Below the pieces are notes generated by a model. That model worked only from the letters and a program-made list of their open reading frames with translations. It made no database searches and was not told where the DNA came from. A DNA stretch of 64,000 bases. Source: a virus (taxonomy: Duplodnaviria > Caudoviricetes). The position numbers were made by a program, and so were the translations under genes. Below, piece after piece: positions 1-64,000 of the stretch. The DNA is taken from positions 1,260-65,259 of IMG/VR virus record IMGVR_UViG_3300021364_000018, one strand, 5' to 3'. The number at the start of each line of letters is the position of its first letter. Position 1 is the first letter of the stretch.

Positions 1-3000
1 CAATGTCTGCCATTGTAAATCTTCTGTAGTCTTTAGACCTTACTTTAATTTCTTTTACATTTTTAGTAAATGGTGGAACAAATAGTTCAAACATCTCTAA
101 TGAATCATCGATTCTGGTTGGTCGAGAAGGAGTGATTGAAGGATTACCTTGCGATACTATGAACTCGCCACCTTTGTGTAAGAAAATTTTATCTATTCTT
201 GGAACATAGAAACTAATATTACCTGCAATCATTGATGTAGGTAATGGGCATCTACTAAATGAAGGTCTAGCAGCAGTGATATCTGCGTTTGCTTTTGCAC
301 TTCCGTCATAAGGAATGTTTTCTCTTGCACTCTCGTAATTTCTTGCTTCATAAACAAAAGGTGCAATCTTTATACCTTCACCTGAACCATTTGATGAATC
401 GTAATCTGAAATATCAACAGTTGATGTAATATCAAAATTACTTGTAGTTAAACCAAATGCTGAACTTGGGAATATTTGACCAACACTTGGTCTAAAGTCT
501 ACTGCATCTGCAAGTTCAAACTGACCATCTGGTTCAAAACCACCTAAGTCAACTTTGTTTGGAGAAAAGTTTGGTATATCTACATAGTCGATATCAGAAT
601 ATGAACCTACATCATAGAAATCACCGTCACCACCTACGAAGTAATCAAAGATGATTGTTAATGCGTTGTTAGGGGCAGGTTCGCCTTGTTTTCTAATAAT
701 CTTACCATGGTCATAGAAACCATCTCTTTGACCGTTATCTAAGTAAAATCTATTAGCAATGTTTGGTGATGCAGTGTGTAAAGTTGTAATTGTTGCGACT
801 GCATTAGTTGATTCATCAACTACAGTTTCACCTTCTGTAAATTTGTTATCTGTTAGATAGTAAAAATATGAACGACCACCTGAGTTGAAGTCGATTAATT
901 TTGCACGAACACCTGATGTTTGTCCTTTGACAAAATGACCTGTATCAAAAGAACCTGATGATACATCTAATGTGAAACTTGGTGGTGTTGCAACTTGTTT
1001 TGACCCAACTGTTGTAGTTGTTCCTGGAACTGCTTCATAGATTGCACGAATCTTATACACATCTGAAACACCCAATGAAATTTCTTGGTGTTTATATGAA
1101 GTTCCGTAGAAATTGTCAATAGTATTACCACTCGATACTTCTAATGACCTGTATTCTCTTAATGTCTTACTTTTTCTACTTGGGTTAGCAACGATTACAG
1201 TCCAAGATGCTCTGACTCTTCCGTTTTGGTCATCCGCATTACCGATTTGAACTGTTTTAGATGTTGTGCCTGTAATTGAGACATCATCTCCTTTTAAAAC
1301 ATTACCTAATGCTCTCTGAGGCGATGAACCTGAACCCGCTTTGATAATTGCGAATTGATAATTATCGTTGTTTACAGCAGAGAAGGTTTCATCTGATGAC
1401 TTAGTGATTGATATTTGACCGTTAGCATCAATATTAAATTCTTCTTGTCTTCTTACAGTGCATAATGTTGGCGTATGTTCTTTAACATAGTCTCTAGGCC
1501 ATGCGAAGATAGATGCTGATTGGTCTTGATTGTAGAGTTTCGCTCTTCTTCTAATTAATGAAACTTGATTTAATGCTGTCACACCTGATGAAGCAACTGT
1601 TTGTGCGTTTGAATTATCTGTGACTTCACTAATTACTTGTTGAGTACCGTTGCCATCTAATATGACATCGCCTATTCTCAGTTCTGTTAAGAATGCAGTT
1701 CCGATACCTGTAAGAGCACCACTTGTTGACAAATTAGATGAACCTGATATAATCTTATCATTATCTAAAATGATGTTAGCAGTGAAATTACCGTCTGATG
1801 AATCTGATGGACTTTGTGCGACACTTCTTGCATCTTCAATGTTGAAAGGTCTGACTTTTTGAATAGCACCACCAGAAGTAGATGTTGACCTTCTTCCGAA
1901 TGTTTGAATATCATTACCGTCAACGAATGTACCGTTTACATCTGATATAAACAAATAATTGTTAGAAGCATCTATTGCTTGAATAATACCTGTTGCACCT
2001 GTGTCTAGCGACATAATTTTATCGCCTACTGCATACAATGAACCTGATACAGATGACATTTCAAGTCTTGTAAACATCTTAATGTCGAATAGATACAAGT
2101 TCAATAAAGATGATGATTGTTCATCTATGTTTCTTACTCTTGCGAAACCTATTTGATGTTGAGTTGCATTACCCAAAGCATCAGGTATTGTGCCTGCACT
2201 TGAATTTGCTTGTGAATAAAGTATAATAGGTTTGTAAGACTCAATAGATGTTGATTCACCAAACTCTGGTAAACCAAATGCATCTTGAATTCTAAGTTTA
2301 TTACCTAATCTTGCAGGTGTATTAGCATTTGATAATGATTCTGTTGTTCTTGCTTTATTGATTTCAATAGGAGTTGTTCCTGTTTTTTCAATTTCATAAC
2401 CTTTAACATATGCTTTACCAGGCGATGCCATAAACATAACTTTAGATTCGTCACCACCTTGATAATCTTCGTAGTAACCTCTATTGAAATCTTTTAATAA
2501 GTGTTCTCTAAATGAATGTGTAAATTGTCTTATAACGAAATCACCATTTGCATCGAATGTTCTTCGTGCTAGTGAGTTTTCGATATGATTGTAAATTGGT
2601 CTATTAACTTCTAGTTCAATGACACCTGCGTTTACTCTTCCTAATTCTATGAAGTTAGTATCAGTGACATCTGTTAATGTGTATTTTGCAAGATTTAAAG
2701 AAAATTTTAATCTATCAGCGCCAGGTGCGTTTTCGTTTGTTGAACCTTGAGCATTATCTAATAGTGAATTGTCTTCTGAACTTGTCACTAGAGATTCTAC
2801 TATGTTGATACCGATTCTATATGAAGGTTTACCTGAATATTTCTCTAATGTGATAACTTGTTTTTCTACTTTAACAAAGTATCCTCTTAAAAAGAGAACA
2901 CCCTCTGATACTGAAGCAATAGATGCTCTACCTACAGGGTCATCTCCTAATGATTTGACTTTGAATTCGTTATTGTTAGATGCTGAAGTTGCAGTTCCAT

Positions 3001-3490
3001 CAGCGTCAAGTGTGATTTCTCTTAGTTCTTCTGCACCTTTAAATCTAACTGAAGCGGCAGTTGTAGATGTTCCGTCTGTACCCTCTTGTAAGTATTTGAC
3101 TATAAGTGTATCAGGTTCTGTTTCAGTTTGTGCTTCAGTGTTTACCACTAATGCGATACAACCTGACTCTTCACCTTGAATTAATTTGTCTTTGAAACCT
3201 GATAGATAACTTGCAACAGCGGCGTTTCCTGATGTGTTAGGATTGTCTGAATCGACTTTTACATATTCGACATCCATATCGATATCTGACTCAGCGCCAT
3301 TAACGATACTGCCCTCTTTGAACATATGATTACCAAATTTTTGAATTTGGTTTTGTAAGATTGATTGTGACTGAGTTAACTCTCTTGCCTGAATAGGTCG
3401 ACCTGCACGGAATAAGACCTTATGAAAGTTTTTGTCCTCTGAATAATCATCGTAATAGGGTGATATGTTTAAGTCTGTTTTCTCTGCCAT
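1..3490 (-). CDS. Large virion structural protein, VrlC-like/DUF4815 family (runs off the left window edge)
   Basis: Not in the ORF track. Manual translation from ATG at 3490 gives MAEKTDLNISPYYDDYSEDKNFHKVLFRAGRPIQARELTQ, the typical N-terminus of this family; it follows gp8. Confidence 0.85.
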   Translation of the reverse strand, partial: MAEKTDLNISPYYDDYSEDKNFHKVLFRAGRPIQARELTQSQSILQNQIQKFGNHMFKEGSIVNGAESDIDMDVEYVKVDSDNPNTSGNAAVASYLSGFKDKLIQGEESGCIALVVNTEAQTETEPDTLIVKYLQEGTDGTSTTAASVRFKGAEELREITLDADGTATSASNNNEFKVKSLGDDPVGRASIASVSEGVLFLRGYFVKVEKQVITLEKYSGKPSYRIGINIVESLVTSSEDNSLLDNAQGSTNENAPGADRLKFSLNLAKYTLTDVTDTNFIELGRVNAGVIELEVNRPIYNHIENSLARRTFDANGDFVIRQFTHSFREHLLKDFNRGYYEDYQGGDESKVMFMASPGKAYVKGYEIEKTGTTPIEINKARTTESLSNANTPARLGNKLRIQDAFGLPEFGESTSIESYKPIILYSQANSSAGTIPDALGNATQHQIGFARVRNIDEQSSSLLNLYLFDIKMFTRLEMSSVSGSLYAVGDKIMSLDTGATGIIQAIDASNNYLFISDVNGTFVDGNDIQTFGRRSTSTSGGAIQKVRPFNIEDARSVAQSPSDSSDGNFTANIILDNDKIISGSSNLSTSGALTGIGTAFLTELRIGDVILDGNGTQQVISEVTDNSNAQTVASSGVTALNQVSLIRRRAKLYNQDQSASIFAWPRDYVKEHTPTLCTVRRQEEFNIDANGQISITKSSDETFSAVNNDNYQFAIIKAGSGSSPQRALGNVLKGDDVSITGTTSKTVQIGNADDQNGRVRASWTVIVANPSRKSKTLREYRSLEVSSGNTIDNFYGTSYKHQEISLGVSDVYKIRAIYEAVPGTTTTVGSKQVATPPSFTLDVSSGSFDTGHFVKGQTSGVRAKLIDFNSGGRSYFYYLTDNKFTEGETVVDESTNAVATITTLHTASPNIANRFYLDNGQRDGFYDHGKIIRKQGEPAPNNALTIIFDYFVGGDGDFYDVGSYSDIDYVDIPNFSPNKVDLGGFEPDGQFELADAVDFRPSVGQIFPSSAFGLTTSNFDITSTVDISDYDSSNGSGEGIKIAPFVYEARNYESARENIPYDGSAKANADITAARPSFSRCPLPTSMIAGNISFYVPRIDKIFLHKGGEFIVSQGNPSITPSRPTRIDDSLEMFELFVPPFTKNVKEIKVRSKDYRRFTMADI

Positions 3491-3508
3491 GTTTTGCTTC
3501 TTTTGTTG

Positions 3509-3526
3509 TGGGGTCTATTGACCCCA
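3509..3526. other. Intergenic hairpin between gp8 and the VrlC-like gene
   Basis: TGGGGTC-TATT-GACCCCA; no U-tract on the coding (-) strand. Confidence 0.5.
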
Positions 3527-3530
3527 TTAA

Positions 3531-5000
3531 TTACATTTCGATAATCAGTTTGATATCTTCAATTTGGTCAGCAGCCCTTGTCACTGCACCTCTATTTTCA
3601 ACATAGAGAATTTGACCTGAGAATCTAGTCATCTCTGGATGAGCAGTAGAAACTCCGTCTGAATTAACATCAGCAACTTTAGTACCATCGACATAAACTT
3701 CATCTGAGTTTGCAAAGTCGACATACTCACCACCTGAGTTAACTACAGGTAATGTTTTGATAACATTATTTGTTTTAGATACAACTCTATGTTTAGCAGT
3801 AGTTGCTGATTCTGAGTTTGAATCCATAATAATGTCATCTACTGAGATACTAGCAGCGTTGTCAACTGTTATCTGACTTGTTGCTGTTAGTGATGTTTCA
3901 CCTGAAATAGTTGAATCAGATGATTGAACTGGATTCTTAATAAGACCAATTCTTCTAAAATCGTTATCAGTTGGGAAATCACCTGCACCTTCGCCGAACT
4001 CTAAACGAGAGTTGACGATAACATAGTTACCACCCATTTCTTCGATTGGGTTAGCACCATGTCCGTTGATTGGTGAAATGATTGGTTTGATTGAACCACC
4101 AGAACCGCCTGAGATTCCTGAAATTGTAGAATCTAAAGTTGGGAAAGATGCTCTTTTATAACCTGAACCATATGATGATGAATCTTTAAATGTGACTGAA
4201 CTTATTGAACCACCTGAGAAGTTGATAGTTGCGACAGCACCTGAACCATCTCCTTCTACAGCGACATCAACTGAGTCACCTGAGTCTAAAGTATAACCTG
4301 AACCTGCTTGTTCTACGATGTAATGATAGATTGCACCATCAACTGAAGCATTTTCTACATCCCATTGTGAACTTCCATCATCATCAGCAGTTGAACCGAA
4401 TTCGCCGTTTGTTCCTGAACCAGCGACTCCTGATTTTGCACCTAATGTTTTAACTGGAATAAAGTCGTTAGTCACGAACTTAATAACATCTGATGCTGAA
4501 ACTGTATACATGAACTTCCAAAGATAACCGTCACCTGTTGCTTCAGGATTTACAGTATCTACAGAAGTAGGTTTGACTGTTGAATTTACAGGACTTCCTG
4601 ATGATGTGCCTGTTCTAAGACATTTATACACTTTATATTCATCAGTGATTACATAACCTCTTCCATCGAAGAAGTTTGATACACCTGTGACATTAGTAGG
4701 ATTAGCAGAAGAATAATTATCTCTCCACTCATCATACTGTGTATTGCCTGTTGAGTCCCAATCATATCTGACTAGACCATGTGTAATATCAGAAGTTGCT
4801 ACTTTTTTAAGAGCAATCATATCTTCATATGCTTGTATCTCTTCTGATTCTGAATTAGCTGGTGCAGGAGGACTTGTATCGTCTGCCCAACTATGACTTC
4901 TGCCAATGAAGATATAGTTTGAAGAGTTTGCTTCACCAAAATCTTCAATGAACTGCCTTGCATTGTGCGTTCTAAATTTTTCTGTTATTATTGCTGCCAT
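3531..5000 (-). CDS. gp8: Baseplate wedge subunit gp8
   Basis: MAAIIT.KFR..NA start, YKVYKCL, DGYLWKFMY, NDFRRIGL and the C-terminal YVENR..TRAADQIEDIKLIIE motif. Confidence 0.9.
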   Translation of the reverse strand: MAAIITEKFRTHNARQFIEDFGEANSSNYIFIGRSHSWADDTSPPAPANSESEEIQAYEDMIALKKVATSDITHGLVRYDWDSTGNTQYDEWRDNYSSANPTNVTGVSNFFDGRGYVITDEYKVYKCLRTGTSSGSPVNSTVKPTSVDTVNPEATGDGYLWKFMYTVSASDVIKFVTNDFIPVKTLGAKSGVAGSGTNGEFGSTADDDGSSQWDVENASVDGAIYHYIVEQAGSGYTLDSGDSVDVAVEGDGSGAVATINFSGGSISSVTFKDSSSYGSGYKRASFPTLDSTISGISGGSGGSIKPIISPINGHGANPIEEMGGNYVIVNSRLEFGEGAGDFPTDNDFRRIGLIKNPVQSSDSTISGETSLTATSQITVDNAASISVDDIIMDSNSESATTAKHRVVSKTNNVIKTLPVVNSGGEYVDFANSDEVYVDGTKVADVNSDGVSTAHPEMTRFSGQILYVENRGAVTRAADQIEDIKLIIEM

Positions 5001-5034
5001 TTTTCTCTAAACTCCAGTTTATTTATTAAACTAT

Positions 5035-8000
5035 TTATAACGACTGTAAGGTCGAATTTGTTATATTTGATGAATTAACATAAGAACTGAATGCAATATT
5101 CGTTCTTTTTCTTTCGTGTAGTGGTAATTCATTGACATAGAAGTTTCCTAGTTGTTCTTCTAACTGAGAAATAGTCAAACCTGTTGCTTCTACATCTTCC
5201 ATTAATATACCACTGATTCCGTCTTCCATTAAGATTTTATCTTCATCATTTGTATCAGAAGTTTCATCTAATAGATAATGTGATATCTTATAACAGTTCT
5301 GGAATGCAATCTTATTTAGAGTTCTAAAAGTATGCCCTAGAGGAACAAAAGTATGAACACTCTCGCCTGCACCTTCTTTAATAAGAACATCTCCATTCTC
5401 CATTACAATTCTATCATGGTCTTCGTAATACAAGAATGGCGAATGTAAATCAATCGACCTTTCAGTGACGAAGAACTCTCTATCTTCTGGTACAGTATCA
5501 TCTTCTAACAAAATTGTACCTGAATCGTCTTCCATTAAGATTTTGTGACCATGCAAGTCACCCTTATCAACAGGGTCAAATCTTAAATTGTTTAAAGGTT
5601 CTTCATTTAATATTTTATATCCATCTTCGAGTATGAGTATCTCTTCTGATGGATGATAATATTGAAAAACCTTACCTTGGTCAGACGGTCTAACACCGAT
5701 TGCCCCATATTCACTATCGATTGGGAACGATGTTTCTTTTATATAGTAATCATTATCAGGTGTATCTAAGTTAAGAACACTGATTACTCCGTCTAATCTT
5801 GGCGACCTTTGATTCAACAATGTGACGGACTCTGCTACAGGTGCAATCGGTAAACTTACTCTTGCATCAATAACAGCGTTTGTCGAATCGTTAATGAATT
5901 TTTTAATTGTATGAACATTGTAATGAGCATTCTCATGTAAATCTTTATTCTTCTCATTACCTGCATCACGAAGTTGAGTAATCATATCTTGAGCATTCAC
6001 TTCGTCTGCTGTAGTCCATAACATCAATACTGTTTCTTTTGATGTTTGTGCGATATTATCTCTAGAATCTTCGTTCTCTAATAGATGACCATCTTCTAAT
6101 AGAATTCTATGTTCTATGTCTCTTGTTGATTCTTCTAATAAGACATTGTTTGTTGGGAATGCCGTAATGATAATTGTCGGAACGAACTTAGTAGATAATA
6201 TACCTAATTTGTTATCTTCGTTTACATCGAATCTACCTTCAATATCTGAACTTAATATCTGAGTCTTAACTGCAACTTCACCAAAGAAGATGTGACCAGA
6301 TGGATGAATTAAGTCTTTTACAATTGAACGATAGTTGTTGATTGACTCACCAACTTTAATGATGTATGAATGTGATTGATAAAGTTTACTATCATGTATG
6401 TTAGCAACTTTAGAATCTGCGAAACCTGTATCACTGAGGAATGAATCGTTTAATAGACCTTCACCAGCGACTGTTCCTCTTCCTGTGTAAGGAGAGTTTT
6501 TAATGATATCGAAACTATCACTATTCTCGTATCTGACTTTCTCGTTATCGATAAACATTCCATTTAACTGTTTGTATTTTAGAATGTGTCTTTGAGAATC
6601 ATATGATTGTATTAATGCTGTTGCGCCTGATGATTGACCTGTTATCTGAACATCTTGGTTTAGATTTCCTGTAGGTGTAGTAATCATCATATTGTAATAT
6701 GATGTAGCATCAATTATCGCATCACTATCGAACTCATCACCTTGCGATGTGATTGTTAATTTTTCTACACCGCCGATTGAATCTGAATATGAGAATAGAC
6801 TTGCACCTGTACCTGTTGATACAGTTGTTTGTGTTAGTGTTTTTTGAGTTAAAGAGTTAGAACCTCTAATTGCTTCTCCGACTGAGAAAGCATTAATATC
6901 TGTTGAAGTTCTTTTGATAACGAGTCTATTACTTTTAGACTCTACTCTTATTATACTACCTGTTGCATCTGATGTCAACCCAACTATACCTTCTCCTTTT
7001 TGGAAACCTGATACATCATCAAAGTATAGATAACCACCTGGGAATGCAGTTGGTAATTTTGTATAACCTGCACCTGCGTTTGTTATTTGAACAGACCTAA
7101 TTCTCTGGTCTGTTATAACATTAACAAAGTTTCCACTGTTGAGGACATCTTCTACTTCATATGCATTCAATAACATCTCAGTGCCATCTTCATAGAGTAG
7201 TCTACTTTTATCTGTAAATATCTCCACTCTTTCTCCCCCTAAAAGTGTAGGAGGTGTAGTGAACACGATGCTATCTCTAAAAACTTGATAATGTTCAGGA
7301 TTCTGAACGATACCGTTAATGTGAACTTCTACTGCTTTGTTTACAGCATTGATTGCTATTGGTTTGCCATGGTCATCTCTTACTGCTTTACCATTGAGCA
7401 TACCACCGAAATGCACTTGACCTGCTTCAGCAGTGATTTCATACTGTTCAAAGGCAAGAGCATCTTCTAATATAATCTCATCACCAACAGAACCGATAAG
7501 TGCTTCTGCACCATTACCACCTGTTGCTGAGTTATCGAAGACAATTAAATCACCACCCTCGTAGTTGATACCACCCTCTTCGATGAAAATTCTTTCTACG
7601 CCACCTCTTGTTAGACCTGTGACATTTGCTTTTGCTAATAGTGTATCTGTATCTGCTTTACCGCCTGAGTAATTGATAACATCTTGCATATCATACAAGG
7701 AACCAATTGTAGATTGTTCATGAACAATACCACTTCCTGTTTCAAGTAATAAATCACCTGAGTCATCTTCTAAACTTACAAAGATAGATGATGAACTATC
7801 AGAAGGTTTTGATACAACACCTTTTAATGTTCCGACATATTTTGTCACACCATCTCTATCTACGAATGTGACTTCTCTATTGAATTCAAACTCACCTCGA
7901 TGTTCTAGGGATATCGATACTGAGTATTTTCCTGCGTTCTCATCAATGATGAAAACATTTTCTACGATTGCTTCGGCAGATATTAATGTCGGATTTATAA

Positions 8001-8814
8001 TATCATACTGAATAATCTTATCTGTTCTCTTAGGTGTTCCGCCTGGTTCCATAGTGACGGATACTCTTCTCTCTTCGTTATATGCTGAACCTGAAGCGAA
8101 TAGAGTTTCGTCTATCGGATACTTGACTTCTGCATTTTCGCCATATAGAAGTCGCATTAAGAACTTGACTGATTCAGCAGTACCTTTTTGTTTGTATAAC
8201 GAACCAATGTTCTTTAATGTTAATCTTGCGTTTTGTGTTTCTTTTAAATCTAGTGACGGAATGAAATCTTTTTGGAAATATTTTAAGAACGATTCTAATG
8301 TTCTATCAATATCTGAATAGTCTAATAGTCTGTTTGATGCAACAACTGAGTTCTCTTTATAATTCTTAACTACACCTGTTTGTTTACCATCTCGACCTTC
8401 TATAGATTCGCTTTCTGCAAAACCTGTACCTGATATCGTATCAACTATTAGTGTTAGACCATTAATAACTTTTATCTTTGCAACTGAACCGTTTGTTTTA
8501 CCATAGATGTATTCACCTACTTGAAATGGTTCTGTTGGAGATTCTTGTAATAGTTTTGATGTGTCAATATCAGGAGCGGCAGGGTCGGTACCTCTTTCGA
8601 TTAATATCTTAGATTCTTCTAGAGAAGTACCGTCCTCTAACCTGACGCCCTCTAAATCGCCTTGCGATTCGAGGACTATTATTTCGGATTCTAGGTACTC
8701 GAAATACGCTTGTAAGAATTCTTCAAAGAAAGGTGAGTCTTCTCTGATATGTTCAGGAAGAAGACTCGGTAATCTTGTCGATAATCTATCTACAATGTGT
8801 TTTTCGTGTGCCAT
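5035..8814 (-). CDS. gp7: Baseplate wedge initiator gp7-like
   Basis: LPEHIRE..FL.AYFEYLE, LYKQKGT.ES.KFL.RLLYGE, YQSHSY.IK and HPSG motifs; lies between gp6 and gp8. Confidence 0.8.
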   Translation of the reverse strand: MAHEKHIVDRLSTRLPSLLPEHIREDSPFFEEFLQAYFEYLESEIIVLESQGDLEGVRLEDGTSLEESKILIERGTDPAAPDIDTSKLLQESPTEPFQVGEYIYGKTNGSVAKIKVINGLTLIVDTISGTGFAESESIEGRDGKQTGVVKNYKENSVVASNRLLDYSDIDRTLESFLKYFQKDFIPSLDLKETQNARLTLKNIGSLYKQKGTAESVKFLMRLLYGENAEVKYPIDETLFASGSAYNEERRVSVTMEPGGTPKRTDKIIQYDIINPTLISAEAIVENVFIIDENAGKYSVSISLEHRGEFEFNREVTFVDRDGVTKYVGTLKGVVSKPSDSSSSIFVSLEDDSGDLLLETGSGIVHEQSTIGSLYDMQDVINYSGGKADTDTLLAKANVTGLTRGGVERIFIEEGGINYEGGDLIVFDNSATGGNGAEALIGSVGDEIILEDALAFEQYEITAEAGQVHFGGMLNGKAVRDDHGKPIAINAVNKAVEVHINGIVQNPEHYQVFRDSIVFTTPPTLLGGERVEIFTDKSRLLYEDGTEMLLNAYEVEDVLNSGNFVNVITDQRIRSVQITNAGAGYTKLPTAFPGGYLYFDDVSGFQKGEGIVGLTSDATGSIIRVESKSNRLVIKRTSTDINAFSVGEAIRGSNSLTQKTLTQTTVSTGTGASLFSYSDSIGGVEKLTITSQGDEFDSDAIIDATSYYNMMITTPTGNLNQDVQITGQSSGATALIQSYDSQRHILKYKQLNGMFIDNEKVRYENSDSFDIIKNSPYTGRGTVAGEGLLNDSFLSDTGFADSKVANIHDSKLYQSHSYIIKVGESINNYRSIVKDLIHPSGHIFFGEVAVKTQILSSDIEGRFDVNEDNKLGILSTKFVPTIIITAFPTNNVLLEESTRDIEHRILLEDGHLLENEDSRDNIAQTSKETVLMLWTTADEVNAQDMITQLRDAGNEKNKDLHENAHYNVHTIKKFINDSTNAVIDARVSLPIAPVAESVTLLNQRSPRLDGVISVLNLDTPDNDYYIKETSFPIDSEYGAIGVRPSDQGKVFQYYHPSEEILILEDGYKILNEEPLNNLRFDPVDKGDLHGHKILMEDDSGTILLEDDTVPEDREFFVTERSIDLHSPFLYYEDHDRIVMENGDVLIKEGAGESVHTFVPLGHTFRTLNKIAFQNCYKISHYLLDETSDTNDEDKILMEDGISGILMEDVEATGLTISQLEEQLGNFYVNELPLHERKRTNIAFSSYVNSSNITNSTLQSL

Positions 8815-8826
8815 TAAATTATCCTA

Positions 8827-9321
8827 TTAGATGCCTTGAACAGAAGAGTTAGTTCCGACTACGCTTAGTGGATACCAAACTAAATCTGAATCTGACCCTA
8901 ATGCAATCAATACACATGCCCCACCTGTTGCTAATACGATGTGAGGTCCTGAACCTGTTGAAGTCCAAGAGTTAACAGTGATGTCAACATTTTGTGCAAC
9001 TGCATCATCTTTTCTTACGATGATTTTGATTTGACCAACTGAAGCGCCATCAGCTAAAGTCATTGCAACATCTGAACCACTTTGACCTGTAATGTCAATC
9101 AAAGATACTGCTTCAGTTGCTGAAACTACTGATGAAGATTCGTCTAATGCTTCAACATCATCGAATGCAATGTAAGTTGGAAGATTGTTAAACATTCTTG
9201 CCAAACTCATTTTTTTGTTAACAGGTGTTCCTGATGGATTGTCAACGATGTGTAGTAAATCTACTGCGTTTACATCACCAGCCGCTATCTCTGTTAGAGC
9301 GGTTATTTTTTTATCTGCCAT
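8827..9321 (-). CDS. Small virion structural protein
   Basis: MADKKITALT start typical of fibre/virion proteins; strong SD AGGAGG. Confidence 0.6.
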   Translation of the reverse strand: MADKKITALTEIAAGDVNAVDLLHIVDNPSGTPVNKKMSLARMFNNLPTYIAFDDVEALDESSSVVSATEAVSLIDITGQSGSDVAMTLADGASVGQIKIIVRKDDAVAQNVDITVNSWTSTGSGPHIVLATGGACVLIALGSDSDLVWYPLSVVGTNSSVQGI

Positions 9322-9394
9322 TTTAGTTTCCTCCTATAAAAACCAAGTTAATGGAATGCTACTTACGGTAAATGCCGTAATCACCTTATTCATA

Positions 9395-11266
9395 TTAATA
9401 TGATGTGCTTGATGTAGAGTTATATCCTATACCAGCACTACTTTCACCACTTGAAATGGTGTCAACTTCACCTGTTACTTTAATGTCATCGACACTGATG
9501 TCAATCAAAGAACCTCTGATTGCAACAACATCGTCACTTTCTGGTATCACGGTGAAATCGATTGATGTATCACTGTTTACTGTTGAGGTAAACTTAATGG
9601 CATCAATCGAAACTTTACCACTGGCGTAATCTATTGTGCCAGCAGATGAATCTGCGATGACTCTCTGACCTGATGCGAGACTATATCGTCTTACATTGCC
9701 TGAACCGTCATCATCAAAGAAGTATGTATTTACAGAATCGCCATCTACTTTGAAACCTGTTGATACTAAAATACCACCTGACATTTTGTTATGTCCGTCA
9801 TGTGGGTGATAGAATGAGTTTCCGAAATTGATAACTAAACCTTCTGAGAAATTTAATTTTACATCTTTCTTCTTTCTTAATCTTATGTTTGTTATGTTTG
9901 AAAGAATAGAATCGTTTATCTCGTCAATCGCCTTAACAAGATTTGAATGTCTAAAGATTGCATCAAAGTTGTTAAGATTTGTATTATCGAAATTGACGAT
10001 ACCTGTTCTTACTAATTGTTCTAATTCTCCCTTTGAAAGAGTTGTGTCATTCTTATTGTATTTGAATACTGTTGATATAAGAATCTTGACTATCTCTGCA
10101 TCTTTGATAACAGGTCTAACAGTCAACATATTAAGTTGATTAAGTTTGTTTTGAACTTCTGTTTTTTCTGTTTCAGATAGATAGTCTGAGTTTTGTGGTT
10201 TAAGTGATATGAACACTTTACCATATTCAGGTGGGTCGTTGTCTTCACCACCCCATACTGCAACTGCATCAGCATTCGGATAATACTCTTGCACTTTTGC
10301 TTTATAGTCATTCAATGTGACTAATCTGTTTTGTGATGTATAGAATTTTGTTGCCTTAAACTTGATTGAATCAATTGATTCTTTTTCTGCACCACCTGAT
10401 GAACTTGATAATGTTGTGATTGATGCATTTGTAAATCCGTTAATTGCATCTACCATTGAAAATATCTTTGCACCATCGGCATGAAAATCATCAACTACGA
10501 TATATGTGATATCTATTGTGTCGCCATCTAATAGTTCTTTACCTAAGACACCATCACCAAAATAAATCTCTATGAAACCTTCTTCGTTTTCTTGGGTGTA
10601 AAATACTCTAGTTGAATTTGTAATTGTAGATACATCAGTTGACAATGAAAATTTGTTTGAGAAACCACCTGATGTGACTGATACTTCTAATTTAGATTTA
10701 TCAACTCTTGCATTTGACAAAACAAATTTAGAGTTTTTAATTTGACTATCATATACAAAGGTATCTGTTATGTATTGACCTTGAACTAAGTTTACATTTT
10801 CGTATTTAAAATTCAAACCATCTCTAGTCGGTATGATTGAATCTGCATTTACATAGTTGTATGATACGCCGTCATAGACTGAAACAAAATTATGACCTCT
10901 AGCAAGTCTCATCTGGTCACCTGTAGGGATTGTGCCATCGATGTTTCTTATATTGTTCATTGATAATTCTACAATAGCAGTAGATGCTTTCTCTGATGCA
11001 GGTGTAAAACCTAAGTCTTTTGCTCTTGATACTACATTCTTACGAATCTGTGCTGAATCTAGGAATAATTCTGAAGCGGCGATGTTTGTATTGACACCAC
11101 CGATATGTGATGCATATGCCAACATATCAATAAGAACTGACATGTTTGAACCTTCGAAGTCATAGTCTTTAAATTTGTCTTGACCTTTGAGATATGTTTT
11201 AATATTATCGACTATATCATCAAAGTCTAAATCGGTTGCGTTTATTTGTGAACTTTTTACTGCCAT
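9395..11266 (-). CDS. gp6: Baseplate wedge subunit gp6
   Basis: LDFDDI..LK..F.DYDFEGS, ELFLDSA..R, IYFGDGV.GK, QNRLVT..DY, WGGEDNDPPEYGKVFIS. Confidence 0.95.
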   Translation of the reverse strand: MAVKSSQINATDLDFDDIVDNIKTYLKGQDKFKDYDFEGSNMSVLIDMLAYASHIGGVNTNIAASELFLDSAQIRKNVVSRAKDLGFTPASEKASTAIVELSMNNIRNIDGTIPTGDQMRLARGHNFVSVYDGVSYNYVNADSIIPTRDGLNFKYENVNLVQGQYITDTFVYDSQIKNSKFVLSNARVDKSKLEVSVTSGGFSNKFSLSTDVSTITNSTRVFYTQENEEGFIEIYFGDGVLGKELLDGDTIDITYIVVDDFHADGAKIFSMVDAINGFTNASITTLSSSSGGAEKESIDSIKFKATKFYTSQNRLVTLNDYKAKVQEYYPNADAVAVWGGEDNDPPEYGKVFISLKPQNSDYLSETEKTEVQNKLNQLNMLTVRPVIKDAEIVKILISTVFKYNKNDTTLSKGELEQLVRTGIVNFDNTNLNNFDAIFRHSNLVKAIDEINDSILSNITNIRLRKKKDVKLNFSEGLVINFGNSFYHPHDGHNKMSGGILVSTGFKVDGDSVNTYFFDDDGSGNVRRYSLASGQRVIADSSAGTIDYASGKVSIDAIKFTSTVNSDTSIDFTVIPESDDVVAIRGSLIDISVDDIKVTGEVDTISSGESSAGIGYNSTSSTSY

Positions 11267-11694
11267 TATCGTACCCTACTTACGGTGAAATCTACTTGTT
11301 GACCTGGTAGACCGTTTTTTATTGAATAGAATACTCTGACATCTAAGTTGTTTCTCTCAACTGGTGAAACATCAACCTTTATGTTAAATATTCTAGGTTC
11401 GTATATCTTTAATACCTTTTCTAAATTGTTTTTAATTCTTCGACCAGCACCAACAGTGTCTAATTCGAATAATTGTTGTCTAAGATTACCACCGAAGTTT
11501 GGTCTAAATGGTCTCTCATAGTGATTTGTTAATAAGATATTTCTCACTGCTCTCTTAATTGCATCTGAATCTTTCTTAACTGTAATGTCGTTTGTGACAG
11601 GATGAGATGTAAACATTATGTCAAGGTCTGAATAAGCGTCCTTAACTGCTGTTGTCTTAGAATTCGGTTTTGTGTAATCTCTAGAGTTTGCCAT
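11266..11694 (-). CDS. gp25: Baseplate wedge subunit gp25
   Basis: YSDLD..F..HP, AIKRAVRNI.LT..ERPF.P.FG, YEPRI. Confidence 0.95.
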   Translation of the reverse strand: MANSRDYTKPNSKTTAVKDAYSDLDIMFTSHPVTNDITVKKDSDAIKRAVRNILLTNHYERPFRPNFGGNLRQQLFELDTVGAGRRIKNNLEKVLKIYEPRIFNIKVDVSPVERNNLDVRVFYSIKNGLPGQQVDFTVSRVR

Positions 11695-11699
11695 TTAAC

Positions 11700-11707
11700 T
11701 ATTTATA
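11700..11707 (-). promoter_or_regulatory. T4-type late promoter TATAAATA
   Basis: Exact TATAAATA 5 nt upstream of the gp25 ATG. Similar (A/C)TAAATA boxes at about 5032, 17920(+), 17947(-), 20613(+), 34439, 36229, 39469, 41312, 43804(+), 50444 and 60948. Confidence 0.8.
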
Positions 11708-11723
11708 ACATTCTTAATAGTGT

Positions 11724-13556
11724 TTAATGCCTGAATATAGAAATAAATGCACCTTGTGCTGGTGGATTACGAAATACAACTGAGTTACCAGACATATACA
11801 CTTGTCCTAAACCACCTACACCAAAATTTTGTTTTACACCATCTACGAATACATACAATGACCCACCTGTTGTTGGGGCGGCATATGTATCTTCACCATC
11901 AATTGCATCGAATGTGTTAACATCACTATCATCGTTTTTGAAACTCTCTTTTGAAAATAGACCTTGAACAGTCTTAACATCTTTTTTAGTGCTTTCTATA
12001 ACACCTTCGATATCTGGCATGTTAATATTGATATCAAACTTCATTCCTAGTAATTTAAGAATATCACAAAATGTCAAGAATAGAGGTTTAAAAATTTTAC
12101 CCAAACCAATTGCATTAAAGAACTTCTTAACTATCTTGACCCATGAAAATAGAATTTTCTTATGCCAATTCGCTTTGAAATCTTTTAGTTCAAGAGCAAA
12201 GTCAGCGATTTCTTCTTCTATAGAAGCTGCTGTTGATTCAATCTTATCGCCAATGATTTTTCTAAGGTCAAAACCGAAAATACTGATACCTTCAATAGCA
12301 TCTCTTACAGCAGTATGAAATTCATTAACTTCTTTGAGTAAGCCTTCTTCTAATAATCGTTTTTCTTCTTCTAGTTTATCCAATTCTTCTGAAAACTTGA
12401 CATGGTCGTCCATCGAAATGTCTTTGTCATCTAACTTTTTCTTCAATTCTTCTATTTGTTTGTTTATCTGTTTAATTTTTACTAATTGACCTGCTTTTGA
12501 TGCTTGAAATTTTGCTTTTATTGAAGCAATTCTTGCCTCTATCAATGCACCAATGTCTAAAGTCATTATTGAGATTAATTCACCGATAGGTATTCCTGGT
12601 AAACCAAGTAAATCCCAAATTTCTTTGAATATACTAATTAATTTCTCAAATGCTTTCATATGAGCGTTTTGAATCCACTCTTTAATCTCTGTTTTGATGT
12701 ATTTCCAGACTAATTTTGCTTTTGCTTCAGTATCAATGACTCCGAATTCGCCGTCAAACTGTCTTAACTCTTCTGGAATCATTTTGAAGAACTTATCAAC
12801 CCATTCTTCTCTCTTTTTTTCTAAATCTTCTATCTCTTTTTTAAGAGTATCAATCTTCTCTTGCAACTCTTTGTCATCTGGCGTTGATTTTTGTTGTTCT
12901 TGTAAATCTGATAACTGTTTTTTCTTTGCGATAATCTGTGTTAGATAATTTTTACCTGCAATTTGGTCAATCAACTCATTTTTATAACTTGGCGAAGTGA
13001 CAAGTTTAAGAATGTTAATCGATAGACCCATAATGCTAATTGTAAAATTGAAAGGCACTAACTTAGATACGAATTCTGCAATTTTTGTAGGTATGTAAGT
13101 ATGAAACTCTTGTAATAATTCAGTAAAAGCATCTCTTGCTTCTTTTTGCCAATTACGAACTGAACCTTTTTGCCAGAATGGTGATAATATGTCTGCTAAG
13201 TCTTCTATGAATGCTTCAATGTCTGCAATTGTTTCATCTATCTTTTCTTTAATCTCACCAAACAAGACATTTTCAATATAGTTCTCTTTTGCTTTTATCT
13301 CTTCTTGTATCTTTTTGAGTTCATCGGGGTCATCAATCTTCTTCATCTTCTCAGTCAATTCAGCAATCTCTTTTTCTTTTTCTGCTTTCATCTCTAAGAC
13401 TTTAGCTTGCAACTTTCCTGGAATAGATGCTATCTCATTAAAGGTGTTAATGAGGTCTGCTTTTGTTGGGAGAGAAAAGATGTCACCGTCTGGACAATTA
13501 AATCCAGAAGGTATCGCTTCTTTTAAACTTGCTGTTGTGTTTGTTTCACCTGACAT
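11724..13556 (-). CDS. Uncharacterised helical/coiled-coil baseplate-region protein
   Basis: 610 aa ORF between gp5 and gp25 with alternating coiled coils and amphipathic helices. Confidence 0.7.
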   Translation of the reverse strand: MSGETNTTASLKEAIPSGFNCPDGDIFSLPTKADLINTFNEIASIPGKLQAKVLEMKAEKEKEIAELTEKMKKIDDPDELKKIQEEIKAKENYIENVLFGEIKEKIDETIADIEAFIEDLADILSPFWQKGSVRNWQKEARDAFTELLQEFHTYIPTKIAEFVSKLVPFNFTISIMGLSINILKLVTSPSYKNELIDQIAGKNYLTQIIAKKKQLSDLQEQQKSTPDDKELQEKIDTLKKEIEDLEKKREEWVDKFFKMIPEELRQFDGEFGVIDTEAKAKLVWKYIKTEIKEWIQNAHMKAFEKLISIFKEIWDLLGLPGIPIGELISIMTLDIGALIEARIASIKAKFQASKAGQLVKIKQINKQIEELKKKLDDKDISMDDHVKFSEELDKLEEEKRLLEEGLLKEVNEFHTAVRDAIEGISIFGFDLRKIIGDKIESTAASIEEEIADFALELKDFKANWHKKILFSWVKIVKKFFNAIGLGKIFKPLFLTFCDILKLLGMKFDININMPDIEGVIESTKKDVKTVQGLFSKESFKNDDSDVNTFDAIDGEDTYAAPTTGGSLYVFVDGVKQNFGVGGLGQVYMSGNSVVFRNPPAQGAFISIFRH

Positions 13557-13557
13557 A

Positions 13558-14604
13558 TCATGAATTCAATTTAAGGTCTTGGGCACTTAGTTTGATTGTC
13601 TTAGCAGACTTGATGTTAATATCATCACCTGCTTCTAAGTCAATCTTACCTGATGCATCAATCTTAGTATCATTATATGATTTGATATCTACTTTACCAT
13701 TTGCATGAATCTTAGCATCGCCCAATACTTTGATGTTTACTTTACCACCAATGTATACTTCATTGTTTTTACATATAACTGTATAATTATCGTTAACTAC
13801 TCTATGAATCTGATTACCATCTTTATCAATTTCATAGAATGTTCCTGTTCTATGTTCTAAAGATATTCTTTCATTACCTCTAGTATCATCTAATTCTAAT
13901 ATGTGACCTGACTCTGTATAAAGCGCCTTGTTGAATGGATACATTGGCGTTGCATTTGACTTCGCTTCTTTTAAGTCATCTGACACTTCGCTCATATCTC
14001 GACCTGTGTAGATTGCATCGCCTGTTGAGAATACATTGATGTCACTTGCATCAGTGACTAATGGATAATAAGGTAATGTTTTTTCTGACTCTTCAAACTC
14101 TGTAATCTTTGAACCTGCACCTGTGTATTCTATCTGAACTTCTTTTGGGAGTTGTGGTGAAGTTTCTAAAGATAAAGAAAGAGCATTTGGTCTAGGACCT
14201 GATGGTGGGTTTAAACCGTCATCAGTTCCTTCATAATCAGATTGTGTTGTTCTTCTTGGGTCATTAAAACCTCTGAGTGGTGTCACTGTTCTGGATAACA
14301 ACTCATCGGTCACTGTTTCTTTATAACCCTTTTGAGAGATACCTTGACCAACACCTAAAACTACAAAATCTTGTAAGTCGTCATCTCTAAAGTGACCATA
14401 GACTGTTGTACCTTCAACTATAGAATGTTGAGTTCCGAATCCACCCAAACCTGCTGTTGTCGCCGGCATGATTACTTGCGACCAAGGTAAATCAGGTGTT
14501 GCAATTAATGATTTGTTATCTGTATGCAAACCATGAACACGAACTCTAACACGACCAATCTTCAATGGGTCGTTTCTATCTTCTACTATACCATAATAAA
14601 ACAT
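13558..14604 (-). CDS. gp5: Baseplate hub/central spike gp5 (no lysozyme domain)
   Basis: GIVEDRNDPLKIGRVRVRV.G.H..LPW OB-fold, YPFN...TESGH..E.DDT..ERI...HRTGT, C-terminal beta-helix repeats. Confidence 0.9.
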   Translation of the reverse strand: MFYYGIVEDRNDPLKIGRVRVRVHGLHTDNKSLIATPDLPWSQVIMPATTAGLGGFGTQHSIVEGTTVYGHFRDDDLQDFVVLGVGQGISQKGYKETVTDELLSRTVTPLRGFNDPRRTTQSDYEGTDDGLNPPSGPRPNALSLSLETSPQLPKEVQIEYTGAGSKITEFEESEKTLPYYPLVTDASDINVFSTGDAIYTGRDMSEVSDDLKEAKSNATPMYPFNKALYTESGHILELDDTRGNERISLEHRTGTFYEIDKDGNQIHRVVNDNYTVICKNNEVYIGGKVNIKVLGDAKIHANGKVDIKSYNDTKIDASGKIDLEAGDDINIKSAKTIKLSAQDLKLNS

Positions 14605-16091
14605 TACACTTCCTCAGGTTCACTTGTTTGACTTAATGGATTGTATGATTTAATATCTACACCATAACTCTCTTTGATTGTCTGCATTGTCACTGAACCT
14701 TTATTGTTAATAGGGTCAATGAAGAAAACAAGTTTACCAATTAAATATTTTCCGTCTTCTAGTTTATCGCCGTCATCAGAATCAGTTTTGATTTCAGTTG
14801 TTGGTAATGTAAGTCTTACAACTGAACCAACTGAGATATCACTTCTAAAAGGTATAGTTGCTTTGATAACATTTTGTTCGAATAGAGACAACAATGCTTT
14901 TCTCTCTAAGATACCTGTATCTCTATATTCATTACCTCTAGGTTGTGTTGTTGATTTACCATCAGTTGCATCAATCAACTTAGATTCATCTGAAAAAGCA
15001 TTCGTTGGATTGACCTTATAATGTGTTTTAGATTCCCATGCTTGGTCAGGTGCAAGGTCTACAAATGCTTCTTTTGAATCAGGATTAGTTGTGACATCTA
15101 ACATCTCTTCTGCTTCGTATATAGTTTCTAAATCAGAAGCACGAATTAAAGGAAAACCTGATACATGAGCTGCCTTTCTATCAAAAACTTTTGATATAGA
15201 ATATACATTCTCTTCTTCAAGTTTACGAATTGGGTCGTATGTTTTTAACATGGAAGCATACGCACCATCTTGAACACCTTTCATTGTATTGAACTTTTGT
15301 GGAAACTGATAATCTAAAATCTGACTATTCAAACCCACATCTGGTGCATTGATATCTATCTCTTCTGTATCTAATTTTGCATTTCTTGGATAATAACTAA
15401 ATCGTAATGGAAACTCCATTTCTCTACACATGGTGTCAAAAGAAACAAATCTAAAACTACCATTTAATGTTTGAAAGAAGAACATACTGTTTTGCCAACT
15501 TGCATCTTCTCCATAGTTTGCGTTTTCGGTGCAATACTTAATTACTTTGTTTAGATTCCAATTAGGACAAATGAATTGTTGATTTTCTGGTTTAGATTCT
15601 TCCCAATAATCTGCTAAATCATCTACACTTCTTAGTTTACCAAACCCACCATCTTCTCTCAATGCTTTAAGTAAGATACTAGAATATGAACCTCTATATG
15701 TTTTACTTACTACAGTCTTTTGACAAGTAAAGAATTTTGGGTCTACAATATGAAGAACATAAGACTTTGTTAAATCGTTGACTGGTTGAATATTTGTTAG
15801 ACTGTAGATTCTGAATACTTTATCGATTGAGTTTTCTGTGCTAGAGAATTCACCTTCTGAACCTTCTCTTTGTCTTATCTTCATAGTAAGAGATTCTTGA
15901 CCAACAAGTTTGAAGTTTTTGATTAAGTCTAGACCATCGACAATAGACAATCTACCTGATAAGAAAGGTTTGTCTATCGATTCAAATATTTTGATGCTTG
16001 TTGTTATGCCTGATATGTCAATCGTATCTCCTTCTGGATTGACTATAGTAAGGGCATCAACAACAAGTTCTCCTTGTTGTAAATTGCTCAT
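14604..16091 (-). CDS. Baseplate hub protein, gp27-like
   Basis: Position between gp53 and gp5; I.IFESI..PFLSG.L.I.D, FFFQT..G..F and terminal GKYLI motifs. Confidence 0.65.
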   Translation of the reverse strand: MSNLQQGELVVDALTIVNPEGDTIDISGITTSIKIFESIDKPFLSGRLSIVDGLDLIKNFKLVGQESLTMKIRQREGSEGEFSSTENSIDKVFRIYSLTNIQPVNDLTKSYVLHIVDPKFFTCQKTVVSKTYRGSYSSILLKALREDGGFGKLRSVDDLADYWEESKPENQQFICPNWNLNKVIKYCTENANYGEDASWQNSMFFFQTLNGSFRFVSFDTMCREMEFPLRFSYYPRNAKLDTEEIDINAPDVGLNSQILDYQFPQKFNTMKGVQDGAYASMLKTYDPIRKLEEENVYSISKVFDRKAAHVSGFPLIRASDLETIYEAEEMLDVTTNPDSKEAFVDLAPDQAWESKTHYKVNPTNAFSDESKLIDATDGKSTTQPRGNEYRDTGILERKALLSLFEQNVIKATIPFRSDISVGSVVRLTLPTTEIKTDSDDGDKLEDGKYLIGKLVFFIDPINNKGSVTMQTIKESYGVDIKSYNPLSQTSEPEEV

Positions 16092-16819
16092 GCTCTCATT
16101 ACTTTTTCAAATCGTCTGACTATCGTATCAATTAAACTAGGTCTGATGACTTTGATTTTTCTTTTTTCCTCGTTGATGTTCTGTTCATTAATATCATGTG
16201 ATACAGCAGTGAAACCTGCCTGTGGACAATTTCTTTTTAGACCTTCTGCATTAACATAGTATGCGACACCATCTCTTTCTTCAACTACAGTTGTTGGTGT
16301 AAATGTTCTAGTTGATACTGCACCTGTGATAAGTTCATTCGATTTAAAATCACCACCTTCTATTGCAATTCTATGATGTTCTGGTTCTACTTTAGTGATT
16401 CTACCTTCACTTGATACACTTGTTACCTTCTCACCTAAGAGATATTTATTTGATATATCTGCAACTGTTGTCTTAGCACTAACTATCTCTGCCTGTGTCA
16501 AGGCAACTGCATATTGACCTGGATATTTTGCAGTCATATATCTTTCAAATGTTTCACTATCTTTGTGCCAATCATAATAGTTTTCTATCTCATTAACTAA
16601 AAAGAAAGTCCAATGTAAATCTGGATTACCATATAGTTTTGTTGCAACAACATCTGGTCTCTCACCGTCTTCTATATGATAGTAAGAATAATCGACAATA
16701 GATTCAACTGCTTCTTGTTCTATCTTAGACTTACGAAAAAAGTCTTTGATGAAAATGACTTTACCGTCATCTAACTTATATTGAATCTCTGGAAAGTTTT
16801 GAAAAAATTGACTAGCCAT
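16088..16819 (-). CDS. gp53: Baseplate wedge subunit gp53
   Basis: FF.NFP.I.Y, Y.I.DGERPD..A.KLYG..LHW, NEEKR.IKV. Confidence 0.9.
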   Translation of the reverse strand: MASQFFQNFPEIQYKLDDGKVIFIKDFFRKSKIEQEAVESIVDYSYYHIEDGERPDVVATKLYGNPDLHWTFFLVNEIENYYDWHKDSETFERYMTAKYPGQYAVALTQAEIVSAKTTVADISNKYLLGEKVTSVSSEGRITKVEPEHHRIAIEGGDFKSNELITGAVSTRTFTPTTVVEERDGVAYYVNAEGLKRNCPQAGFTAVSHDINEQNINEEKRKIKVIRPSLIDTIVRRFEKVMRA

Positions 16820-17918
16820 CTACATCACCTCTTTGTGACCTTTCGAATATACTTTCTTCTGCACCATACTCATGTTCGAATCTAAGGTCTTGCGATTCTG
16901 CTTTGATGACATTGTAATTTCCTTGTGTAAGAATTTTGATTTCTAAGAACTGTAATGTCAATTGAATATGTGCAGGCATTCCGTCTTCAAATGTTGAGAA
17001 CTTCTGCCCACCTGTGTAATCAACCTGTGCGTTTGAACAAACAGCAGGTAAGAAACCATCTACTTTATTACCCATAGGTCCGTCAAAGTAAATATCGAAT
17101 ATGTTTGGATAGTTAAAGAAGTTTGCGTTTGGGTTGTCTTCTGGTGATATGACTTCTTCGCCACCTAATATTGATACATCTGAATATGTATCAGGCAACA
17201 TTGACATTCTAAATGTTTCAATGATTTTTAAAACACTCTTTGCCTCTTCTTGCGACCTTGGATAAAAGTCATATGTAAAGTCCCACGACCTGAAAGGCAC
17301 ACCATCTAGTATTTGTTCGTTTTGTGGATTGACTGCTCGACCTGCTCTAAGGTTTGTTAAACCACCTGTCATTTTATTCAGCGTTTCTTTAACGAATGCG
17401 TTTGCCATTTTTTTACCTTCTTCAGCACCCACATCTGCCAAATCTTTTTCTGGTGACATCAGAGCTTGTCCAATTCTTTCTAAACCTCTAGTGAATGAAT
17501 TAACACCTGTTTGTGTATATTGAACTGTTGCTTGTGATATGATTTGGTCTGGAACATACAATGCAATAGAACGAGACTTGTCTGCAAATTTAGATGAACC
17601 TCTCGCTCTTCTTGGTCTAATATCGAATACTAGATAATTTGCAAGTCTATCGTGTATCGGATAAACTATTTGGGGTTCACTACCTGCTGGTAATCTCTTT
17701 GAATGCCCTCTACCTTTTGAACCGTCATAGTTCAATGAGTTTTGAAGACTACTTCTTCTTTGGTCTAACTTCTTTAATGCGCTTTCTTTTGCTTCGCCTA
17801 GTTCATCTAAGGCACTCTCATAGTTTATTGCTTGTATCTGACTTGCAATACCTTTGATAGAGTTTATAGCATTTTTTGCTTTTTGAAACTTCGATAATAA
17901 TTTGTCTATGTATGCCAT
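16812..17918 (-). CDS. gp48: Baseplate tail-tube cap gp48
   Basis: IALYVP, NP..E....GV.FR.WDF.Y.FYPRS.EEA, YPNIF.I, L.L.F.E. Confidence 0.85.
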   Translation of the reverse strand: MAYIDKLLSKFQKAKNAINSIKGIASQIQAINYESALDELGEAKESALKKLDQRRSSLQNSLNYDGSKGRGHSKRLPAGSEPQIVYPIHDRLANYLVFDIRPRRARGSSKFADKSRSIALYVPDQIISQATVQYTQTGVNSFTRGLERIGQALMSPEKDLADVGAEEGKKMANAFVKETLNKMTGGLTNLRAGRAVNPQNEQILDGVPFRSWDFTYDFYPRSQEEAKSVLKIIETFRMSMLPDTYSDVSILGGEEVISPEDNPNANFFNYPNIFDIYFDGPMGNKVDGFLPAVCSNAQVDYTGGQKFSTFEDGMPAHIQLTLQFLEIKILTQGNYNVIKAESQDLRFEHEYGAEESIFERSQRGDVDG

Positions 17919-17942
17919 GTATAAATAATCCTAAAAGGTTTA

Positions 17943-18398
17943 TTGTTATTTATGTCATACAGTGGTAAGTTCAAACCAAAGAACTATAAAAAGTATAGGG
18001 GCGACCCTACTAAAATCTTCTATCGCTCATTATGGGAAAGAAGATTCATGGTCTATTGCGATAATAATGAAAAGATTATTGAATGGGGTAGTGAAGAAGT
18101 AATCATACCTTACAGGTCGCCATTAGATAAAAAAGTCCATAGATATTTTCCTGATTTTTATATAAAATATATTAATAAGGATAAACAAGTGGTACGAGAG
18201 ATAATTGAAGTTAAACCTAAGAAACAACTCAACCCACCTAAAGAACCAAAGAGAAGAACTCAAAGATATCTAAATGAAGTCACTACATATATGGTGAATC
18301 AGGCAAAGTTCAAAGCAGCTCAAGAATACTGCAATGATAGAAAACTAGGTTTTAGAATCTTAACAGAAGACCACTTGGTTCCAAAAAAGAAAAAATGA
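17943..18398 (+). CDS. gp4: Head completion nuclease gp4 (likely start ATG at 17952)
   Basis: YSGKFKP.N..KY.GDP..I.YRS.WE, W.SEE..IPY..P.D..HRYFPDF, IEVKP. Confidence 0.95.
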   Translation: MLFMSYSGKFKPKNYKKYRGDPTKIFYRSLWERRFMVYCDNNEKIIEWGSEEVIIPYRSPLDKKVHRYFPDFYIKYINKDKQVVREIIEVKPKKQLNPPKEPKRRTQRYLNEVTTYMVNQAKFKAAQEYCNDRKLGFRILTEDHLVPKKKK

Positions 18399-19009
18399 AA
18401 AAATTATATGTATTCGATTTAGACGGCGTTCTAATCGATTCTCTACCCAATATGGAAATGTCTTGGGGTGTAGTTCAATTACACCATAAGATAGACATAC
18501 CCTTTTCTGAATACGCAAAACATATCGGTAAACCTTTCTTTGACATACTAACTGAAATCGGTATACATGATAATCAATCAAGAATTAAACTGACTTATGA
18601 TGAAGCGTCTATTCAAGGCACTGAAATAAAAATATATCCAGGTGTTATTGAAACACTTGAAGAACTCAAATCAAGAGGTTGTAAGATTGCAATCTGCACA
18701 TCGAAAGATATTAAAAGAGTTCATCATGTCATTGCTAGTTTGATACTAGACGGTAAAAAGATGCCAAAGTTCGATTGGGTATGTGCCCCTAAAAAAGGTC
18801 TAAGAGGAAAACCAGCACCAGACCAACTACTAAATACTATTGCATTCTGTAATGAAGACCCACATGATACATACTATATCGGAGATATGGAATCAGATAT
18901 GTTTTGTGCTAACAGAGCAGGTGTAGACTTTATACATGCAAACTATGGATATGGACAAGTGAAATGCGAACTCTCAGTGAACCAGATAGAACAAATCCTC
19001 TCACTGTAG
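18395..19009 (+). CDS. HAD-family phosphatase (phosphoglycolate phosphatase-like)
   Basis: FDLDGVLIDS motif I, CTSK, KPAP, YIGD..SD. Confidence 0.9.
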   Translation: MKKLYVFDLDGVLIDSLPNMEMSWGVVQLHHKIDIPFSEYAKHIGKPFFDILTEIGIHDNQSRIKLTYDEASIQGTEIKIYPGVIETLEELKSRGCKIAICTSKDIKRVHHVIASLILDGKKMPKFDWVCAPKKGLRGKPAPDQLLNTIAFCNEDPHDTYYIGDMESDMFCANRAGVDFIHANYGYGQVKCELSVNQIEQILSL

Positions 19010-19713
19010 GATTAATCCCAGCAAGATGGCAGTCGACTCGTTTCGAAGGCAAACCCCTAGCATTAATCAAAGGTATTCCGATGATTCAGCGAGTCTATGA
19101 CCGTGCAAGAATGTGTAAGAACTTAGATACTATTGTAGTCTTAACTGATGATGACCGTATCAGACATTATTGTGCTGTAAATGAAATACGATGTATAGTA
19201 ATCGAAAATGATTGTCTGACCGGAACAGACAGGTGTGCGAAAGCACTAGAACTACTTGACGGCGACTTGTTTGTCAATATTCAAGGAGACGAACCACTTA
19301 TCAATCCTGATGCAATAGATACCTTAATAGAAAAACACGATAGGAATATAGGAGTGTCTAACTCTTATGTCTATGTAGATGATGATAGATTAAACGATAG
19401 AAATGTTGTCAAGGTCGTCACTGACAAAAATTCTAATGCAATCTACTATTCTAGATTAGGCATTCCGTTCCATCAAAAAGAAGAGACCCCATATAAACAA
19501 CAAATGGGGTTATATGTTTTCAATCGAGAACTGTTAGAATTATTCAATCTCTTAAAACCTGGTGAAGTAGAGAAAGCAGAATCAGTAGAGATGTTAAGAT
19601 TCATCGAACACGGTTACGATGTGAAAATGATAGAAGTAGAAGATGAAGGTCTTTCCGTAGACACAATCGAAGATTTAAAAAAAGTAGAGGAACATATTAA
19701 TGCGTATCAATAA
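18964..19713 (+). CDS. kdsB: 3-deoxy-manno-octulosonate cytidylyltransferase (CMP-Kdo synthetase)
   Basis: IPARWQSTRFEGKPLA, TGTDR, VNIQGDEPLI, VVKVV, YYSR, E.LR..E.G, SVDT.EDL. Confidence 0.9.
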   Translation: MRTLSEPDRTNPLTVGLIPARWQSTRFEGKPLALIKGIPMIQRVYDRARMCKNLDTIVVLTDDDRIRHYCAVNEIRCIVIENDCLTGTDRCAKALELLDGDLFVNIQGDEPLINPDAIDTLIEKHDRNIGVSNSYVYVDDDRLNDRNVVKVVTDKNSNAIYYSRLGIPFHQKEETPYKQQMGLYVFNRELLELFNLLKPGEVEKAESVEMLRFIEHGYDVKMIEVEDEGLSVDTIEDLKKVEEHINAYQ

Positions 19714-20611
19714 AGATGAAGTCGTGTTGACACCTGAAATAGTTGAAACATCAAAAACATACGAACCTGAATGTAAACATTTTTTCTTAAAACAAGATGG
19801 CAGTCAAAGAGGTTCAATATATGAAGAGATGAAAGAACATTGGCATTGGATTGTAGAAAACAGGTCTACACCTTATCTCTTAACTATGACTGACTTATTA
19901 GAATTGAAACTAATAGGTCCTGAAAATAGTCGATACAACCATAACGAGATTTTTAGAAAGGTCACTCAACTATTAGATTACATTGACGGACCAGAACTCA
20001 ATAAAGAAAACTTTATGGAGTTGACAGGTAATGATACAAAAATGAATCAATGTTATCATACATGTAAAACAATGTATCTGATAGACCAATACAGAACAGT
20101 CGGTTTATATTCGACAATGCAGGCAATCACTGAGAACAAAGGTGCAAACATGTTTGTTCACCCTGGTTTCTCTCGTATACATGCTTATTACTACATGGCG
20201 AATCCAGAAGATGTTTTAATTTTATGGGACAACGACAACATAGTAAAAGACAAAACACCTTTGACATTTGATGAATGGTTTGAAATCTTTGACAAGATTG
20301 AAGATAAAGATATCTTCGCCGCCAATGTAAAAGGTAAGATTATGGAAATGCATATGGAAGAAGATAGACCACAAATCTTAATATCTACAGAAAGCATTAA
20401 AGATATGTTTGATAGAAAACTACCTGTTCTCATCGGCGAATGTGATGAAGAAGTAGAACAATACTTTAGAAAAGAAGGTGATAAAGGCGTATTCTTTGAA
20501 ACTATCAACGACCATAAAATCAATAAACTCGATATGTGTCACATATTATCACTTTATCCAGAATCATCTGAATCTTTTGAAACAGAAAACTTTAAAGTTT
20601 ATGTAAAATGA
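19700..20611 (+). CDS. Hypothetical protein co-transcribed with kdsB
   Basis: 303 aa ORF overlapping the kdsB stop; HPGxSR motif. Confidence 0.7.
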   Translation: MRINKDEVVLTPEIVETSKTYEPECKHFFLKQDGSQRGSIYEEMKEHWHWIVENRSTPYLLTMTDLLELKLIGPENSRYNHNEIFRKVTQLLDYIDGPELNKENFMELTGNDTKMNQCYHTCKTMYLIDQYRTVGLYSTMQAITENKGANMFVHPGFSRIHAYYYMANPEDVLILWDNDNIVKDKTPLTFDEWFEIFDKIEDKDIFAANVKGKIMEMHMEEDRPQILISTESIKDMFDRKLPVLIGECDEEVEQYFRKEGDKGVFFETINDHKINKLDMCHILSLYPESSESFETENFKVYVK

Positions 20612-20626
20612 ACATAAATAATAGGC

Positions 20627-21262
20627 ATGAAAAGTCTATTAGAAAGATTAGATTCAGAATCACCCAAAGAACTTGAAAGAAGAAGTAGAGAATCTTTAGA
20701 GTGGTTTAGAAAAAATACCAGAAGATTAAAGATTACTTCTGAACGATTCTATAAACAGTCTCATCTTCCTAGAACTAACAAGTATATAGATGGTCGTTTC
20801 TACACTTACTTTTATAATCCAGAATACGCCGCTAAATTACCTTATTACGATAGATTTCCTTGCGTTCTGATAATCGAAAGATATCAGAATGGTTTTCTAG
20901 GTTTGAATTTTCATTACATTCCACCTAGAATGAGAGTAAAACTTTTATACAATCTATTTGAGTTTGCTATCTACGAAGAAAAAGATGAGAGGGCACCTAA
21001 CGACCCAGCACTTGAAGGTATCGGTTCAGAAGACAATGAAACAAATAGAATTCGTATGAACTATAGACTTTTAAATGCAATAACAAAATTAAGATTCTTC
21101 AAACCTTGTTTGAAAAGATATAGATACGACAAGATACTCGGAAGAGCATTAGAAGTAGAACCCAAATATTGGGATATCATGGCAATGTTGCCAACTGCTC
21201 AATGGGAGAAAACAACAGCATCATCTGTTTATAGAGATGCGAGACAAATGGTAAATGCATAA
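20627..21262 (+). CDS. gp2: DNA end protector gp2
   Basis: S..WF, Y.Y.P...KLPYYDRFP, FLGLNFHY.PP..R, KPC.KRY. Confidence 0.9.
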   Translation: MKSLLERLDSESPKELERRSRESLEWFRKNTRRLKITSERFYKQSHLPRTNKYIDGRFYTYFYNPEYAAKLPYYDRFPCVLIIERYQNGFLGLNFHYIPPRMRVKLLYNLFEFAIYEEKDERAPNDPALEGIGSEDNETNRIRMNYRLLNAITKLRFFKPCLKRYRYDKILGRALEVEPKYWDIMAMLPTAQWEKTTASSVYRDARQMVNA

Positions 21263-22029
21263 TGGCACTATTAGATAAAACACAAACAACAAAACCTCAG
21301 ACTACACAAAAAACATATGGGGGTCGATTAAACATCGATAAGATTAAATACAACTTTGACCAAGGTGCAAGAGCAAATAGATTCAATGTAGACTTTTTCT
21401 GTCCGCCTCTTGGTATCAACTTTGAAGGTCTAAGAGTATTACAATGTAGTTTACCTGGTCGTCAATTAGAAACACAGGATTTTTCAGAGTATGGTATCAC
21501 TCGTAAGATGCCATTTCAAGTCGGTAATGATGGTGGTGAAGTAACATTCACTTTCTTATGCGACTCGACCTTTGCTGATAGATTTGTCATAGAAGCATGG
21601 AACGGTGCTATCTTTGACGGTAAGGGTCCAGCAGGTGACGGATTGAACCTTGGTGGTTCAGCAGTTAACCCACAGTTTAGATATTACAATGATTATATTG
21701 GTGAAGTTCATATTCAACAAATAACTCATAGTGATAAAGATTCATTAAAGTATGTCTTGTATGAGGCATACCCTATATCATTTGCACCCATGGAGTTAGA
21801 CTCAGGCACTGTAGATGATATAATGAAATTTGAATGCACATTTGCATTTAGAACCTTCTCCACTGAATATGCAAATCCATCTAATTTAGATGGACTAAAT
21901 AGAGGAAGAAGGATATTAGATACTATCACTGATACTCTCGGTTTATTCGGAAGTAAAGGTAGAAAAGCATCTAGTAAAGTTCAGAAATTTAGCGATAGAC
22001 TCGCTAAAATTTCAGGTATATTTGATTAG
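21262..22029 (+). CDS. gp54: Baseplate tail-tube initiator gp54 (gp19-like fold)
   Basis: ARANRF.V, SLPGR, F.YY.DY, L.EAYP.S; follows gp2. Confidence 0.75.
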   Translation: MALLDKTQTTKPQTTQKTYGGRLNIDKIKYNFDQGARANRFNVDFFCPPLGINFEGLRVLQCSLPGRQLETQDFSEYGITRKMPFQVGNDGGEVTFTFLCDSTFADRFVIEAWNGAIFDGKGPAGDGLNLGGSAVNPQFRYYNDYIGEVHIQQITHSDKDSLKYVLYEAYPISFAPMELDSGTVDDIMKFECTFAFRTFSTEYANPSNLDGLNRGRRILDTITDTLGLFGSKGRKASSKVQKFSDRLAKISGIFD

Positions 22030-22039
22030 AGGATAAATT

Positions 22040-22744
22040 ATGGCATTACCAATTCAGGCGGCGCCCAAGTATAACTTGACGCTTCCGATAACAAATAAAA
22101 AGGTTTCATACAGACCTTTTCTTGTTAAAGAACAAAGAAGTTTGTTGTTAGCGAGAGAAAGTGAGAGCACAACAGATGTGTTTGAAGCAGTATGTGATAT
22201 GATTAGTAGTGTGACAAATGGCAAAGTCGATGCAATGAAGTTGCCTGTCGCTGACTTAGAATATCTTTTCTTACAGATTAGAGCAAAATCTGTAGGTGAA
22301 ACAGCAGATGTTTCTCTAGCATGCACAGAGAAAGAATGCAGTGGTTTTGGTCAAGCAAGTATTGACCTGAATAGTGTAGAGGTAGATGTTTCAGGATTAG
22401 AAGACAATAGAGTCGAATTATCTGAAACTCTAATTGTAGAAATGCAAGCGCCTACTACATCAACTGCTCTAAAGATGGAAGGTCTTGATGAAGCAGAATC
22501 AATCAAACCAATGCTTCGTTCTTGCATGACTAGAATCTTTGATGAAGATTCTGTATATGAACTTTCTGAATATAGAGATTCAGAAATTGATGACTTCATC
22601 GAAAGCATGACCGTTTCACAATTTGAAAAGATATCTGATTGGTTTACTAATCTACCGACACTAAAACATGATGTAGAATACACATGTGGTGTCTGTAAAA
22701 CACACTGTAACAGAACACTAGAAGGATTGAACTCTTTTTTTTAA
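22040..22744 (+). CDS. gp26: Baseplate hub assembly protein gp26
   Basis: MALP...P.Y.L.LP...YRPFLVKE, DLEYLFL.IRAKSVGE, ends LEGLNSFF. Confidence 0.9.
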   Translation: MALPIQAAPKYNLTLPITNKKVSYRPFLVKEQRSLLLARESESTTDVFEAVCDMISSVTNGKVDAMKLPVADLEYLFLQIRAKSVGETADVSLACTEKECSGFGQASIDLNSVEVDVSGLEDNRVELSETLIVEMQAPTTSTALKMEGLDEAESIKPMLRSCMTRIFDEDSVYELSEYRDSEIDDFIESMTVSQFEKISDWFTNLPTLKHDVEYTCGVCKTHCNRTLEGLNSFF

Positions 22745-22935
22745 TCGCCCTTTCACATGAAAGTTTAGTGAACTATATCAATACTAACTTTCAGATGATG
22801 CAACATCACAAATATTCTTTAACAGAATTAGAAGGTATGATTCCATGGGAAAGGGAGATTTACATAAAGTTATTATTAAATCACCTTGAAGAAGAAAAAG
22901 AAAGGCAAAAACAAAGAAATGCTAGGAGAAGATAA
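22741..22935 (+). CDS. gp51: Baseplate hub assembly catalyst gp51-like (reading frame lies -1 to gp26)
   Basis: Not in the track. Frame reads LIALSHESLVNYINTNFQMMQHHKYSLTELEGMIPWEREIYIKLLLNHLEEEKERQKQRNARRR*. Possible starts GTG 22768 or ATG 22795 lack a clear SD. Confidence 0.85.
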   Translation, partial: LIALSHESLVNYINTNFQMMQHHKYSLTELEGMIPWEREIYIKLLLNHLEEEKERQKQRNARRR

Positions 22936-23318
22936 TGGCTAAAGAAGATTCTGCAAAGGATAGGAATGAAGTAGAAATTGATTTGGATAAGTATATGGAG
23001 CTTATCAATAAGCTCGATGAACAAGAAGACCAAATCAAAGAGATGCAAGAAGAGGCAAAGAAAGCTGCCGCTCAACTTGCACCTCCAAAGAGAAAAATGA
23101 TTGACTTGTTCCTTGACGATAACGACATAAACGAGAAATCAATTATTGGTTTTATCTCGTTCGGACTAATGACTGTATTCGGTATTACCGATTTAGTCAC
23201 AGCGCTGATGTGGGACATGGACTTGAAAGTATCTGAAACTATATACACCTCATTTGTTGTAGTGACATTGGGTGCATTTGGTATCAGTGAAGCAGGTAAA
23301 GCATTCGGCGGAAAATAA
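22935..23318 (+). CDS. Membrane protein (coiled coil plus two TM helices), possibly holin-like
   Basis: Two hydrophobic segments IIGFISFGLMTVFGI and IYTSFVVVTLGAFGI. Confidence 0.6.
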   Translation: MAKEDSAKDRNEVEIDLDKYMELINKLDEQEDQIKEMQEEAKKAAAQLAPPKRKMIDLFLDDNDINEKSIIGFISFGLMTVFGITDLVTALMWDMDLKVSETIYTSFVVVTLGAFGISEAGKAFGGK

Positions 23319-23330
23319 AGGACACACTAA

Positions 23331-25157
23331 ATGGAAAACACCCTACCAGTTGCAAGTATCGGTTCAAACGAACCTTTAATGGTTGAAGTTATAAGTTCAT
23401 CATCAGATGACCCTATAGCAAAAAGATTAGACCAAGTTGTTGAAACATTAAAAATTGGTTTTAACGGACTCAATAAGTCTATTGGCGTATTAGCACAATC
23501 AATGCTAAAACAACCCAAAGTAGAACCTGCTGAGTTTGTTGGACCTCAACAACCTGATGAACCAACAGAAACAGGTGGGGGAGAAGTTAACACACCTCAA
23601 TTAAGTTTCTTTGCAAAATTTAGAGAACAGATTGCAGGTTTGGGTGAAACATTCTCTGCTGTTGGTCAATCAATTAAAGAAGCTGGTGGGGGTGATATTC
23701 AAGATGGTTTCAGTAAACTCGGTCAAGGTCTTGGAGTTCTAGGACCTATTGTATCTGTTGCAAAAGATATCTTCGAAAAAGTCACAGGTGTTTTTCAAAT
23801 TGTAAAAGGTTTCGGCAAACTAATATTCAATTCTGTTAAGGGTGTTGTTGGTGGTATCAAATCAGGTATCGGTTCAATCTTCGGTTCAAGTGAAGAACAA
23901 GAAGTCGATGATAGTAGAGAAGAGAATAAAGATGCTATTGATGAACATACTGAGGCAATGCAAGAGAATGTCGAAACAATGAGAGAAACGAGTAATCTTC
24001 TCGGTAAAGCAAGTGGTGACGAAGCAAACGAAAGAAAGAAAACGAGCAAGGTATTCAATAAGTTTAACATGGGTATTCTTCTTGTTATCGCCGCTATATT
24101 AGCAGTGATATTTGCATTTAAGAATAACATGTTTGCCGCTTTAGGTCAGATTGGTAAACAAGTTGCACTTAAAGTTGGTAGTATCGGTCAAGGTATCAAA
24201 ACAGGTATTGAAAAATCAGTCAAACAAATCAGTGATGGTGCAAAGGTTGTCAAAGATAAATTTGCTAAGACTGCCGATGATGTCGCTAAAGGTTTAAAAG
24301 CAAGATTCCCAAAAGCAACTGAAGCAGTAAAGAATGCCGCCACTAAAACCAAAGATGTAGTAAAAGGTGGTTTAGAAAAAGGTAAGAACTTCTTTCAGAA
24401 AGTAGGTTCAGGTATCAAAAATGCTGCTGGTGGTGCAATCGATAAAGTTAAATCAGGTGCAAAAGTTGTTGCTGAAAAAGCAGGTAAGGCAGGTTCAGTT
24501 GTCAAAGGTGCCGCTAAAACTTTAATAAAAAGATTACCAGTTATCGGTGCTGTTGTCGAAGGTGGTCTTGATGCAAAAGATAATGCTCAAAAATTTGGTG
24601 TAATCAAAGAGGCATACGAAAACGAAATACCAATCGTGCCTGTTGACCCAAACAATCCTGATGCAGGTAAAAGACCTCTAACAAAAGAAGAGTTCGAAGA
24701 ACAAGAACAAATCTATAAAGCATCTCTCGCCGGTTCTACAGGTAAGGCAGCCGGTGCTGGGGGTGGTGCCGCCGCTGGGGCAGCTGCAGGTGCAGCTATC
24801 GGTTCAGTTGTGCCAGTTGTTGGAACAATTGCAGGTGGTATAATCGGTGCAGTAATCGGAGGTTGGTTCGGTGGTAAAGCAGGTGATAAAGCAGCTACTG
24901 AAATTGCTGAAGCAGGTATGGGTGTTGATAATGTAAATGAACTAGATACAAGTCTAGTAGCAGCCGCTACTCAATACATGAATGCTGAGAAACTAGAATC
25001 TGCAAACAGTGAAATCGCTGATATGAAAACAGAAGGTTCAGGCACTAGTGTAAATGCACCAACTGTTGTAGACCAATCATCACAAACAATCAATGAGAGT
25101 TATTCTACAACGAATACAAATATGAACGACTCTCAATTAGGTTATTCAACAACCTAA
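23331..25157 (+). CDS. Tape-measure / gp29-like hub protein
   Basis: Ala/Gly/Lys-rich helical protein with a TM segment and glycine zipper, C-terminal NAPTVVDQS; follows gp26/gp51. Confidence 0.65.
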   Translation: MENTLPVASIGSNEPLMVEVISSSSDDPIAKRLDQVVETLKIGFNGLNKSIGVLAQSMLKQPKVEPAEFVGPQQPDEPTETGGGEVNTPQLSFFAKFREQIAGLGETFSAVGQSIKEAGGGDIQDGFSKLGQGLGVLGPIVSVAKDIFEKVTGVFQIVKGFGKLIFNSVKGVVGGIKSGIGSIFGSSEEQEVDDSREENKDAIDEHTEAMQENVETMRETSNLLGKASGDEANERKKTSKVFNKFNMGILLVIAAILAVIFAFKNNMFAALGQIGKQVALKVGSIGQGIKTGIEKSVKQISDGAKVVKDKFAKTADDVAKGLKARFPKATEAVKNAATKTKDVVKGGLEKGKNFFQKVGSGIKNAAGGAIDKVKSGAKVVAEKAGKAGSVVKGAAKTLIKRLPVIGAVVEGGLDAKDNAQKFGVIKEAYENEIPIVPVDPNNPDAGKRPLTKEEFEEQEQIYKASLAGSTGKAAGAGGGAAAGAAAGAAIGSVVPVVGTIAGGIIGAVIGGWFGGKAGDKAATEIAEAGMGVDNVNELDTSLVAAATQYMNAEKLESANSEIADMKTEGSGTSVNAPTVVDQSSQTINESYSTTNTNMNDSQLGYSTT

Positions 25158-25360
25158 TCTAACTTATCGTAATACTTCGCCTTTCTAGGGATTACTTTAG
25201 TCTTGTCTTTATGCACCTGAGTAGATGCATGGGAAGGTGATTCTTTACGAACCTTTATTTCAGGTTTCTTTTTACCAAAGATTTTTTCCCAATTGTCAGC
25301 ATATAACTGTTCATCTGAGTTTCGTCTTTTACTACCTTTGCCACCGTGCCAATTGCTCAT
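25154..25360 (-). CDS. Small basic hypothetical protein
   Basis: Probable start MSNWHGGKGSKRR, overlapping the upstream stop (ATGA). Confidence 0.65.
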   Translation of the reverse strand: MSNWHGGKGSKRRNSDEQLYADNWEKIFGKKKPEIKVRKESPSHASTQVHKDKTKVIPRKAKYYDKLD

Positions 25361-25509
25361 CTTGTATAATAGAATAATAAACCACAACCAATTAGAAGAA
25401 GCGCTCCTAAAAGAGCTGAGATGATTCTTTGTCGTCTTATTCTTTTCTCCCTATTAGTTAATTTTGGTGCTCTTCTTGGCGACCAATTTATACCGTGTTT
25501 ATTACCCAT
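25357..25509 (-). CDS. 50-aa membrane protein
   Basis: Manual translation MGNKHGINWSPRRAPKLTNREKRIRRQRIISALLGALLLIGCGLLFYYTR; coupled to rpsU by TAATG. Confidence 0.55.
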   Translation of the reverse strand: MGNKHGINWSPRRAPKLTNREKRIRRQRIISALLGALLLIGCGLLFYYTR

Positions 25510-25739
25510 TATCTACGATAACCTTTCATCATTGCTCGTTTAGCATTGAGTTTTTTCTGGCGTTTGATTTCTTGGTTTCTTTGATTACGAGTATCATTAG
25601 GTTTCTCAAAATACTGCCTGTCTCTACACTCTTTAACAATACCTTTTTTATCACACGCTTTCTTAAATCTTCTTAACATTCTATCGAATGGTTCGACATT
25701 TTTAGTTTTCGGATTTATTCTTGGTTTTACCTGAGTCAT
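25509..25739 (-). CDS. rpsU: Phage-encoded 30S ribosomal protein bS21
   Basis: EPFDRMLRRFKKAC.K.GIVKE.R.RQYFEKP...R matches the bS21 signature. Confidence 0.9.
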   Translation of the reverse strand: MTQVKPRINPKTKNVEPFDRMLRRFKKACDKKGIVKECRDRQYFEKPNDTRNQRNQEIKRQKKLNAKRAMMKGYRR

Positions 25740-25786
25740 GTTTATATTATATTAAAAAAGTGTTGTTATTGTATAGTGGTTTTTTA

Positions 25787-25950
25787 AAAAAAGATGTGTA
25801 GTCGCCCCAGCACTTTACAGCAACCCGCTCTACACCAATTGATTCCGCATCTATACTAATCAATTTTTCCCCTACTGAGTTCCCCCTATTCCACGGTCTC
25901 AGTTCTGTAGTCGCATTCACGGACACATGATTAATCACGACTACACCCAA
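25787..25950 (-). ncRNA. Candidate structured RNA (four hairpins plus U-tract) between gp32 and rpsU
   Basis: GC-rich intergenic segment with inverted repeats TGTAGTCG/CGACTACA, ACTGAG/CTCAGT, AATTGATT/AATCAATT and GTGTAG/CTACAC, followed by T6. Confidence 0.6.
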
Positions 25951-25958
25951 TATAGAAG

Positions 25959-26858
25959 TTAGTCGTTTGCTAACTTCTTAAAGTAATCCATCGCTTCGTC
26001 TTCACTTGAATCACCTACTGATGAAGATTCTGCTGATGCGATTACAGGTTCTTCTGCCACTGTTTCAGTGTTTACATTTGACCAAGGCACTTCTTCTAGG
26101 TCTTCTGCAACTGATTCAGCAGTAGAGTTTGATACACCTGTTGTCCCTAACACTCTATCGAGTTTCTCTTTCAGTTCGTCATAAGACTTGAACTGGTCTG
26201 GTGAGATGATAGAGGATAATGGACTCAGTGAAGTATATATATCATTTAACTGATTTTCATCAGTAAATAATGGTGCTGGTGAATCAAATTCTGATTTATC
26301 GTAGTTCCAGTAACCATCGACTTTTCTGATTTTGATTTTAAAGTTAGCACCTTCTTCTCTGAGGTCAAAAGGGTTGATAGCACTCTCATCTTCAAATGCT
26401 GGTGAGATTGCCTCTTTCAACATTTCAAAGATTTTCTTACCATAACGGTATTGAAATACTTTCCCTTCATTATCAGGATTTTTAGGGTCTGAAACAACAT
26501 AGATGTTAGACACATAATGAAGTCTACGCTTCTGCTTACGAGCCTGTTCTCTGTTTGCTTCGATATTAGTGTTCCACAACTGAGTGTTGTATTCACTAAC
26601 AGGGTCTTTTTTACCAATGGTAGTCAAAGACTTTTCGATATACCAACCACCTGGGCCTTGAAAGCCATGGTCGAAGTAAGATACCCATGGCATCTCTTCG
26701 TTCTCTGGTGTTGGGAGGAATCTGATAATTGCGTAACCGTTACCTGATTTATCAAGTTCTGGTTTCCAGAAATTATCATCTGAGTAGGATTTTTTTGCAC
26801 CTTGTTCAGGTGAAGCAGATTCCATAGCTGCTCTTAGTTTATCTAATGATGTCGACAT
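25959..26858 (-). CDS. gp32: Single-stranded DNA-binding protein gp32
   Basis: WKPELDKSGNGYAIIRFLP, HGFQGPGGWYIEKSLTT, YGKKIF, NYDKSEF, acidic tail DYFKKLA. Confidence 0.97.
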   Translation of the reverse strand: MSTSLDKLRAAMESASPEQGAKKSYSDDNFWKPELDKSGNGYAIIRFLPTPENEEMPWVSYFDHGFQGPGGWYIEKSLTTIGKKDPVSEYNTQLWNTNIEANREQARKQKRRLHYVSNIYVVSDPKNPDNEGKVFQYRYGKKIFEMLKEAISPAFEDESAINPFDLREEGANFKIKIRKVDGYWNYDKSEFDSPAPLFTDENQLNDIYTSLSPLSSIISPDQFKSYDELKEKLDRVLGTTGVSNSTAESVAEDLEEVPWSNVNTETVAEEPVIASAESSSVGDSSEDEAMDYFKKLAND

Positions 26859-26886
26859 TGTATTCTCCTATTGTATCGCATTGTAT
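26857..26886 (-). promoter_or_regulatory. Putative gp32 translational operator (3 x ATACAAT around the SD/AUG)
   Basis: AATACAAT-GCG-ATACAAT-AGGAG-AATACAATG. Confidence 0.5.
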
Positions 26887-26923
26887 TAGCATTTTATGTA
26901 AAGGTATTGGGATGGCGTCTACT

Positions 26924-27721
26924 TTAGATTTGACTCTGAAAGCAAGCTTCAATCAATACCCACTCGTCTTCGATATTAAGATTTTCAGTCTTGTATCTAT
27001 TGAGTATATCATTATACTCAATTTTATCGAATCCGTCTACCGAGTTTTTAAAATAAACATTGGCATTCGGATGATTCTCTTCTATCCATTGTAATAGAGA
27101 TAGAAACTGCAACTTTTGACGGTCGCCCACTTCGGAATCAGAAGTGTATTCGTCTTTATATGTATGACAAACAGTAGAGTCATAGATGTTATCTACAACA
27201 TCAAACTCTAATGTATCAAACCCTATAAGACAAATTTCTGTTTCTCCATGTTCTAAAGCATAACCTAATGCTTTTAGACCACAGAGTAAATTCTTAAACT
27301 CATCTTTTTTATATATAACTATGTTATCTTGATGAACAGAGCTATAAGCTGTAAAGTAATGAACCAGGTCATCTTTACCTTTGAAGTTTTCACTATTAAC
27401 TACAAACTTATCATCGCCAGGTTTTCTGACATCAAAGTAAGTAAATACCACATGTGGATTTGCAACTTTCATACCTTCGTGCAACATGTTCCATGATTCT
27501 TCGTCTTCATCTAAATCAATCGAATCAAAAGTCTCACCAACATACATTCTGATTTGTTTATAGACTTCTTCATCAATAGCATGTGACATAGTTGCAACAT
27601 CATTTACGAATAACATTTCTGGCATCGCATCTCTATAAACCATATTCATACCCCACCATCTTTCGAGAGTGGATAAATCGTAGTTATTTCTTGATGGTCC
27701 GTTTCCTACTATGTAGAGCAT
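26924..27721 (-). CDS. Rossmann-like GNGPS protein (DUF115/MptE- or glycosyltransferase-like)
   Basis: IVGNGPSR ... G.N..YRD ... EICLIGFD. Confidence 0.55.
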   Translation of the reverse strand: MLYIVGNGPSRNNYDLSTLERWWGMNMVYRDAMPEMLFVNDVATMSHAIDEEVYKQIRMYVGETFDSIDLDEDEESWNMLHEGMKVANPHVVFTYFDVRKPGDDKFVVNSENFKGKDDLVHYFTAYSSVHQDNIVIYKKDEFKNLLCGLKALGYALEHGETEICLIGFDTLEFDVVDNIYDSTVCHTYKDEYTSDSEVGDRQKLQFLSLLQWIEENHPNANVYFKNSVDGFDKIEYNDILNRYKTENLNIEDEWVLIEACFQSQI

Positions 27722-28302
27722 AATTGTATTAACTTCTTTTTAAACTTGTTATAGTCATAATTAATAAATGACTTATACTTATTTATCTTGTTTATAACCT
27801 CCGGATAAATTAAATTATCACTTATGAGATTATCCCATTTCTTTTGGCATTGTGTTATCTCACATAACATTACCATTGTTTCAATTGATATCTTCTTACC
27901 CATAAACTGTTTAAGAAGATAAGGGTGTTGTCCGTCTTTGACTGTTAACACCTCTTGTATCGATTTCTTCTTTAGAAGATTACTAACTTCATTCTCAAAT
28001 AGATAAGTTAGTTTTTGATTTCTTTTCTTCCAATCGATAAAAGTTTTCTTCGCCTCGTTTTCAATCATGTCACCAACCCACATATCTTTTGTGCATAGAT
28101 TAGCGACATAGAAATCTTTTAACTCTTCTTTATATAGTCGTGCCAATTTAGCGAAGTGAAATCTATCATTTCGTTTGAGAAAGGAAGATAGTTCTGCTTT
28201 GACTTTACCATTGTATTGATTAAAGTCATAGTCCCTAGAATGAAAATGTAATTTTATTCCAAGATACAGTTTATAACTATCAAATCCTTCTCTACTACTC
28301 AC
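27709..28302 (-). CDS. gp59: Helicase loader gp59
   Basis: Y..YL..K.HF...YDF..Y.GK, F.KR.D..F.KL, ISIET. Confidence 0.9.
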   Translation of the reverse strand: MSSREGFDSYKLYLGIKLHFHSRDYDFNQYNGKVKAELSSFLKRNDRFHFAKLARLYKEELKDFYVANLCTKDMWVGDMIENEAKKTFIDWKKRNQKLTYLFENEVSNLLKKKSIQEVLTVKDGQHPYLLKQFMGKKISIETMVMLCEITQCQKKWDNLISDNLIYPEVINKINKYKSFINYDYNKFKKKLIQLCST

Positions 28303-28591
28303 CGCCTACAATGACCTTCTTTTTCTTAGGCACAACTAAGGCACCTGTAGCAGTTCTCCATGCTTCTTCTATTTGGTCGTTAGTTGGAACAACTAAAGAT
28401 ACTGTATAGAATCTTGCTTCTTTTGGATTCTCTTCACCTGTCATTGCGACACCTCTTGCGAAACCCATTTTGCCTTCTGGCGCTTGAACAATCATTCTAG
28501 GGTTTTCTAATATCAGAGGTTCTTCACTTTTCATTTTACCAATGAACTCTCCGTTCATTGTGACTACGCTTACTATATCACCTTTCTTCAT
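28295..28591 (-). CDS. Hypothetical protein, possible Sm-like beta fold
   Basis: GDIVSVV..NGEFIGK....L.L.NPR pattern. Confidence 0.5.
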   Translation of the reverse strand: MKKGDIVSVVTMNGEFIGKMKSEEPLILENPRMIVQAPEGKMGFARGVAMTGEENPKEARFYTVSLVVPTNDQIEEAWRTATGALVVPKKKKVIVGGE

Positions 28592-28830
28592 TTCGACTCC
28601 GTATAAAAAGATGTGAGAGATGCTCTACTAGACTTCTCAACATTAATTAATTTTAACTTCTCTGCCTCAGCAGTAAGTTTTTCTTTTAAAGGTGGAGAAA
28701 GAAGTCTTTTTGCACCTTCTGGTTCTACACCATTCACTTCACAAACTTTGAGTATAGCACTCATTACATCTGTTTTGTTTCCTACTAATAGTCTTTCGAC
28801 TTGTTCTGTAAATTCTTTTCTAGTTATCAT
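28588..28830 (-). CDS. gp33: Late transcription coactivator gp33
   Basis: F...VE...AIL..CE...EPE...L.S.PLKEKL..EA..L.LI; neighbours gp59. Confidence 0.9.
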   Translation of the reverse strand: MITRKEFTEQVERLLVGNKTDVMSAILKVCEVNGVEPEGAKRLLSPPLKEKLTAEAEKLKLINVEKSSRASLTSFYTESK

Positions 28831-29177
28831 ATCAAATTTATTGGAGCGTGTTGAACTTCCTCACCATTATCAAAGTTTTCAATCCAATCCATCATGACTC
28901 TATAGTATGCATAGTATGTTGGACTATGACCATTCATATCCATACCTTCACCACCGTCAGCATAAGGAGTTTCTAAGTAATCAATAAGTGCTTGACATTC
29001 GTCTAAGTGAACTTCGGTAAGTTCGTCTTCACTTCCTATTTCAAGATACTCTAACATATTGTCATATGCAGTATCGTATGCTTGTTGATGAATCCAATCA
29101 TCTGATTTATGAAATATCTTACCCCAATTCCAATCTTGTTTTAGAGTAAACTTCTCTTCGTTATAAAAATCTGCCAT
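28827..29177 (-). CDS. Hypothetical protein
   Basis: Acidic ORF coupled to its neighbours. Confidence 0.65.
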   Translation of the reverse strand: MADFYNEEKFTLKQDWNWGKIFHKSDDWIHQQAYDTAYDNMLEYLEIGSEDELTEVHLDECQALIDYLETPYADGGEGMDMNGHSPTYYAYYRVMMDWIENFDNGEEVQHAPINLI

Positions 29178-29614
29178 TAGAATATCTCCTTATCTGTTTC
29201 TTCTACTACAATTGGACCATAGAATAGATATTCACAATCTATTGAATCATACCCATTGTCAAAGAAATAACTTGTACCTTCTTCATAGAGAGTTTCTTCT
29301 AATACTTCTCTCTCTTCATCGGTGCCTTTCCATTCTAATATTTCAGAATCGAATGAACAACCATCCCAACATTCCTGAAACTCTTGTTCTTCAAAAACTT
29401 GTGGTTCAAACCAATCAGTGTCTTCCTGATTCATTGCATCTGTTAACCATTCAACTTCATCTTCATTCATTGGTTTGATTAACCATTCACCGTTTCGCCA
29501 CATTGTCTCTGTTTTAATTCTATTGCCTGATTCATCAGTCCAATATTCTAATTCATAGACACTCTTCTTATTAGCACATGATATTTCATATGTCTTTCCA
29601 ATCTCAATATTCAT
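29177..29614 (-). CDS. Hypothetical protein
   Basis: Acidic ORF with SD AGGAG. Confidence 0.7.
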   Translation of the reverse strand: MNIEIGKTYEISCANKKSVYELEYWTDESGNRIKTETMWRNGEWLIKPMNEDEVEWLTDAMNQEDTDWFEPQVFEEQEFQECWDGCSFDSEILEWKGTDEEREVLEETLYEEGTSYFFDNGYDSIDCEYLFYGPIVVEETDKEIF

Positions 29615-29623
29615 AATATACTC

Positions 29624-30226
29624 CTATTTAAACTCTCGTTCTCTAAACCACAAATTGAATGCATACTTCTCTCCTTCAAGCACAGGCAAACCTGCATGTT
29701 TAGAAAAGGGGTCTCTCTTATTTGTGTCTGGTAAAACATTATGCCAGAATATCATTGTGCCTTTTCTAGGTTGCACTTCGATACCTAACAAATTAAAACC
29801 TGTTCCGCCACCTTTGGGCACATCTCTTAGATAACCTAAAGCAGTAATCATTCTTTGACCGCCTCTATCTAAGTAGATTGAATTGAAATCTTCATCTTCT
29901 TCATCAAAGGTGTCATAGTGATAATCATACATTTCACCTTCGCTATAATAAACTACTTGAAAAGGTTCAGCATGACTTAAAGGTATTCTAACAGTGTCAG
30001 CAATCTTCTGACCGATTCTCTCTATTTCAGGTGATACATTATGATACACCCATGTATGTGAACCTGTGCGACCTTCTGTAAGTTGACCTTTGCCGTCTTT
30101 ACTTGATACTGTTGCTTTCTCTAAATCTTGCCATGACCATCTTAAAATTTCATCGCATTCTTCGTCTGTTAGAAAGTCATGTATTACTGATAGCATGACT
30201 CTATCATTCTTCATTACATTTATCAT
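29624..30226 (-). CDS. 2OG-Fe(II) oxygenase, prolyl 4-hydroxylase-like
   Basis: FLT.EEC, EPFQVVYY, HYD, R..T.L.YL.DV..GG.T.F, HAGLPV..GEKY..N.W. Confidence 0.9.
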   Translation of the reverse strand: MINVMKNDRVMLSVIHDFLTDEECDEILRWSWQDLEKATVSSKDGKGQLTEGRTGSHTWVYHNVSPEIERIGQKIADTVRIPLSHAEPFQVVYYSEGEMYDYHYDTFDEEDEDFNSIYLDRGGQRMITALGYLRDVPKGGGTGFNLLGIEVQPRKGTMIFWHNVLPDTNKRDPFSKHAGLPVLEGEKYAFNLWFREREFK

Positions 30227-30903
30227 ACGCCGTATAAGTTTTTGTATTGTTTTCTAAGTTGCACTAGTTCTTCTATATGTTCACTAGGGTCACTAATGAA
30301 TAATTGAAATGTATTCATGCCTTCAACGCCAACTATTGCAACAACTTCATCGATTGCAACACCTGTAAGTTCTTCGACCATGATAGCATATGCAGTCATT
30401 TGTATGAACCATGGTGTCGCCATGTAATCATCTTTTGGTTTACCTGATGATTTAAAATCTATGATTGCAAGTTGGTCTTCAAATAGTCCGACACAATCAA
30501 CTCGACCTGCCATTTTTAATTCATGTGAATATAGAGGTGCTTCTAGAGCGATTGGTGTGATACCATCTAAGACAGGTTGAACTGCTTTGAACATACCTTC
30601 TTGTAGTATGTTATCAAACTCAATGTATTCTTTTTCTTGTCTTAGATAGTCTTCTATGTGTTGATGAAACTTTGTGCCTCTATTCGTTGCTTGTTTAGTA
30701 ATCTTGTTTGCAGTCTCTTCTCCGACTCGTTGACGCCAGAGTTTAATTTGTTCTTTTGCTCTTAGACCAACAACTGTCGTAACACTTGGATACTTAGCAT
30801 CGTTTTCGCCAACATAAAATCTTTGACCGTTCTCTGAGATAGTTTCTAATTGTATAGATTCTAAGTCACCAAGTTCATACAGTTTTGTTTTCAATTTTGT
30901 CAT
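30223..30903 (-). CDS. PD-(D/E)XK exonuclease (T4-like exonuclease A / Cas4-like family)
   Basis: YPSVTTV, RGT.FH...E, E..LYS..L..AGRVDC, IIDFKSS, Q..AYA. Confidence 0.85.
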   Translation of the reverse strand: MTKLKTKLYELGDLESIQLETISENGQRFYVGENDAKYPSVTTVVGLRAKEQIKLWRQRVGEETANKITKQATNRGTKFHQHIEDYLRQEKEYIEFDNILQEGMFKAVQPVLDGITPIALEAPLYSHELKMAGRVDCVGLFEDQLAIIDFKSSGKPKDDYMATPWFIQMTAYAIMVEELTGVAIDEVVAIVGVEGMNTFQLFISDPSEHIEELVQLRKQYKNLYGV

Positions 30904-30914
30904 AATGTATTATA

Positions 30915-31211
30915 CTACTTATTTCTTTGTTTGTGAATATGTTTTTTAACAACCTCTTTGGTCTTAATATCTTTGATTGATTTGTTTGTGTTCAATGGTG
31001 AACCTGGATGTCCTTCACCAATCTTAGATAAGACTTCTTTAAACCCACTATCAGTTTTAATTCTATCACCATGACCACCCACGATATTAGGGGCGCCAAT
31101 GATTTCTTTTACCTGTGGATTCTTTTTAAGATACTTGACTTTGTTATCATAAGACATCATAAGTTCGTATCTCTCATCTAACTCTGAGTTATAAAATTCG
31201 TAAAGGGGCAT
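30915..31211 (-). CDS. FmdB-like small protein (Cys ligands absent)
   Basis: MPLYEF start and GFKEVLSKI...HPGS motif common in T4-like phages. Confidence 0.6.
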   Translation of the reverse strand: MPLYEFYNSELDERYELMMSYDNKVKYLKKNPQVKEIIGAPNIVGGHGDRIKTDSGFKEVLSKIGEGHPGSPLNTNKSIKDIKTKEVVKKHIHKQRNK

Positions 31212-31384
31212 TAAGTTCTCGGTAAGTTTTGTTCAACGATATCAAGCACATCTTGTTCTTTATACCAAAGACCAGAATAGACTTGTTTGTGACCGTCATT
31301 CCATTCTACATGATATCTTTTATAACCAAAAGGTCTATCACTAAAGACTCTACAATCGCCGTAATTTTTTATTAATATTCTCAT
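31211..31384 (-). CDS. 57-aa hypothetical protein
   Basis: Manual translation MRILIKNYGDCRVFSDRPFGYKRYHVEW...; fills the gap and overlaps both neighbours. Confidence 0.6.
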   Translation of the reverse strand: MRILIKNYGDCRVFSDRPFGYKRYHVEWNDGHKQVYSGLWYKEQDVLDIVEQNLPRT

Positions 31385-31917
31385 AACATAAATGCAGGTG
31401 TATCTCGTTTAGTCCACACTGCGAAGTCTCTCTTATATTTATTGTAATATTGTTGATACGCTTTTACTACATCACTTGACTTGACATCATCTGGCATTGC
31501 AGGTGGTGGGGGTGAAAACGGACCTGGTGTAATATTATTTGGTGTTTCACATAGAACATTTCTAAGTTTTGAATCTGTTAGATGTTCTCTGCCATATCTG
31601 AAAGTATACTCATCACAAAGATGAACAAACAACTCATACAAGAATTCATAGTTGCCTGATGTTTGTCTTGCCCATACAGCAGTAGGGTGATTCAGGTGTG
31701 ACGCCTTGTATAAAGTGTTTTCTAAGTTAGAGTTTGGCATACGCCATCTTTTGATTCGTCTACCGTTTTTAGATAACGCCTCGTATTGGTCGCCATCTAA
31801 CATACGATGTGCTGTAGACATCAACTGAGCATACTCAATAATCATTTTAACAACATGCTTATCACAATGTAATTCAGCACATGGTTTGGGTTCTTCGTGT
31901 AAGTAAAATAAATTCAT
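31381..31917 (-). CDS. Pyrimidine-dimer DNA glycosylase / endonuclease V-like family protein
   Basis: MNLFYL...CA..HCDKHVVKMI.E.AQL.STAH, YK..H.NHP...W, EYT.RYG..H. Confidence 0.8.
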   Translation of the reverse strand: MNLFYLHEEPKPCAELHCDKHVVKMIIEYAQLMSTAHRMLDGDQYEALSKNGRRIKRWRMPNSNLENTLYKASHLNHPTAVWARQTSGNYEFLYELFVHLCDEYTFRYGREHLTDSKLRNVLCETPNNITPGPFSPPPPAMPDDVKSSDVVKAYQQYYNKYKRDFAVWTKRDTPAFML

Positions 31918-31961
31918 AGTTCTAGTATATCATAAATTAAGTTCATTGAGAACCTGTTTTG

Positions 31962-32492
31962 TCATTTGTAAAATATGTGGTCGTTAATAACTACAGTCTC
32001 ATTCAATGAATCATTCCAATATGGGTCGACATACAAAGTATGATAATGTGTTGCACCTTCTGTAATATCAGGATACTTACCCATAATCACATCTTGAGCA
32101 ATCACATATGATTCAAAGAATGTATCAGTGTCTAAAGGTTCATCTGACTTGCCATCACAGAACCAACTGAACTGACATTGATTACGAATTGGTACCATGT
32201 TGCCTTTCCAGTTCTCTCTATACTTTGCTTGATAAATTACTCCACATATATCTTTTGGATATGCGGAATGTTCCATACGATTTAGAACAACCTGTGCGAC
32301 AGCAACTTTACCTGCAAGAGGTTGATTACCTGCCTCAAAGTAAATGTTCTTCGCCATACAAACTACCTCACCATTTTCATCAGCAGCATTGACTGTTTGT
32401 GGTAACATCATAACGAACATTAAAAAGGCACCGAAACCCATGCCATATAAGAATGCTTTGAAAGCATCTTTCTCTGTATGTTTATGTTGCAT
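31962..32492 (-). CDS. Cell wall hydrolase (SleB/Hydrolase_2) with N-terminal TM anchor
   Basis: C.A.NIYFEA, AVAQV..NR, CQFSW.CDG, GATHYH, H.FY; probable start MQHKH at 32492. Confidence 0.9.
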   Translation of the reverse strand: MQHKHTEKDAFKAFLYGMGFGAFLMFVMMLPQTVNAADENGEVVCMAKNIYFEAGNQPLAGKVAVAQVVLNRMEHSAYPKDICGVIYQAKYRENWKGNMVPIRNQCQFSWFCDGKSDEPLDTDTFFESYVIAQDVIMGKYPDITEGATHYHTLYVDPYWNDSLNETVVINDHIFYK

Positions 32493-32493
32493 A

Positions 32494-32694
32494 TTAATAC
32501 CCGCTGGTTGTATGTGCATACTCATCAGCACAATCTTTCTCACCACAAACACAATAACCTGGTGCAGGTTCATCTGCTGGGTCAGGTGCAAACTCACTAG
32601 GGTGTTTGACACCATATGTTTCTAAATTGTAAACTTCTTCTTCGGTTAGTTTACCGCCACTTGCCTCTGCAAGTATCTTATAATGATTAAGCAT
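32494..32694 (-). CDS. Small Cys/His protein
   Basis: C-terminal CVCGEKDC..EYAH motif. Confidence 0.55.
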   Translation of the reverse strand: MLNHYKILAEASGGKLTEEEVYNLETYGVKHPSEFAPDPADEPAPGYCVCGEKDCADEYAHTTSGY

Positions 32695-33106
32695 AACTCT
32701 CTCCTAATTCTGCTGGGTCTAATTGACCGTTAGCGATTAATGATTGCTCATGTAAATAAGTTTCTGAGATTAACTCATTGAAACTACCTTGAAAGTAAAT
32801 ATCTTCCTCAGGACTTCTGAGATAGTCTTCAAGGTATAACTTCTCAATAGAAGTAATGTAATCAAACGAACCTCTGAGTCCGTTGTACCTGTTAACATGC
32901 TTCATGACCTCAGCGGCAACTGATGCTTCAGTTACACTCGGCACCTCATAGTAGTCATGTTCGCCTGGACCATAAGCATCTCTCTCAAAGATTTCTTTGG
33001 TCAGTTCAGCATGAACAACATAAGTTGAACCACCCTTGAACTTATGAAAGTTAGAACCATACTCTTCAAGGTTCTGAGTGTTAACAATGTATACAAATTT
33101 TTCCAT
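32687..33106 (-). CDS. Hypothetical protein
   Basis: Probable start MEKFVY after SD AAGGAG; TQ..E.YG..HKFKGG..Y motif. Confidence 0.65.
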   Translation of the reverse strand: MEKFVYIVNTQNLEEYGSNFHKFKGGSTYVVHAELTKEIFERDAYGPGEHDYYEVPSVTEASVAAEVMKHVNRYNGLRGSFDYITSIEKLYLEDYLRSPEEDIYFQGSFNELISETYLHEQSLIANGQLDPAELGESYA

Positions 33107-33107
33107 A

Positions 33108-33419
33108 TTAGTCTCCTTTAAAATCAAAATTAGCCCAAAACTCATCGGTTTCTTTTTCTCTTAGTTCGCAAGAAACTCTGAGTTGTTTTGGTGTTATCAT
33201 TAGTGCCTCACAGAAATCTAACAACATATCACCGAAAGGTATTTGATTGTTAGAATGCCATCTTACGATGTCGCCTGGTGCAACATAAAAATCTTTAGCA
33301 TATTTGTTGACTGCATCTTCTGTAGTAGAAAAGGTGCCTGTCACACCCCACCTTGAATAGTGTCGACCTGCAACAGTCATATTGTCTTTGAATCTTTTTT
33401 TGTATTCTCTAAACTTCAT
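33108..33419 (-). CDS. Hypothetical protein
   Basis: SD AAGGAG; compact ORF. Confidence 0.65.
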   Translation of the reverse strand: MKFREYKKRFKDNMTVAGRHYSRWGVTGTFSTTEDAVNKYAKDFYVAPGDIVRWHSNNQIPFGDMLLDFCEALMITPKQLRVSCELREKETDEFWANFDFKGD

Positions 33420-33428
33420 AATGTCTCC

Positions 33429-33815
33429 TTATATTAAGTAATCTGGACCAAACACTCTATGAGTTGGGTAAGCCTGACCAACCACATAACCTTCGAGAAC
33501 ATTACCTCTCGGTTTGTTCAAAGCAGGGGCAGCCCAACCTGCAGCTTTTAGAACATCACCGACTGCAAATTTTGGGTTTGCAATGTTGATAAAACCCCAA
33601 ACAGAACTAGGGTGACCTTCTCTGGTTTCTATAATTTTAATATATTTTTTGCCGATAGAATAATCGTGGGCAGTATTGTTATCTTTAGTGTGGGGGTAAA
33701 CTTTATACAGTGCTTCTGAAATATCAGAACATAATTTCTCACAAGCATCAGCAAGTTTGGTTGCATTTTTTAAAGTATCTTTATTCATGATTTCTCCTTT
33801 CTTATTTCTCATCAT
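33429..33815 (-). CDS. Conserved phage early protein
   Basis: GKKYIKI..SVWGFI..GDVLKAAGWAAPA.N..RGN; start at 33815 or SD-led 33788. Confidence 0.7.
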   Translation of the reverse strand: MMRNKKGEIMNKDTLKNATKLADACEKLCSDISEALYKVYPHTKDNNTAHDYSIGKKYIKIIETREGHPSSVWGFINIANPKFAVGDVLKAAGWAAPALNKPRGNVLEGYVVGQAYPTHRVFGPDYLI

Positions 33816-33821
33816 GGTTAT

Positions 33822-33851
33822 ATGGTACAAAAAAAGTGAACCTATTGTCAA
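33822..33851 (-). promoter_or_regulatory. Sigma70-type early promoter
   Basis: GGGG-TTGACA-18 nt-TACCAT; near copy at 43139-43168. Confidence 0.75.
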
Positions 33852-33854
33852 CCC

Positions 33855-34118
33855 CTACTCTTTGATATATTGTTTCTTGTTGTTTAGATAATGCAGAACT
33901 GCATTCTTCTCGTTGCTTGTTAGATGATTGACACTATTGAATCGAGACCAAGGTGTGCCATATGTGACCATCTTATTACCTGCTGTCACAGCGGCATTCC
34001 ATAGTTCATCATCTTTTGGGAATAGTTTGTTTTCTTCACATAGGGTTATGAGTTGTCGCCCTATCTCGACAATTTTTTTGACCTCTTTAGGGTCATCGTA
34101 ATATGATTTGTAAGTCAT
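33855..34118 (-). CDS. Hypothetical early protein
   Basis: SD GGAG; own promoter TTGATT-18-TACACT at 34149-34178. Confidence 0.65.
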   Translation of the reverse strand: MTYKSYYDDPKEVKKIVEIGRQLITLCEENKLFPKDDELWNAAVTAGNKMVTYGTPWSRFNSVNHLTSNEKNAVLHYLNNKKQYIKE

Positions 34119-34184
34119 TATGTTTCTCCGTTAGTTTTGATACTGTTAAGTGTATCAAAAAGTGAGACCCATAATCAAGTGTTT

Positions 34185-34433
34185 TTAGATATTTTTCTGG
34201 AGTTCATTCAGTTCTTCAAGTTTCTTTTGAAGAATCTCTGCCCTGTTGGGCCAATAGATGTAATCTTTGTCTGAGTCTTTTGCAAGGTTCTCTAACAAAG
34301 GTCTAATAAAGTTATCTAATTTTTCAATAACTTCTGTTGCTGTTGTGGTCTTCTCTACAATCTTTGTGTCTACTGATGCAAGTTCATCAGCGTCCATCGC
34401 TGTAAATCCGAAATCGTTGTATTCAATACTCAT
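34185..34433 (-). CDS. Conserved T4-like hypothetical protein
   Basis: DFGFTA.D..EL...PLL.NL....KDYIYWPNR. Confidence 0.75.
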   Translation of the reverse strand: MSIEYNDFGFTAMDADELASVDTKIVEKTTTATEVIEKLDNFIRPLLENLAKDSDKDYIYWPNRAEILQKKLEELNELQKNI

Positions 34434-34437
34434 ACTA

Positions 34438-34557
34438 TTATTTAGTATGTTTTGGGTAATTATCCCAACGATAAAATTCTTTTCTCTCTGAGTGCCAATA
34501 CCAACCCTTATGTTTCTGTTCGTTTTGAGGCGTATTAGACTCGTTGTATTTTGACAT
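34438..34557 (-). CDS. 39-aa hypothetical protein
   Basis: Manual translation MSKYNESNTPQNEQKHKGWYWHSERKEFYRWDNYPKHTK. Confidence 0.4.
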   Translation of the reverse strand: MSKYNESNTPQNEQKHKGWYWHSERKEFYRWDNYPKHTK

Positions 34558-34960
34558 GTCTTTCATATTCTCCATCTCCGTCAACTACGGTCATTGTATA
34601 TTTGCCGAGTTGAATATCATCAGGTGGCATTAAGAAGAACTGAGCATCATCATCTTCTTCTACTGCTGACTGAGGATTACAATTAACTTTCGACCAGTAG
34701 AGTTTAGGTTCTGCTAGCCACTCGTATGGCATATCTAAGATACTAAACACCATGGTGTCATTTTCATCTTTATATACCTTAACCGACTTCGGTTCGTGAT
34801 ATCTAGTTCCTAGTATTGAACATATTTCTCTAGGAATATTGACACGAAAAAACTCGCAGTTAGCGAGTTCTTCGTGGTAATCTTTAATTATGTTTTTAAG
34901 ATTAACAGTAGTTACCTCTGTATTAGAAGTAACCTCCGTCTTTGTTATCTTCTTCATCAT
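34535..34960 (-). CDS. Hypothetical protein
   Basis: ORF; probable start MMKKIT overlapping the end of the upstream gene. Confidence 0.55.
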   Translation of the reverse strand: MMKKITKTEVTSNTEVTTVNLKNIIKDYHEELANCEFFRVNIPREICSILGTRYHEPKSVKVYKDENDTMVFSILDMPYEWLAEPKLYWSKVNCNPQSAVEEDDDAQFFLMPPDDIQLGKYTMTVVDGDGEYERHVKIQRV

Positions 34961-36128
34961 TATCATCTGTTTCAGCGGAAACAAATTCACCACTATCTTG
35001 TAGACTAGCGATGAATTCGTCCGTTTGTTGAGTGAATGAACTAATCATAGTCGCCTTAGGAGATGACACTGATACATCGAAACCTAGTTCAGTTGCCGCC
35101 TCAGCGATTTGTTTCTTAGTCATTGATTTTAATTCTGATTCGGAAGGTATAGTTATCTCTTCATACTCTTCTTCTGGTTGAGGTGTTTCTTCGATAACTT
35201 TTACTTTGTCGGTCTTTAATACTTGTTTATTTTCTGCTGTGACTTGACCGTCTGAGATTTTAGGTAATGAAGGTGTTGACTCTGTATCTTCTTCTGCAAC
35301 TTTAAGTTCAGGTACAGCATCATAGTCTTCATCATCGATTTCTAATTCAGCAGCCATCTTCATCTGTTCATCGAGAACATTAGCTACTTCTTCTTGGAAT
35401 TCTTTTGTGCCTTTCGCATCTTCTGGCACTTCTAGTTCTGTTGTCTTAGTCTCTGCTTCCCATTCTGAAAATGATTTTTTAGTTTCTTCAACTTTCTCTA
35501 AAAACTCTTCATCATCTGAAATTTTAGGTTCAGGATTTAATGCCCTTGCCATTTCAAAAGCACGACTCTTAGGTTTATTTAATGGTGCAGGTGCAATGTT
35601 ATCTTTCTCTACTGATACAATGCTATCAACCTCTGCCTGTTCTTCTGCTGTTAACTCTCTTTGAACTTGACCTTGTTTTAACCCTACTACGCCATCGCCG
35701 TCTAAGTCCATGCTAATGCCATGTGACTTTAACACTGCTTCCATTTGAGCTACTCTGTCTTGGGTTGCCTTTCTTAATTGTCTTTCGTCTGAAAGTTTTT
35801 GATTAAAAGCATTTTCTCTCTTAGCAAGTTCAATTTGTTTTTGTTCTTGTTCTTCAATCAACAATTCTTGCAATCTCTTCTGCTCTCTTTCCATCATAGA
35901 ACGATAGTCGATTGTCGCCTTGTTGACCTCATCTCTTAACATTACTAATGCTTCAAGGTCAGTAGATTTAATTAGACCTGCTTTTAATTGTTGTTCAAGC
36001 AATACAGATATTACTTGTAGACTGTTGGGTGAAATTGACGCCTGGTAAGTTTGAATACGCTCTCGTATTCTTTCTGATTCTGATTTCTCAGTAGTCACTT
36101 CACTTGCGAATGTTGGTTGTTCTGCCAT
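34923..36128 (-). CDS. Acidic coiled-coil protein with a C-terminal Rho-N/HeH-like motif
   Basis: ELKSMTKKQIAEAATELGFDVSVSSPKATMI; EF-hand-like DLDGDG. Confidence 0.65.
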   Translation of the reverse strand: MAEQPTFASEVTTEKSESERIRERIQTYQASISPNSLQVISVLLEQQLKAGLIKSTDLEALVMLRDEVNKATIDYRSMMEREQKRLQELLIEEQEQKQIELAKRENAFNQKLSDERQLRKATQDRVAQMEAVLKSHGISMDLDGDGVVGLKQGQVQRELTAEEQAEVDSIVSVEKDNIAPAPLNKPKSRAFEMARALNPEPKISDDEEFLEKVEETKKSFSEWEAETKTTELEVPEDAKGTKEFQEEVANVLDEQMKMAAELEIDDEDYDAVPELKVAEEDTESTPSLPKISDGQVTAENKQVLKTDKVKVIEETPQPEEEYEEITIPSESELKSMTKKQIAEAATELGFDVSVSSPKATMISSFTQQTDEFIASLQDSGEFVSAETDDNDEEDNKDGGYF

Positions 36129-36137
36129 TATATTAAT

Positions 36138-36228
36138 ACTCCATGGAGTCGGACTCTGCTAGAAAGTTTACACATAGGAAAGTGTATAACCTTTCCCTTT
36201 TATTATGTATAGCATCTGCCGACAATAA
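36138..36228 (-). promoter_or_regulatory. Structured 5' leader downstream of a late promoter
   Basis: Nested stems GTCGG/CCGAC, TGCTA/TAGCA, GAAAG/CTTTC, TACAC/GTGTA; ACTC-CATG-GAGT covers the SD. Confidence 0.55.
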
Positions 36229-36235
36229 TATTTAT

Positions 36236-36751
36236 CTAAAATTGAGCATCAGGAAACGCTTTTTGTGCAATTTCTTTACTCAGGTTTTTGAATGGATTTA
36301 CCTTGTCTTTAACAAGTTCCATAAGTTCTGCCTCTTTGGCAGGTATACTTTCTAACATTTCAATCCACATTGTCTCTCTACGAGTCTTAGGGATTTGTTC
36401 TGTCACAAAGTATTTAAACTTTCTAAATTCAAATCTTAATGCTGATTCAGTTAAATCACTTGCTGGTGCATCATTAGATTTATAAGGTGTTTTACCTGCA
36501 GGCAAGGTTGATTTAATGTGGTCACTAAACAACCATTGCAATACAGATTGAACTGCACCGTTGTTTTTATTAAATGCTTGTAGACCATTTACTGCATGGT
36601 CTTCATTTTCAGCGGCAACTAATTCTGCTTGGCATAGTATTTCATACACATCAGCATTCTTCATAAGCTTCTCTCGCTTAGTGATTAGTTCCATTTTTGG
36701 TTTATTAGGGGCGCCCTTAGGTCTGCCTCTTCCTCTTTTCTTTTCTGTCAT
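36236..36751 (-). CDS. Conserved T4-like protein with an N-terminal AT-hook-like motif
   Basis: KKRGRGRPKG; LP.G..PY, RE..WI..LE.I...EA. Confidence 0.7.
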   Translation of the reverse strand: MTEKKRGRGRPKGAPNKPKMELITKREKLMKNADVYEILCQAELVAAENEDHAVNGLQAFNKNNGAVQSVLQWLFSDHIKSTLPAGKTPYKSNDAPASDLTESALRFEFRKFKYFVTEQIPKTRRETMWIEMLESIPAKEAELMELVKDKVNPFKNLSKEIAQKAFPDAQF

Positions 36752-37584
36752 AACGAAAAATCTCCAATGTTATCTAGTAATTGATTAAGTCGATGAGTTC
36801 TGAGATAGTCGAATACTTTCCCTTTGACTGGTTCTGTTTGAGAATATTCACTGAGAATTGCATCTTCTATTTTTTCAGGTATCATATCTAGGTCAATCAA
36901 GTTTTGATTTCTTAAATAATTACGATAGTATTTATCATCATTTTCAATACTAATCCTGAGATATTTTTCTAATACAGGTTTTCTCAAAGGTGTTTGTCTG
37001 ATACCCAAATCTAAACAATCATCATTAGATAAGATATTAGGTATGCCATCTGACTTATCACCTTTTAGAATATGCTCTTTCAAAAACATATCTGGTTCAT
37101 CACAATCAACAAACTTATTTAGATTAGGTGACCATTGTTTCACATAGTCATACTTCTGTAATTGTTGAAAGTCTTTATCACCAGACACAATCAATACTGA
37201 TTCTTTTGAGTGTTTAGTTAACACTGCAATGATATCATCTGCTTCACAATTCTCAACATACATGTATCTGTATGGGAAGTTCTCTTTGATTTCCATTTTA
37301 ACTTCATGTAATGTATCAAAGATTAACTGCCAATCTTTATCATCTGCCTCTCTACTCTTTTTACGATTCGCCTTATATAAGGGAAAGAAATCTTTACGCC
37401 ATGGGTTTGATGCATCGGTGCATAATACCATCTCGCCGTAATCAGAAGCATATCTCTTCTGATAGTTTCTGAGTGAGTTAAGAATCATATGTCTTAACAT
37501 GTTCTCGTTTATTTCGCCATCGTTTGATTTGATTTGTGCCATCAGACCAGCGATAACAGTTTGAGTAAAGTCAATTAATATCAT
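36748..37584 (-). CDS. rnh: T4-like RNase H / 5'-3' exonuclease
   Basis: ILIDF.Q, WRK..FP.YKA.RK, EADDIIA, SGDKDF.QL, GD.SDGIPN. Confidence 0.95.
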   Translation of the reverse strand: MILIDFTQTVIAGLMAQIKSNDGEINENMLRHMILNSLRNYQKRYASDYGEMVLCTDASNPWRKDFFPLYKANRKKSREADDKDWQLIFDTLHEVKMEIKENFPYRYMYVENCEADDIIAVLTKHSKESVLIVSGDKDFQQLQKYDYVKQWSPNLNKFVDCDEPDMFLKEHILKGDKSDGIPNILSNDDCLDLGIRQTPLRKPVLEKYLRISIENDDKYYRNYLRNQNLIDLDMIPEKIEDAILSEYSQTEPVKGKVFDYLRTHRLNQLLDNIGDFSL

Positions 37585-37617
37585 GCGACCAGTATAACAG
37601 AAAATGTATGTTATTGT

Positions 37618-38049
37618 CTAGTGAGTTTTTCTACCCTTAGTTTCTTCAATAATCTTCATTCGTTTTTCTCTTGCTTTTCTCATCTTAGTATTCAATCTTT
37701 TCATGGCAGTCTCTTGGTCCCATTTTGCCTGATTCTTCTGAATGTAGATATCGCAACCTTCGATTATTGATTCAATAAATTTTATAAACTTTTTCTTTTG
37801 AGGTTTAGTCATGTAATTATAACCCTCGATTAAATCCGGGTCATCTGATGTGAGTTCTTCGAGTAGAGGTTTATATTCTTCTCTACACATATCGACTAAC
37901 TTAGGTTTGAATTCAATCTGACCCAAGTATTTGTCCATTTTAAAATTTGATTTGTAATTATTAGATAAGAACTTATCTATTTGGTGCTCGACTTCCCCCA
38001 ACGCATGGTTGACTTTCTTTCGCATCGCTTCTTTAATTGGGTTCGCCAT
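37618..38049 (-). CDS. Hypothetical protein
   Basis: ORF with DPDL.EGY motif. Confidence 0.65.
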   Translation of the reverse strand: MANPIKEAMRKKVNHALGEVEHQIDKFLSNNYKSNFKMDKYLGQIEFKPKLVDMCREEYKPLLEELTSDDPDLIEGYNYMTKPQKKKFIKFIESIIEGCDIYIQKNQAKWDQETAMKRLNTKMRKAREKRMKIIEETKGRKTH

Positions 38050-38055
38050 ATCATT

Positions 38056-38760
38056 TTAGTATACCAGGTTTACATTCCCTGCTACACTTATCCTAATTTT
38101 ACCTTCTTCATAAAATGAATAAACTGTATGCCTTAACCAACTAGGGAACATTATAATATCACCTCTACTTGGTACATGGTTGAAGAGTTGCCAGTTAAAG
38201 AAGTTTGCCTCACCGTATGACAATTCAATCATACCTGCAATTGCTCTTTGGTCGATACCGCCTTTAGAACGATTATCGTATTCATTATCCTGTATCTCTT
38301 CTACAGTCATATTCTCTAAATCATTTCGGGTATATATAACAAACGAGAACGCACCGTCATGTTGATGAGGTGGATTGAACTCTCTTGCCTCTTGTATGTT
38401 TGACCAAAGCGAAGTCAATTCATACATGTTATATGTGTTAGGTTGATTCTTTGTCTGTTCGATAGGCGACATTCCTTCTGTAAAACTTGTAGTAATACCT
38501 GTCATTTGATTTACAGTATTATGATAGTGTGCTACATGTTCTAGCATATGATTTCTGCAATCTTTAGAGATGACATCAATCAGATGTGTTTGTTTTTTAA
38601 TACGACCTGCAAGTTGACCACTAGCATCGAATTCAGGTTTGCCACCGTTCTCTTCGATACGAGCATCTAACTCTTCAATACATTCTTCTGCAACCTTATT
38701 AATATAGACTGGCGGCCCAAAAGGAAATACTACAGGATTATATTCTTCATTCTGATTCAT
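38056..38760 (-). CDS. Putative 2OG-Fe(II) oxygenase (TIGR02466-like)
   Basis: W.N.Q...EFNPPHQH.G.FSFV.Y, FPSWL.H.V, RISVAGN. Confidence 0.8.
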   Translation of the reverse strand: MNQNEEYNPVVFPFGPPVYINKVAEECIEELDARIEENGGKPEFDASGQLAGRIKKQTHLIDVISKDCRNHMLEHVAHYHNTVNQMTGITTSFTEGMSPIEQTKNQPNTYNMYELTSLWSNIQEAREFNPPHQHDGAFSFVIYTRNDLENMTVEEIQDNEYDNRSKGGIDQRAIAGMIELSYGEANFFNWQLFNHVPSRGDIIMFPSWLRHTVYSFYEEGKIRISVAGNVNLVY

Positions 38761-39085
38761 TGTGTAACCTCACAAAATATTCGGCATCAATTACGACTAA
38801 GGGTTTCTTACGATTCTTTTTTATTACTACAAGAGGTTCGTACCCTTTACAGTTTGATTCTGCCTGTTCGTATGCCGACCATACATTAACTTTCTCTTGA
38901 TTCTTACATTCTACACTATAAGGGAAGACCTGTCTAGATTGTTTTCCCATTATGATATCTTCACCACTAGACCCCATTGGTCTAGATTCTAAATCTTCTT
39001 CGTCTAAGTGTAGATGTTCAATTAACTTTTGCACAACCCATTTCTGTAGATTGCGACCTTTTGCTTTCGCACTTGATGTTTTCAT
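38747..39085 (-). CDS. Holliday-junction-resolvase-like PD-(D/E)XK nuclease
   Basis: SAKAKGR.LQ, MG..GEDI, SVECKNQE. Confidence 0.7.
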   Translation of the reverse strand: MKTSSAKAKGRNLQKWVVQKLIEHLHLDEEDLESRPMGSSGEDIIMGKQSRQVFPYSVECKNQEKVNVWSAYEQAESNCKGYEPLVVIKKNRKKPLVVIDAEYFVRLHNESE

Positions 39086-39086
39086 A

Positions 39087-39467
39087 TTATAATTCTACTG
39101 CAAATATTTTACTTTTATCGACCTCGACTTGTTCTAAATCAAAATTAATACTGACACCACAACCACATGAATCTTTTTCTTTAGGGTTGTGAAACTTGAA
39201 TACTTCGTTTAAACCTTCTTTCACAAAATCGAGTGTCATTCCATTTATATATGGTACACTGATTTTATTTACTACGAATTTTAATTGACCGAAGTCTATG
39301 ATGATGTCATCTGACTCAGCAACATCGCTAGAGTCAAACACATATTCAAAACCAGCACAACCACCACCAGTAATACCCAGCCTAATATAATTGAATTTCT
39401 CTTTCTCTTTTTTTCTAAGTAATTCAACAATCGCTTCATCGGTTATATCAATTAAATTGTCCATCAA
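39087..39467 (-). CDS. iscA: Fe-S cluster assembly A-type carrier (IscA/HesB)
   Basis: GGGCAGFEY, NP....CGCGVS. Confidence 0.9.
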   Translation of the reverse strand: MMDNLIDITDEAIVELLRKKEKEKFNYIRLGITGGGCAGFEYVFDSSDVAESDDIIIDFGQLKFVVNKISVPYINGMTLDFVKEGLNEVFKFHNPKEKDSCGCGVSINFDLEQVEVDKSKIFAVEL

Positions 39468-39471
39468 TTAT

Positions 39472-40125
39472 TTATGAAGGTGGTAAAGGTTTATCGTCTC
39501 CATCTGTTGAAGTTGCAGGTTTAAATCCTGGAATATATTTTGTTTTATCTCGTATACAATCGTAAGGGACATGAATCTCTTGGTCTTCTGGAATATATAA
39601 ATGATTAATCATAGAACGATTACAGGTGTCAATGGCATCATAGACTGTTTCACATATTGCTTCGCCACCTAGATTAAATGATGTATTAAATAATATTGGT
39701 ACACCTGTTCTCTCATAAAAACCTTTAATGAGATTATAATAATTTTTATTCTGTTCTTCGGTCACTGTTTGAATTCGACAAGTGTTGTCGGCATGAACAA
39801 GTGTAGGAATATCTTTGAGTGCCTTAGGTTTACACTGAATGGCAAACGACATCCAAGGCGATTCAGGTAATTGCAACATGTCAAAGTATTCTTCTGCATG
39901 TTCTAACATAACAGTGCAAGCAAATGGTCGATAGGACTCTCTCTTCTTTACATCATTGACAATTGCTTTGGCATTGTGATGTCTAGGGTCAAATAATATA
40001 GAACGATTACCTAGAGCACGAGGACCCCATTCAGAATGATTCTGAAAGATTGCGACAATCTGTTCGTTGTCAATAATTTCATCAAGAATTGAATCTTGGT
40101 CTCTATGAATATTAGTTGTTAGCAT
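39472..40125 (-). CDS. Carbamoyltransferase C-terminal domain (NodU/CmcH family)
   Basis: EWGPRALGNRSIL.DP, KKRE.YRPFA, H.DNTCRIQTV, NTSFNLGGE. Confidence 0.92.
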   Translation of the reverse strand: MLTTNIHRDQDSILDEIIDNEQIVAIFQNHSEWGPRALGNRSILFDPRHHNAKAIVNDVKKRESYRPFACTVMLEHAEEYFDMLQLPESPWMSFAIQCKPKALKDIPTLVHADNTCRIQTVTEEQNKNYYNLIKGFYERTGVPILFNTSFNLGGEAICETVYDAIDTCNRSMINHLYIPEDQEIHVPYDCIRDKTKYIPGFKPATSTDGDDKPLPPS

Positions 40126-41287
40126 GATTTCTCCAATAATCTAAAGCGACACCAACCGCAGTGCCACCGTCATGTGGGATAGGGTCAACAAAAAATTGCA
40201 CATCAGGAAATGCCTGTAGATACTTATAGTTGTTGGTGCAGTTCAATGAATACCCACCTGAGAGAACTACATTCTTACAATCAGGTACCATATCAAGTGC
40301 CTTCTGTATGATTTCTTTACTATGTTCAAGAGCAGCAAGTTCAAGTCTTTGTGCTTCTGTATGTTTAGTAAAGACTTTCGGATGGGCGCCACCATATGAT
40401 GCCATACCCATAACTTTACCTGACGCTCTTCCCATTTTATCACACCCTAATGCATAAGACATTTGTGAGAAGTTCATACCCATTGAAGGCATTGATGTCA
40501 GGACGACTGGCACACCATCTCTCTCATAGACTTCATCTGTATAACACATAAAGGCATCTTCACCAAATGCATCTAAATCAAAATGCATTGAGTGAGAGAA
40601 TCTCTGATTTGATAATCTTTTCCAAATAGGTGTGACTTGTTTGTCTTTGTAATGCCAAATGGTTTCAATTTCTTGATACATAGGGAACTCATCAAAGTAA
40701 GTTTGTGCTCCCCCACCGTCCCAGGCGATAACAATTGCCTCATCGTAAGGTGATAAATGCGACCCACAGACAGCATGATAATAATGATGGTGACGAATAT
40801 CAAAATGATAATTCTCAACTTCTACTTGTCTTGCAATTGCCTGATTAATGTGGTCGTCTTCGTCAACAAAGGTATGATTATCATCAAACACACTATCACC
40901 AAAGGCCTTTCTTATCTCTTCGATTCGTTTAAGAGTAAGTTGTGCTGATGAAAACTCCTGAGTTAATTCTTTTTGTAAGAGTCTATCTTTGTAAACTCTA
41001 TCTTTAAACTTGACTTGAAAATCTCTACGGTCAAACGAGGCTAACGCCAGAGCGCTAGGTTTGTGTAACTGTTTGTGGTCTATTGCCAGTAAGGCAAAAT
41101 TTTGATAGGAGTCAAGACCTTCGTTCTCATGGGTATCAAACCCAGCATCGTCAATCGGTGAGAAATGTTTTTGTCTACGGCATCGTTCTTCTTCGTAAAC
41201 ATTTAAAACTTCACCTGATTTCCTATCAATACATGCGACTGATGTATCGTGTGATTGGTTCACGCCCAATATAATATTGTCATTCAT
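40112..41287 (-). CDS. Carbamoyltransferase N-terminal (Kae1-like) domain
   Basis: ILG...SHD, EEER..R.K, HH..HA, DGGG, GKVMGMASYG, SGG..LNC..N, D.G.A.G. Confidence 0.9.
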   Translation of the reverse strand: MNDNIILGVNQSHDTSVACIDRKSGEVLNVYEEERCRRQKHFSPIDDAGFDTHENEGLDSYQNFALLAIDHKQLHKPSALALASFDRRDFQVKFKDRVYKDRLLQKELTQEFSSAQLTLKRIEEIRKAFGDSVFDDNHTFVDEDDHINQAIARQVEVENYHFDIRHHHYYHAVCGSHLSPYDEAIVIAWDGGGAQTYFDEFPMYQEIETIWHYKDKQVTPIWKRLSNQRFSHSMHFDLDAFGEDAFMCYTDEVYERDGVPVVLTSMPSMGMNFSQMSYALGCDKMGRASGKVMGMASYGGAHPKVFTKHTEAQRLELAALEHSKEIIQKALDMVPDCKNVVLSGGYSLNCTNNYKYLQAFPDVQFFVDPIPHDGGTAVGVALDYWRNHANN

Positions 41288-41310
41288 AATAATCCTGAAT
41301 TGTAAAATAC

Positions 41311-41487
41311 TTATTTAGTAATATTTTTATAGTTATCAATTAATTGTTTTGAGGTTACCAGACCTCTATCGAGTAAATCGTATAATAAATCAGACTGACC
41401 TGTTCTGGCACCGACATAATAACCGTACCAATACGACCCACCGGCACATACTGAAATAAAAATGATGTGTATTAAATATAAATCCAT
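41311..41487 (-). CDS. 58-aa membrane protein
   Basis: Manual translation MDLYLIHIIFISVCAGGSYWYGYYVG...; SD GAGG. Confidence 0.55.
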   Translation of the reverse strand: MDLYLIHIIFISVCAGGSYWYGYYVGARTGQSDLLYDLLDRGLVTSKQLIDNYKNITK

Positions 41488-41649
41488 TTATTTGTCCTCG
41501 TTGTATTTATTGCGAACAATAGGACTACGAAAAGAAATATAATTACCAGTTAAAACTGCGTAGATACCTCCAACGAGAGTAATCCAGAACATGAGAGTGA
41601 ACCCATACTTAAAGATGGAAAAGGGTAACATAAAAATTTCATATAACAT
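41488..41649 (-). CDS. Small membrane protein
   Basis: Start MLYEIF after SD AGGAG; hydrophobic core. Confidence 0.55.
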   Translation of the reverse strand: MLYEIFMLPFSIFKYGFTLMFWITLVGGIYAVLTGNYISFRSPIVRNKYNEDK

Positions 41650-41665
41650 AGCGTCTCCTATAAAC

Positions 41666-41760
41666 CTGGCAGGGAGGGATTGCACACATCAATCGTATAA
41701 TGCTTGTGGATTTTGTGATATTTAATCCCTTTATCCCTTGCCCGAGCTCATTCGCCCCTA
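41666..41760 (-). ncRNA. Candidate structured RNA or leader
   Basis: GGCA-AGGGA-TAA-AGGGATT pairs with AATCCCT-CCC-TGCC; 5' GGGC/GCTC mini-hairpin; promoter TTGTCG-17-TATACT at 41780-41808. Confidence 0.45.
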
Positions 41761-41810
41761 TTATTTAAAATCAACTACCAGTATACACTGGTCTGCGACA
41801 TACGACAACC

Positions 41811-41927
41811 CTATTCCCAAGGTAATTTGTGGTATTTACCGCTTTTGCTTTCACCATAACAGTGTGCTGAACCCCATGCGAAGACACCTGCAACGCAAAG
41901 GGCAATGATTTGTGTAAATATTTCCAT
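41811..41927 (-). CDS. 38-aa membrane peptide
   Basis: Manual translation MEIFTQIIALCVAGVFAWGSAHCYGESKSGKYHKLPWE; SD AGGAG. Confidence 0.45.
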   Translation of the reverse strand: MEIFTQIIALCVAGVFAWGSAHCYGESKSGKYHKLPWE

Positions 41928-42155
41928 TCAAATCTCCTTTTTCCGACTAAAATAACGCCTTATAGTATACACCCTTACATAAGCGACCACTGTCATCCAT
42001 GCGGTGACTGTAGTCCCAATGTGTAAAGTGTTCGTCATACCCCATAAATCTATGCAAATAAACAATCCGAGTAGATTTAAAGGGTAATTTATCAGTAGAC
42101 CAGTGAAGACTGTAGTAAAAGTCTCTTTGTGCCTCTGTCTAACCTCTTGATTCAT
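41928..42155 (-). CDS. Small two-TM membrane protein
   Basis: E....V..G..I...N ... R.Y.IRR.F pattern. Confidence 0.65.
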   Translation of the reverse strand: MNQEVRQRHKETFTTVFTGLLINYPLNLLGLFICIDLWGMTNTLHIGTTVTAWMTVVAYVRVYTIRRYFSRKKEI

Positions 42156-42421
42156 GCAAAACCATACCTCCGTGCATAGTATTTTAAGTCTAAGATGTTA
42201 TTCTCAGGAGTGTAAGACTCCTTATCCATCTCATAAACAGGGTCTCCTTCATCATCATCACCATAATAGACTGATAATACGAGTTGACCGTCTCTGTCCT
42301 CAATATAAAAGAGTGTATCTTCTTCTATACCGTGGGTTTCGAGAAACACCTCTGCATCTAATTCATCATCAAAGTGTATCTCATCGTCAATTACCTCAAA
42401 ATTATAACCGACATATCGCAT
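42152..42421 (-). CDS. Acidic hypothetical protein
   Basis: ORF with SD AAGGA. Confidence 0.6.
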   Translation of the reverse strand: MRYVGYNFEVIDDEIHFDDELDAEVFLETHGIEEDTLFYIEDRDGQLVLSVYYGDDDEGDPVYEMDKESYTPENNILDLKYYARRYGFA

Positions 42422-42548
42422 TTTTGGTTTCCTTCTTCGTTTTTCCCAAAAAAAATTTTAATAAGGGTACCGGTCAGAAAAACAACCCGATGCCTTAACA
42501 TCAGTGGACCAAGGGCAACACAATCGCTGGGACTGTTCCTAAGCGATT

Positions 42549-42728
42549 CTACTGCACCCGAGTGACTTCGACTACACACTCCTTCGATTCTAACTCTGAG
42601 GCGACTTCCATCGCTTCTCTCATAGGTATCGGAGTCGTATTATAGACCTGCCATACTCTGTCACCACTAATGTGTTTGATATTCTTATGGAAGTACCTCA
42701 CAGTGGCATTCATGTTGTCTACTGTCAT
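42549..42728 (-). CDS. 59-aa hypothetical protein
   Basis: Manual translation MTVDNMNATVRYFHKNIKHISGDRVWQVYNTTPIPMREAMEVASELESKECVVEVTRVQ; SD AAGGA. Confidence 0.5.
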   Translation of the reverse strand: MTVDNMNATVRYFHKNIKHISGDRVWQVYNTTPIPMREAMEVASELESKECVVEVTRVQ

Positions 42729-42742
42729 ATGTATCCTTATAC

Positions 42743-42864
42743 TATATGCTGTAGTGGGCGGGGCAACCTCCTCCCCGCCATGGATGTTCGGACATCAACC
42801 TCTGGGACTTTCACATATGCATGATATATTACAGGTAACTCCCAGATGAACCCTACAACATATA
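42743..42864 (-). ncRNA. Candidate ~120-nt four-way-junction RNA
   Basis: Closing stem TATATGTTGTAG/CTACAGCATATA; arms TCTGGGA/TCCCAGA, GATGT/ACATC, GGCGGGG/CCCCGCC; promoter TAGACA-18-TATAAT at 42868-42897. Confidence 0.7.
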
Positions 42865-42894
42865 ACCATTATACTATGGTAATGCAGTCTATGT

Positions 42895-43134
42895 CTAGTG
42901 GAAAACTCGCTCAACACCTCCAATTACTATGAAGTCTATGGCTATCTCACCCTCTATGACTATGCCCTCTCTATGGAAGACACTCGCACACATGAGTGAC
43001 CAGCATTCATTGATGTTTTCCTTAACCATTGCCAGTTGCATCTCCTTACTATTAAGGGGTATGTCTACTGGTATATTGGATGCGATATGCACCCCTCGTA
43101 ATCCGTTAATCATGTTATTTCCTTTTCTCATCAT
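42895..43134 (-). CDS. Hypothetical early protein
   Basis: ORF directly behind tandem sigma70 promoters. Confidence 0.6.
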   Translation of the reverse strand: MMRKGNNMINGLRGVHIASNIPVDIPLNSKEMQLAMVKENINECWSLMCASVFHREGIVIEGEIAIDFIVIGGVERVFH

Positions 43135-43138
43135 GGTA

Positions 43139-43286
43139 ATGGTAACAAAAAATGGAGGTCACTGTCAACCCCTCTATGGCGCTACGAATCACCTGCATAA
43201 CCCTCCATGGTATCATATATGGGGGTCATATGTCAAATCCTCAGAGGGTCTCAAAAGGTTGACATCTCTCGAATTATACATATACT
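43139..43286. promoter_or_regulatory. Cluster of divergent sigma70-type promoters
   Basis: (-) TTGACA-18-TACCAT at 43139-68 and 43207-36; (+) TTGACA-16-TATACT at 43259-86. Confidence 0.65.
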
Positions 43287-43394
43287 AACATCTCTGAACA
43301 CACTCCGCTAAATGCAAAATAATCCCCTTTACACAATCTCACATATATACTAATATATTCCACACAATTACACACTTTGTCACACTAATATATT

Positions 43395-43691
43395 ATGAGC
43401 ATACTTGAACGATTCAAAAAAATATTCAAAGACCCCATTCCTAAGGGGTTTCAACCCTATAAGTTCACCTTAGATTGGTATGTGAAATGGATTGCATCTA
43501 TCTTTGTTATCCTTGCAATGTCACTTCGAGGCGTATCTGAGTTAGTCTTCTATGATATGTTATTCACACTTATCGGTCTCATACTATGGTTATGGGTGTC
43601 TATCATATGGCGGGATAGAGCATTAATCATACTCAATGCGGTGGGTTTTATTCTCGTTTTGCGTAATTTCGTAGAGTTTCTCTTAGTATAA
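43395..43691 (+). CDS. Small multi-TM membrane protein
   Basis: DWYVKWIAS ... W.WVS..W.DRALI.LN; three hydrophobic segments. Confidence 0.7.
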   Translation: MSILERFKKIFKDPIPKGFQPYKFTLDWYVKWIASIFVILAMSLRGVSELVFYDMLFTLIGLILWLWVSIIWRDRALIILNAVGFILVLRNFVEFLLV

Positions 43692-43816
43692 GGGTCAGCG
43701 GAAGCGTGGTGTCTATGGAGGTGCGTTTTTGCGTGTATGTATGTCCCCTTCGTTTGCCTCATCCTGGAGCGGACTTGTAGTATCTACGGAAATCGTGTAT
43801 TATACTAAATAGTAGT

Positions 43817-45097
43817 ATGAAATATGAAATGATAGTCAATCAAATCGCAGGTGCAATCAAGCATACTGAGTGGGAGTTTAAAGAACCTGGTCTTCCTGAT
43901 AATACGAATAGATTAATAAAGGTTATATGTAGCACAAAAGAAGATAGAGATTCTATTCGTAGGAGTGTGCAAAAATATATTCGTAAGACCTTTAAGTTTA
44001 AGGTGAAAGAACATAAGACTAGCGATTCAGGTAAAAAGGTCACATCATTTAATAGTCAAAATCATAAGTTTCGTATCATTTATAAACCTAAGTCTGGCGG
44101 AATGTCTCAGACTACCCTTAATAGTAGTATTACTGAGTTATTTCCTTGTATTGCGTTTGAGAATAAAATCACTAGTAAGAATGTCGATGATTTTTATCAT
44201 AAAGTATATGTGTTAGCGAATGTCAATCATAAGTGTTATACAAGTGTTAAGAACTTTGAAGCGGGTGAACAGTTTATTGAAAAAGCAGATAGTAGTAGTA
44301 AGTTTAAAGAAAAGATTAAGAATGCTATTGCGATTACTCAGTTTATAAGAGATACAGATAAGAAAAAGAAAGTAAAACAAACCTATTGGACATATCGACC
44401 ACCTAAACCTAAGGGTGTTCCTGATAATAGTCCTGCTGATATTGTGTTAGAGTTTGATGATAATACTATGTTAGGTGTATCATTGAAGGCGGGTGGCGAG
44501 AAGACAGCAGAACCTTTACTTAACACTTATGTAAATCCTGTGTATGAATTCTTTTATACATCTACTCTGCAAAAGAATAATCTGCGTAAAAAACTATGGA
44601 AAAACTCATACTCTAAGATAGAAGGTATTGACGAGAAATACGATGAGAAGGCGAATCTAAAAGTCACAAAACAACAATTAGAATATTTCGAAGAGAATTA
44701 CTTAGATGAATACGAAGCGATGTATAATAGTAATCTGAATATTATACGAGATGACCTGATGAAAGCATTTACATCGAATGTCGATAAGTTTAAGGATTAT
44801 TGTAATACACAGATAATGAAAAAGAGTGACTTACCTACTATCATCATTAAAGCAATCGGTAAATCATATAAAGAAGTTGAAGATAGTAGTCAACTTGCAA
44901 CATTACTAGCGATGACTGATAATGTAAAAGCGAAGAAGTCTACTACCTCAAAACAAAACTTCAATCTATGTCTCTACGACAAATCGAATCGTTTACTTGG
45001 CGAAATGAAGATGTCTGTTCGTTCTAATAAGGTCGGTGTTGACCATAAACTCGGACAGTTCTTTAATCTTGCAGTCAAGTATAACGGATTAGAGTAA
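43817..45097 (+). CDS. Putative PD-(D/E)XK endonuclease-fold protein
   Basis: ITEL.PC ... SPADIV ... GVSLK; late-type box ACTAAATA upstream. Confidence 0.55.
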   Translation: MKYEMIVNQIAGAIKHTEWEFKEPGLPDNTNRLIKVICSTKEDRDSIRRSVQKYIRKTFKFKVKEHKTSDSGKKVTSFNSQNHKFRIIYKPKSGGMSQTTLNSSITELFPCIAFENKITSKNVDDFYHKVYVLANVNHKCYTSVKNFEAGEQFIEKADSSSKFKEKIKNAIAITQFIRDTDKKKKVKQTYWTYRPPKPKGVPDNSPADIVLEFDDNTMLGVSLKAGGEKTAEPLLNTYVNPVYEFFYTSTLQKNNLRKKLWKNSYSKIEGIDEKYDEKANLKVTKQQLEYFEENYLDEYEAMYNSNLNIIRDDLMKAFTSNVDKFKDYCNTQIMKKSDLPTIIIKAIGKSYKEVEDSSQLATLLAMTDNVKAKKSTTSKQNFNLCLYDKSNRLLGEMKMSVRSNKVGVDHKLGQFFNLAVKYNGLE

Positions 45098-45976
45098 TCT
45101 TAACTTCAAAAAGTAATCGTGTTCGTCCTCGAATTCAGGATGTTTGACTAAGTGTAGTAATGAACATTGACGAGAGAAGTCACGATAGTCATGATTCCAT
45201 GATATGAACTTAGCATCTTCTTCTCCGCCCATACCTCTCCAATTATCAGGAAAGTTAGGTCTTACATTCTCTTCCCATGCTTCGTTAAGTTCATCATTCT
45301 TTGCTTTATCTCTGACATAGTATTTACCAACAATACCAGGTTCCATAGGAATCACAAACTCTGAGTATTCTTCATCTAAGAATTCCATGAATGAACTATA
45401 CTGAGATATAACCTCATCATCAAACATCTTTGCAACAAAGTCTGAATGTTCGCCATAATTGAATTGATAGAAATATGGCATGAGTGTTGTTTGTTCTGTC
45501 TTCGTCCAATCAAGTTGACCTGAGATAGATGCATAATTGTTATCGGTGATTTCTGCTTTCTGAGATTCAGACAATGCATATGATGAGTGACTTGGGTCAC
45601 CTTTATCAGGTAATGTTGAGAATAAGATTGAGTGACATAGACCCATAGGAATCGTATTACAATCTATGAACATAGTTTTATCTTGCGACCCAAAGACATC
45701 GTTCTTCCATACATGTCGTTGATGAAATGATGTATCAGGTACATCATCTGATTTTACAAAGAGAAACTTTACAGATGTTTCTACATTGGGGTCGTCTTCA
45801 TATGGATTTGTGAAGTCTTCGAGTGCGTAATCAGTGATAATTACAAATCTCACTAATTGCATCCCTTCGTTCATAATTAACCTTTGTTTGTCAAGGTGTG
45901 CTTTCATTCTCAGTGCTGAATCAGGTGTGACATTTGGGTCATCCTTCATCACTAATGTTGCCATGTTCATCGCCAT
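45089..45976 (-). CDS. Hypothetical protein, weak GT-A glycosyltransferase resemblance
   Basis: FVIITD ... W ... MFIDCN layout. Confidence 0.4.
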   Translation of the reverse strand: MAMNMATLVMKDDPNVTPDSALRMKAHLDKQRLIMNEGMQLVRFVIITDYALEDFTNPYEDDPNVETSVKFLFVKSDDVPDTSFHQRHVWKNDVFGSQDKTMFIDCNTIPMGLCHSILFSTLPDKGDPSHSSYALSESQKAEITDNNYASISGQLDWTKTEQTTLMPYFYQFNYGEHSDFVAKMFDDEVISQYSSFMEFLDEEYSEFVIPMEPGIVGKYYVRDKAKNDELNEAWEENVRPNFPDNWRGMGGEEDAKFISWNHDYRDFSRQCSLLHLVKHPEFEDEHDYFLKLRLL

Positions 45977-45982
45977 GATATA

Positions 45983-46318
45983 TTATCTCCTCATTCGTGC
46001 TAAATCTTTAGCATATTGTTTATCTTCTTCAAAAACAGGTACAAGATTAGATTTATGCATCACTCCTATACCTATCAACTTTCTTTCACCTGAGTATTGC
46101 ATCGGTTCAATTCTAGGGGTTGGATTCCCTGTCGATGTAGATACAAGACTCGGATATTCTTGTTTAATCTCTCTCATCACTTGGTCATATTGTCGTTTCT
46201 GAGATTCGATTAATTCATTATATTTAGTTCGTTTAGACTTTGTAGTAAATGCTTTAGTCTTGCGTTTTTTACCAGTCGGTCCATATTTAATAGAACTAGA
46301 TAAATTCAAATAACCCAT
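45983..46318 (-). CDS. Conserved basic hypothetical protein
   Basis: YPSL, Y.G.R.LIGI..MHKSNLVPVF. Confidence 0.7.
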   Translation of the reverse strand: MGYLNLSSSIKYGPTGKKRKTKAFTTKSKRTKYNELIESQKRQYDQVMREIKQEYPSLVSTSTGNPTPRIEPMQYSGERKLIGIGVMHKSNLVPVFEEDKQYAKDLARMRR

Positions 46319-46365
46319 GTATATAATTATAATCTATGTATGTATTTTATTCAATATGGTTTTTA

Positions 46366-46998
46366 CTATAAAGTGTAATTAATCCAACCTGTTAATACAT
46401 ATTTGTCATTCTTCAAAGGTGGGTTACCCCTATGTATATGTGTCCAACCCGCTGGCCAACATACGAATCGACCTTGTCTTGGGGGTACTCTCACACTTTG
46501 ATATAAAAATTCTGTTTCGCCACCTTCGTCTACATCATTGAGATAGACCATGAATGCAAGTATACTATTTCTATCATAGATAGTTGAACCTGCTTCTGAG
46601 TGCCATTGATGATAACCTTCTGTCGGTCTTGTCTTTTGCATCTTAATCTGAGATGTAAACAGTCCATCGTATGTATTAGAATCAAGTAGTGGGTATTTAA
46701 TCTGCCACGACTCTATGATTTCATTGTTGATATAGTTTACAACATCTTGTAAAGGTTCGTTCATTGATGCATCGCATGATGTGTAAAAGATTTGTTGGTC
46801 TGCTTGTGCAAGATTAGGTATGCCACTTGCTCTTCGACTTGTTGTTAAACCTTTATCTTCTAAGTAATTGAATCTATTGATACATTCATTACATATATTT
46901 TCATCAAAGAGATTATCAATGATTCTGATATGGTCGCCATACGAATCATCCCATGGCAAATCAGGTCTATTCTTTACTTGTTCGTTTTGTTTTGTCAT
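46366..46998 (-). CDS. 2OG-Fe(II) oxygenase
   Basis: QKT.P.EGYHQWHSE, YLNDVDEGGETEFLYQ, WPAGWTHIHRGNPP, KY.LTGW. Confidence 0.92.
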   Translation of the reverse strand: MTKQNEQVKNRPDLPWDDSYGDHIRIIDNLFDENICNECINRFNYLEDKGLTTSRRASGIPNLAQADQQIFYTSCDASMNEPLQDVVNYINNEIIESWQIKYPLLDSNTYDGLFTSQIKMQKTRPTEGYHQWHSEAGSTIYDRNSILAFMVYLNDVDEGGETEFLYQSVRVPPRQGRFVCWPAGWTHIHRGNPPLKNDKYVLTGWINYTL

Positions 46999-47134
46999 AA
47001 TATTTTAAACTGCATTCAGGTCCACAAAACACTTTTGCAGGTGAACCTTCTTTAATCGATGTATGATATTTGACTTCTGATACTTCTATCTCAGTTCTAC
47101 ATACAAAACATTTAACTACTTGGGGTCTAAACAT
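46967..47134 (-). CDS. Small zinc-binding protein (TRASH/YHS-like)
   Basis: Manual translation MFRPQVVKCFVC...VFCGPECSLKYY. Confidence 0.55.
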   Translation of the reverse strand: MFRPQVVKCFVCRTEIEVSEVKYHTSIKEGSPAKVFCGPECSLKYYDKTKRTSKE

Positions 47135-47816
47135 CTTCTCCCATTAGTTCATCATTTGTTGGGTGTGGGTTGTCATTGAATGTGAACCACATCAACAATA
47201 CATATCTTTCACCTTGAAATATAGGTTCTACGCCGTGCCATCTCTCTGTAGAGTTATTGAATGCAAGAACTGAACCCTCATCTAAATCAAAAGTATTTCT
47301 ATCAACTGACACCCTTGCACCTTTATAGTTGTTATTGAGTGTCATTATGAGTGTTCCTGTATCATTCATATCTCCTACATCTTTGTGATATGGGAAGAAT
47401 GAATCGTCTTTGTAGTGTGCTATCTGAACATATTGCACGACCTCGAAGTCAACATGATTAGGTATGCAGTGACCCATGATGTCAAGTATCTTGTTAAACT
47501 CTTTTGATTCTAAAGGTATAACAGTATAATCTACATTCATTTCATGAGCATACTTATATGGAAGATTACGAGATACTTTATCCTCAGGACCTTTTACTTT
47601 GTTAGTCTCTAAATCGTGTTCTACTTCTTCAAAAGGTGTATTATGATGTATGTCTATAATCTCATCACAACCCTCTTCTGTTATTGATTGTGAAAATACT
47701 TGAATGAAGTCTTGTTCTCTCTCAAAGTGAAATTCACTTTTCTCCTCTTCTTCTTTTACAACAATCGGTGTGTGTTGTTCTGCATTTGTAAAGTCTGTGA
47801 CATTTAGTTTACCCAT
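47127..47816 (-). CDS. 2OG-Fe(II) oxygenase
   Basis: QIAHY..FPYHKD, LN.NY.G, WHGVEPI..GERY. Confidence 0.85.
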   Translation of the reverse strand: MGKLNVTDFTNAEQHTPIVVKEEEEKSEFHFEREQDFIQVFSQSITEEGCDEIIDIHHNTPFEEVEHDLETNKVKGPEDKVSRNLPYKYAHEMNVDYTVIPLESKEFNKILDIMGHCIPNHVDFEVVQYVQIAHYKDDSFFPYHKDVGDMNDTGTLIMTLNNNYKGARVSVDRNTFDLDEGSVLAFNNSTERWHGVEPIFQGERYVLLMWFTFNDNPHPTNDELMGEDV

Positions 47817-47819
47817 TTT

Positions 47820-48503
47820 TTACCTCGGATGATAGAATCTGACAAAGGTGTATCTCCATTTGTCATCTTTAAATTTGTTATAGTCGTTTATATATGCACC
47901 ATGCATTCTATTTCCTGCAAAGATGGCGCATCTATTGAATTTTGCAGGTATAACTCGTTGAAGTGTAAAGATATCTTCAACAGGATATAATAAGTCTATG
48001 TTCTCATCATTAGTAATCCATTCACCCCCATAGATAGCAGTTCCGCCATCGTCTTCTTTGTCCATGTATACTAACATGTTGAGTGTCGAGTCTTCGTCAC
48101 TAGCATCTAAGCGTGAATCAATATGTGGATAATGTTGATACTTGTTGTCGAATTGTGTAATAGTTTGAAAACAGTTGAACTCAATGATGTGTTTAAAGTC
48201 GTAATGACCTTTCCAGAAGTATTGTCTGCATAAGTCTAAGAGTCTTTGATTCTCTATTTCGTTAATTCGTGTAGGATGACCAATGGTATCAGTAATACGA
48301 CAATCATTATAATCAATGTGATTGCGAGTGCGAGATTCAGGATTGTATTTCCAAAGTGGATAATCTCTGTTAGTGATGTGTTCATATATGTCTTCAGCGT
48401 TTTCAAAAAAGTCATCGATTATTATTACCTCGCCATCGAAAGTGTGATTACTGAAATCACTTCTAAATTTATATAAGTTGTCTACTGCATAAGGTTTACT
48501 CAT
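47820..48503 (-). CDS. 2OG-Fe(II) oxygenase-like protein
   Basis: IIDDFFEN, PHID, LVY...GGTA.Y, KFNR..IF....HGA, R. Confidence 0.8.
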   Translation of the reverse strand: MSKPYAVDNLYKFRSDFSNHTFDGEVIIIDDFFENAEDIYEHITNRDYPLWKYNPESRTRNHIDYNDCRITDTIGHPTRINEIENQRLLDLCRQYFWKGHYDFKHIIEFNCFQTITQFDNKYQHYPHIDSRLDASDEDSTLNMLVYMDKEDDGGTAIYGGEWITNDENIDLLYPVEDIFTLQRVIPAKFNRCAIFAGNRMHGAYINDYNKFKDDKWRYTFVRFYHPR

Positions 48504-48505
48504 AA

Positions 48506-49276
48506 TTAACTCTCTTGTATGAATGAATAGTCCATATTGTCACCTGTCTCGTATGAACCTAAGTCTTCTTTATGATTTAGGTTAAATGAAATCGCAATTC
48601 TCTCATAATCATCTGAGTATTCTTGCGATACTCTAGGAACACCATGCATGATATACGATGGCCATAAGAGAAAATCACCTGTCTTAGGTGTAAAATGTAT
48701 TTCTGATTGAGCACCTTTTGAACCCACCCACATCAATTGGTCTTCATCAGGCGTTGACATAGCAGTATCGGAGGCGCCATGATTAAATGTAGTTGTGATG
48801 TTAGGATTTATGAACTTGATAGGTTGAACCTCGTCTTGAGCAAAGGGATAGTATGTACCACTGATACGACTTTTTACATGATTATGTAATTCGTGTTGAT
48901 GAGGTTTATTGTAGACACTAACCCATGCAAAGAAATGTATGTCATGTCTACTGATGTGTTTGATATCAAAATCAAATTGAGTTGAAATAAAATCAATATA
49001 CGAATCTTTCATTTGATTTGAGAATACTCTGAACCATTCTTCTTGTTCCATCTCTCTTCTCAAATCTTGATGAAAATATGTTGTGTAGTTTGTCTCATCG
49101 TTTTCAGGTTCTATCATCTTCGCTTGAGAGACCTGATATCTACAGTATTCTGCTATCTGATTATGAGGTTGATTGACAACACCTTGAAAAAAAGGTGTCG
49201 GAAATAATGCATGATATCGACCTCTTTGAGGTTGATACATGTTTTTATTTGGTAGATTAGTTTGAATCGGATTCAT
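48506..49276 (-). CDS. Putative 2OG-Fe(II) oxygenase (TIGR02466-like)
   Basis: LFPTP, H.LHNH..SG.YY, P..GD.LLWPSY..H.V, RI.ISFN. Confidence 0.85.
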   Translation of the reverse strand: MNPIQTNLPNKNMYQPQRGRYHALFPTPFFQGVVNQPHNQIAEYCRYQVSQAKMIEPENDETNYTTYFHQDLRREMEQEEWFRVFSNQMKDSYIDFISTQFDFDIKHISRHDIHFFAWVSVYNKPHQHELHNHVKSRISGTYYPFAQDEVQPIKFINPNITTTFNHGASDTAMSTPDEDQLMWVGSKGAQSEIHFTPKTGDFLLWPSYIMHGVPRVSQEYSDDYERIAISFNLNHKEDLGSYETGDNMDYSFIQES

Positions 49277-49808
49277 TTTTCTTCACTGCTACGCCAACAC
49301 CCTTACTTCCGTCTGGCATAGTCACATTACGATAATATATTACAACTTCTCCTAATTGTTTGATGTATCTTTTTAACTCTTGCATATCTTCTGCCATTAC
49401 TTTGTAATCACCGATAGACGATGCAACGAACAATATCTCGCCATTGTTCTGTTCTTTCATTTCATCTAAGAATCTATCTAAGTATGTATACCCAACAGGC
49501 CAATCTGGATTTTCTCTCTCTGATAAATCACATGCTTTTGGTCGTTTGAGTTCTTCTGCACCATTCTCATCATATCTCTTAGGTTCGAATGATATTGATT
49601 TCTTACAAGGGTTTACAATCTTTGCTTCTGATACAACATACCATGTTGGTGCTGTCAATTGAACCGGTCTCGGCAAATCAGGTTGCATGATGTCAATCTT
49701 TATTGGTTTTGATACTATTTCTACCTTTTTTGTTGGTAGAAGTGAACATCCACTAATTGTTATCAGTAGACTCAGGAACAGTAAGTTTATATAATTCTTC
49801 TGTATCAT
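49257..49808 (-). CDS. Outer-membrane spanin (Rz1-like lipoprotein)
   Basis: Lipobox LLITISG-C, Pro-rich segment, C-terminal M.ELKRYI.Q...I.YY; overlaps the i-spanin. Confidence 0.75.
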   Translation of the reverse strand: MIQKNYINLLFLSLLITISGCSLLPTKKVEIVSKPIKIDIMQPDLPRPVQLTAPTWYVVSEAKIVNPCKKSISFEPKRYDENGAEELKRPKACDLSERENPDWPVGYTYLDRFLDEMKEQNNGEILFVASSIGDYKVMAEDMQELKRYIKQLGEVVIYYRNVTMPDGSKGVGVAVKKNESDSN

Positions 49809-50142
49809 CTTCTAGACCCTCCATAACTGCTTCACTTGCATTGTTAAATCTTAATTCAATCATTCCAGGTTTCTTTAGAGCAAGTAAATCTAAATTATGT
49901 CTACTGAATATCGCAAGATATTCTGCTTTCTCCTGTTCAATCTCTGCATTCTTTCTACTCATGTTCATGAGTGCCTTACCTTGTTTCTCGTAAGACTCTT
50001 TAAGAGCGTTCATCGCTTCTTTTTGTTCTTCTACTGCATACTCTAACTTTGCATTATTATCTTTCAGTGTTAGATTTTCCTGATAGAGATAATAACCCCC
50101 TAGTCCGAGCACAAGTATAATACCTATAAACATTTGATTCAT
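49753..50142 (-). CDS. Inner-membrane spanin (Rz-like)
   Basis: N-terminal TM helix, coiled coil, LA.KKPG.IE.R.N. Confidence 0.75.
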   Translation of the reverse strand: MNQMFIGIILVLGLGGYYLYQENLTLKDNNAKLEYAVEEQKEAMNALKESYEKQGKALMNMSRKNAEIEQEKAEYLAIFSRHNLDLLALKKPGMIELRFNNASEAVMEGLEDDTEELYKLTVPESTDNN

Positions 50143-50438
50143 AGTTCATCTCCATACTCATAGTCTTCTATGATATAATTCAACCCAGCGGAACTTCTAT
50201 ACTCGACAACTTTGTCGTCTTCATCTTTGAACTTTAGATGTTTCTCTTTCTGAGTAATTATTTTCTTTGCAATATAGGTTCTATCGTCTGCATCGCCCCA
50301 TTCTTTGTTGAATGATACAGTAACTTTATATCGAGTGATGAATAAATCTTTTACCCATATCGCAAATTTCTTCAGCATTCCTACCCACCATATAAAGATA
50401 GATGCAAGAATACTCCTGACTTTATTTAAAAACTTCAT
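50139..50438 (-). CDS. Hypothetical protein
   Basis: ORF upstream of the spanins behind a late-type box. Confidence 0.65.
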   Translation of the reverse strand: MKFLNKVRSILASIFIWWVGMLKKFAIWVKDLFITRYKVTVSFNKEWGDADDRTYIAKKIITQKEKHLKFKDEDDKVVEYRSSAGLNYIIEDYEYGDEL

Positions 50439-50446
50439 AAAACTAT

Positions 50447-50956
50447 TTAGTCGTTATTTCTAAGAGACTTTAGAATCTCAATAGTGTTCTTAGCACTAGT
50501 ATGAACGATACCTATACCCCCTGCTTCATTCCATGCATCGATGTTCTTTTGTCTATCATCGATAAGAACAGAACCTTCGAAAGCATACGCCGCTTTCTGA
50601 GTACCTGTGAATGTGCAAGTGACAGGAATAGTTGGGTCGACATATCTTTTCACCCATTCATTCTTATCATATACTACTAACTCTCTGTTGACTTCACCAG
50701 CGGCAGTCAATATCTCCCATGGTGTCTCACAATGTCTGACATATGCAAGTAAATCATACATATCGACCATTGGAGGTAGATTCGCAAAGAGTCTCTTGTT
50801 TGTTAGTTCTTCTTTTCTTAGGTCATATGTTGTATGACCCTCAGAATCATTAGTAAGTGGTTCACCCAAATACTGTGGCATCTCAACACCTCTTAGAAAG
50901 TCGGCAAGAACACCGTCCATATCTAAGAATATTCTTTTTACTTTTCCTTTCATCAT
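50447..50956 (-). CDS. HAD 5'(3')-deoxyribonucleotidase-like protein
   Basis: FLDMDGVLADF, ILTA, K..W, LIDDR.KN...W..AGG.GI; start MMKGK at 50956 behind TTGACA-18-TATAAT. Confidence 0.85.
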   Translation of the reverse strand: MMKGKVKRIFLDMDGVLADFLRGVEMPQYLGEPLTNDSEGHTTYDLRKEELTNKRLFANLPPMVDMYDLLAYVRHCETPWEILTAAGEVNRELVVYDKNEWVKRYVDPTIPVTCTFTGTQKAAYAFEGSVLIDDRQKNIDAWNEAGGIGIVHTSAKNTIEILKSLRNND

Positions 50957-50963
50957 GTGGTTA

Positions 50964-51287
50964 TTATATGAAAAAATTGGGGTCATTGTCAAGTGTTTTC
51001 TCTAGTAGATATGCTTCATGTTCGCATATATTTTCACCGTTTAACACTTGTTTGGCGTGAACCATTTCGTGTGCAAGTGTGACATATCTATCATCGTTCA
51101 TTCTGACATAAATGTTGAGATATGTTTTGTCTTCTAATACTCTAGGGTGTTCTATTAAACCCTGTTGTTTGAATGAAGGAGGGAGACGCTTAATATCTAA
51201 TACACAATTGTGATGGTCGATTTTAAGTTTCTTTGAGTATTCGACTGCTTTGTTTAAAAGGTCTTTATACTTACAATATATCTCCAT
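50964..51287 (-). CDS. Putative zinc metallopeptidase-like protein
   Basis: TLAHEMVHAKQ...E.EAY (HExxH). Confidence 0.7.
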   Translation of the reverse strand: MEIYCKYKDLLNKAVEYSKKLKIDHHNCVLDIKRLPPSFKQQGLIEHPRVLEDKTYLNIYVRMNDDRYVTLAHEMVHAKQVLNGENICEHEAYLLEKTLDNDPNFFI

Positions 51288-51300
51288 TCTCTCTCATAAT

Positions 51301-51459
51301 CTAATCTTTATCCAAATCATCGTAATAGTATTCGTCTATCTTCTCACCTGTAAAAATACATTTCAAAGGTTTGTGTTCTTCGATATCGAAATCTTCTGAT
51401 TTTGCTTTAACTTCAATTTCAACATCATGTTCTTCACAATAGTAAACTAGTCTAATCAT
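51301..51459 (-). CDS. 52-aa acidic protein
   Basis: Manual translation MIRLVYYCEEHDVEIEV...KCIFTGEKIDEY. Confidence 0.5.
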   Translation of the reverse strand: MIRLVYYCEEHDVEIEVKAKSEDFDIEEHKPLKCIFTGEKIDEYYYDDLDKD

Positions 51460-51721
51460 ATTTGGGTATATACTCCTCTTCGTGTTTGATTAATTTCCAT
51501 AATGATTCGAAGGACTTTTTCTTACCTTCTCTTTCACCTTCATCAACAAGAACACCATATGGTAGTGGGTGTTTTGCATCTTTTTGTTTAAAGTCTAAAC
51601 CTTGCGTATATATTCTAACTTCGTTGAGTTGATTATCAATAGACTTAAACAAGTGCTTATATCTCTCACATATGACATCTTGGTCTTTCTCTGCTGGAAG
51701 ATATAAGTAAAACTTTCTCAT
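51452..51721 (-). CDS. Hypothetical protein
   Basis: Coupled to the glutaredoxin gene by TAATG. Confidence 0.6.
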   Translation of the reverse strand: MRKFYLYLPAEKDQDVICERYKHLFKSIDNQLNEVRIYTQGLDFKQKDAKHPLPYGVLVDEGEREGKKKSFESLWKLIKHEEEYIPKYD

Positions 51722-51945
51722 TACTTATTAGTGTGCCATTCGAGTAGGTTATCATACCCACCGATTGCAGTGCCATCGATTCTGATTTGTGGAAAAGTTC
51801 TTGCAGTTGGGAACTGTTCAAAGAGTTCTTCTCTTGTAAAGTCCTCATCTAACATCTTATATTCAAATTCATACCCTTGTTGTTCACAAAGCGCTTTCGC
51901 TTTTACACAATAAGGACATGACGGTTTACTAAAAATCTCAATCAT
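51721..51945 (-). CDS. Glutaredoxin (NrdC/NrdH-like)
   Basis: CPYC, TFPQI..G..IGGY. Confidence 0.95.
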   Translation of the reverse strand: MIEIFSKPSCPYCVKAKALCEQQGYEFEYKMLDEDFTREELFEQFPTARTFPQIRIDGTAIGGYDNLLEWHTNK

Positions 51946-52109
51946 AATATATGTTTCTCCCTGTCTTTCTTTGCAGTATATATTGTTCCTGTCTTACGAC
52001 CATAATAAGGTTCTCTTTCGAGACCCTTGGTTCCTTCTGTATTGAATAGTAATAGTATCAAACAAAAGATACTAACTATTAATGCAAATGTTAAAAGTAT
52101 CGCCTCCAT
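51942..52109 (-). CDS. Small membrane protein
   Basis: Probable start MEAILL; single TM helix. Confidence 0.5.
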   Translation of the reverse strand: MEAILLTFALIVSIFCLILLLFNTEGTKGLEREPYYGRKTGTIYTAKKDREKHIL

Positions 52110-52303
52110 TATGAGTTGATACCCTCTACCCAATTCTCAGCAGTGTTCTCTGCATAAACCTCTGAGTGATTGTGAACCTTTTTTGTTGCTTCGAATTCTG
52201 TTCCTTTAAATACATCAACTTCGAAACCCAAAGGTGTGCTATAGACTTTCGCCATTCTATCACCTTTCTGATATTGATGTAATATTTCTCTTTCTTTTGT
52301 CAT
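52109..52303 (-). CDS. Conserved small hypothetical protein
   Basis: HSE.YAE..AENWV.G motif, often found after nrdB in T4-like phages. Confidence 0.65.
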   Translation of the reverse strand: MTKEREILHQYQKGDRMAKVYSTPLGFEVDVFKGTEFEATKKVHNHSEVYAENTAENWVEGINS

Positions 52304-53397
52304 AATTTAAAGTCCGCAAATGTGTCATCACTGACATCTTGTTTTATACCCCCAATGACATAAGATTCAATCTCTGTTTCTTGGGGTGCATTCTGTAATC
52401 CTCTACTATTGAACCAATGTTTAGTCCATGGCAGTGGGTTATTGGCACTTGAAATATCATAGATAGGATTCAACCCTATAGCTCTCAAGCGCTTGTTTGC
52501 AATGTATTCTACATATTGACCGAGTAAAGGTACTGATAGTCCAATCATTGAACCTTCTTTGAATAGAAACTCTGCCCATTCTTTCTCCTGTGCAACTGCA
52601 TCTTCATACATTGCATAAACTTCTTTCTCACAATCTTTCATGACCTTGTTCATCATCTTGTCATTCTCTTGATTTTTATATGCTTTGAGAATATGTTGTG
52701 ATACTGCAAGGTGTTGTGCTTCATCTCTAGCGATGAATGATATAATCTTTGCTGAACCTTCCATGAGTTTTAACTCACCGAATCCGAAACTACATGCGAA
52801 TGACACAAAGAATCGTATACCTTCTAAGATGTTGACTGATATCAATGCGAGATATAATGCTTTATATAATTCGTATTCGTCTACTTTGAGACCTAATAGT
52901 TTTCTACGACCCAACTCAATGAACTTGTCATACTTCTCTGTTACCATCTCTGCTCTCTTAATGATTGCAGGTTCATCTATAATTGTGTCAAATATATCAC
53001 TAGGGTCTGCATAAACATTCTTTATAATATGTGTATAACTTCTACTATGAATTGTCTCCATGAAGTCCCATGTAATAATACAAGACTCTAGTTCAGGTAG
53101 GGTGACAAATGGTAAGAATGCTATGGATGGCGCCCTACCTTGAACTGAGTCAAGTAAAGTTTGATATCTTAGATTTGATGTAAAGATATGTTTTTGTGCA
53201 TCATTCAGTTGTAGATAGTCTGACCTATCTTTCTGTAATGATACTTCTTCTGGTCTCCAAAAGAAACCTAATTGTGTTTGTGTAAGTTTGTCAAAGATAG
53301 GATATTTGAACTCATCAAATCTTTGAGTATTTAACTCTTCGCCAAAGAATATCTTGTTCTTTGTGAAGTCTACATTTTTCTTATTGAATACTGTCAT
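52300..53397 (-). CDS. nrdB: Class Ia ribonucleotide reductase beta subunit
   Basis: FFWRPEEV, QTLLDSVQGR, ETIHSRSYTHI, LEGIRF.VSFACSF, RDEAQH, APQETEI. Confidence 0.98.
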   Translation of the reverse strand: MTVFNKKNVDFTKNKIFFGEELNTQRFDEFKYPIFDKLTQTQLGFFWRPEEVSLQKDRSDYLQLNDAQKHIFTSNLRYQTLLDSVQGRAPSIAFLPFVTLPELESCIITWDFMETIHSRSYTHIIKNVYADPSDIFDTIIDEPAIIKRAEMVTEKYDKFIELGRRKLLGLKVDEYELYKALYLALISVNILEGIRFFVSFACSFGFGELKLMEGSAKIISFIARDEAQHLAVSQHILKAYKNQENDKMMNKVMKDCEKEVYAMYEDAVAQEKEWAEFLFKEGSMIGLSVPLLGQYVEYIANKRLRAIGLNPIYDISSANNPLPWTKHWFNSRGLQNAPQETEIESYVIGGIKQDVSDDTFADFKL

Positions 53398-53403
53398 GGT
53401 TGT

Positions 53404-54375
53404 CTATTTAGTCGCCTCTCGTTCCATTTTCTTTTCGTCTAATTCAATATCATCATAATTATTTACAAACTCTTTTAAATTACCCATTGCTTGAATATTT
53501 TTGTAGTGACCATTGAAATTTCTAAATGCATCTAATTGTCTACATTGAATTTCGTTTGTGTTCATATATTTGTGTTTTCTAGCATCTAACTCTAATGCTT
53601 GTATGGGAGGGGCAGTTGCAACATTTCTACTTTTTGCATAATTAAAACCTTCTATATGTTGCATCTTACTAAATCTATTGAACCAATGAATGAACATATG
53701 ATAACTGTAATCGCCTAACAGATAGTCTCTCCAATGTGGAATATTAGGACCTTGATAGAGAAGTAAATCACCTGGTTCTAGAGATATCGACTTACAATTA
53801 TTCTTTAGTCTTTCTCTCTGACTCAGGTCTTGCGACTCACCCTTGACTGTTTCTGGTGACTCGTCAACATAATTCTTATCGTTTCTCACCCATATCTTCC
53901 AAGGTGTATTATCATCTGTTTGATAATCTAAACATAATGTTCCACTGACTTCACATGATGGTCTATCTAAATGTGACCCTAAGTATGCACCTCTAACATA
54001 TTTTCTTGTATATGAATATGTTTCTACTAATTCCATGTCAAAGAAACTTTCTAACTTCTTCGTCAAGTAAGAGTGCATTGCGACACCCTGTGGTGTGCAA
54101 TAACCCCCATGCGATTTACCTATTGATGACTGAGGATTATCGAATGTTATGTCTTTTGTTTCATGAAGCATGAAACCCTTTTCAGGTGCATTCTCATCTA
54201 CTCGCCACATATCCATCGCCATCTCTATAATGTCTTTGGGTATGAAGTTCTTTAAGACAACATATCTGTCTTTCATAAACTTCCATGTTTCAGGTGTAGT
54301 TGTGCCTCTAGAGTTTTTTACATCTGGATTCGTATTTCTTATATGAACAGTTTTATTCTCAAATGGCACAGGCAT
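53404..54375 (-). CDS. 2OG-Fe(II) oxygenase-like protein between nrdA and nrdB
   Basis: TYSY.R.Y..G..L..H.DRPSCE.S.TL, GD..LY.G...HWR; probable start MPVPF. Confidence 0.8.
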   Translation of the reverse strand: MPVPFENKTVHIRNTNPDVKNSRGTTTPETWKFMKDRYVVLKNFIPKDIIEMAMDMWRVDENAPEKGFMLHETKDITFDNPQSSIGKSHGGYCTPQGVAMHSYLTKKLESFFDMELVETYSYTRKYVRGAYLGSHLDRPSCEVSGTLCLDYQTDDNTPWKIWVRNDKNYVDESPETVKGESQDLSQRERLKNNCKSISLEPGDLLLYQGPNIPHWRDYLLGDYSYHMFIHWFNRFSKMQHIEGFNYAKSRNVATAPPIQALELDARKHKYMNTNEIQCRQLDAFRNFNGHYKNIQAMGNLKEFVNNYDDIELDEKKMEREATK

Positions 54376-56668
54376 CGCAATCTTCCTCACTATCATCATA
54401 TTGAGACATCACATTAGCGGCGTCTTCAACAGCGCTTGGTTTATCTTCAACAACATCTTCTACTTTACCATCCATTGTGTTCTGATAATAAGATGTTTTC
54501 CAACCATACTTATATGTATTCAATAAATCTTTTGCCATAACTGATACAGGAACTTCATTGTTCTCATAGTTCTCTGGATTATAAGACCAGTTTCCTGATA
54601 TCGCTTGGTCAAAGAATTTCTGCATAACTGCAACTACATTGATATACCCTGTATTGTCTTTCATATCCCATAAAAGAGTGTATGCATTCTTTAAGTGAGA
54701 GTATTGTGGCACAATCTGTTTCAGTGTACCTTTCTTACTCTTCTTAACTGACAAGTAATCTCTAGGTGGTTCGATACCGTTTGTTGCATTGGACACAACA
54801 CTTGACGATTCACTTGGCATTTGTGCTGTGAGTGTCGAGTGTCTCAACCCATGAACTTGAATATCTTTTCTTAGTTTCTCCCAATCACAATAGTATTTTG
54901 GTTCTACTAATTCATCTACTTCTTTCTTGTAATGGTCAATCGGCAATTTACCTTCTGCATATTTTGTTCTATCAAAGTATGTGCATTCACCTTTCTGTTC
55001 TGCAATCTTATTAGATGACTTTAACAGATAGTATTGAAATCTCTCTGTTAGTTCATGAACTAATTTCCATGCAATTGGGTCGTCATACTTGACTTTGTTC
55101 TTTGCGAGAAAATGTGCAAGACCGATATACCCAATACCAAGACTTCTTCTTGCGAGTGTTGACCTCTCAGCAGCAGGAACAGGATACTCCTGATAATCTA
55201 TCAGTTCTTCTAACCCTCTGACTGCAAGGTCGCATACTTCTTCTAGTTCAGAATCTTTTACTATACCCACATTGATAGCAGACAAGATACATAATGCAAT
55301 CTCACCTTCACCATCAATGTGTTGAATAGGGTCTGTTGGGAGTGTAATTTCTTGACAAAGATTACTCATGTTAACTTTGTCTAAGAAACTACTATGCGAA
55401 TTACAATGGTCAATATTCATAATATAAATTCTGCCAGTCTCCGCTCTTTCTTTTAGTAATTCTGTAATTAACTCCCTAGCACCTATTTTAGTTTTTGGAA
55501 TTGAAGTCGCTCTTTCGTATTTCTCGTAGAGTTCATCAAACTCACTTGTTCCAAACTTGTCGTATAAATCAGGCACATCATTAGGACTGAACAATGTAAT
55601 GTCTTCATTCTGTAAAAACCTCTTATAAAATAATTCACTTAATTGTATAGAGTAATCTAGTTTTCTTACTCTGTTGTCTTCTGTCCCCTTGTTGTTTTTG
55701 AGGACGATGATGTCTTCAATTTCTTGATGCCAGATTGGAAAGTGAACAGTAGCTGACCCACCTCTGACGCCGTTTTGAGTGCAACATCGTACCGTTGATT
55801 CAAATTTTTTAAGGAAAGGGATAACTCCAGTATGCTGAACTTCACCTCCTCTAATTTTTGACCCAATACCTCTAACTCTTCCTGCATTGATTCCAATGCC
55901 TGCTCGTTGTGCAACATATCTTCCTATCGCCATGTCTGATGAAAAGATTGAATCAAGCGTATCGTCTGTGTCGACTAATACACATGATGCAAACTGTTTT
56001 AAAGGTGTTCTTACACCCGCCATAATAGGAGTGGGTATGTTTATCTTAAACTGACTAATAGCATCATAATACTTCTTGATGAATTCTAGTCTATCACTCC
56101 CATAATCTCTAAACAATGTCATAGCAATTAACATATACATGAATTGTGGTGTTTCAAAGATTGCACCATTACTTCTATCTTGCACAAGGTATTTGTCTAC
56201 AACCTGTTGGAGACCTGCATATGTGAAATCTAAATCTCTACTATGTCTTAGATATGAATCTAACTTAGCGTATTCTTCTTCACTATACAGTTTTAGTAGT
56301 TCGCCTGTGTATAATCCTTTTTCTACATTACGCTCTACTAAATCTTTTAAATTCGGATAAATCTCTGAGTCTTTCCATTTTGTGTTAAAGACCTGTTTCT
56401 GAACTGCAAATAACAATAATCTAGCAGCAACAAATTGATAGTTCGGTGATTCTAATGATATCAGGTCACTGGCACTTTTGACAAGTATCTTTTGTATCTC
56501 TTGGGTTGTAATGCCATCATAAAATTGTAGACCACTATTCATCTCTACGAGTGACTCTGATACACCTGTAATACCTCTACAGGACTTTTCTACCATTCTA
56601 TGAATCTTATCTAAATCAATACTGACTTTCGAACCATCTGACTTTATAACTTTTATATCTGAATTCAT
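54359..56668 (-). CDS. nrdA: Class Ia ribonucleotide reductase alpha subunit
   Basis: ATP cone, PTPIMAGVRT, SCVL, SNLCQEI, MPSESSS, C-terminal CDAC. Confidence 0.98.
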   Translation of the reverse strand: MNSDIKVIKSDGSKVSIDLDKIHRMVEKSCRGITGVSESLVEMNSGLQFYDGITTQEIQKILVKSASDLISLESPNYQFVAARLLLFAVQKQVFNTKWKDSEIYPNLKDLVERNVEKGLYTGELLKLYSEEEYAKLDSYLRHSRDLDFTYAGLQQVVDKYLVQDRSNGAIFETPQFMYMLIAMTLFRDYGSDRLEFIKKYYDAISQFKINIPTPIMAGVRTPLKQFASCVLVDTDDTLDSIFSSDMAIGRYVAQRAGIGINAGRVRGIGSKIRGGEVQHTGVIPFLKKFESTVRCCTQNGVRGGSATVHFPIWHQEIEDIIVLKNNKGTEDNRVRKLDYSIQLSELFYKRFLQNEDITLFSPNDVPDLYDKFGTSEFDELYEKYERATSIPKTKIGARELITELLKERAETGRIYIMNIDHCNSHSSFLDKVNMSNLCQEITLPTDPIQHIDGEGEIALCILSAINVGIVKDSELEEVCDLAVRGLEELIDYQEYPVPAAERSTLARRSLGIGYIGLAHFLAKNKVKYDDPIAWKLVHELTERFQYYLLKSSNKIAEQKGECTYFDRTKYAEGKLPIDHYKKEVDELVEPKYYCDWEKLRKDIQVHGLRHSTLTAQMPSESSSVVSNATNGIEPPRDYLSVKKSKKGTLKQIVPQYSHLKNAYTLLWDMKDNTGYINVVAVMQKFFDQAISGNWSYNPENYENNEVPVSVMAKDLLNTYKYGWKTSYYQNTMDGKVEDVVEDKPSAVEDAANVMSQYDDSEEDCDACAI

Positions 56669-57690
56669 ACCTTTTTAAACTCCATCAATTGTAATCGTGC
56701 TGAGAGACCTTGAACTGTATTACGATTGATGATATCAATTACTTCAATCTCACTAAGACCTGACATAATCATGTCATTGATGTCTTTGCATTCTGTTATT
56801 CTCTTATCATTCCATATACAGACACGATAACCAAGGTCAATGACCTCTTCAATCTTCTTTATGATTTCTTGGTTTCTTGGTTCGTTGTCAAATATGAGTA
56901 TCGCATTTTCTTTTATATCTTCGCTGATTTTCTTAAAGTCACTACCTGCAACAGCAATACTATTTGGTAGGAATAGACTGTCTATGGGTCCCTCTGTCAC
57001 ATAGATTGTCTTAGTTCGGTCCACATTATTATAGTTGAAGATGAGCGGAACATCATCTCGAAACCTAAGGGTTAAATATCGTAAAGGTGAGTCGTTGATT
57101 GCTCGACCTGTTAACCCTGTTAGTTTCCCATTCTCATCATAGAATGGCAATATGATTCTTGGGTCATTACCTAAGACCCTGTCTTTATACTTATCTGACA
57201 ATAAATGTAGAACTTGTGCTTGTTCTACAAACCAGATGTCTTTCCATTGAAACTCTGGTATCATTCTCTTTCTGAGATATTGTCTTGACACCTCTTTCTC
57301 GCCAGCAGTGAATGCTATCGCTTTGAGTGAATCATCTTTTTTATTTAGAAAATCTGTCCGTGGACTGAACTTAAATTTAGACGAATCTGGCATTTTTCTT
57401 GACTTAGGTTTGACTCCTTTCTCTCTAAGATATTCTTTGAGATACTCTTTATGTATAGAAGGGAAATTATCTTTGATAAAGTTAACACTAGAAGTCGACT
57501 TACTACAGTTATGACACTTGTAGATGAGTGATTGTTCTTTTACAAAGTGATAACCCCTAGATTTGTAGACATTCTTTTGTGAATCACCACAATATGGACA
57601 TCTATGATTAAAGGTATTTTCGTTTACCCATTTAGCTCGGTCAAGATAGACCGACACCATATTAAGATATTTCTTCTCTAACCATAGCAT
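56665..57690 (-). CDS. gp61: DNA primase gp61
   Basis: RCPYCGDS...K.RG, KCHNC, EGPIDS.F, DNEPRN, KDINDM. Confidence 0.95.
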   Translation of the reverse strand: MLWLEKKYLNMVSVYLDRAKWVNENTFNHRCPYCGDSQKNVYKSRGYHFVKEQSLIYKCHNCSKSTSSVNFIKDNFPSIHKEYLKEYLREKGVKPKSRKMPDSSKFKFSPRTDFLNKKDDSLKAIAFTAGEKEVSRQYLRKRMIPEFQWKDIWFVEQAQVLHLLSDKYKDRVLGNDPRIILPFYDENGKLTGLTGRAINDSPLRYLTLRFRDDVPLIFNYNNVDRTKTIYVTEGPIDSLFLPNSIAVAGSDFKKISEDIKENAILIFDNEPRNQEIIKKIEEVIDLGYRVCIWNDKRITECKDINDMIMSGLSEIEVIDIINRNTVQGLSARLQLMEFKKV

Positions 57691-57733
57691 GTATACTATT
57701 ATACATGGGTCTGATATAGATTACAAGGTGGTT

Positions 57734-58546
57734 TTATGTCTTTTTCTTGGGTAATTTTGACTTGGGAACCTGTAGAACATATCTGTTTTCTACCACTTTT
57801 GGTTTCTCTTGTTCAACTCTTCTTGCAATCAGACCAGTTGTTGACACCAGTAGTAACACCGCCAAGGGGTCGAACACGAAAATGAGTGCAAAAATCACCC
57901 ACCTCACGGCGTTGTCAAGGTACTTGACAGACTCTTCTTGACCGTATATTACTTCTGCAACATACTTAATTGGTCCTATTTCACTCTCTTGTTCTAATTG
58001 TAATCGTTCAAGAGGTAGTTTTTGTTCATTTAATAATACTATATCATCTATGATAATGTCAATATCATTTGCAATTTCTTTTCTTTCGTCTTGTTGTCTT
58101 CTATCGATATAGTTTCTATCTTGGGGTCTTGCAGTTTCTATAACTTGGTCAAGTGTTGCAACCCTACTCTCTAATCTATTGAGTTGTGATTCTTTTGCAT
58201 CTATTCTTTTATCGATGATTGACATCTCTAATGTATACGAATCTCCAACTAATGTTGTTTCTATATTCGCCTTAGATAGATAACCAAATATACCGAGTGA
58301 TGTTATCAACATGAGAACTACGACTGATGCAGTCAAATAGTATTTCATGTAGTTTAGTTTTTCCCAATAGAGATGTAGATAAGCGGCAGTGACTAATTTA
58401 CCAAACTCTAAAGCACTTGTCATTACTACTACGCCAAGATATGCACCTGCGAATATAGTTGCAAGTCCAATGACTGAGAAGTAAGCGGCGATTCCAGCAA
58501 TGTAGATACTTGTCGCCAATGCTAGATAGTTCAAAAATTTGTTCAT
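57734..58546 (-). CDS. Conserved membrane/coiled-coil protein
   Basis: AAYFSV.GL..IF.G, LE.GKLV, ITS.GIFGYLS, GPIKY, FVFDPLAV. Confidence 0.75.
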   Translation of the reverse strand: MNKFLNYLALATSIYIAGIAAYFSVIGLATIFAGAYLGVVVMTSALEFGKLVTAAYLHLYWEKLNYMKYYLTASVVVLMLITSLGIFGYLSKANIETTLVGDSYTLEMSIIDKRIDAKESQLNRLESRVATLDQVIETARPQDRNYIDRRQQDERKEIANDIDIIIDDIVLLNEQKLPLERLQLEQESEIGPIKYVAEVIYGQEESVKYLDNAVRWVIFALIFVFDPLAVLLLVSTTGLIARRVEQEKPKVVENRYVLQVPKSKLPKKKT

Positions 58547-58549
58547 AAT

Positions 58550-60334
58550 TTATCTGAATCTTTTTAAAAGACCAAAGAGTTTTTTAGAATCTTCTTTATT
58601 CTTCTTCAAGTATTTAGACCGACTTTTCATGAGTGGTATATCAGTCGATACTGCTGAACCTGTAGAGTTGAGAGGTGCATCTTCTGATACCTCATCAAAG
58701 TTCATATACTTTACAAGTTCGTCTGCAAGTTTTATACCTGCTTTGTAGTCACTAGGGTAATGTAAACCTGCAACTACTCTTCCATAAGCACTTTTATCTG
58801 CCATCTTTCTGAGTTCGTCTTTATGCTCTGGATATTTTTCACTGTAGTAATTTGCTACTACATATGATTGAACAGTATGACCACTAGGGTATGATGGTGT
58901 ATTTGCTGTTCCTGTTTTGAATTTCTTAAAAGGTATCTTTAGTGCTTCTGCAATCTGATATGGTCTTGGTCTATTGAATATGTTTTTATAATGTCTTTGA
59001 ACTGGTGTAGATTGGTCTTCTAAGTATTCTATGACATCATCACTGTAATCTAGACCGACTTCGTTTAGATACTCTTTGATGTAATACGATGTATCTTTAT
59101 CAGTCATCTTGTATTCTATTTGTAGTTCTTTACTTGCACCGTTGACTTCTTTTTGTATTGTTTCTATCTCTTGTCTAGTAGTTTTAGAATCATTCTTAGG
59201 TGGTTCAGGTAATTTTATAGATGACCATTGGTCGTTGAAAACTTTTATCTTTTTGTATTTTGCTTTTTTCAAATCTTTTGAAGGTGCAAATTGCATATCG
59301 TTCATCTCTAAGATGTTTACGATTCTCATTTCTGATACACCTTTGGGTTCATTGTTCTTATCGAGACCAATTGCTTTATCTACTGCTCTTGCACCTTTCT
59401 CTACAGTATCACCCATTTTTTGTGCCCATTTGACCATTCTCTCTTTCATGACCTTACCCGCTTCAGTTTGACCTGCGCTTTGTAGACCTGAATAAGTTAA
59501 TGCTAGTGCAAGACCTGTAGCACCTCCCATCCATATAGGAAGACCACCTGTTGCTATACCTGCTGATAATAGACCCATACCCTTTATGCCATCAGGCGTT
59601 GCAATTAGTTCTCTAAAACCTGCTTCACCTGCAAATGCTTGAGGTATAATAGTCAAGTCAAAATCTGATTCGATATCACCTGAGAATGACATTCTTAACC
59701 ATTGTCCGATTGCAAGACCTGAAACTGCAACAGCAGATAGTGTAGATAGAGGTTTGTTCTTCTGCATAAACTCATCTACTTTGATGATACCCTTTTCTAA
59801 TTTTTGAAACGAATCAGTATCATGTATAGCGGCACCGCCAACTGTTAGTGATTTACCAATAGTTCTGAGTGACCCCATAACAACTCTTGATGCACCTGTT
59901 ATACCTGCACCCAATGCTTTTACTGTATTGTATACTGATGGTTCTTTGAATGCAATCGCAACTGTTTCTATGTCAGCGTCAACAGCATCTATGACACTTC
60001 TGACATGTTGTTTTAAATCTTTGACTGTATCAGGAAGTTCTGGTTGTTCTTGTTCTGGTGCAACCTCACCCTCTTCACCTTCTGGTTTCTCTTCGTCATC
60101 AGGTATTTCATGGTCGTCATCAGACATCGCATCTCTTTTCTTTGCGAGTTCTTTTGCTTTCTTAGAATTTGGGTGGTCTTTTAGATATTGTTCTTGTTCA
60201 TCAGGAGTCATGTCGAAGAACCATGCATCCTTCTTATTGTCTTCTAATAATATCTCTTCACATATCTTATCTATCGCATCACAATATTGTCTGTATTCTT
60301 CGTCAATATGATATAATACTTCGTTAATATACAT
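58550..60334 (-). CDS. Multidomain protein with C-terminal PAP2 / vanadium-haloperoxidase-type phosphatase domain
   Basis: K..F.RPRP (C1), PSYPSGH (C2), R..AGLHYPSD (C3). Confidence 0.8.
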   Translation of the reverse strand: MYINEVLYHIDEEYRQYCDAIDKICEEILLEDNKKDAWFFDMTPDEQEQYLKDHPNSKKAKELAKKRDAMSDDDHEIPDDEEKPEGEEGEVAPEQEQPELPDTVKDLKQHVRSVIDAVDADIETVAIAFKEPSVYNTVKALGAGITGASRVVMGSLRTIGKSLTVGGAAIHDTDSFQKLEKGIIKVDEFMQKNKPLSTLSAVAVSGLAIGQWLRMSFSGDIESDFDLTIIPQAFAGEAGFRELIATPDGIKGMGLLSAGIATGGLPIWMGGATGLALALTYSGLQSAGQTEAGKVMKERMVKWAQKMGDTVEKGARAVDKAIGLDKNNEPKGVSEMRIVNILEMNDMQFAPSKDLKKAKYKKIKVFNDQWSSIKLPEPPKNDSKTTRQEIETIQKEVNGASKELQIEYKMTDKDTSYYIKEYLNEVGLDYSDDVIEYLEDQSTPVQRHYKNIFNRPRPYQIAEALKIPFKKFKTGTANTPSYPSGHTVQSYVVANYYSEKYPEHKDELRKMADKSAYGRVVAGLHYPSDYKAGIKLADELVKYMNFDEVSEDAPLNSTGSAVSTDIPLMKSRSKYLKKNKEDSKKLFGLLKRFR

Positions 60335-60941
60335 CTTCTGCTGTGAATAGAACTCTATCTTCGCCTATTCTTCCCTCGTATATGAGTATGCCATATCCGA
60401 TACTTTTCTCTGATATATGCGATACAATTGATTTTGCAGGATAGATTTTTATCTCTTCGTTCTCATCAAAGTTTTGTTTGATTTGAGTTCTAAGTCGATA
60501 TTCATCTTGTATAGATAACTTGCCAACATTTTGTGCTTCTGATAGTTGTTCTGGTGTAAGTAGACCTTCATTCTTTAAATGTCTATAGAAGTCTTCAAAT
60601 AGTTGGTCAGATTGTTCTGAATCTAATTCTGCATGTTCTTTTAGAAGTGCAAGTGCGACAGCGTATGAAGCGAATGCAGTCTTACCACCTGGTAATTTAC
60701 CGAGTAGTTTCTTCAAGTTGAATACTAATCTATGTAAAGGTGTAAGAGAGTTCTTCTCTTCTTTTGTCTTAGGATTGTTTTCTACAAACTGATTCTTAAT
60801 CTCTGGATGAGGAATCTTTTTAATTCTATTGCCATCTCTGTCAATAAAACCAAACTTATAAGCAGGAGTCTTTTGAAAATCTGTTGTTAACATTTTCAAA
60901 ATCCTGAATACGATTAAACTGTCTATTACTCTTCCGACCAT
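60324..60941 (-). CDS. Conserved T4-like hypothetical protein
   Basis: D....R.LK.L...F...AY..G.ID..G, T..HRLVFNLK, SYA.AL.L. Confidence 0.75.
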   Translation of the reverse strand: MVGRVIDSLIVFRILKMLTTDFQKTPAYKFGFIDRDGNRIKKIPHPEIKNQFVENNPKTKEEKNSLTPLHRLVFNLKKLLGKLPGGKTAFASYAVALALLKEHAELDSEQSDQLFEDFYRHLKNEGLLTPEQLSEAQNVGKLSIQDEYRLRTQIKQNFDENEEIKIYPAKSIVSHISEKSIGYGILIYEGRIGEDRVLFTAEDVY

Positions 60942-60967
60942 AATATCTATTTATGCAATCTGAATGA

Positions 60968-61339
60968 CTACAATTCTCTGAGTCTAGCGATTAAAGTATC
61001 ATCAAGAGGTATTTCGGTCATCCAATCTTCTTCTATAAGTTCTAAGTATAATAACATAGTCTTTATAGATGACCAGTGTTTGTCTTCCTTTATCTTAAAC
61101 TGTAACATTCTCATGCAAGGGTCGAAACCGAATACATTGAATAAACATATGATATGGTTCAACATGAGGCGTTCCCTCAGTTCACCATTTTCGTGATAAC
61201 GATGTAGTAATCGTTTTAGATATCTGAACCTTCGTAAGTCTTCTTGAAAATCCTCAATGTCTTCACATTGGGGGTCATCGTAATACTTCATAGCGAATGC
61301 TTGAAAGTTCTTTGCTGTGATTTTGTCAAATAGACCCAT
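60968..61339 (-). CDS. Conserved T4-like hypothetical protein
   Basis: FA.K.YD.P.C...F.EDL.RF.Y.KRL...ERL.LNH.I...NVF. Confidence 0.8.
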   Translation of the reverse strand: MGLFDKITAKNFQAFAMKYYDDPQCEDIEDFQEDLRRFRYLKRLLHRYHENGELRERLMLNHIICLFNVFGFDPCMRMLQFKIKEDKHWSSIKTMLLYLELIEEDWMTEIPLDDTLIARLREL

Positions 61340-61361
61340 AATATAGTAGTATGTATAATGT

Positions 61362-61386
61362 AAAAAAGGGTCTAATAAAGACCCTA
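61362..61386 (-). terminator. Rho-independent terminator
   Basis: AGGGTCT-TTATT-AGACCCT followed by a T run on the minus strand. Confidence 0.75.
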
Positions 61387-61390
61387 ATCT

Positions 61391-61843
61391 TTACACTAAA
61401 TTGCCGTAAACTTTAAATGAACCTGTTTCTAACTGTTCGTATTTAACTTTTAAGTTTACAATTTTTTCTTCTTTATCGAATTCATCATGTGGTGTGTCTA
61501 CTGACTTACCAAATGTTTCTCCGTATCTAGAAAATTGTAGGTCGAGTTCACCTGTTCCTGAGAACTCTTCTTCTTGCACAACTCCGTGTCCTTCTGTTGA
61601 CACTTTCTTATGCAAACCGAGTAATGAAAGTTTACTTTCCATCTGAGCGATTGCCGCTTTTGGATTCATAAACTCACTTACTGCAACATGACCTAAAACT
61701 GCGTTAATTTTGTTCTTAACATCTACATCATCTATATCATAAGGGACTTTTGATGAACTCAATCCTGCCCCACCTGATACTAGTCCAGCATCATGGAATG
61801 CAAGAGCGGTATTCTCTTCTAAGTAATCTTTAAATGATTTCAT
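61391..61843 (-). CDS. Probable head-associated protein
   Basis: N-terminus MKSFKDYLEE resembles the T4 internal-protein capsid targeting sequence. Confidence 0.6.
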   Translation of the reverse strand: MKSFKDYLEENTALAFHDAGLVSGGAGLSSSKVPYDIDDVDVKNKINAVLGHVAVSEFMNPKAAIAQMESKLSLLGLHKKVSTEGHGVVQEEEFSGTGELDLQFSRYGETFGKSVDTPHDEFDKEEKIVNLKVKYEQLETGSFKVYGNLV

Positions 61844-61867
61844 ATTTTTCCCCTGTTAAATTGTTGA

Positions 61868-62152
61868 TTAACTATCTGCTAATACAGTATCGTCATCAAC
61901 ATCTGGTGTTCCAACATCTGAATCGTCATCAAAGTCAGCGACATCAGCGCCCATTGAACCTGATGACATTGCTACCAATGTTTCCCATTGAGTTCTTGAA
62001 CCGACCACTTTTCTTTTGACCCAACCTTCTGACTTAACACCTGCATTAGCAGCGACTTCTGCTGTATCAGCACCATATGTGTCTGCTTTATCTGCTGTGT
62101 TAAGGTATTTTGGTTTAGATGCTTCGTTATCTAATAATCCCCAAAGTGCCAT
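61868..62152 (-). CDS. Small virion protein
   Basis: MALWG..D...KPKYL ... GWV ... ETLVAM motif. Confidence 0.6.
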   Translation of the reverse strand: MALWGLLDNEASKPKYLNTADKADTYGADTAEVAANAGVKSEGWVKRKVVGSRTQWETLVAMSSGSMGADVADFDDDSDVGTPDVDDDTVLADS

Positions 62153-62161
62153 GTTATTCTC

Positions 62162-62743
62162 CTAAAATTTATTTGCGACTTTCAATATCGCATTAAAAGT
62201 CTTCTTAAATGTATTACTATCTTTTTGTAATAGTTGTAAGTATTTAGTCCGAATAGGTGCTTTAACCTTCATTAAAGTGTCATGAACTATACGAGCATCT
62301 TTGTTTTTGACCTTAGTCTTTTTCATGTCGTCTGTTCTGACTTCGCCATCTTTTGTTAAATCTTTGAAACTTCTCAATTGCATTAACATAGCGGCGTCTG
62401 GTCTATTCTGAACACCTTTTGCTTTAGAATTAAATGCATCTAAAGCTCTTTGATAAACCTCATCTTCTTCTGCTTCTGAGTATTTACCTTTTGCCATGGT
62501 TGAAATCTTCATCAACCTTGATTTTAAATCTTTTTCATTCTTCGCTTGTGATACTGCACGAGCAATCTTTTTATTACCTGCATCAGACATCATAGAAAAG
62601 TCTGCAATCTTTTCCATGACTGCATTTACTTCTTTCGACTTCTTAACATAACCTAATTTCAAAAGTTTCTTCTTAAATGCTTTAGTTCTTGCATCAGAAG
62701 TTAGAACTTTCTCAATAGTTTGTTCTACTTCTTTTCTATCCAT
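62162..62743 (-). CDS. Lys-rich hypothetical, probably head-associated
   Basis: DARTK.FK....KL.Y and ..QLR...D motifs. Confidence 0.6.
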   Translation of the reverse strand: MDRKEVEQTIEKVLTSDARTKAFKKKLLKLGYVKKSKEVNAVMEKIADFSMMSDAGNKKIARAVSQAKNEKDLKSRLMKISTMAKGKYSEAEEDEVYQRALDAFNSKAKGVQNRPDAAMLMQLRSFKDLTKDGEVRTDDMKKTKVKNKDARIVHDTLMKVKAPIRTKYLQLLQKDSNTFKKTFNAILKVANKF

Positions 62744-63881
62744 TACTTAGTCGTTCTGCTTTGTCTCTGAGTGCTTCTAATTTGTCTTGAGCATCCCAAA
62801 CTTTATTTTGATATCTTCTTAGAGCTTGTCTACCTTCACCTCTATCACCTGCTTGAGACTTAAACTTTCTTGCCCTTTGAAGTTCAGCGGTTGCTCTTTC
62901 TATTTGTTTTCTTAATGTTTCAGGCACTTCTTCTTCTAATGATTCATTGTATGGGAAACCTTTTAAAGGATTCTTATCGAATTCATTTGAAGCGGCGAGT
63001 AGTTTCTTTGCATCAACTCTATCATGAAACTTGAATGTATGTGTCTTACGAGTCTTATCATCTTGAACAGTATAACCTGTTGCGGATTTCTTGACAATTT
63101 TACCCATGTGTTTATTGCCTTTTGAATCGTAATAGTCTAACTCTAGACCAACTCTTGCATCTTTCTTAGTTTCTGTGCCCATACCTTTTTGTGCAAGTTT
63201 TCTGTAGTTCTCTGACATCTGTATTTTAGGTTTAAACTTCTGCATGACTTGTTTATGATACTTAGTCATGTCTTTGTTACCTGCATCTACAGCAAGTTCA
63301 CCACCATTTAGATTATCATCATTGATGTCAAAACTCATAAGATTAACACTTTTAAGCATGTTCATTGCCTTTTGAGCATCATTCTTATTTTTAAATTTGT
63401 ATTCTACATACGATACTTTCTCAGTCATCATCTCTCTGTATGTGTCCATGACATCAAAAGATTCTCTTGTAGGTTTCTTAGGTGCAGGATTCTTTCTTCT
63501 CATGTCAACGATTGCAGTCCAGAGTTCTTCTCTAGTCATTGTGTCGCCTGAACCTGCATCTTTGAATTGCATCGCAAAATACTTTTCCATCTTATCATAG
63601 ATTTCATCAGCGCTTAAAAATGATTTGATATAACTTCTAAGTTCTCTGTTTGCTTTTGCGTTGTATTGTGCGTTGACTCTTGCCTTCTTATGAATAAATG
63701 CAAAGTAGTAATCATTGTCATAGACAGGATAACTTAAAGATAACCAAGAACTCTTCAATGCGCTATTGTTATAATAGTGAGTGCCTTTATCGTTCTTTAC
63801 AATCCAATCTTGTTCTTTCTTGTTTATACCAACCTTCTTTGCAAAGACTTCGATTGGCATTTCTTTTGACATTTTTGCCAT
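62736..63881 (-). CDS. Modular Lys-rich protein, probably head-associated
   Basis: Short modules separated by xxE junctions (TRES, MMTE, QMSE, YNES). Confidence 0.6.
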   Translation of the reverse strand: MAKMSKEMPIEVFAKKVGINKKEQDWIVKNDKGTHYYNNSALKSSWLSLSYPVYDNDYYFAFIHKKARVNAQYNAKANRELRSYIKSFLSADEIYDKMEKYFAMQFKDAGSGDTMTREELWTAIVDMRRKNPAPKKPTRESFDVMDTYREMMTEKVSYVEYKFKNKNDAQKAMNMLKSVNLMSFDINDDNLNGGELAVDAGNKDMTKYHKQVMQKFKPKIQMSENYRKLAQKGMGTETKKDARVGLELDYYDSKGNKHMGKIVKKSATGYTVQDDKTRKTHTFKFHDRVDAKKLLAASNEFDKNPLKGFPYNESLEEEVPETLRKQIERATAELQRARKFKSQAGDRGEGRQALRRYQNKVWDAQDKLEALRDKAERLSNG

Positions 63882-64000
63882 GATTTACCTCGGCATTCCT
63901 TTTGCTACTTTACCTCTTCGCATCTTTTTCATGATGCTTCTTTCCATGTTTTCTTCGATTGCATCTTCCCAAATTTGACGATTACTCTCATTCGCCATAG
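63881..64000 (-). CDS. C-terminal fragment of an upstream gene (starts beyond the window)
   Basis: Open frame ...MANESNRQIWEDAIEENMERSIMKKMRRGKVAKGMPR* ending near 63885. Confidence 0.4.

Follow-up and report, generated by a model that had tools for sequence, protein, structure and literature searches.

The question raised by this locus is what a GC-rich interval of about 120 nucleotides, placed directly behind a promoter in AT-rich viral DNA, encodes, and whether its most conspicuous part, a loop that spells out a perfect Shine-Dalgarno (SD) sequence, explains what it does. An earlier note, made from the letters of the DNA, read the interval as a promoter-driven cloverleaf RNA with a 12-bp closing stem and three arms, the third of them carrying AGGAGGU in its loop, and proposed an anti-SD decoy or a CsrA/RsmA sponge. 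Comparison with relatives found elsewhere leads to a different picture. The interval at positions 42743-42866 (minus strand) of the window, the whole stretch of 64,000 nucleotides analysed, is very probably a member of a structured RNA family conserved among uncultured marine T4-like myoviruses.

The window makes up most of a viral contig of 65 kb, whose completeness is estimated at 35%. Genes of the window point to T4-like myoviruses with distant cyanophage kin (38.7% identity to Synechococcus phage proteins); carbamoyltransferase, DUF7220 and DUF6552 are also encoded. A sigma-70-like early promoter lies directly 5' of the element on the minus strand (42868..42897), as described earlier, with TAGACA at 42897-42892, an 18-nt spacer, and TATAAT at 42873-42868. 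It agrees with the consensus at 11 of 12 positions, and the first three bases of its -35 hexamer are the TAG stop codon of an upstream 79-aa gene. In the window lineage, the RNA begins a few bases after this promoter. The element is GC-rich for its genome (0.49 for the RNA part vs 0.357 for the window), and the minimum free energy (MFE) fold of 42875-42743 reaches -45.3 kcal/mol, with a z score of -2.64 that only 1 of 200 shuffles equalled. All three arms of the earlier description are present in that fold: UCUGGGA/UCCCAGA (designated P2, with its 5' strand at 42840..42846 and its 3' strand at 42801..42807), GAUGU-CCGA-ACAUC (hairpin P3, which together with a GGUU junction occupies 42783..42800), and GGCGGGG-AGGAGGUUG-CCCCGCC (hairpin P4, 42757..42779, with its loop at 42772-42764). 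So is the closing stem, P1, in which 42864-42853 pairs with CUACAGCAUAUA at 42743..42754 and one pair is G-U. The next ORF (42549-42728, minus strand), a gene of unknown function encoding 59 amino acids, has an SD of its own, AAGGA at 42738-42734, six bases 5' of the ATG, so that ribosome-binding site (RBS) and ORF together span 42549..42738. Beyond it lie a second conserved RNA block, AACAGUCC ... UUGGUCCACUGAUGUUAAGGCAUCGGG, at 42486..42537, common to a subset of relatives described below as the long form, and 3' of that block a conserved A/U run at 42448-42459, with the next gene after it; these features too are on the minus strand.

No RNA family in Rfam accounts for the element. Neither the window nor any of nine related loci matched Rfam 15 at the gathering score; in relaxed searches, E values up to 10 brought no match that overlaps the element, nor did E values up to 5 at six loci. 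The earlier note saw no tRNA D/T-loop motifs, and ARAGORN called no tRNA genes in the window or in 17 viral-contig loci (L013-L029).

With pattern scans and a covariance model, more than 60 distinct homologs came to light in uncultured T4-like phages of marine origin. An exact 19-mer spanning P3 occurred in 17 viral contigs, every one a true homolog. When one base of the P3 pattern was left free, 107 metagenome stretches matched, which with earlier loci brought the set to 127 rows (83 distinct contexts); some 15 of these contexts are chance matches in GC-rich coding DNA. The scan of cellular genome contigs returned five matches, four of them by chance in coding DNA and one real; the real one is on a contig of a metagenome-assembled genome and may be binned phage. 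When the P4 loop rather than P3 served as the anchor, the scan found 21 real distinct contexts, with P3 identical in 20 of them. The exception, L198, has a different P3 stem, fully compensated, around the same CCGA loop, and the second motif copies of L103 and L151 also depart slightly from the usual P3. A degenerate pattern of P3 plus the loop gave 40 matches, 35 of which were tRNA T-arms or chance, and added one new member. Searches of isolate phage genomes by blastn, with the region and with the short-form motif, found no match. All contexts examined are T4-like, with gp43-type DNA polymerase (47% identity to cyanophage polymerases), UvsX-like recombinase and DnaB-like helicase.

The covariance model was seeded with 37 short-form members, the compact class described below, and the window was not in the seed; on the collected loci it gave 85 and 62 matches. 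Scored with a model thus independent of it, the window returns 38 bits (E 4.5e-7) at the element and no other match in its 64 kb. It is the weakest true member of the family because of its P4 loop: stem S1 of the pseudoknot, P2, the GGUU junction with the CCGA hairpin P3, and the P4 stem are all present, and the UGAAAA of the family's P4 loop is absent.

The fold conserved across the family is an H-type pseudoknot followed by P3 and P4, not a cloverleaf. Read from 5' to 3', the core opens with S1, which zero to five nucleotides separate from the 5' strand of P2. The P2 loop begins with the partner of S1 and holds, further on, an A-rich strand that ends in RAAG. After the 3' half of P2 come an A that may be absent, GGUU, P3 (GAUG-N-CCGAA-CAUC), C plus two bases, and P4, with six to eight GC-rich pairs and a loop bearing UGAAAA. 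It is the pairing of the S1 5' flank into the P2 loop that makes, with P2, the H-type pseudoknot. In the window, UUGUAGG at 42852..42858 pairs in this way with CCUGUAA at 42829..42835, which lies within the P2 loop and is followed by an inserted AU hairpin specific to the long form and then by the conserved GAAAG.

Covariation supports this architecture. In an alignment of 48 distinct rows, itself fitted to the covariance model, 90% of paired cells hold a pair, vs 72.8% after shuffling and only 38-52% in controls with the alignment slid. Double changes occur in 13 of 18 pairs, and none of 500 shuffles matched the alignment on any measure. All seven P2 pairs covary, each altered on both sides, as do all six P4 pairs, for which 100% of cells are paired. 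P3 does not vary within the 48 rows; since P3 served as a search anchor, that lack of variation is in part an artefact. S1 changes register from one sublineage to another, and fixed-column scoring was therefore dropped in favor of a per-sequence search with shuffles. This search found 24 distinct compensated helices in the same topological place (Fisher combined p 1.3e-9 vs shuffles of the 5' flank, the helices not all being independent), among them UAGGUC/GACCUA, UAGAGGU/ACCUCUA, CACAGU/ACUGUG, CGAC/GUCG, CGUC/GACG and GGGCG/UGCCC. The covarying helices and the pseudoknot show that selection has acted on RNA pairing, and not on DNA identity alone. On this point the earlier reading, that the interval encodes a structured RNA, is supported.

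The nearest relative, L012, on the same contig as L028, was found through a search with the 59-aa protein and is 79% identical to the window over 2.9 kb. Its promoter and RNA are nearly identical to those of the window apart from three places. In P2, UCUGGGA/UCCCAGA becomes UCUAGGA/UCCUAGA (G-C to A-U, seen in L012 and L028); in P4, one C-G pair becomes A-U; and the P4 loop reads AAUGAAAAC where the window has AGGAGGUUG. Two compensatory changes within nearly identical 120 nt support both hairpins. The third difference replaces seven of the nine loop positions in an element otherwise almost unchanged. Across the family, UGAAAA is found within the P4 loop in 62 of 63 distinct copies, always as NUGAAAA (61 with AUG, one with CUG), and the sole exception is the window. 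The P3 loop, for its part, is CCGA in nearly all copies seen.

The AGGAGGU loop that drew attention to this locus is thus really there, in P4 of the window, and is found in 1 of 63 distinct copies. The comparison of homologs, which confirmed P2 and P4 through strong covariation, at the same time showed the loop not to be conserved, an outcome the earlier note had itself listed as contrary to its proposal. The mechanisms it proposed rest on that loop and for this reason are not supported: with 62 of 63 copies carrying NUGAAAA, a function common to the family cannot depend on pairing with the 3' end of 16S rRNA. Sponge RNAs for CsrA/RsmA display multiple GGA motifs in hairpin loops. The window copy has one GGA loop and the family has none, so the sponge proposal is not supported either.

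Much the same applies to the cloverleaf. The 12-bp closing stem is present in the fold of the window copy, but among homologs it occurs only in the window, L028 and L172, where it never varies and so offers no covariation. With its 5' strand (42864-42853) it overlaps that of S1 (42858-42852), and in the remaining long-form copies a local hairpin follows P4 in place of the closing-stem strand. Restricted to one lineage and in competition with S1, the closing stem makes the cloverleaf a lineage-specific alternative fold rather than the architecture of the family.

Two forms of the element can be told apart, and the window belongs to the long form. Here all 21 aligned copies have a -10-like hexamer (TATAAT, TACCAT or TATACT) in one and the same column, in agreement with the earlier reading of the promoter as early-type. 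Long-form copies further have the hairpin inserted in the P2 loop and, downstream, the second block (42537-42486 in the window) and the A/U run. Of the 26 that have an ORF downstream, 20 place another 150-340 nt of conserved, partly covarying RNA between P4 and that ORF. In the window lineage, the two conserved RNA parts, the 5' domain and the 3' block, are separated by the 59-aa gene. The short form measures about 90 nt and is squeezed between a stop codon and the next RBS; read from the alignment, its copies have no recognizable promoter. The start codon follows 13-37 nt past P4 in 37 of 42 short-form copies and 28 nt past it in the window, where the RBS of the 59-aa ORF starts 19 nt past P4. 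An alternative pairing able to mask the RBS and conserved in the family was not found.

Neighboring genes differ widely. In every one of the 68 copies with a downstream ORF, motif and ORF share a strand; with the upstream ORF this is so in 62 of 71. Upstream genes belong to at least 12 unrelated families, and downstream genes to at least 24 families among the 68; ten downstream proteins scanned against Pfam comprised one cold-shock domain protein, one DUF932 protein and eight without a family. Members of the same upstream family are followed by different downstream genes, homology ending at the 3' edge of P4, and the variable stems of the motif track the upstream gene family. No protein family was found for the 59-aa product, which shares 92% identity with its L012 counterpart, most changes in the second half of the gene being synonymous; in L098, the motif is followed by a 65-aa homolog of it. 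Four phage records searched whole (161, 137, 91 and 60 kb; 33-91% complete) have one copy each, from which it follows that the element is not a dispersed repeat. L103 and L151 have two copies each, flanking a gene for a cold-shock-domain protein.

A hint of expression comes from public RNA libraries. A run search with a long-form relative returned 24 runs, 19 of them recorded as RNA, with partial shares only. In four of four runs examined, from three studies, a contig covers the conserved 5' domain with 95-100% likeness; being assembled, these contigs show presence only and may include DNA carry-over. Their ends coincide with boundaries of sequence conservation and hence carry no information on transcript ends, and the parts of the stretch that they leave uncovered are not evidence.

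What does the element do? Covarying stems, a pseudoknot with an A-rich strand, and invariant loops are typical of RNAs that make specific contacts or are catalytic, and their persistence across dozens of phage lineages and many metagenomes implies strong selection for a specific molecular contact. The reading we tentatively favor is that of a cis-acting leader or intercistronic module that controls the gene downstream. Such a module would fold compactly around its pseudoknot, and would do so at the 5' end of the next gene's message or close to it; in the window, that gene is the 59-aa ORF. Its invariant face, made up of the junction, P3 and the P4 loop, would be recognized by a conserved partner (a protein, the ribosome or a small ligand), and recognition would set translation initiation, the stability of the 5' end of the downstream gene, or both. 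The AGGAGGUUG loop of the window would then be a recent local replacement of the conserved loop, one that might either disable contact with the partner or substitute direct pairing with the 16S 3' end, while the 12-bp closing stem would be a lineage-specific alternative pairing in competition with the pseudoknot. We lean towards the cis reading because of the closeness of the element to the next RBS in the short form and in the window, and because of its position, in the long form, right at the 5' end of the transcript that the promoter drives. Against it stand the unrelated downstream genes, which count in particular against a metabolite switch tied to one pathway, and the negative outcome for a conserved pairing that masks the RBS. 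Two further observations suit other explanations as well: the exchange of the downstream gene exactly at the P4 3' edge, with stems that track the upstream gene, fits a 3'-end or boundary element equally, and the extra 150-340 nt of RNA in most long-form copies makes the motif resemble the 5' domain of a discrete noncoding RNA.

That last resemblance is the core of the strongest alternative, a discrete, stable small RNA acting in trans on a host or phage target, in which pseudoknot, P3 and P4 would be the functional body and the long form the 5' domain of an RNA of 240-300 nt. We consider it possible, if on the whole unlikely. The promoter kept in every one of the 21 long-form copies, the long stretch of conserved, partly covarying RNA that most of these place before the next ORF, the single copy per genome, the coverage in all four RNA-library runs examined, and loop and junction sequences as invariant as a recognition surface would be speak for it. 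It fits poorly with the short-form copies, which are wedged between stop codon and RBS with no promoter to be recognized, with the U-tract that follows P4 in a minority of lineages only, and with the protein gene inserted between the two RNA domains in the window.

A bolder claim, that the family is a new RNA fold class specific to marine T4-like phages, either a ribozyme or a sensor of a ligand or factor that gates early expression, with the window as a loop-swap variant bearing a ribosome-pairing loop, strikes us as rather unlikely. Its catalytic half can be weighed separately. Small self-cleaving ribozymes typically have the anatomy seen here, and a phage origin as well: about 90 nt, a pseudoknot, covarying stems, invariant nucleotides, and an intercistronic site. 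Cleavage of the early or intercistronic transcript, by the element as a ribozyme or at it as a dedicated processing signal, would leave a structured 5' end on the downstream message; this is by analogy conceivable and, in our estimate, improbable. No known model matches at the relaxed thresholds (E up to 10 in the window region, up to 5 at six loci), no sign of a cleavage site was seen, and RNA-library contigs cross the motif, though contigs cannot show ends; cleavage in the long form, moreover, would strip only a few leader bases.

The pattern of gene exchange might reflect a function at the level of DNA, namely a conserved boundary or linker at which homologous recombination exchanges downstream modules, comparable to the cassettes of T4-type phages known as promoter-early stem-loops (PeSLs; PMC2839356, PMC4122927). 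One upstream family adjoins varied downstream genes with the break at the P4 3' edge, the paired copies of L103 and L151 bracket a cold-shock gene, and the window copy is in a variable region behind an early promoter; PeSLs, in the accessible text of PMC4122927, are likewise units of promoter and stem-loop, located at indels of hyperplastic regions. We nevertheless hold this explanation to be quite improbable. Covariation and the pseudoknot point to selection on RNA pairing, the stem-loops of PeSLs are described in the same text as simple, PeSLs form series whereas each of the four records searched whole has one copy, and gene swapping may be a result of the conservation of the element rather than its function.

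What remains of the original proposal is a role confined to this copy, in which the AGGAGGU loop would pair with the 16S anti-SD and trap or pre-load the 30S subunit, or, in a variant, serve as a CsrA-type sponge; a perfect 7-nt SD on a stable 7-bp GC stem, 40 nt 5' of the real start codon, and a loop replacement at seven of nine positions that looks non-random speak for it, yet with the loop in one of 63 distinct copies, a single GGA loop instead of many, and all eight other viral contigs that exactly match the 17-mer of the hairpin top belonging to GC-rich phages unrelated to the element, we think it very improbable.

Four other candidates were tried and rejected. A leader peptide starting at the loop AUG would predict ATGA stop/start overlaps, which occur in 10 of 61 copies vs 8 of 61 in the control frame. 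A general terminator role for P4 does not hold, as a U-tract, read from the alignments, directly follows the stem in a minority of lineages only and never in the long form. A recoding stimulator, that is, a pseudoknot placed after a stop codon, was set aside by inspection rather than by formal test, since indels in the family do not keep to multiples of three and since a promoter precedes the window copy. No Rfam RNase P model matches; short words that we take to resemble RNase P RNA do occur in the element.

T4-like phages are among the most abundant viruses of the ocean, and to our knowledge almost nothing is known of RNA-level control in their uncultured lineages. Identifying the partner of the element would expose a control point of early infection common to many marine phages, and the known repertoire of natural RNA structures would gain a new pseudoknot fold. 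The family is of solid interest to RNA biologists, while the claim of an SD-presenting decoy is not supported. A lesson of wider use is that the most striking feature of a single copy can be the least conserved one.

Among known systems, several invite comparison. T4 species 1 and 2 RNAs (rnaC and rnaD) are also noncoding RNAs of a T4-type phage, about 120-140 nt long and of unknown function. They are located in a tRNA cluster, whereas no tRNAs occur at L013-L029 or in the window, and the covariance model found nothing in their annotated interval, the best score over 6 kb being at most 12.3 bits and elsewhere. The leader of T4 gene 32 is an H-type pseudoknot that acts as a translational operator, 5' of an A/U-rich stretch and the RBS. 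Compared by description, the element shares with it the H-type pseudoknot and this placement at the head of a message of a T4-type phage, and differs in that its downstream genes are small and diverse and do not encode a single-strand-binding protein, and in that it has two extra conserved hairpins. The SAM-II, SAM-V and preQ1-II riboswitches are alike in having a compact pseudoknot with an A-rich third strand just 5' of the RBS, and covarying stems around invariant unpaired nucleotides; the element has no Rfam match, however, and its downstream genes share no pathway. Pistol, hatchet, twister-sister and HDV-like ribozymes resemble it in size, pseudoknotting, phage and marine origin and intergenic position, but none of their models matches the element, and its order of helices (S1, P2, S1', P2', two hairpins) presumably does not fit their topologies.

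The PeSLs, in the accessible text of PMC4122927, combine a simple stem-loop with an early promoter and occur in series within a genome. Both they and the element, as far as that text goes, belong to T4-like phages, join a sigma-70-like early promoter to an RNA or DNA secondary structure, and lie in variable regions among small unknown ORFs where neighboring genes are swapped. The element has the promoter adjoining a stem-loop and lacks the series of copies per genome; it differs from PeSLs as described there in having a pseudoknot and two hairpins, invariant loops, covariation and a single copy, and it also has short-form copies without a promoter.

The core sequence strings of the element do not occur in the paper texts searched, and a full-text search for structured RNA motifs in marine phages returned one relevant work, PMC10690425, which in 2023 catalogued 8,495 candidate structured RNAs from IMG/VR. 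In its accessible portions, that catalogue mentions the pseudoknot of the T4 gene 32 mRNA leader and describes its entries as covarying intergenic motifs, many of them within 25 nt of a start codon. It thus draws on the same source collection and treats, as far as those portions show, the same kind of object, and its anonymous DNAVirus_N entries carry no assigned function there. The motif may already be listed anonymously among them. It is apparently a new and unnamed family within a known general kind, the orphan structured RNA motifs of phages.

Two conserved features flank the motif in its long-form copies. The first is an ORF of 79 amino acids upstream of the motif promoter (window 42895-43134, minus strand), homologs of which occur upstream of 23 long-form copies and share the pattern NGLxGxHIA...KEMQLAM...NECW. 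It is a genuine, conserved small gene; its product had no family match in Pfam or PHROG. The second is a conserved RNA block that long-form relatives (the loci L019, L022, and L073 among others) carry 3' of the motif; it reads AACAGUCC ... UUGGUCCAC ... UUAAGGCAUCGGG and lies at 42486-42537 on the minus strand of the window. In the long-form relatives this block is accompanied by a conserved AGCGUCUUAGAA element, which the window lacks. RNAalifold suggests that the pseudoknot linker of the motif pairs weakly, over a long range, with the end of the second block, and three compensatory cases accompany this pairing.

A carbamoyltransferase in the window appears split into two minus-strand ORFs, an N-terminal one of 391 residues (40112-41287) and a C-terminal one of 217 residues (39472-40125), which together span 39472-41287 and share a 14-nt overlap. 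Two related loci, L017 and L022, carry ORFs of 392-395 residues downstream of the motif, and their N-terminal sequence, compared by eye, resembles that of the 391-residue ORF. If these ORFs are also N-terminal halves, the division into two ORFs may be a conserved trait and not the product of a frameshift.

Some relatives show other arrangements. Two loci carry paired motif copies about 350 nt apart (L103, positions 820-1245, and L151, positions 4470-4914), with a cold-shock-domain gene between the copies and, in the second copy of each pair, variants of the otherwise near-invariant hairpin P3. In two other loci, L095 and L096, an ORF of 69 amino acids directly follows the motif, ahead of the usual downstream gene, and its sole ATG is the AUG of the loop of hairpin P4. 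It may be a genuine gene with its start codon in the P4 loop, or it may have arisen by chance.

The only true motif copy among cellular-genome contigs is in L034, a contig from a metagenome-assembled genome that bears the label Candidatus Neomarinimicrobiota. Because the motif there is surrounded by small ORFs, as is typical of phage DNA, L034 may be of phage origin and have ended up in that genome through binning.

Upstream of the 79-residue gene, two further promoters of the sigma-70-like kind (TTGACA-18-TACCAT, with GGGG ahead of each) lie at window positions 43139-43236 on the minus strand, and a divergent plus-strand promoter (TTGACA-16-TATACT) faces the gene for a DUF6552 protein; together they constitute a cluster of early promoters. 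The window holds two occurrences of the pattern GACA-N17-19-TAYMATGG, versus 0.16 expected. One of the early promoters is overlapped by a weak, sub-threshold match to an Rfam family, the DUF2815 RNA motif (43111-43172, minus strand; 19.1 bits and E = 2.3, with the gathering score at 41.2), a resemblance most likely due to chance.
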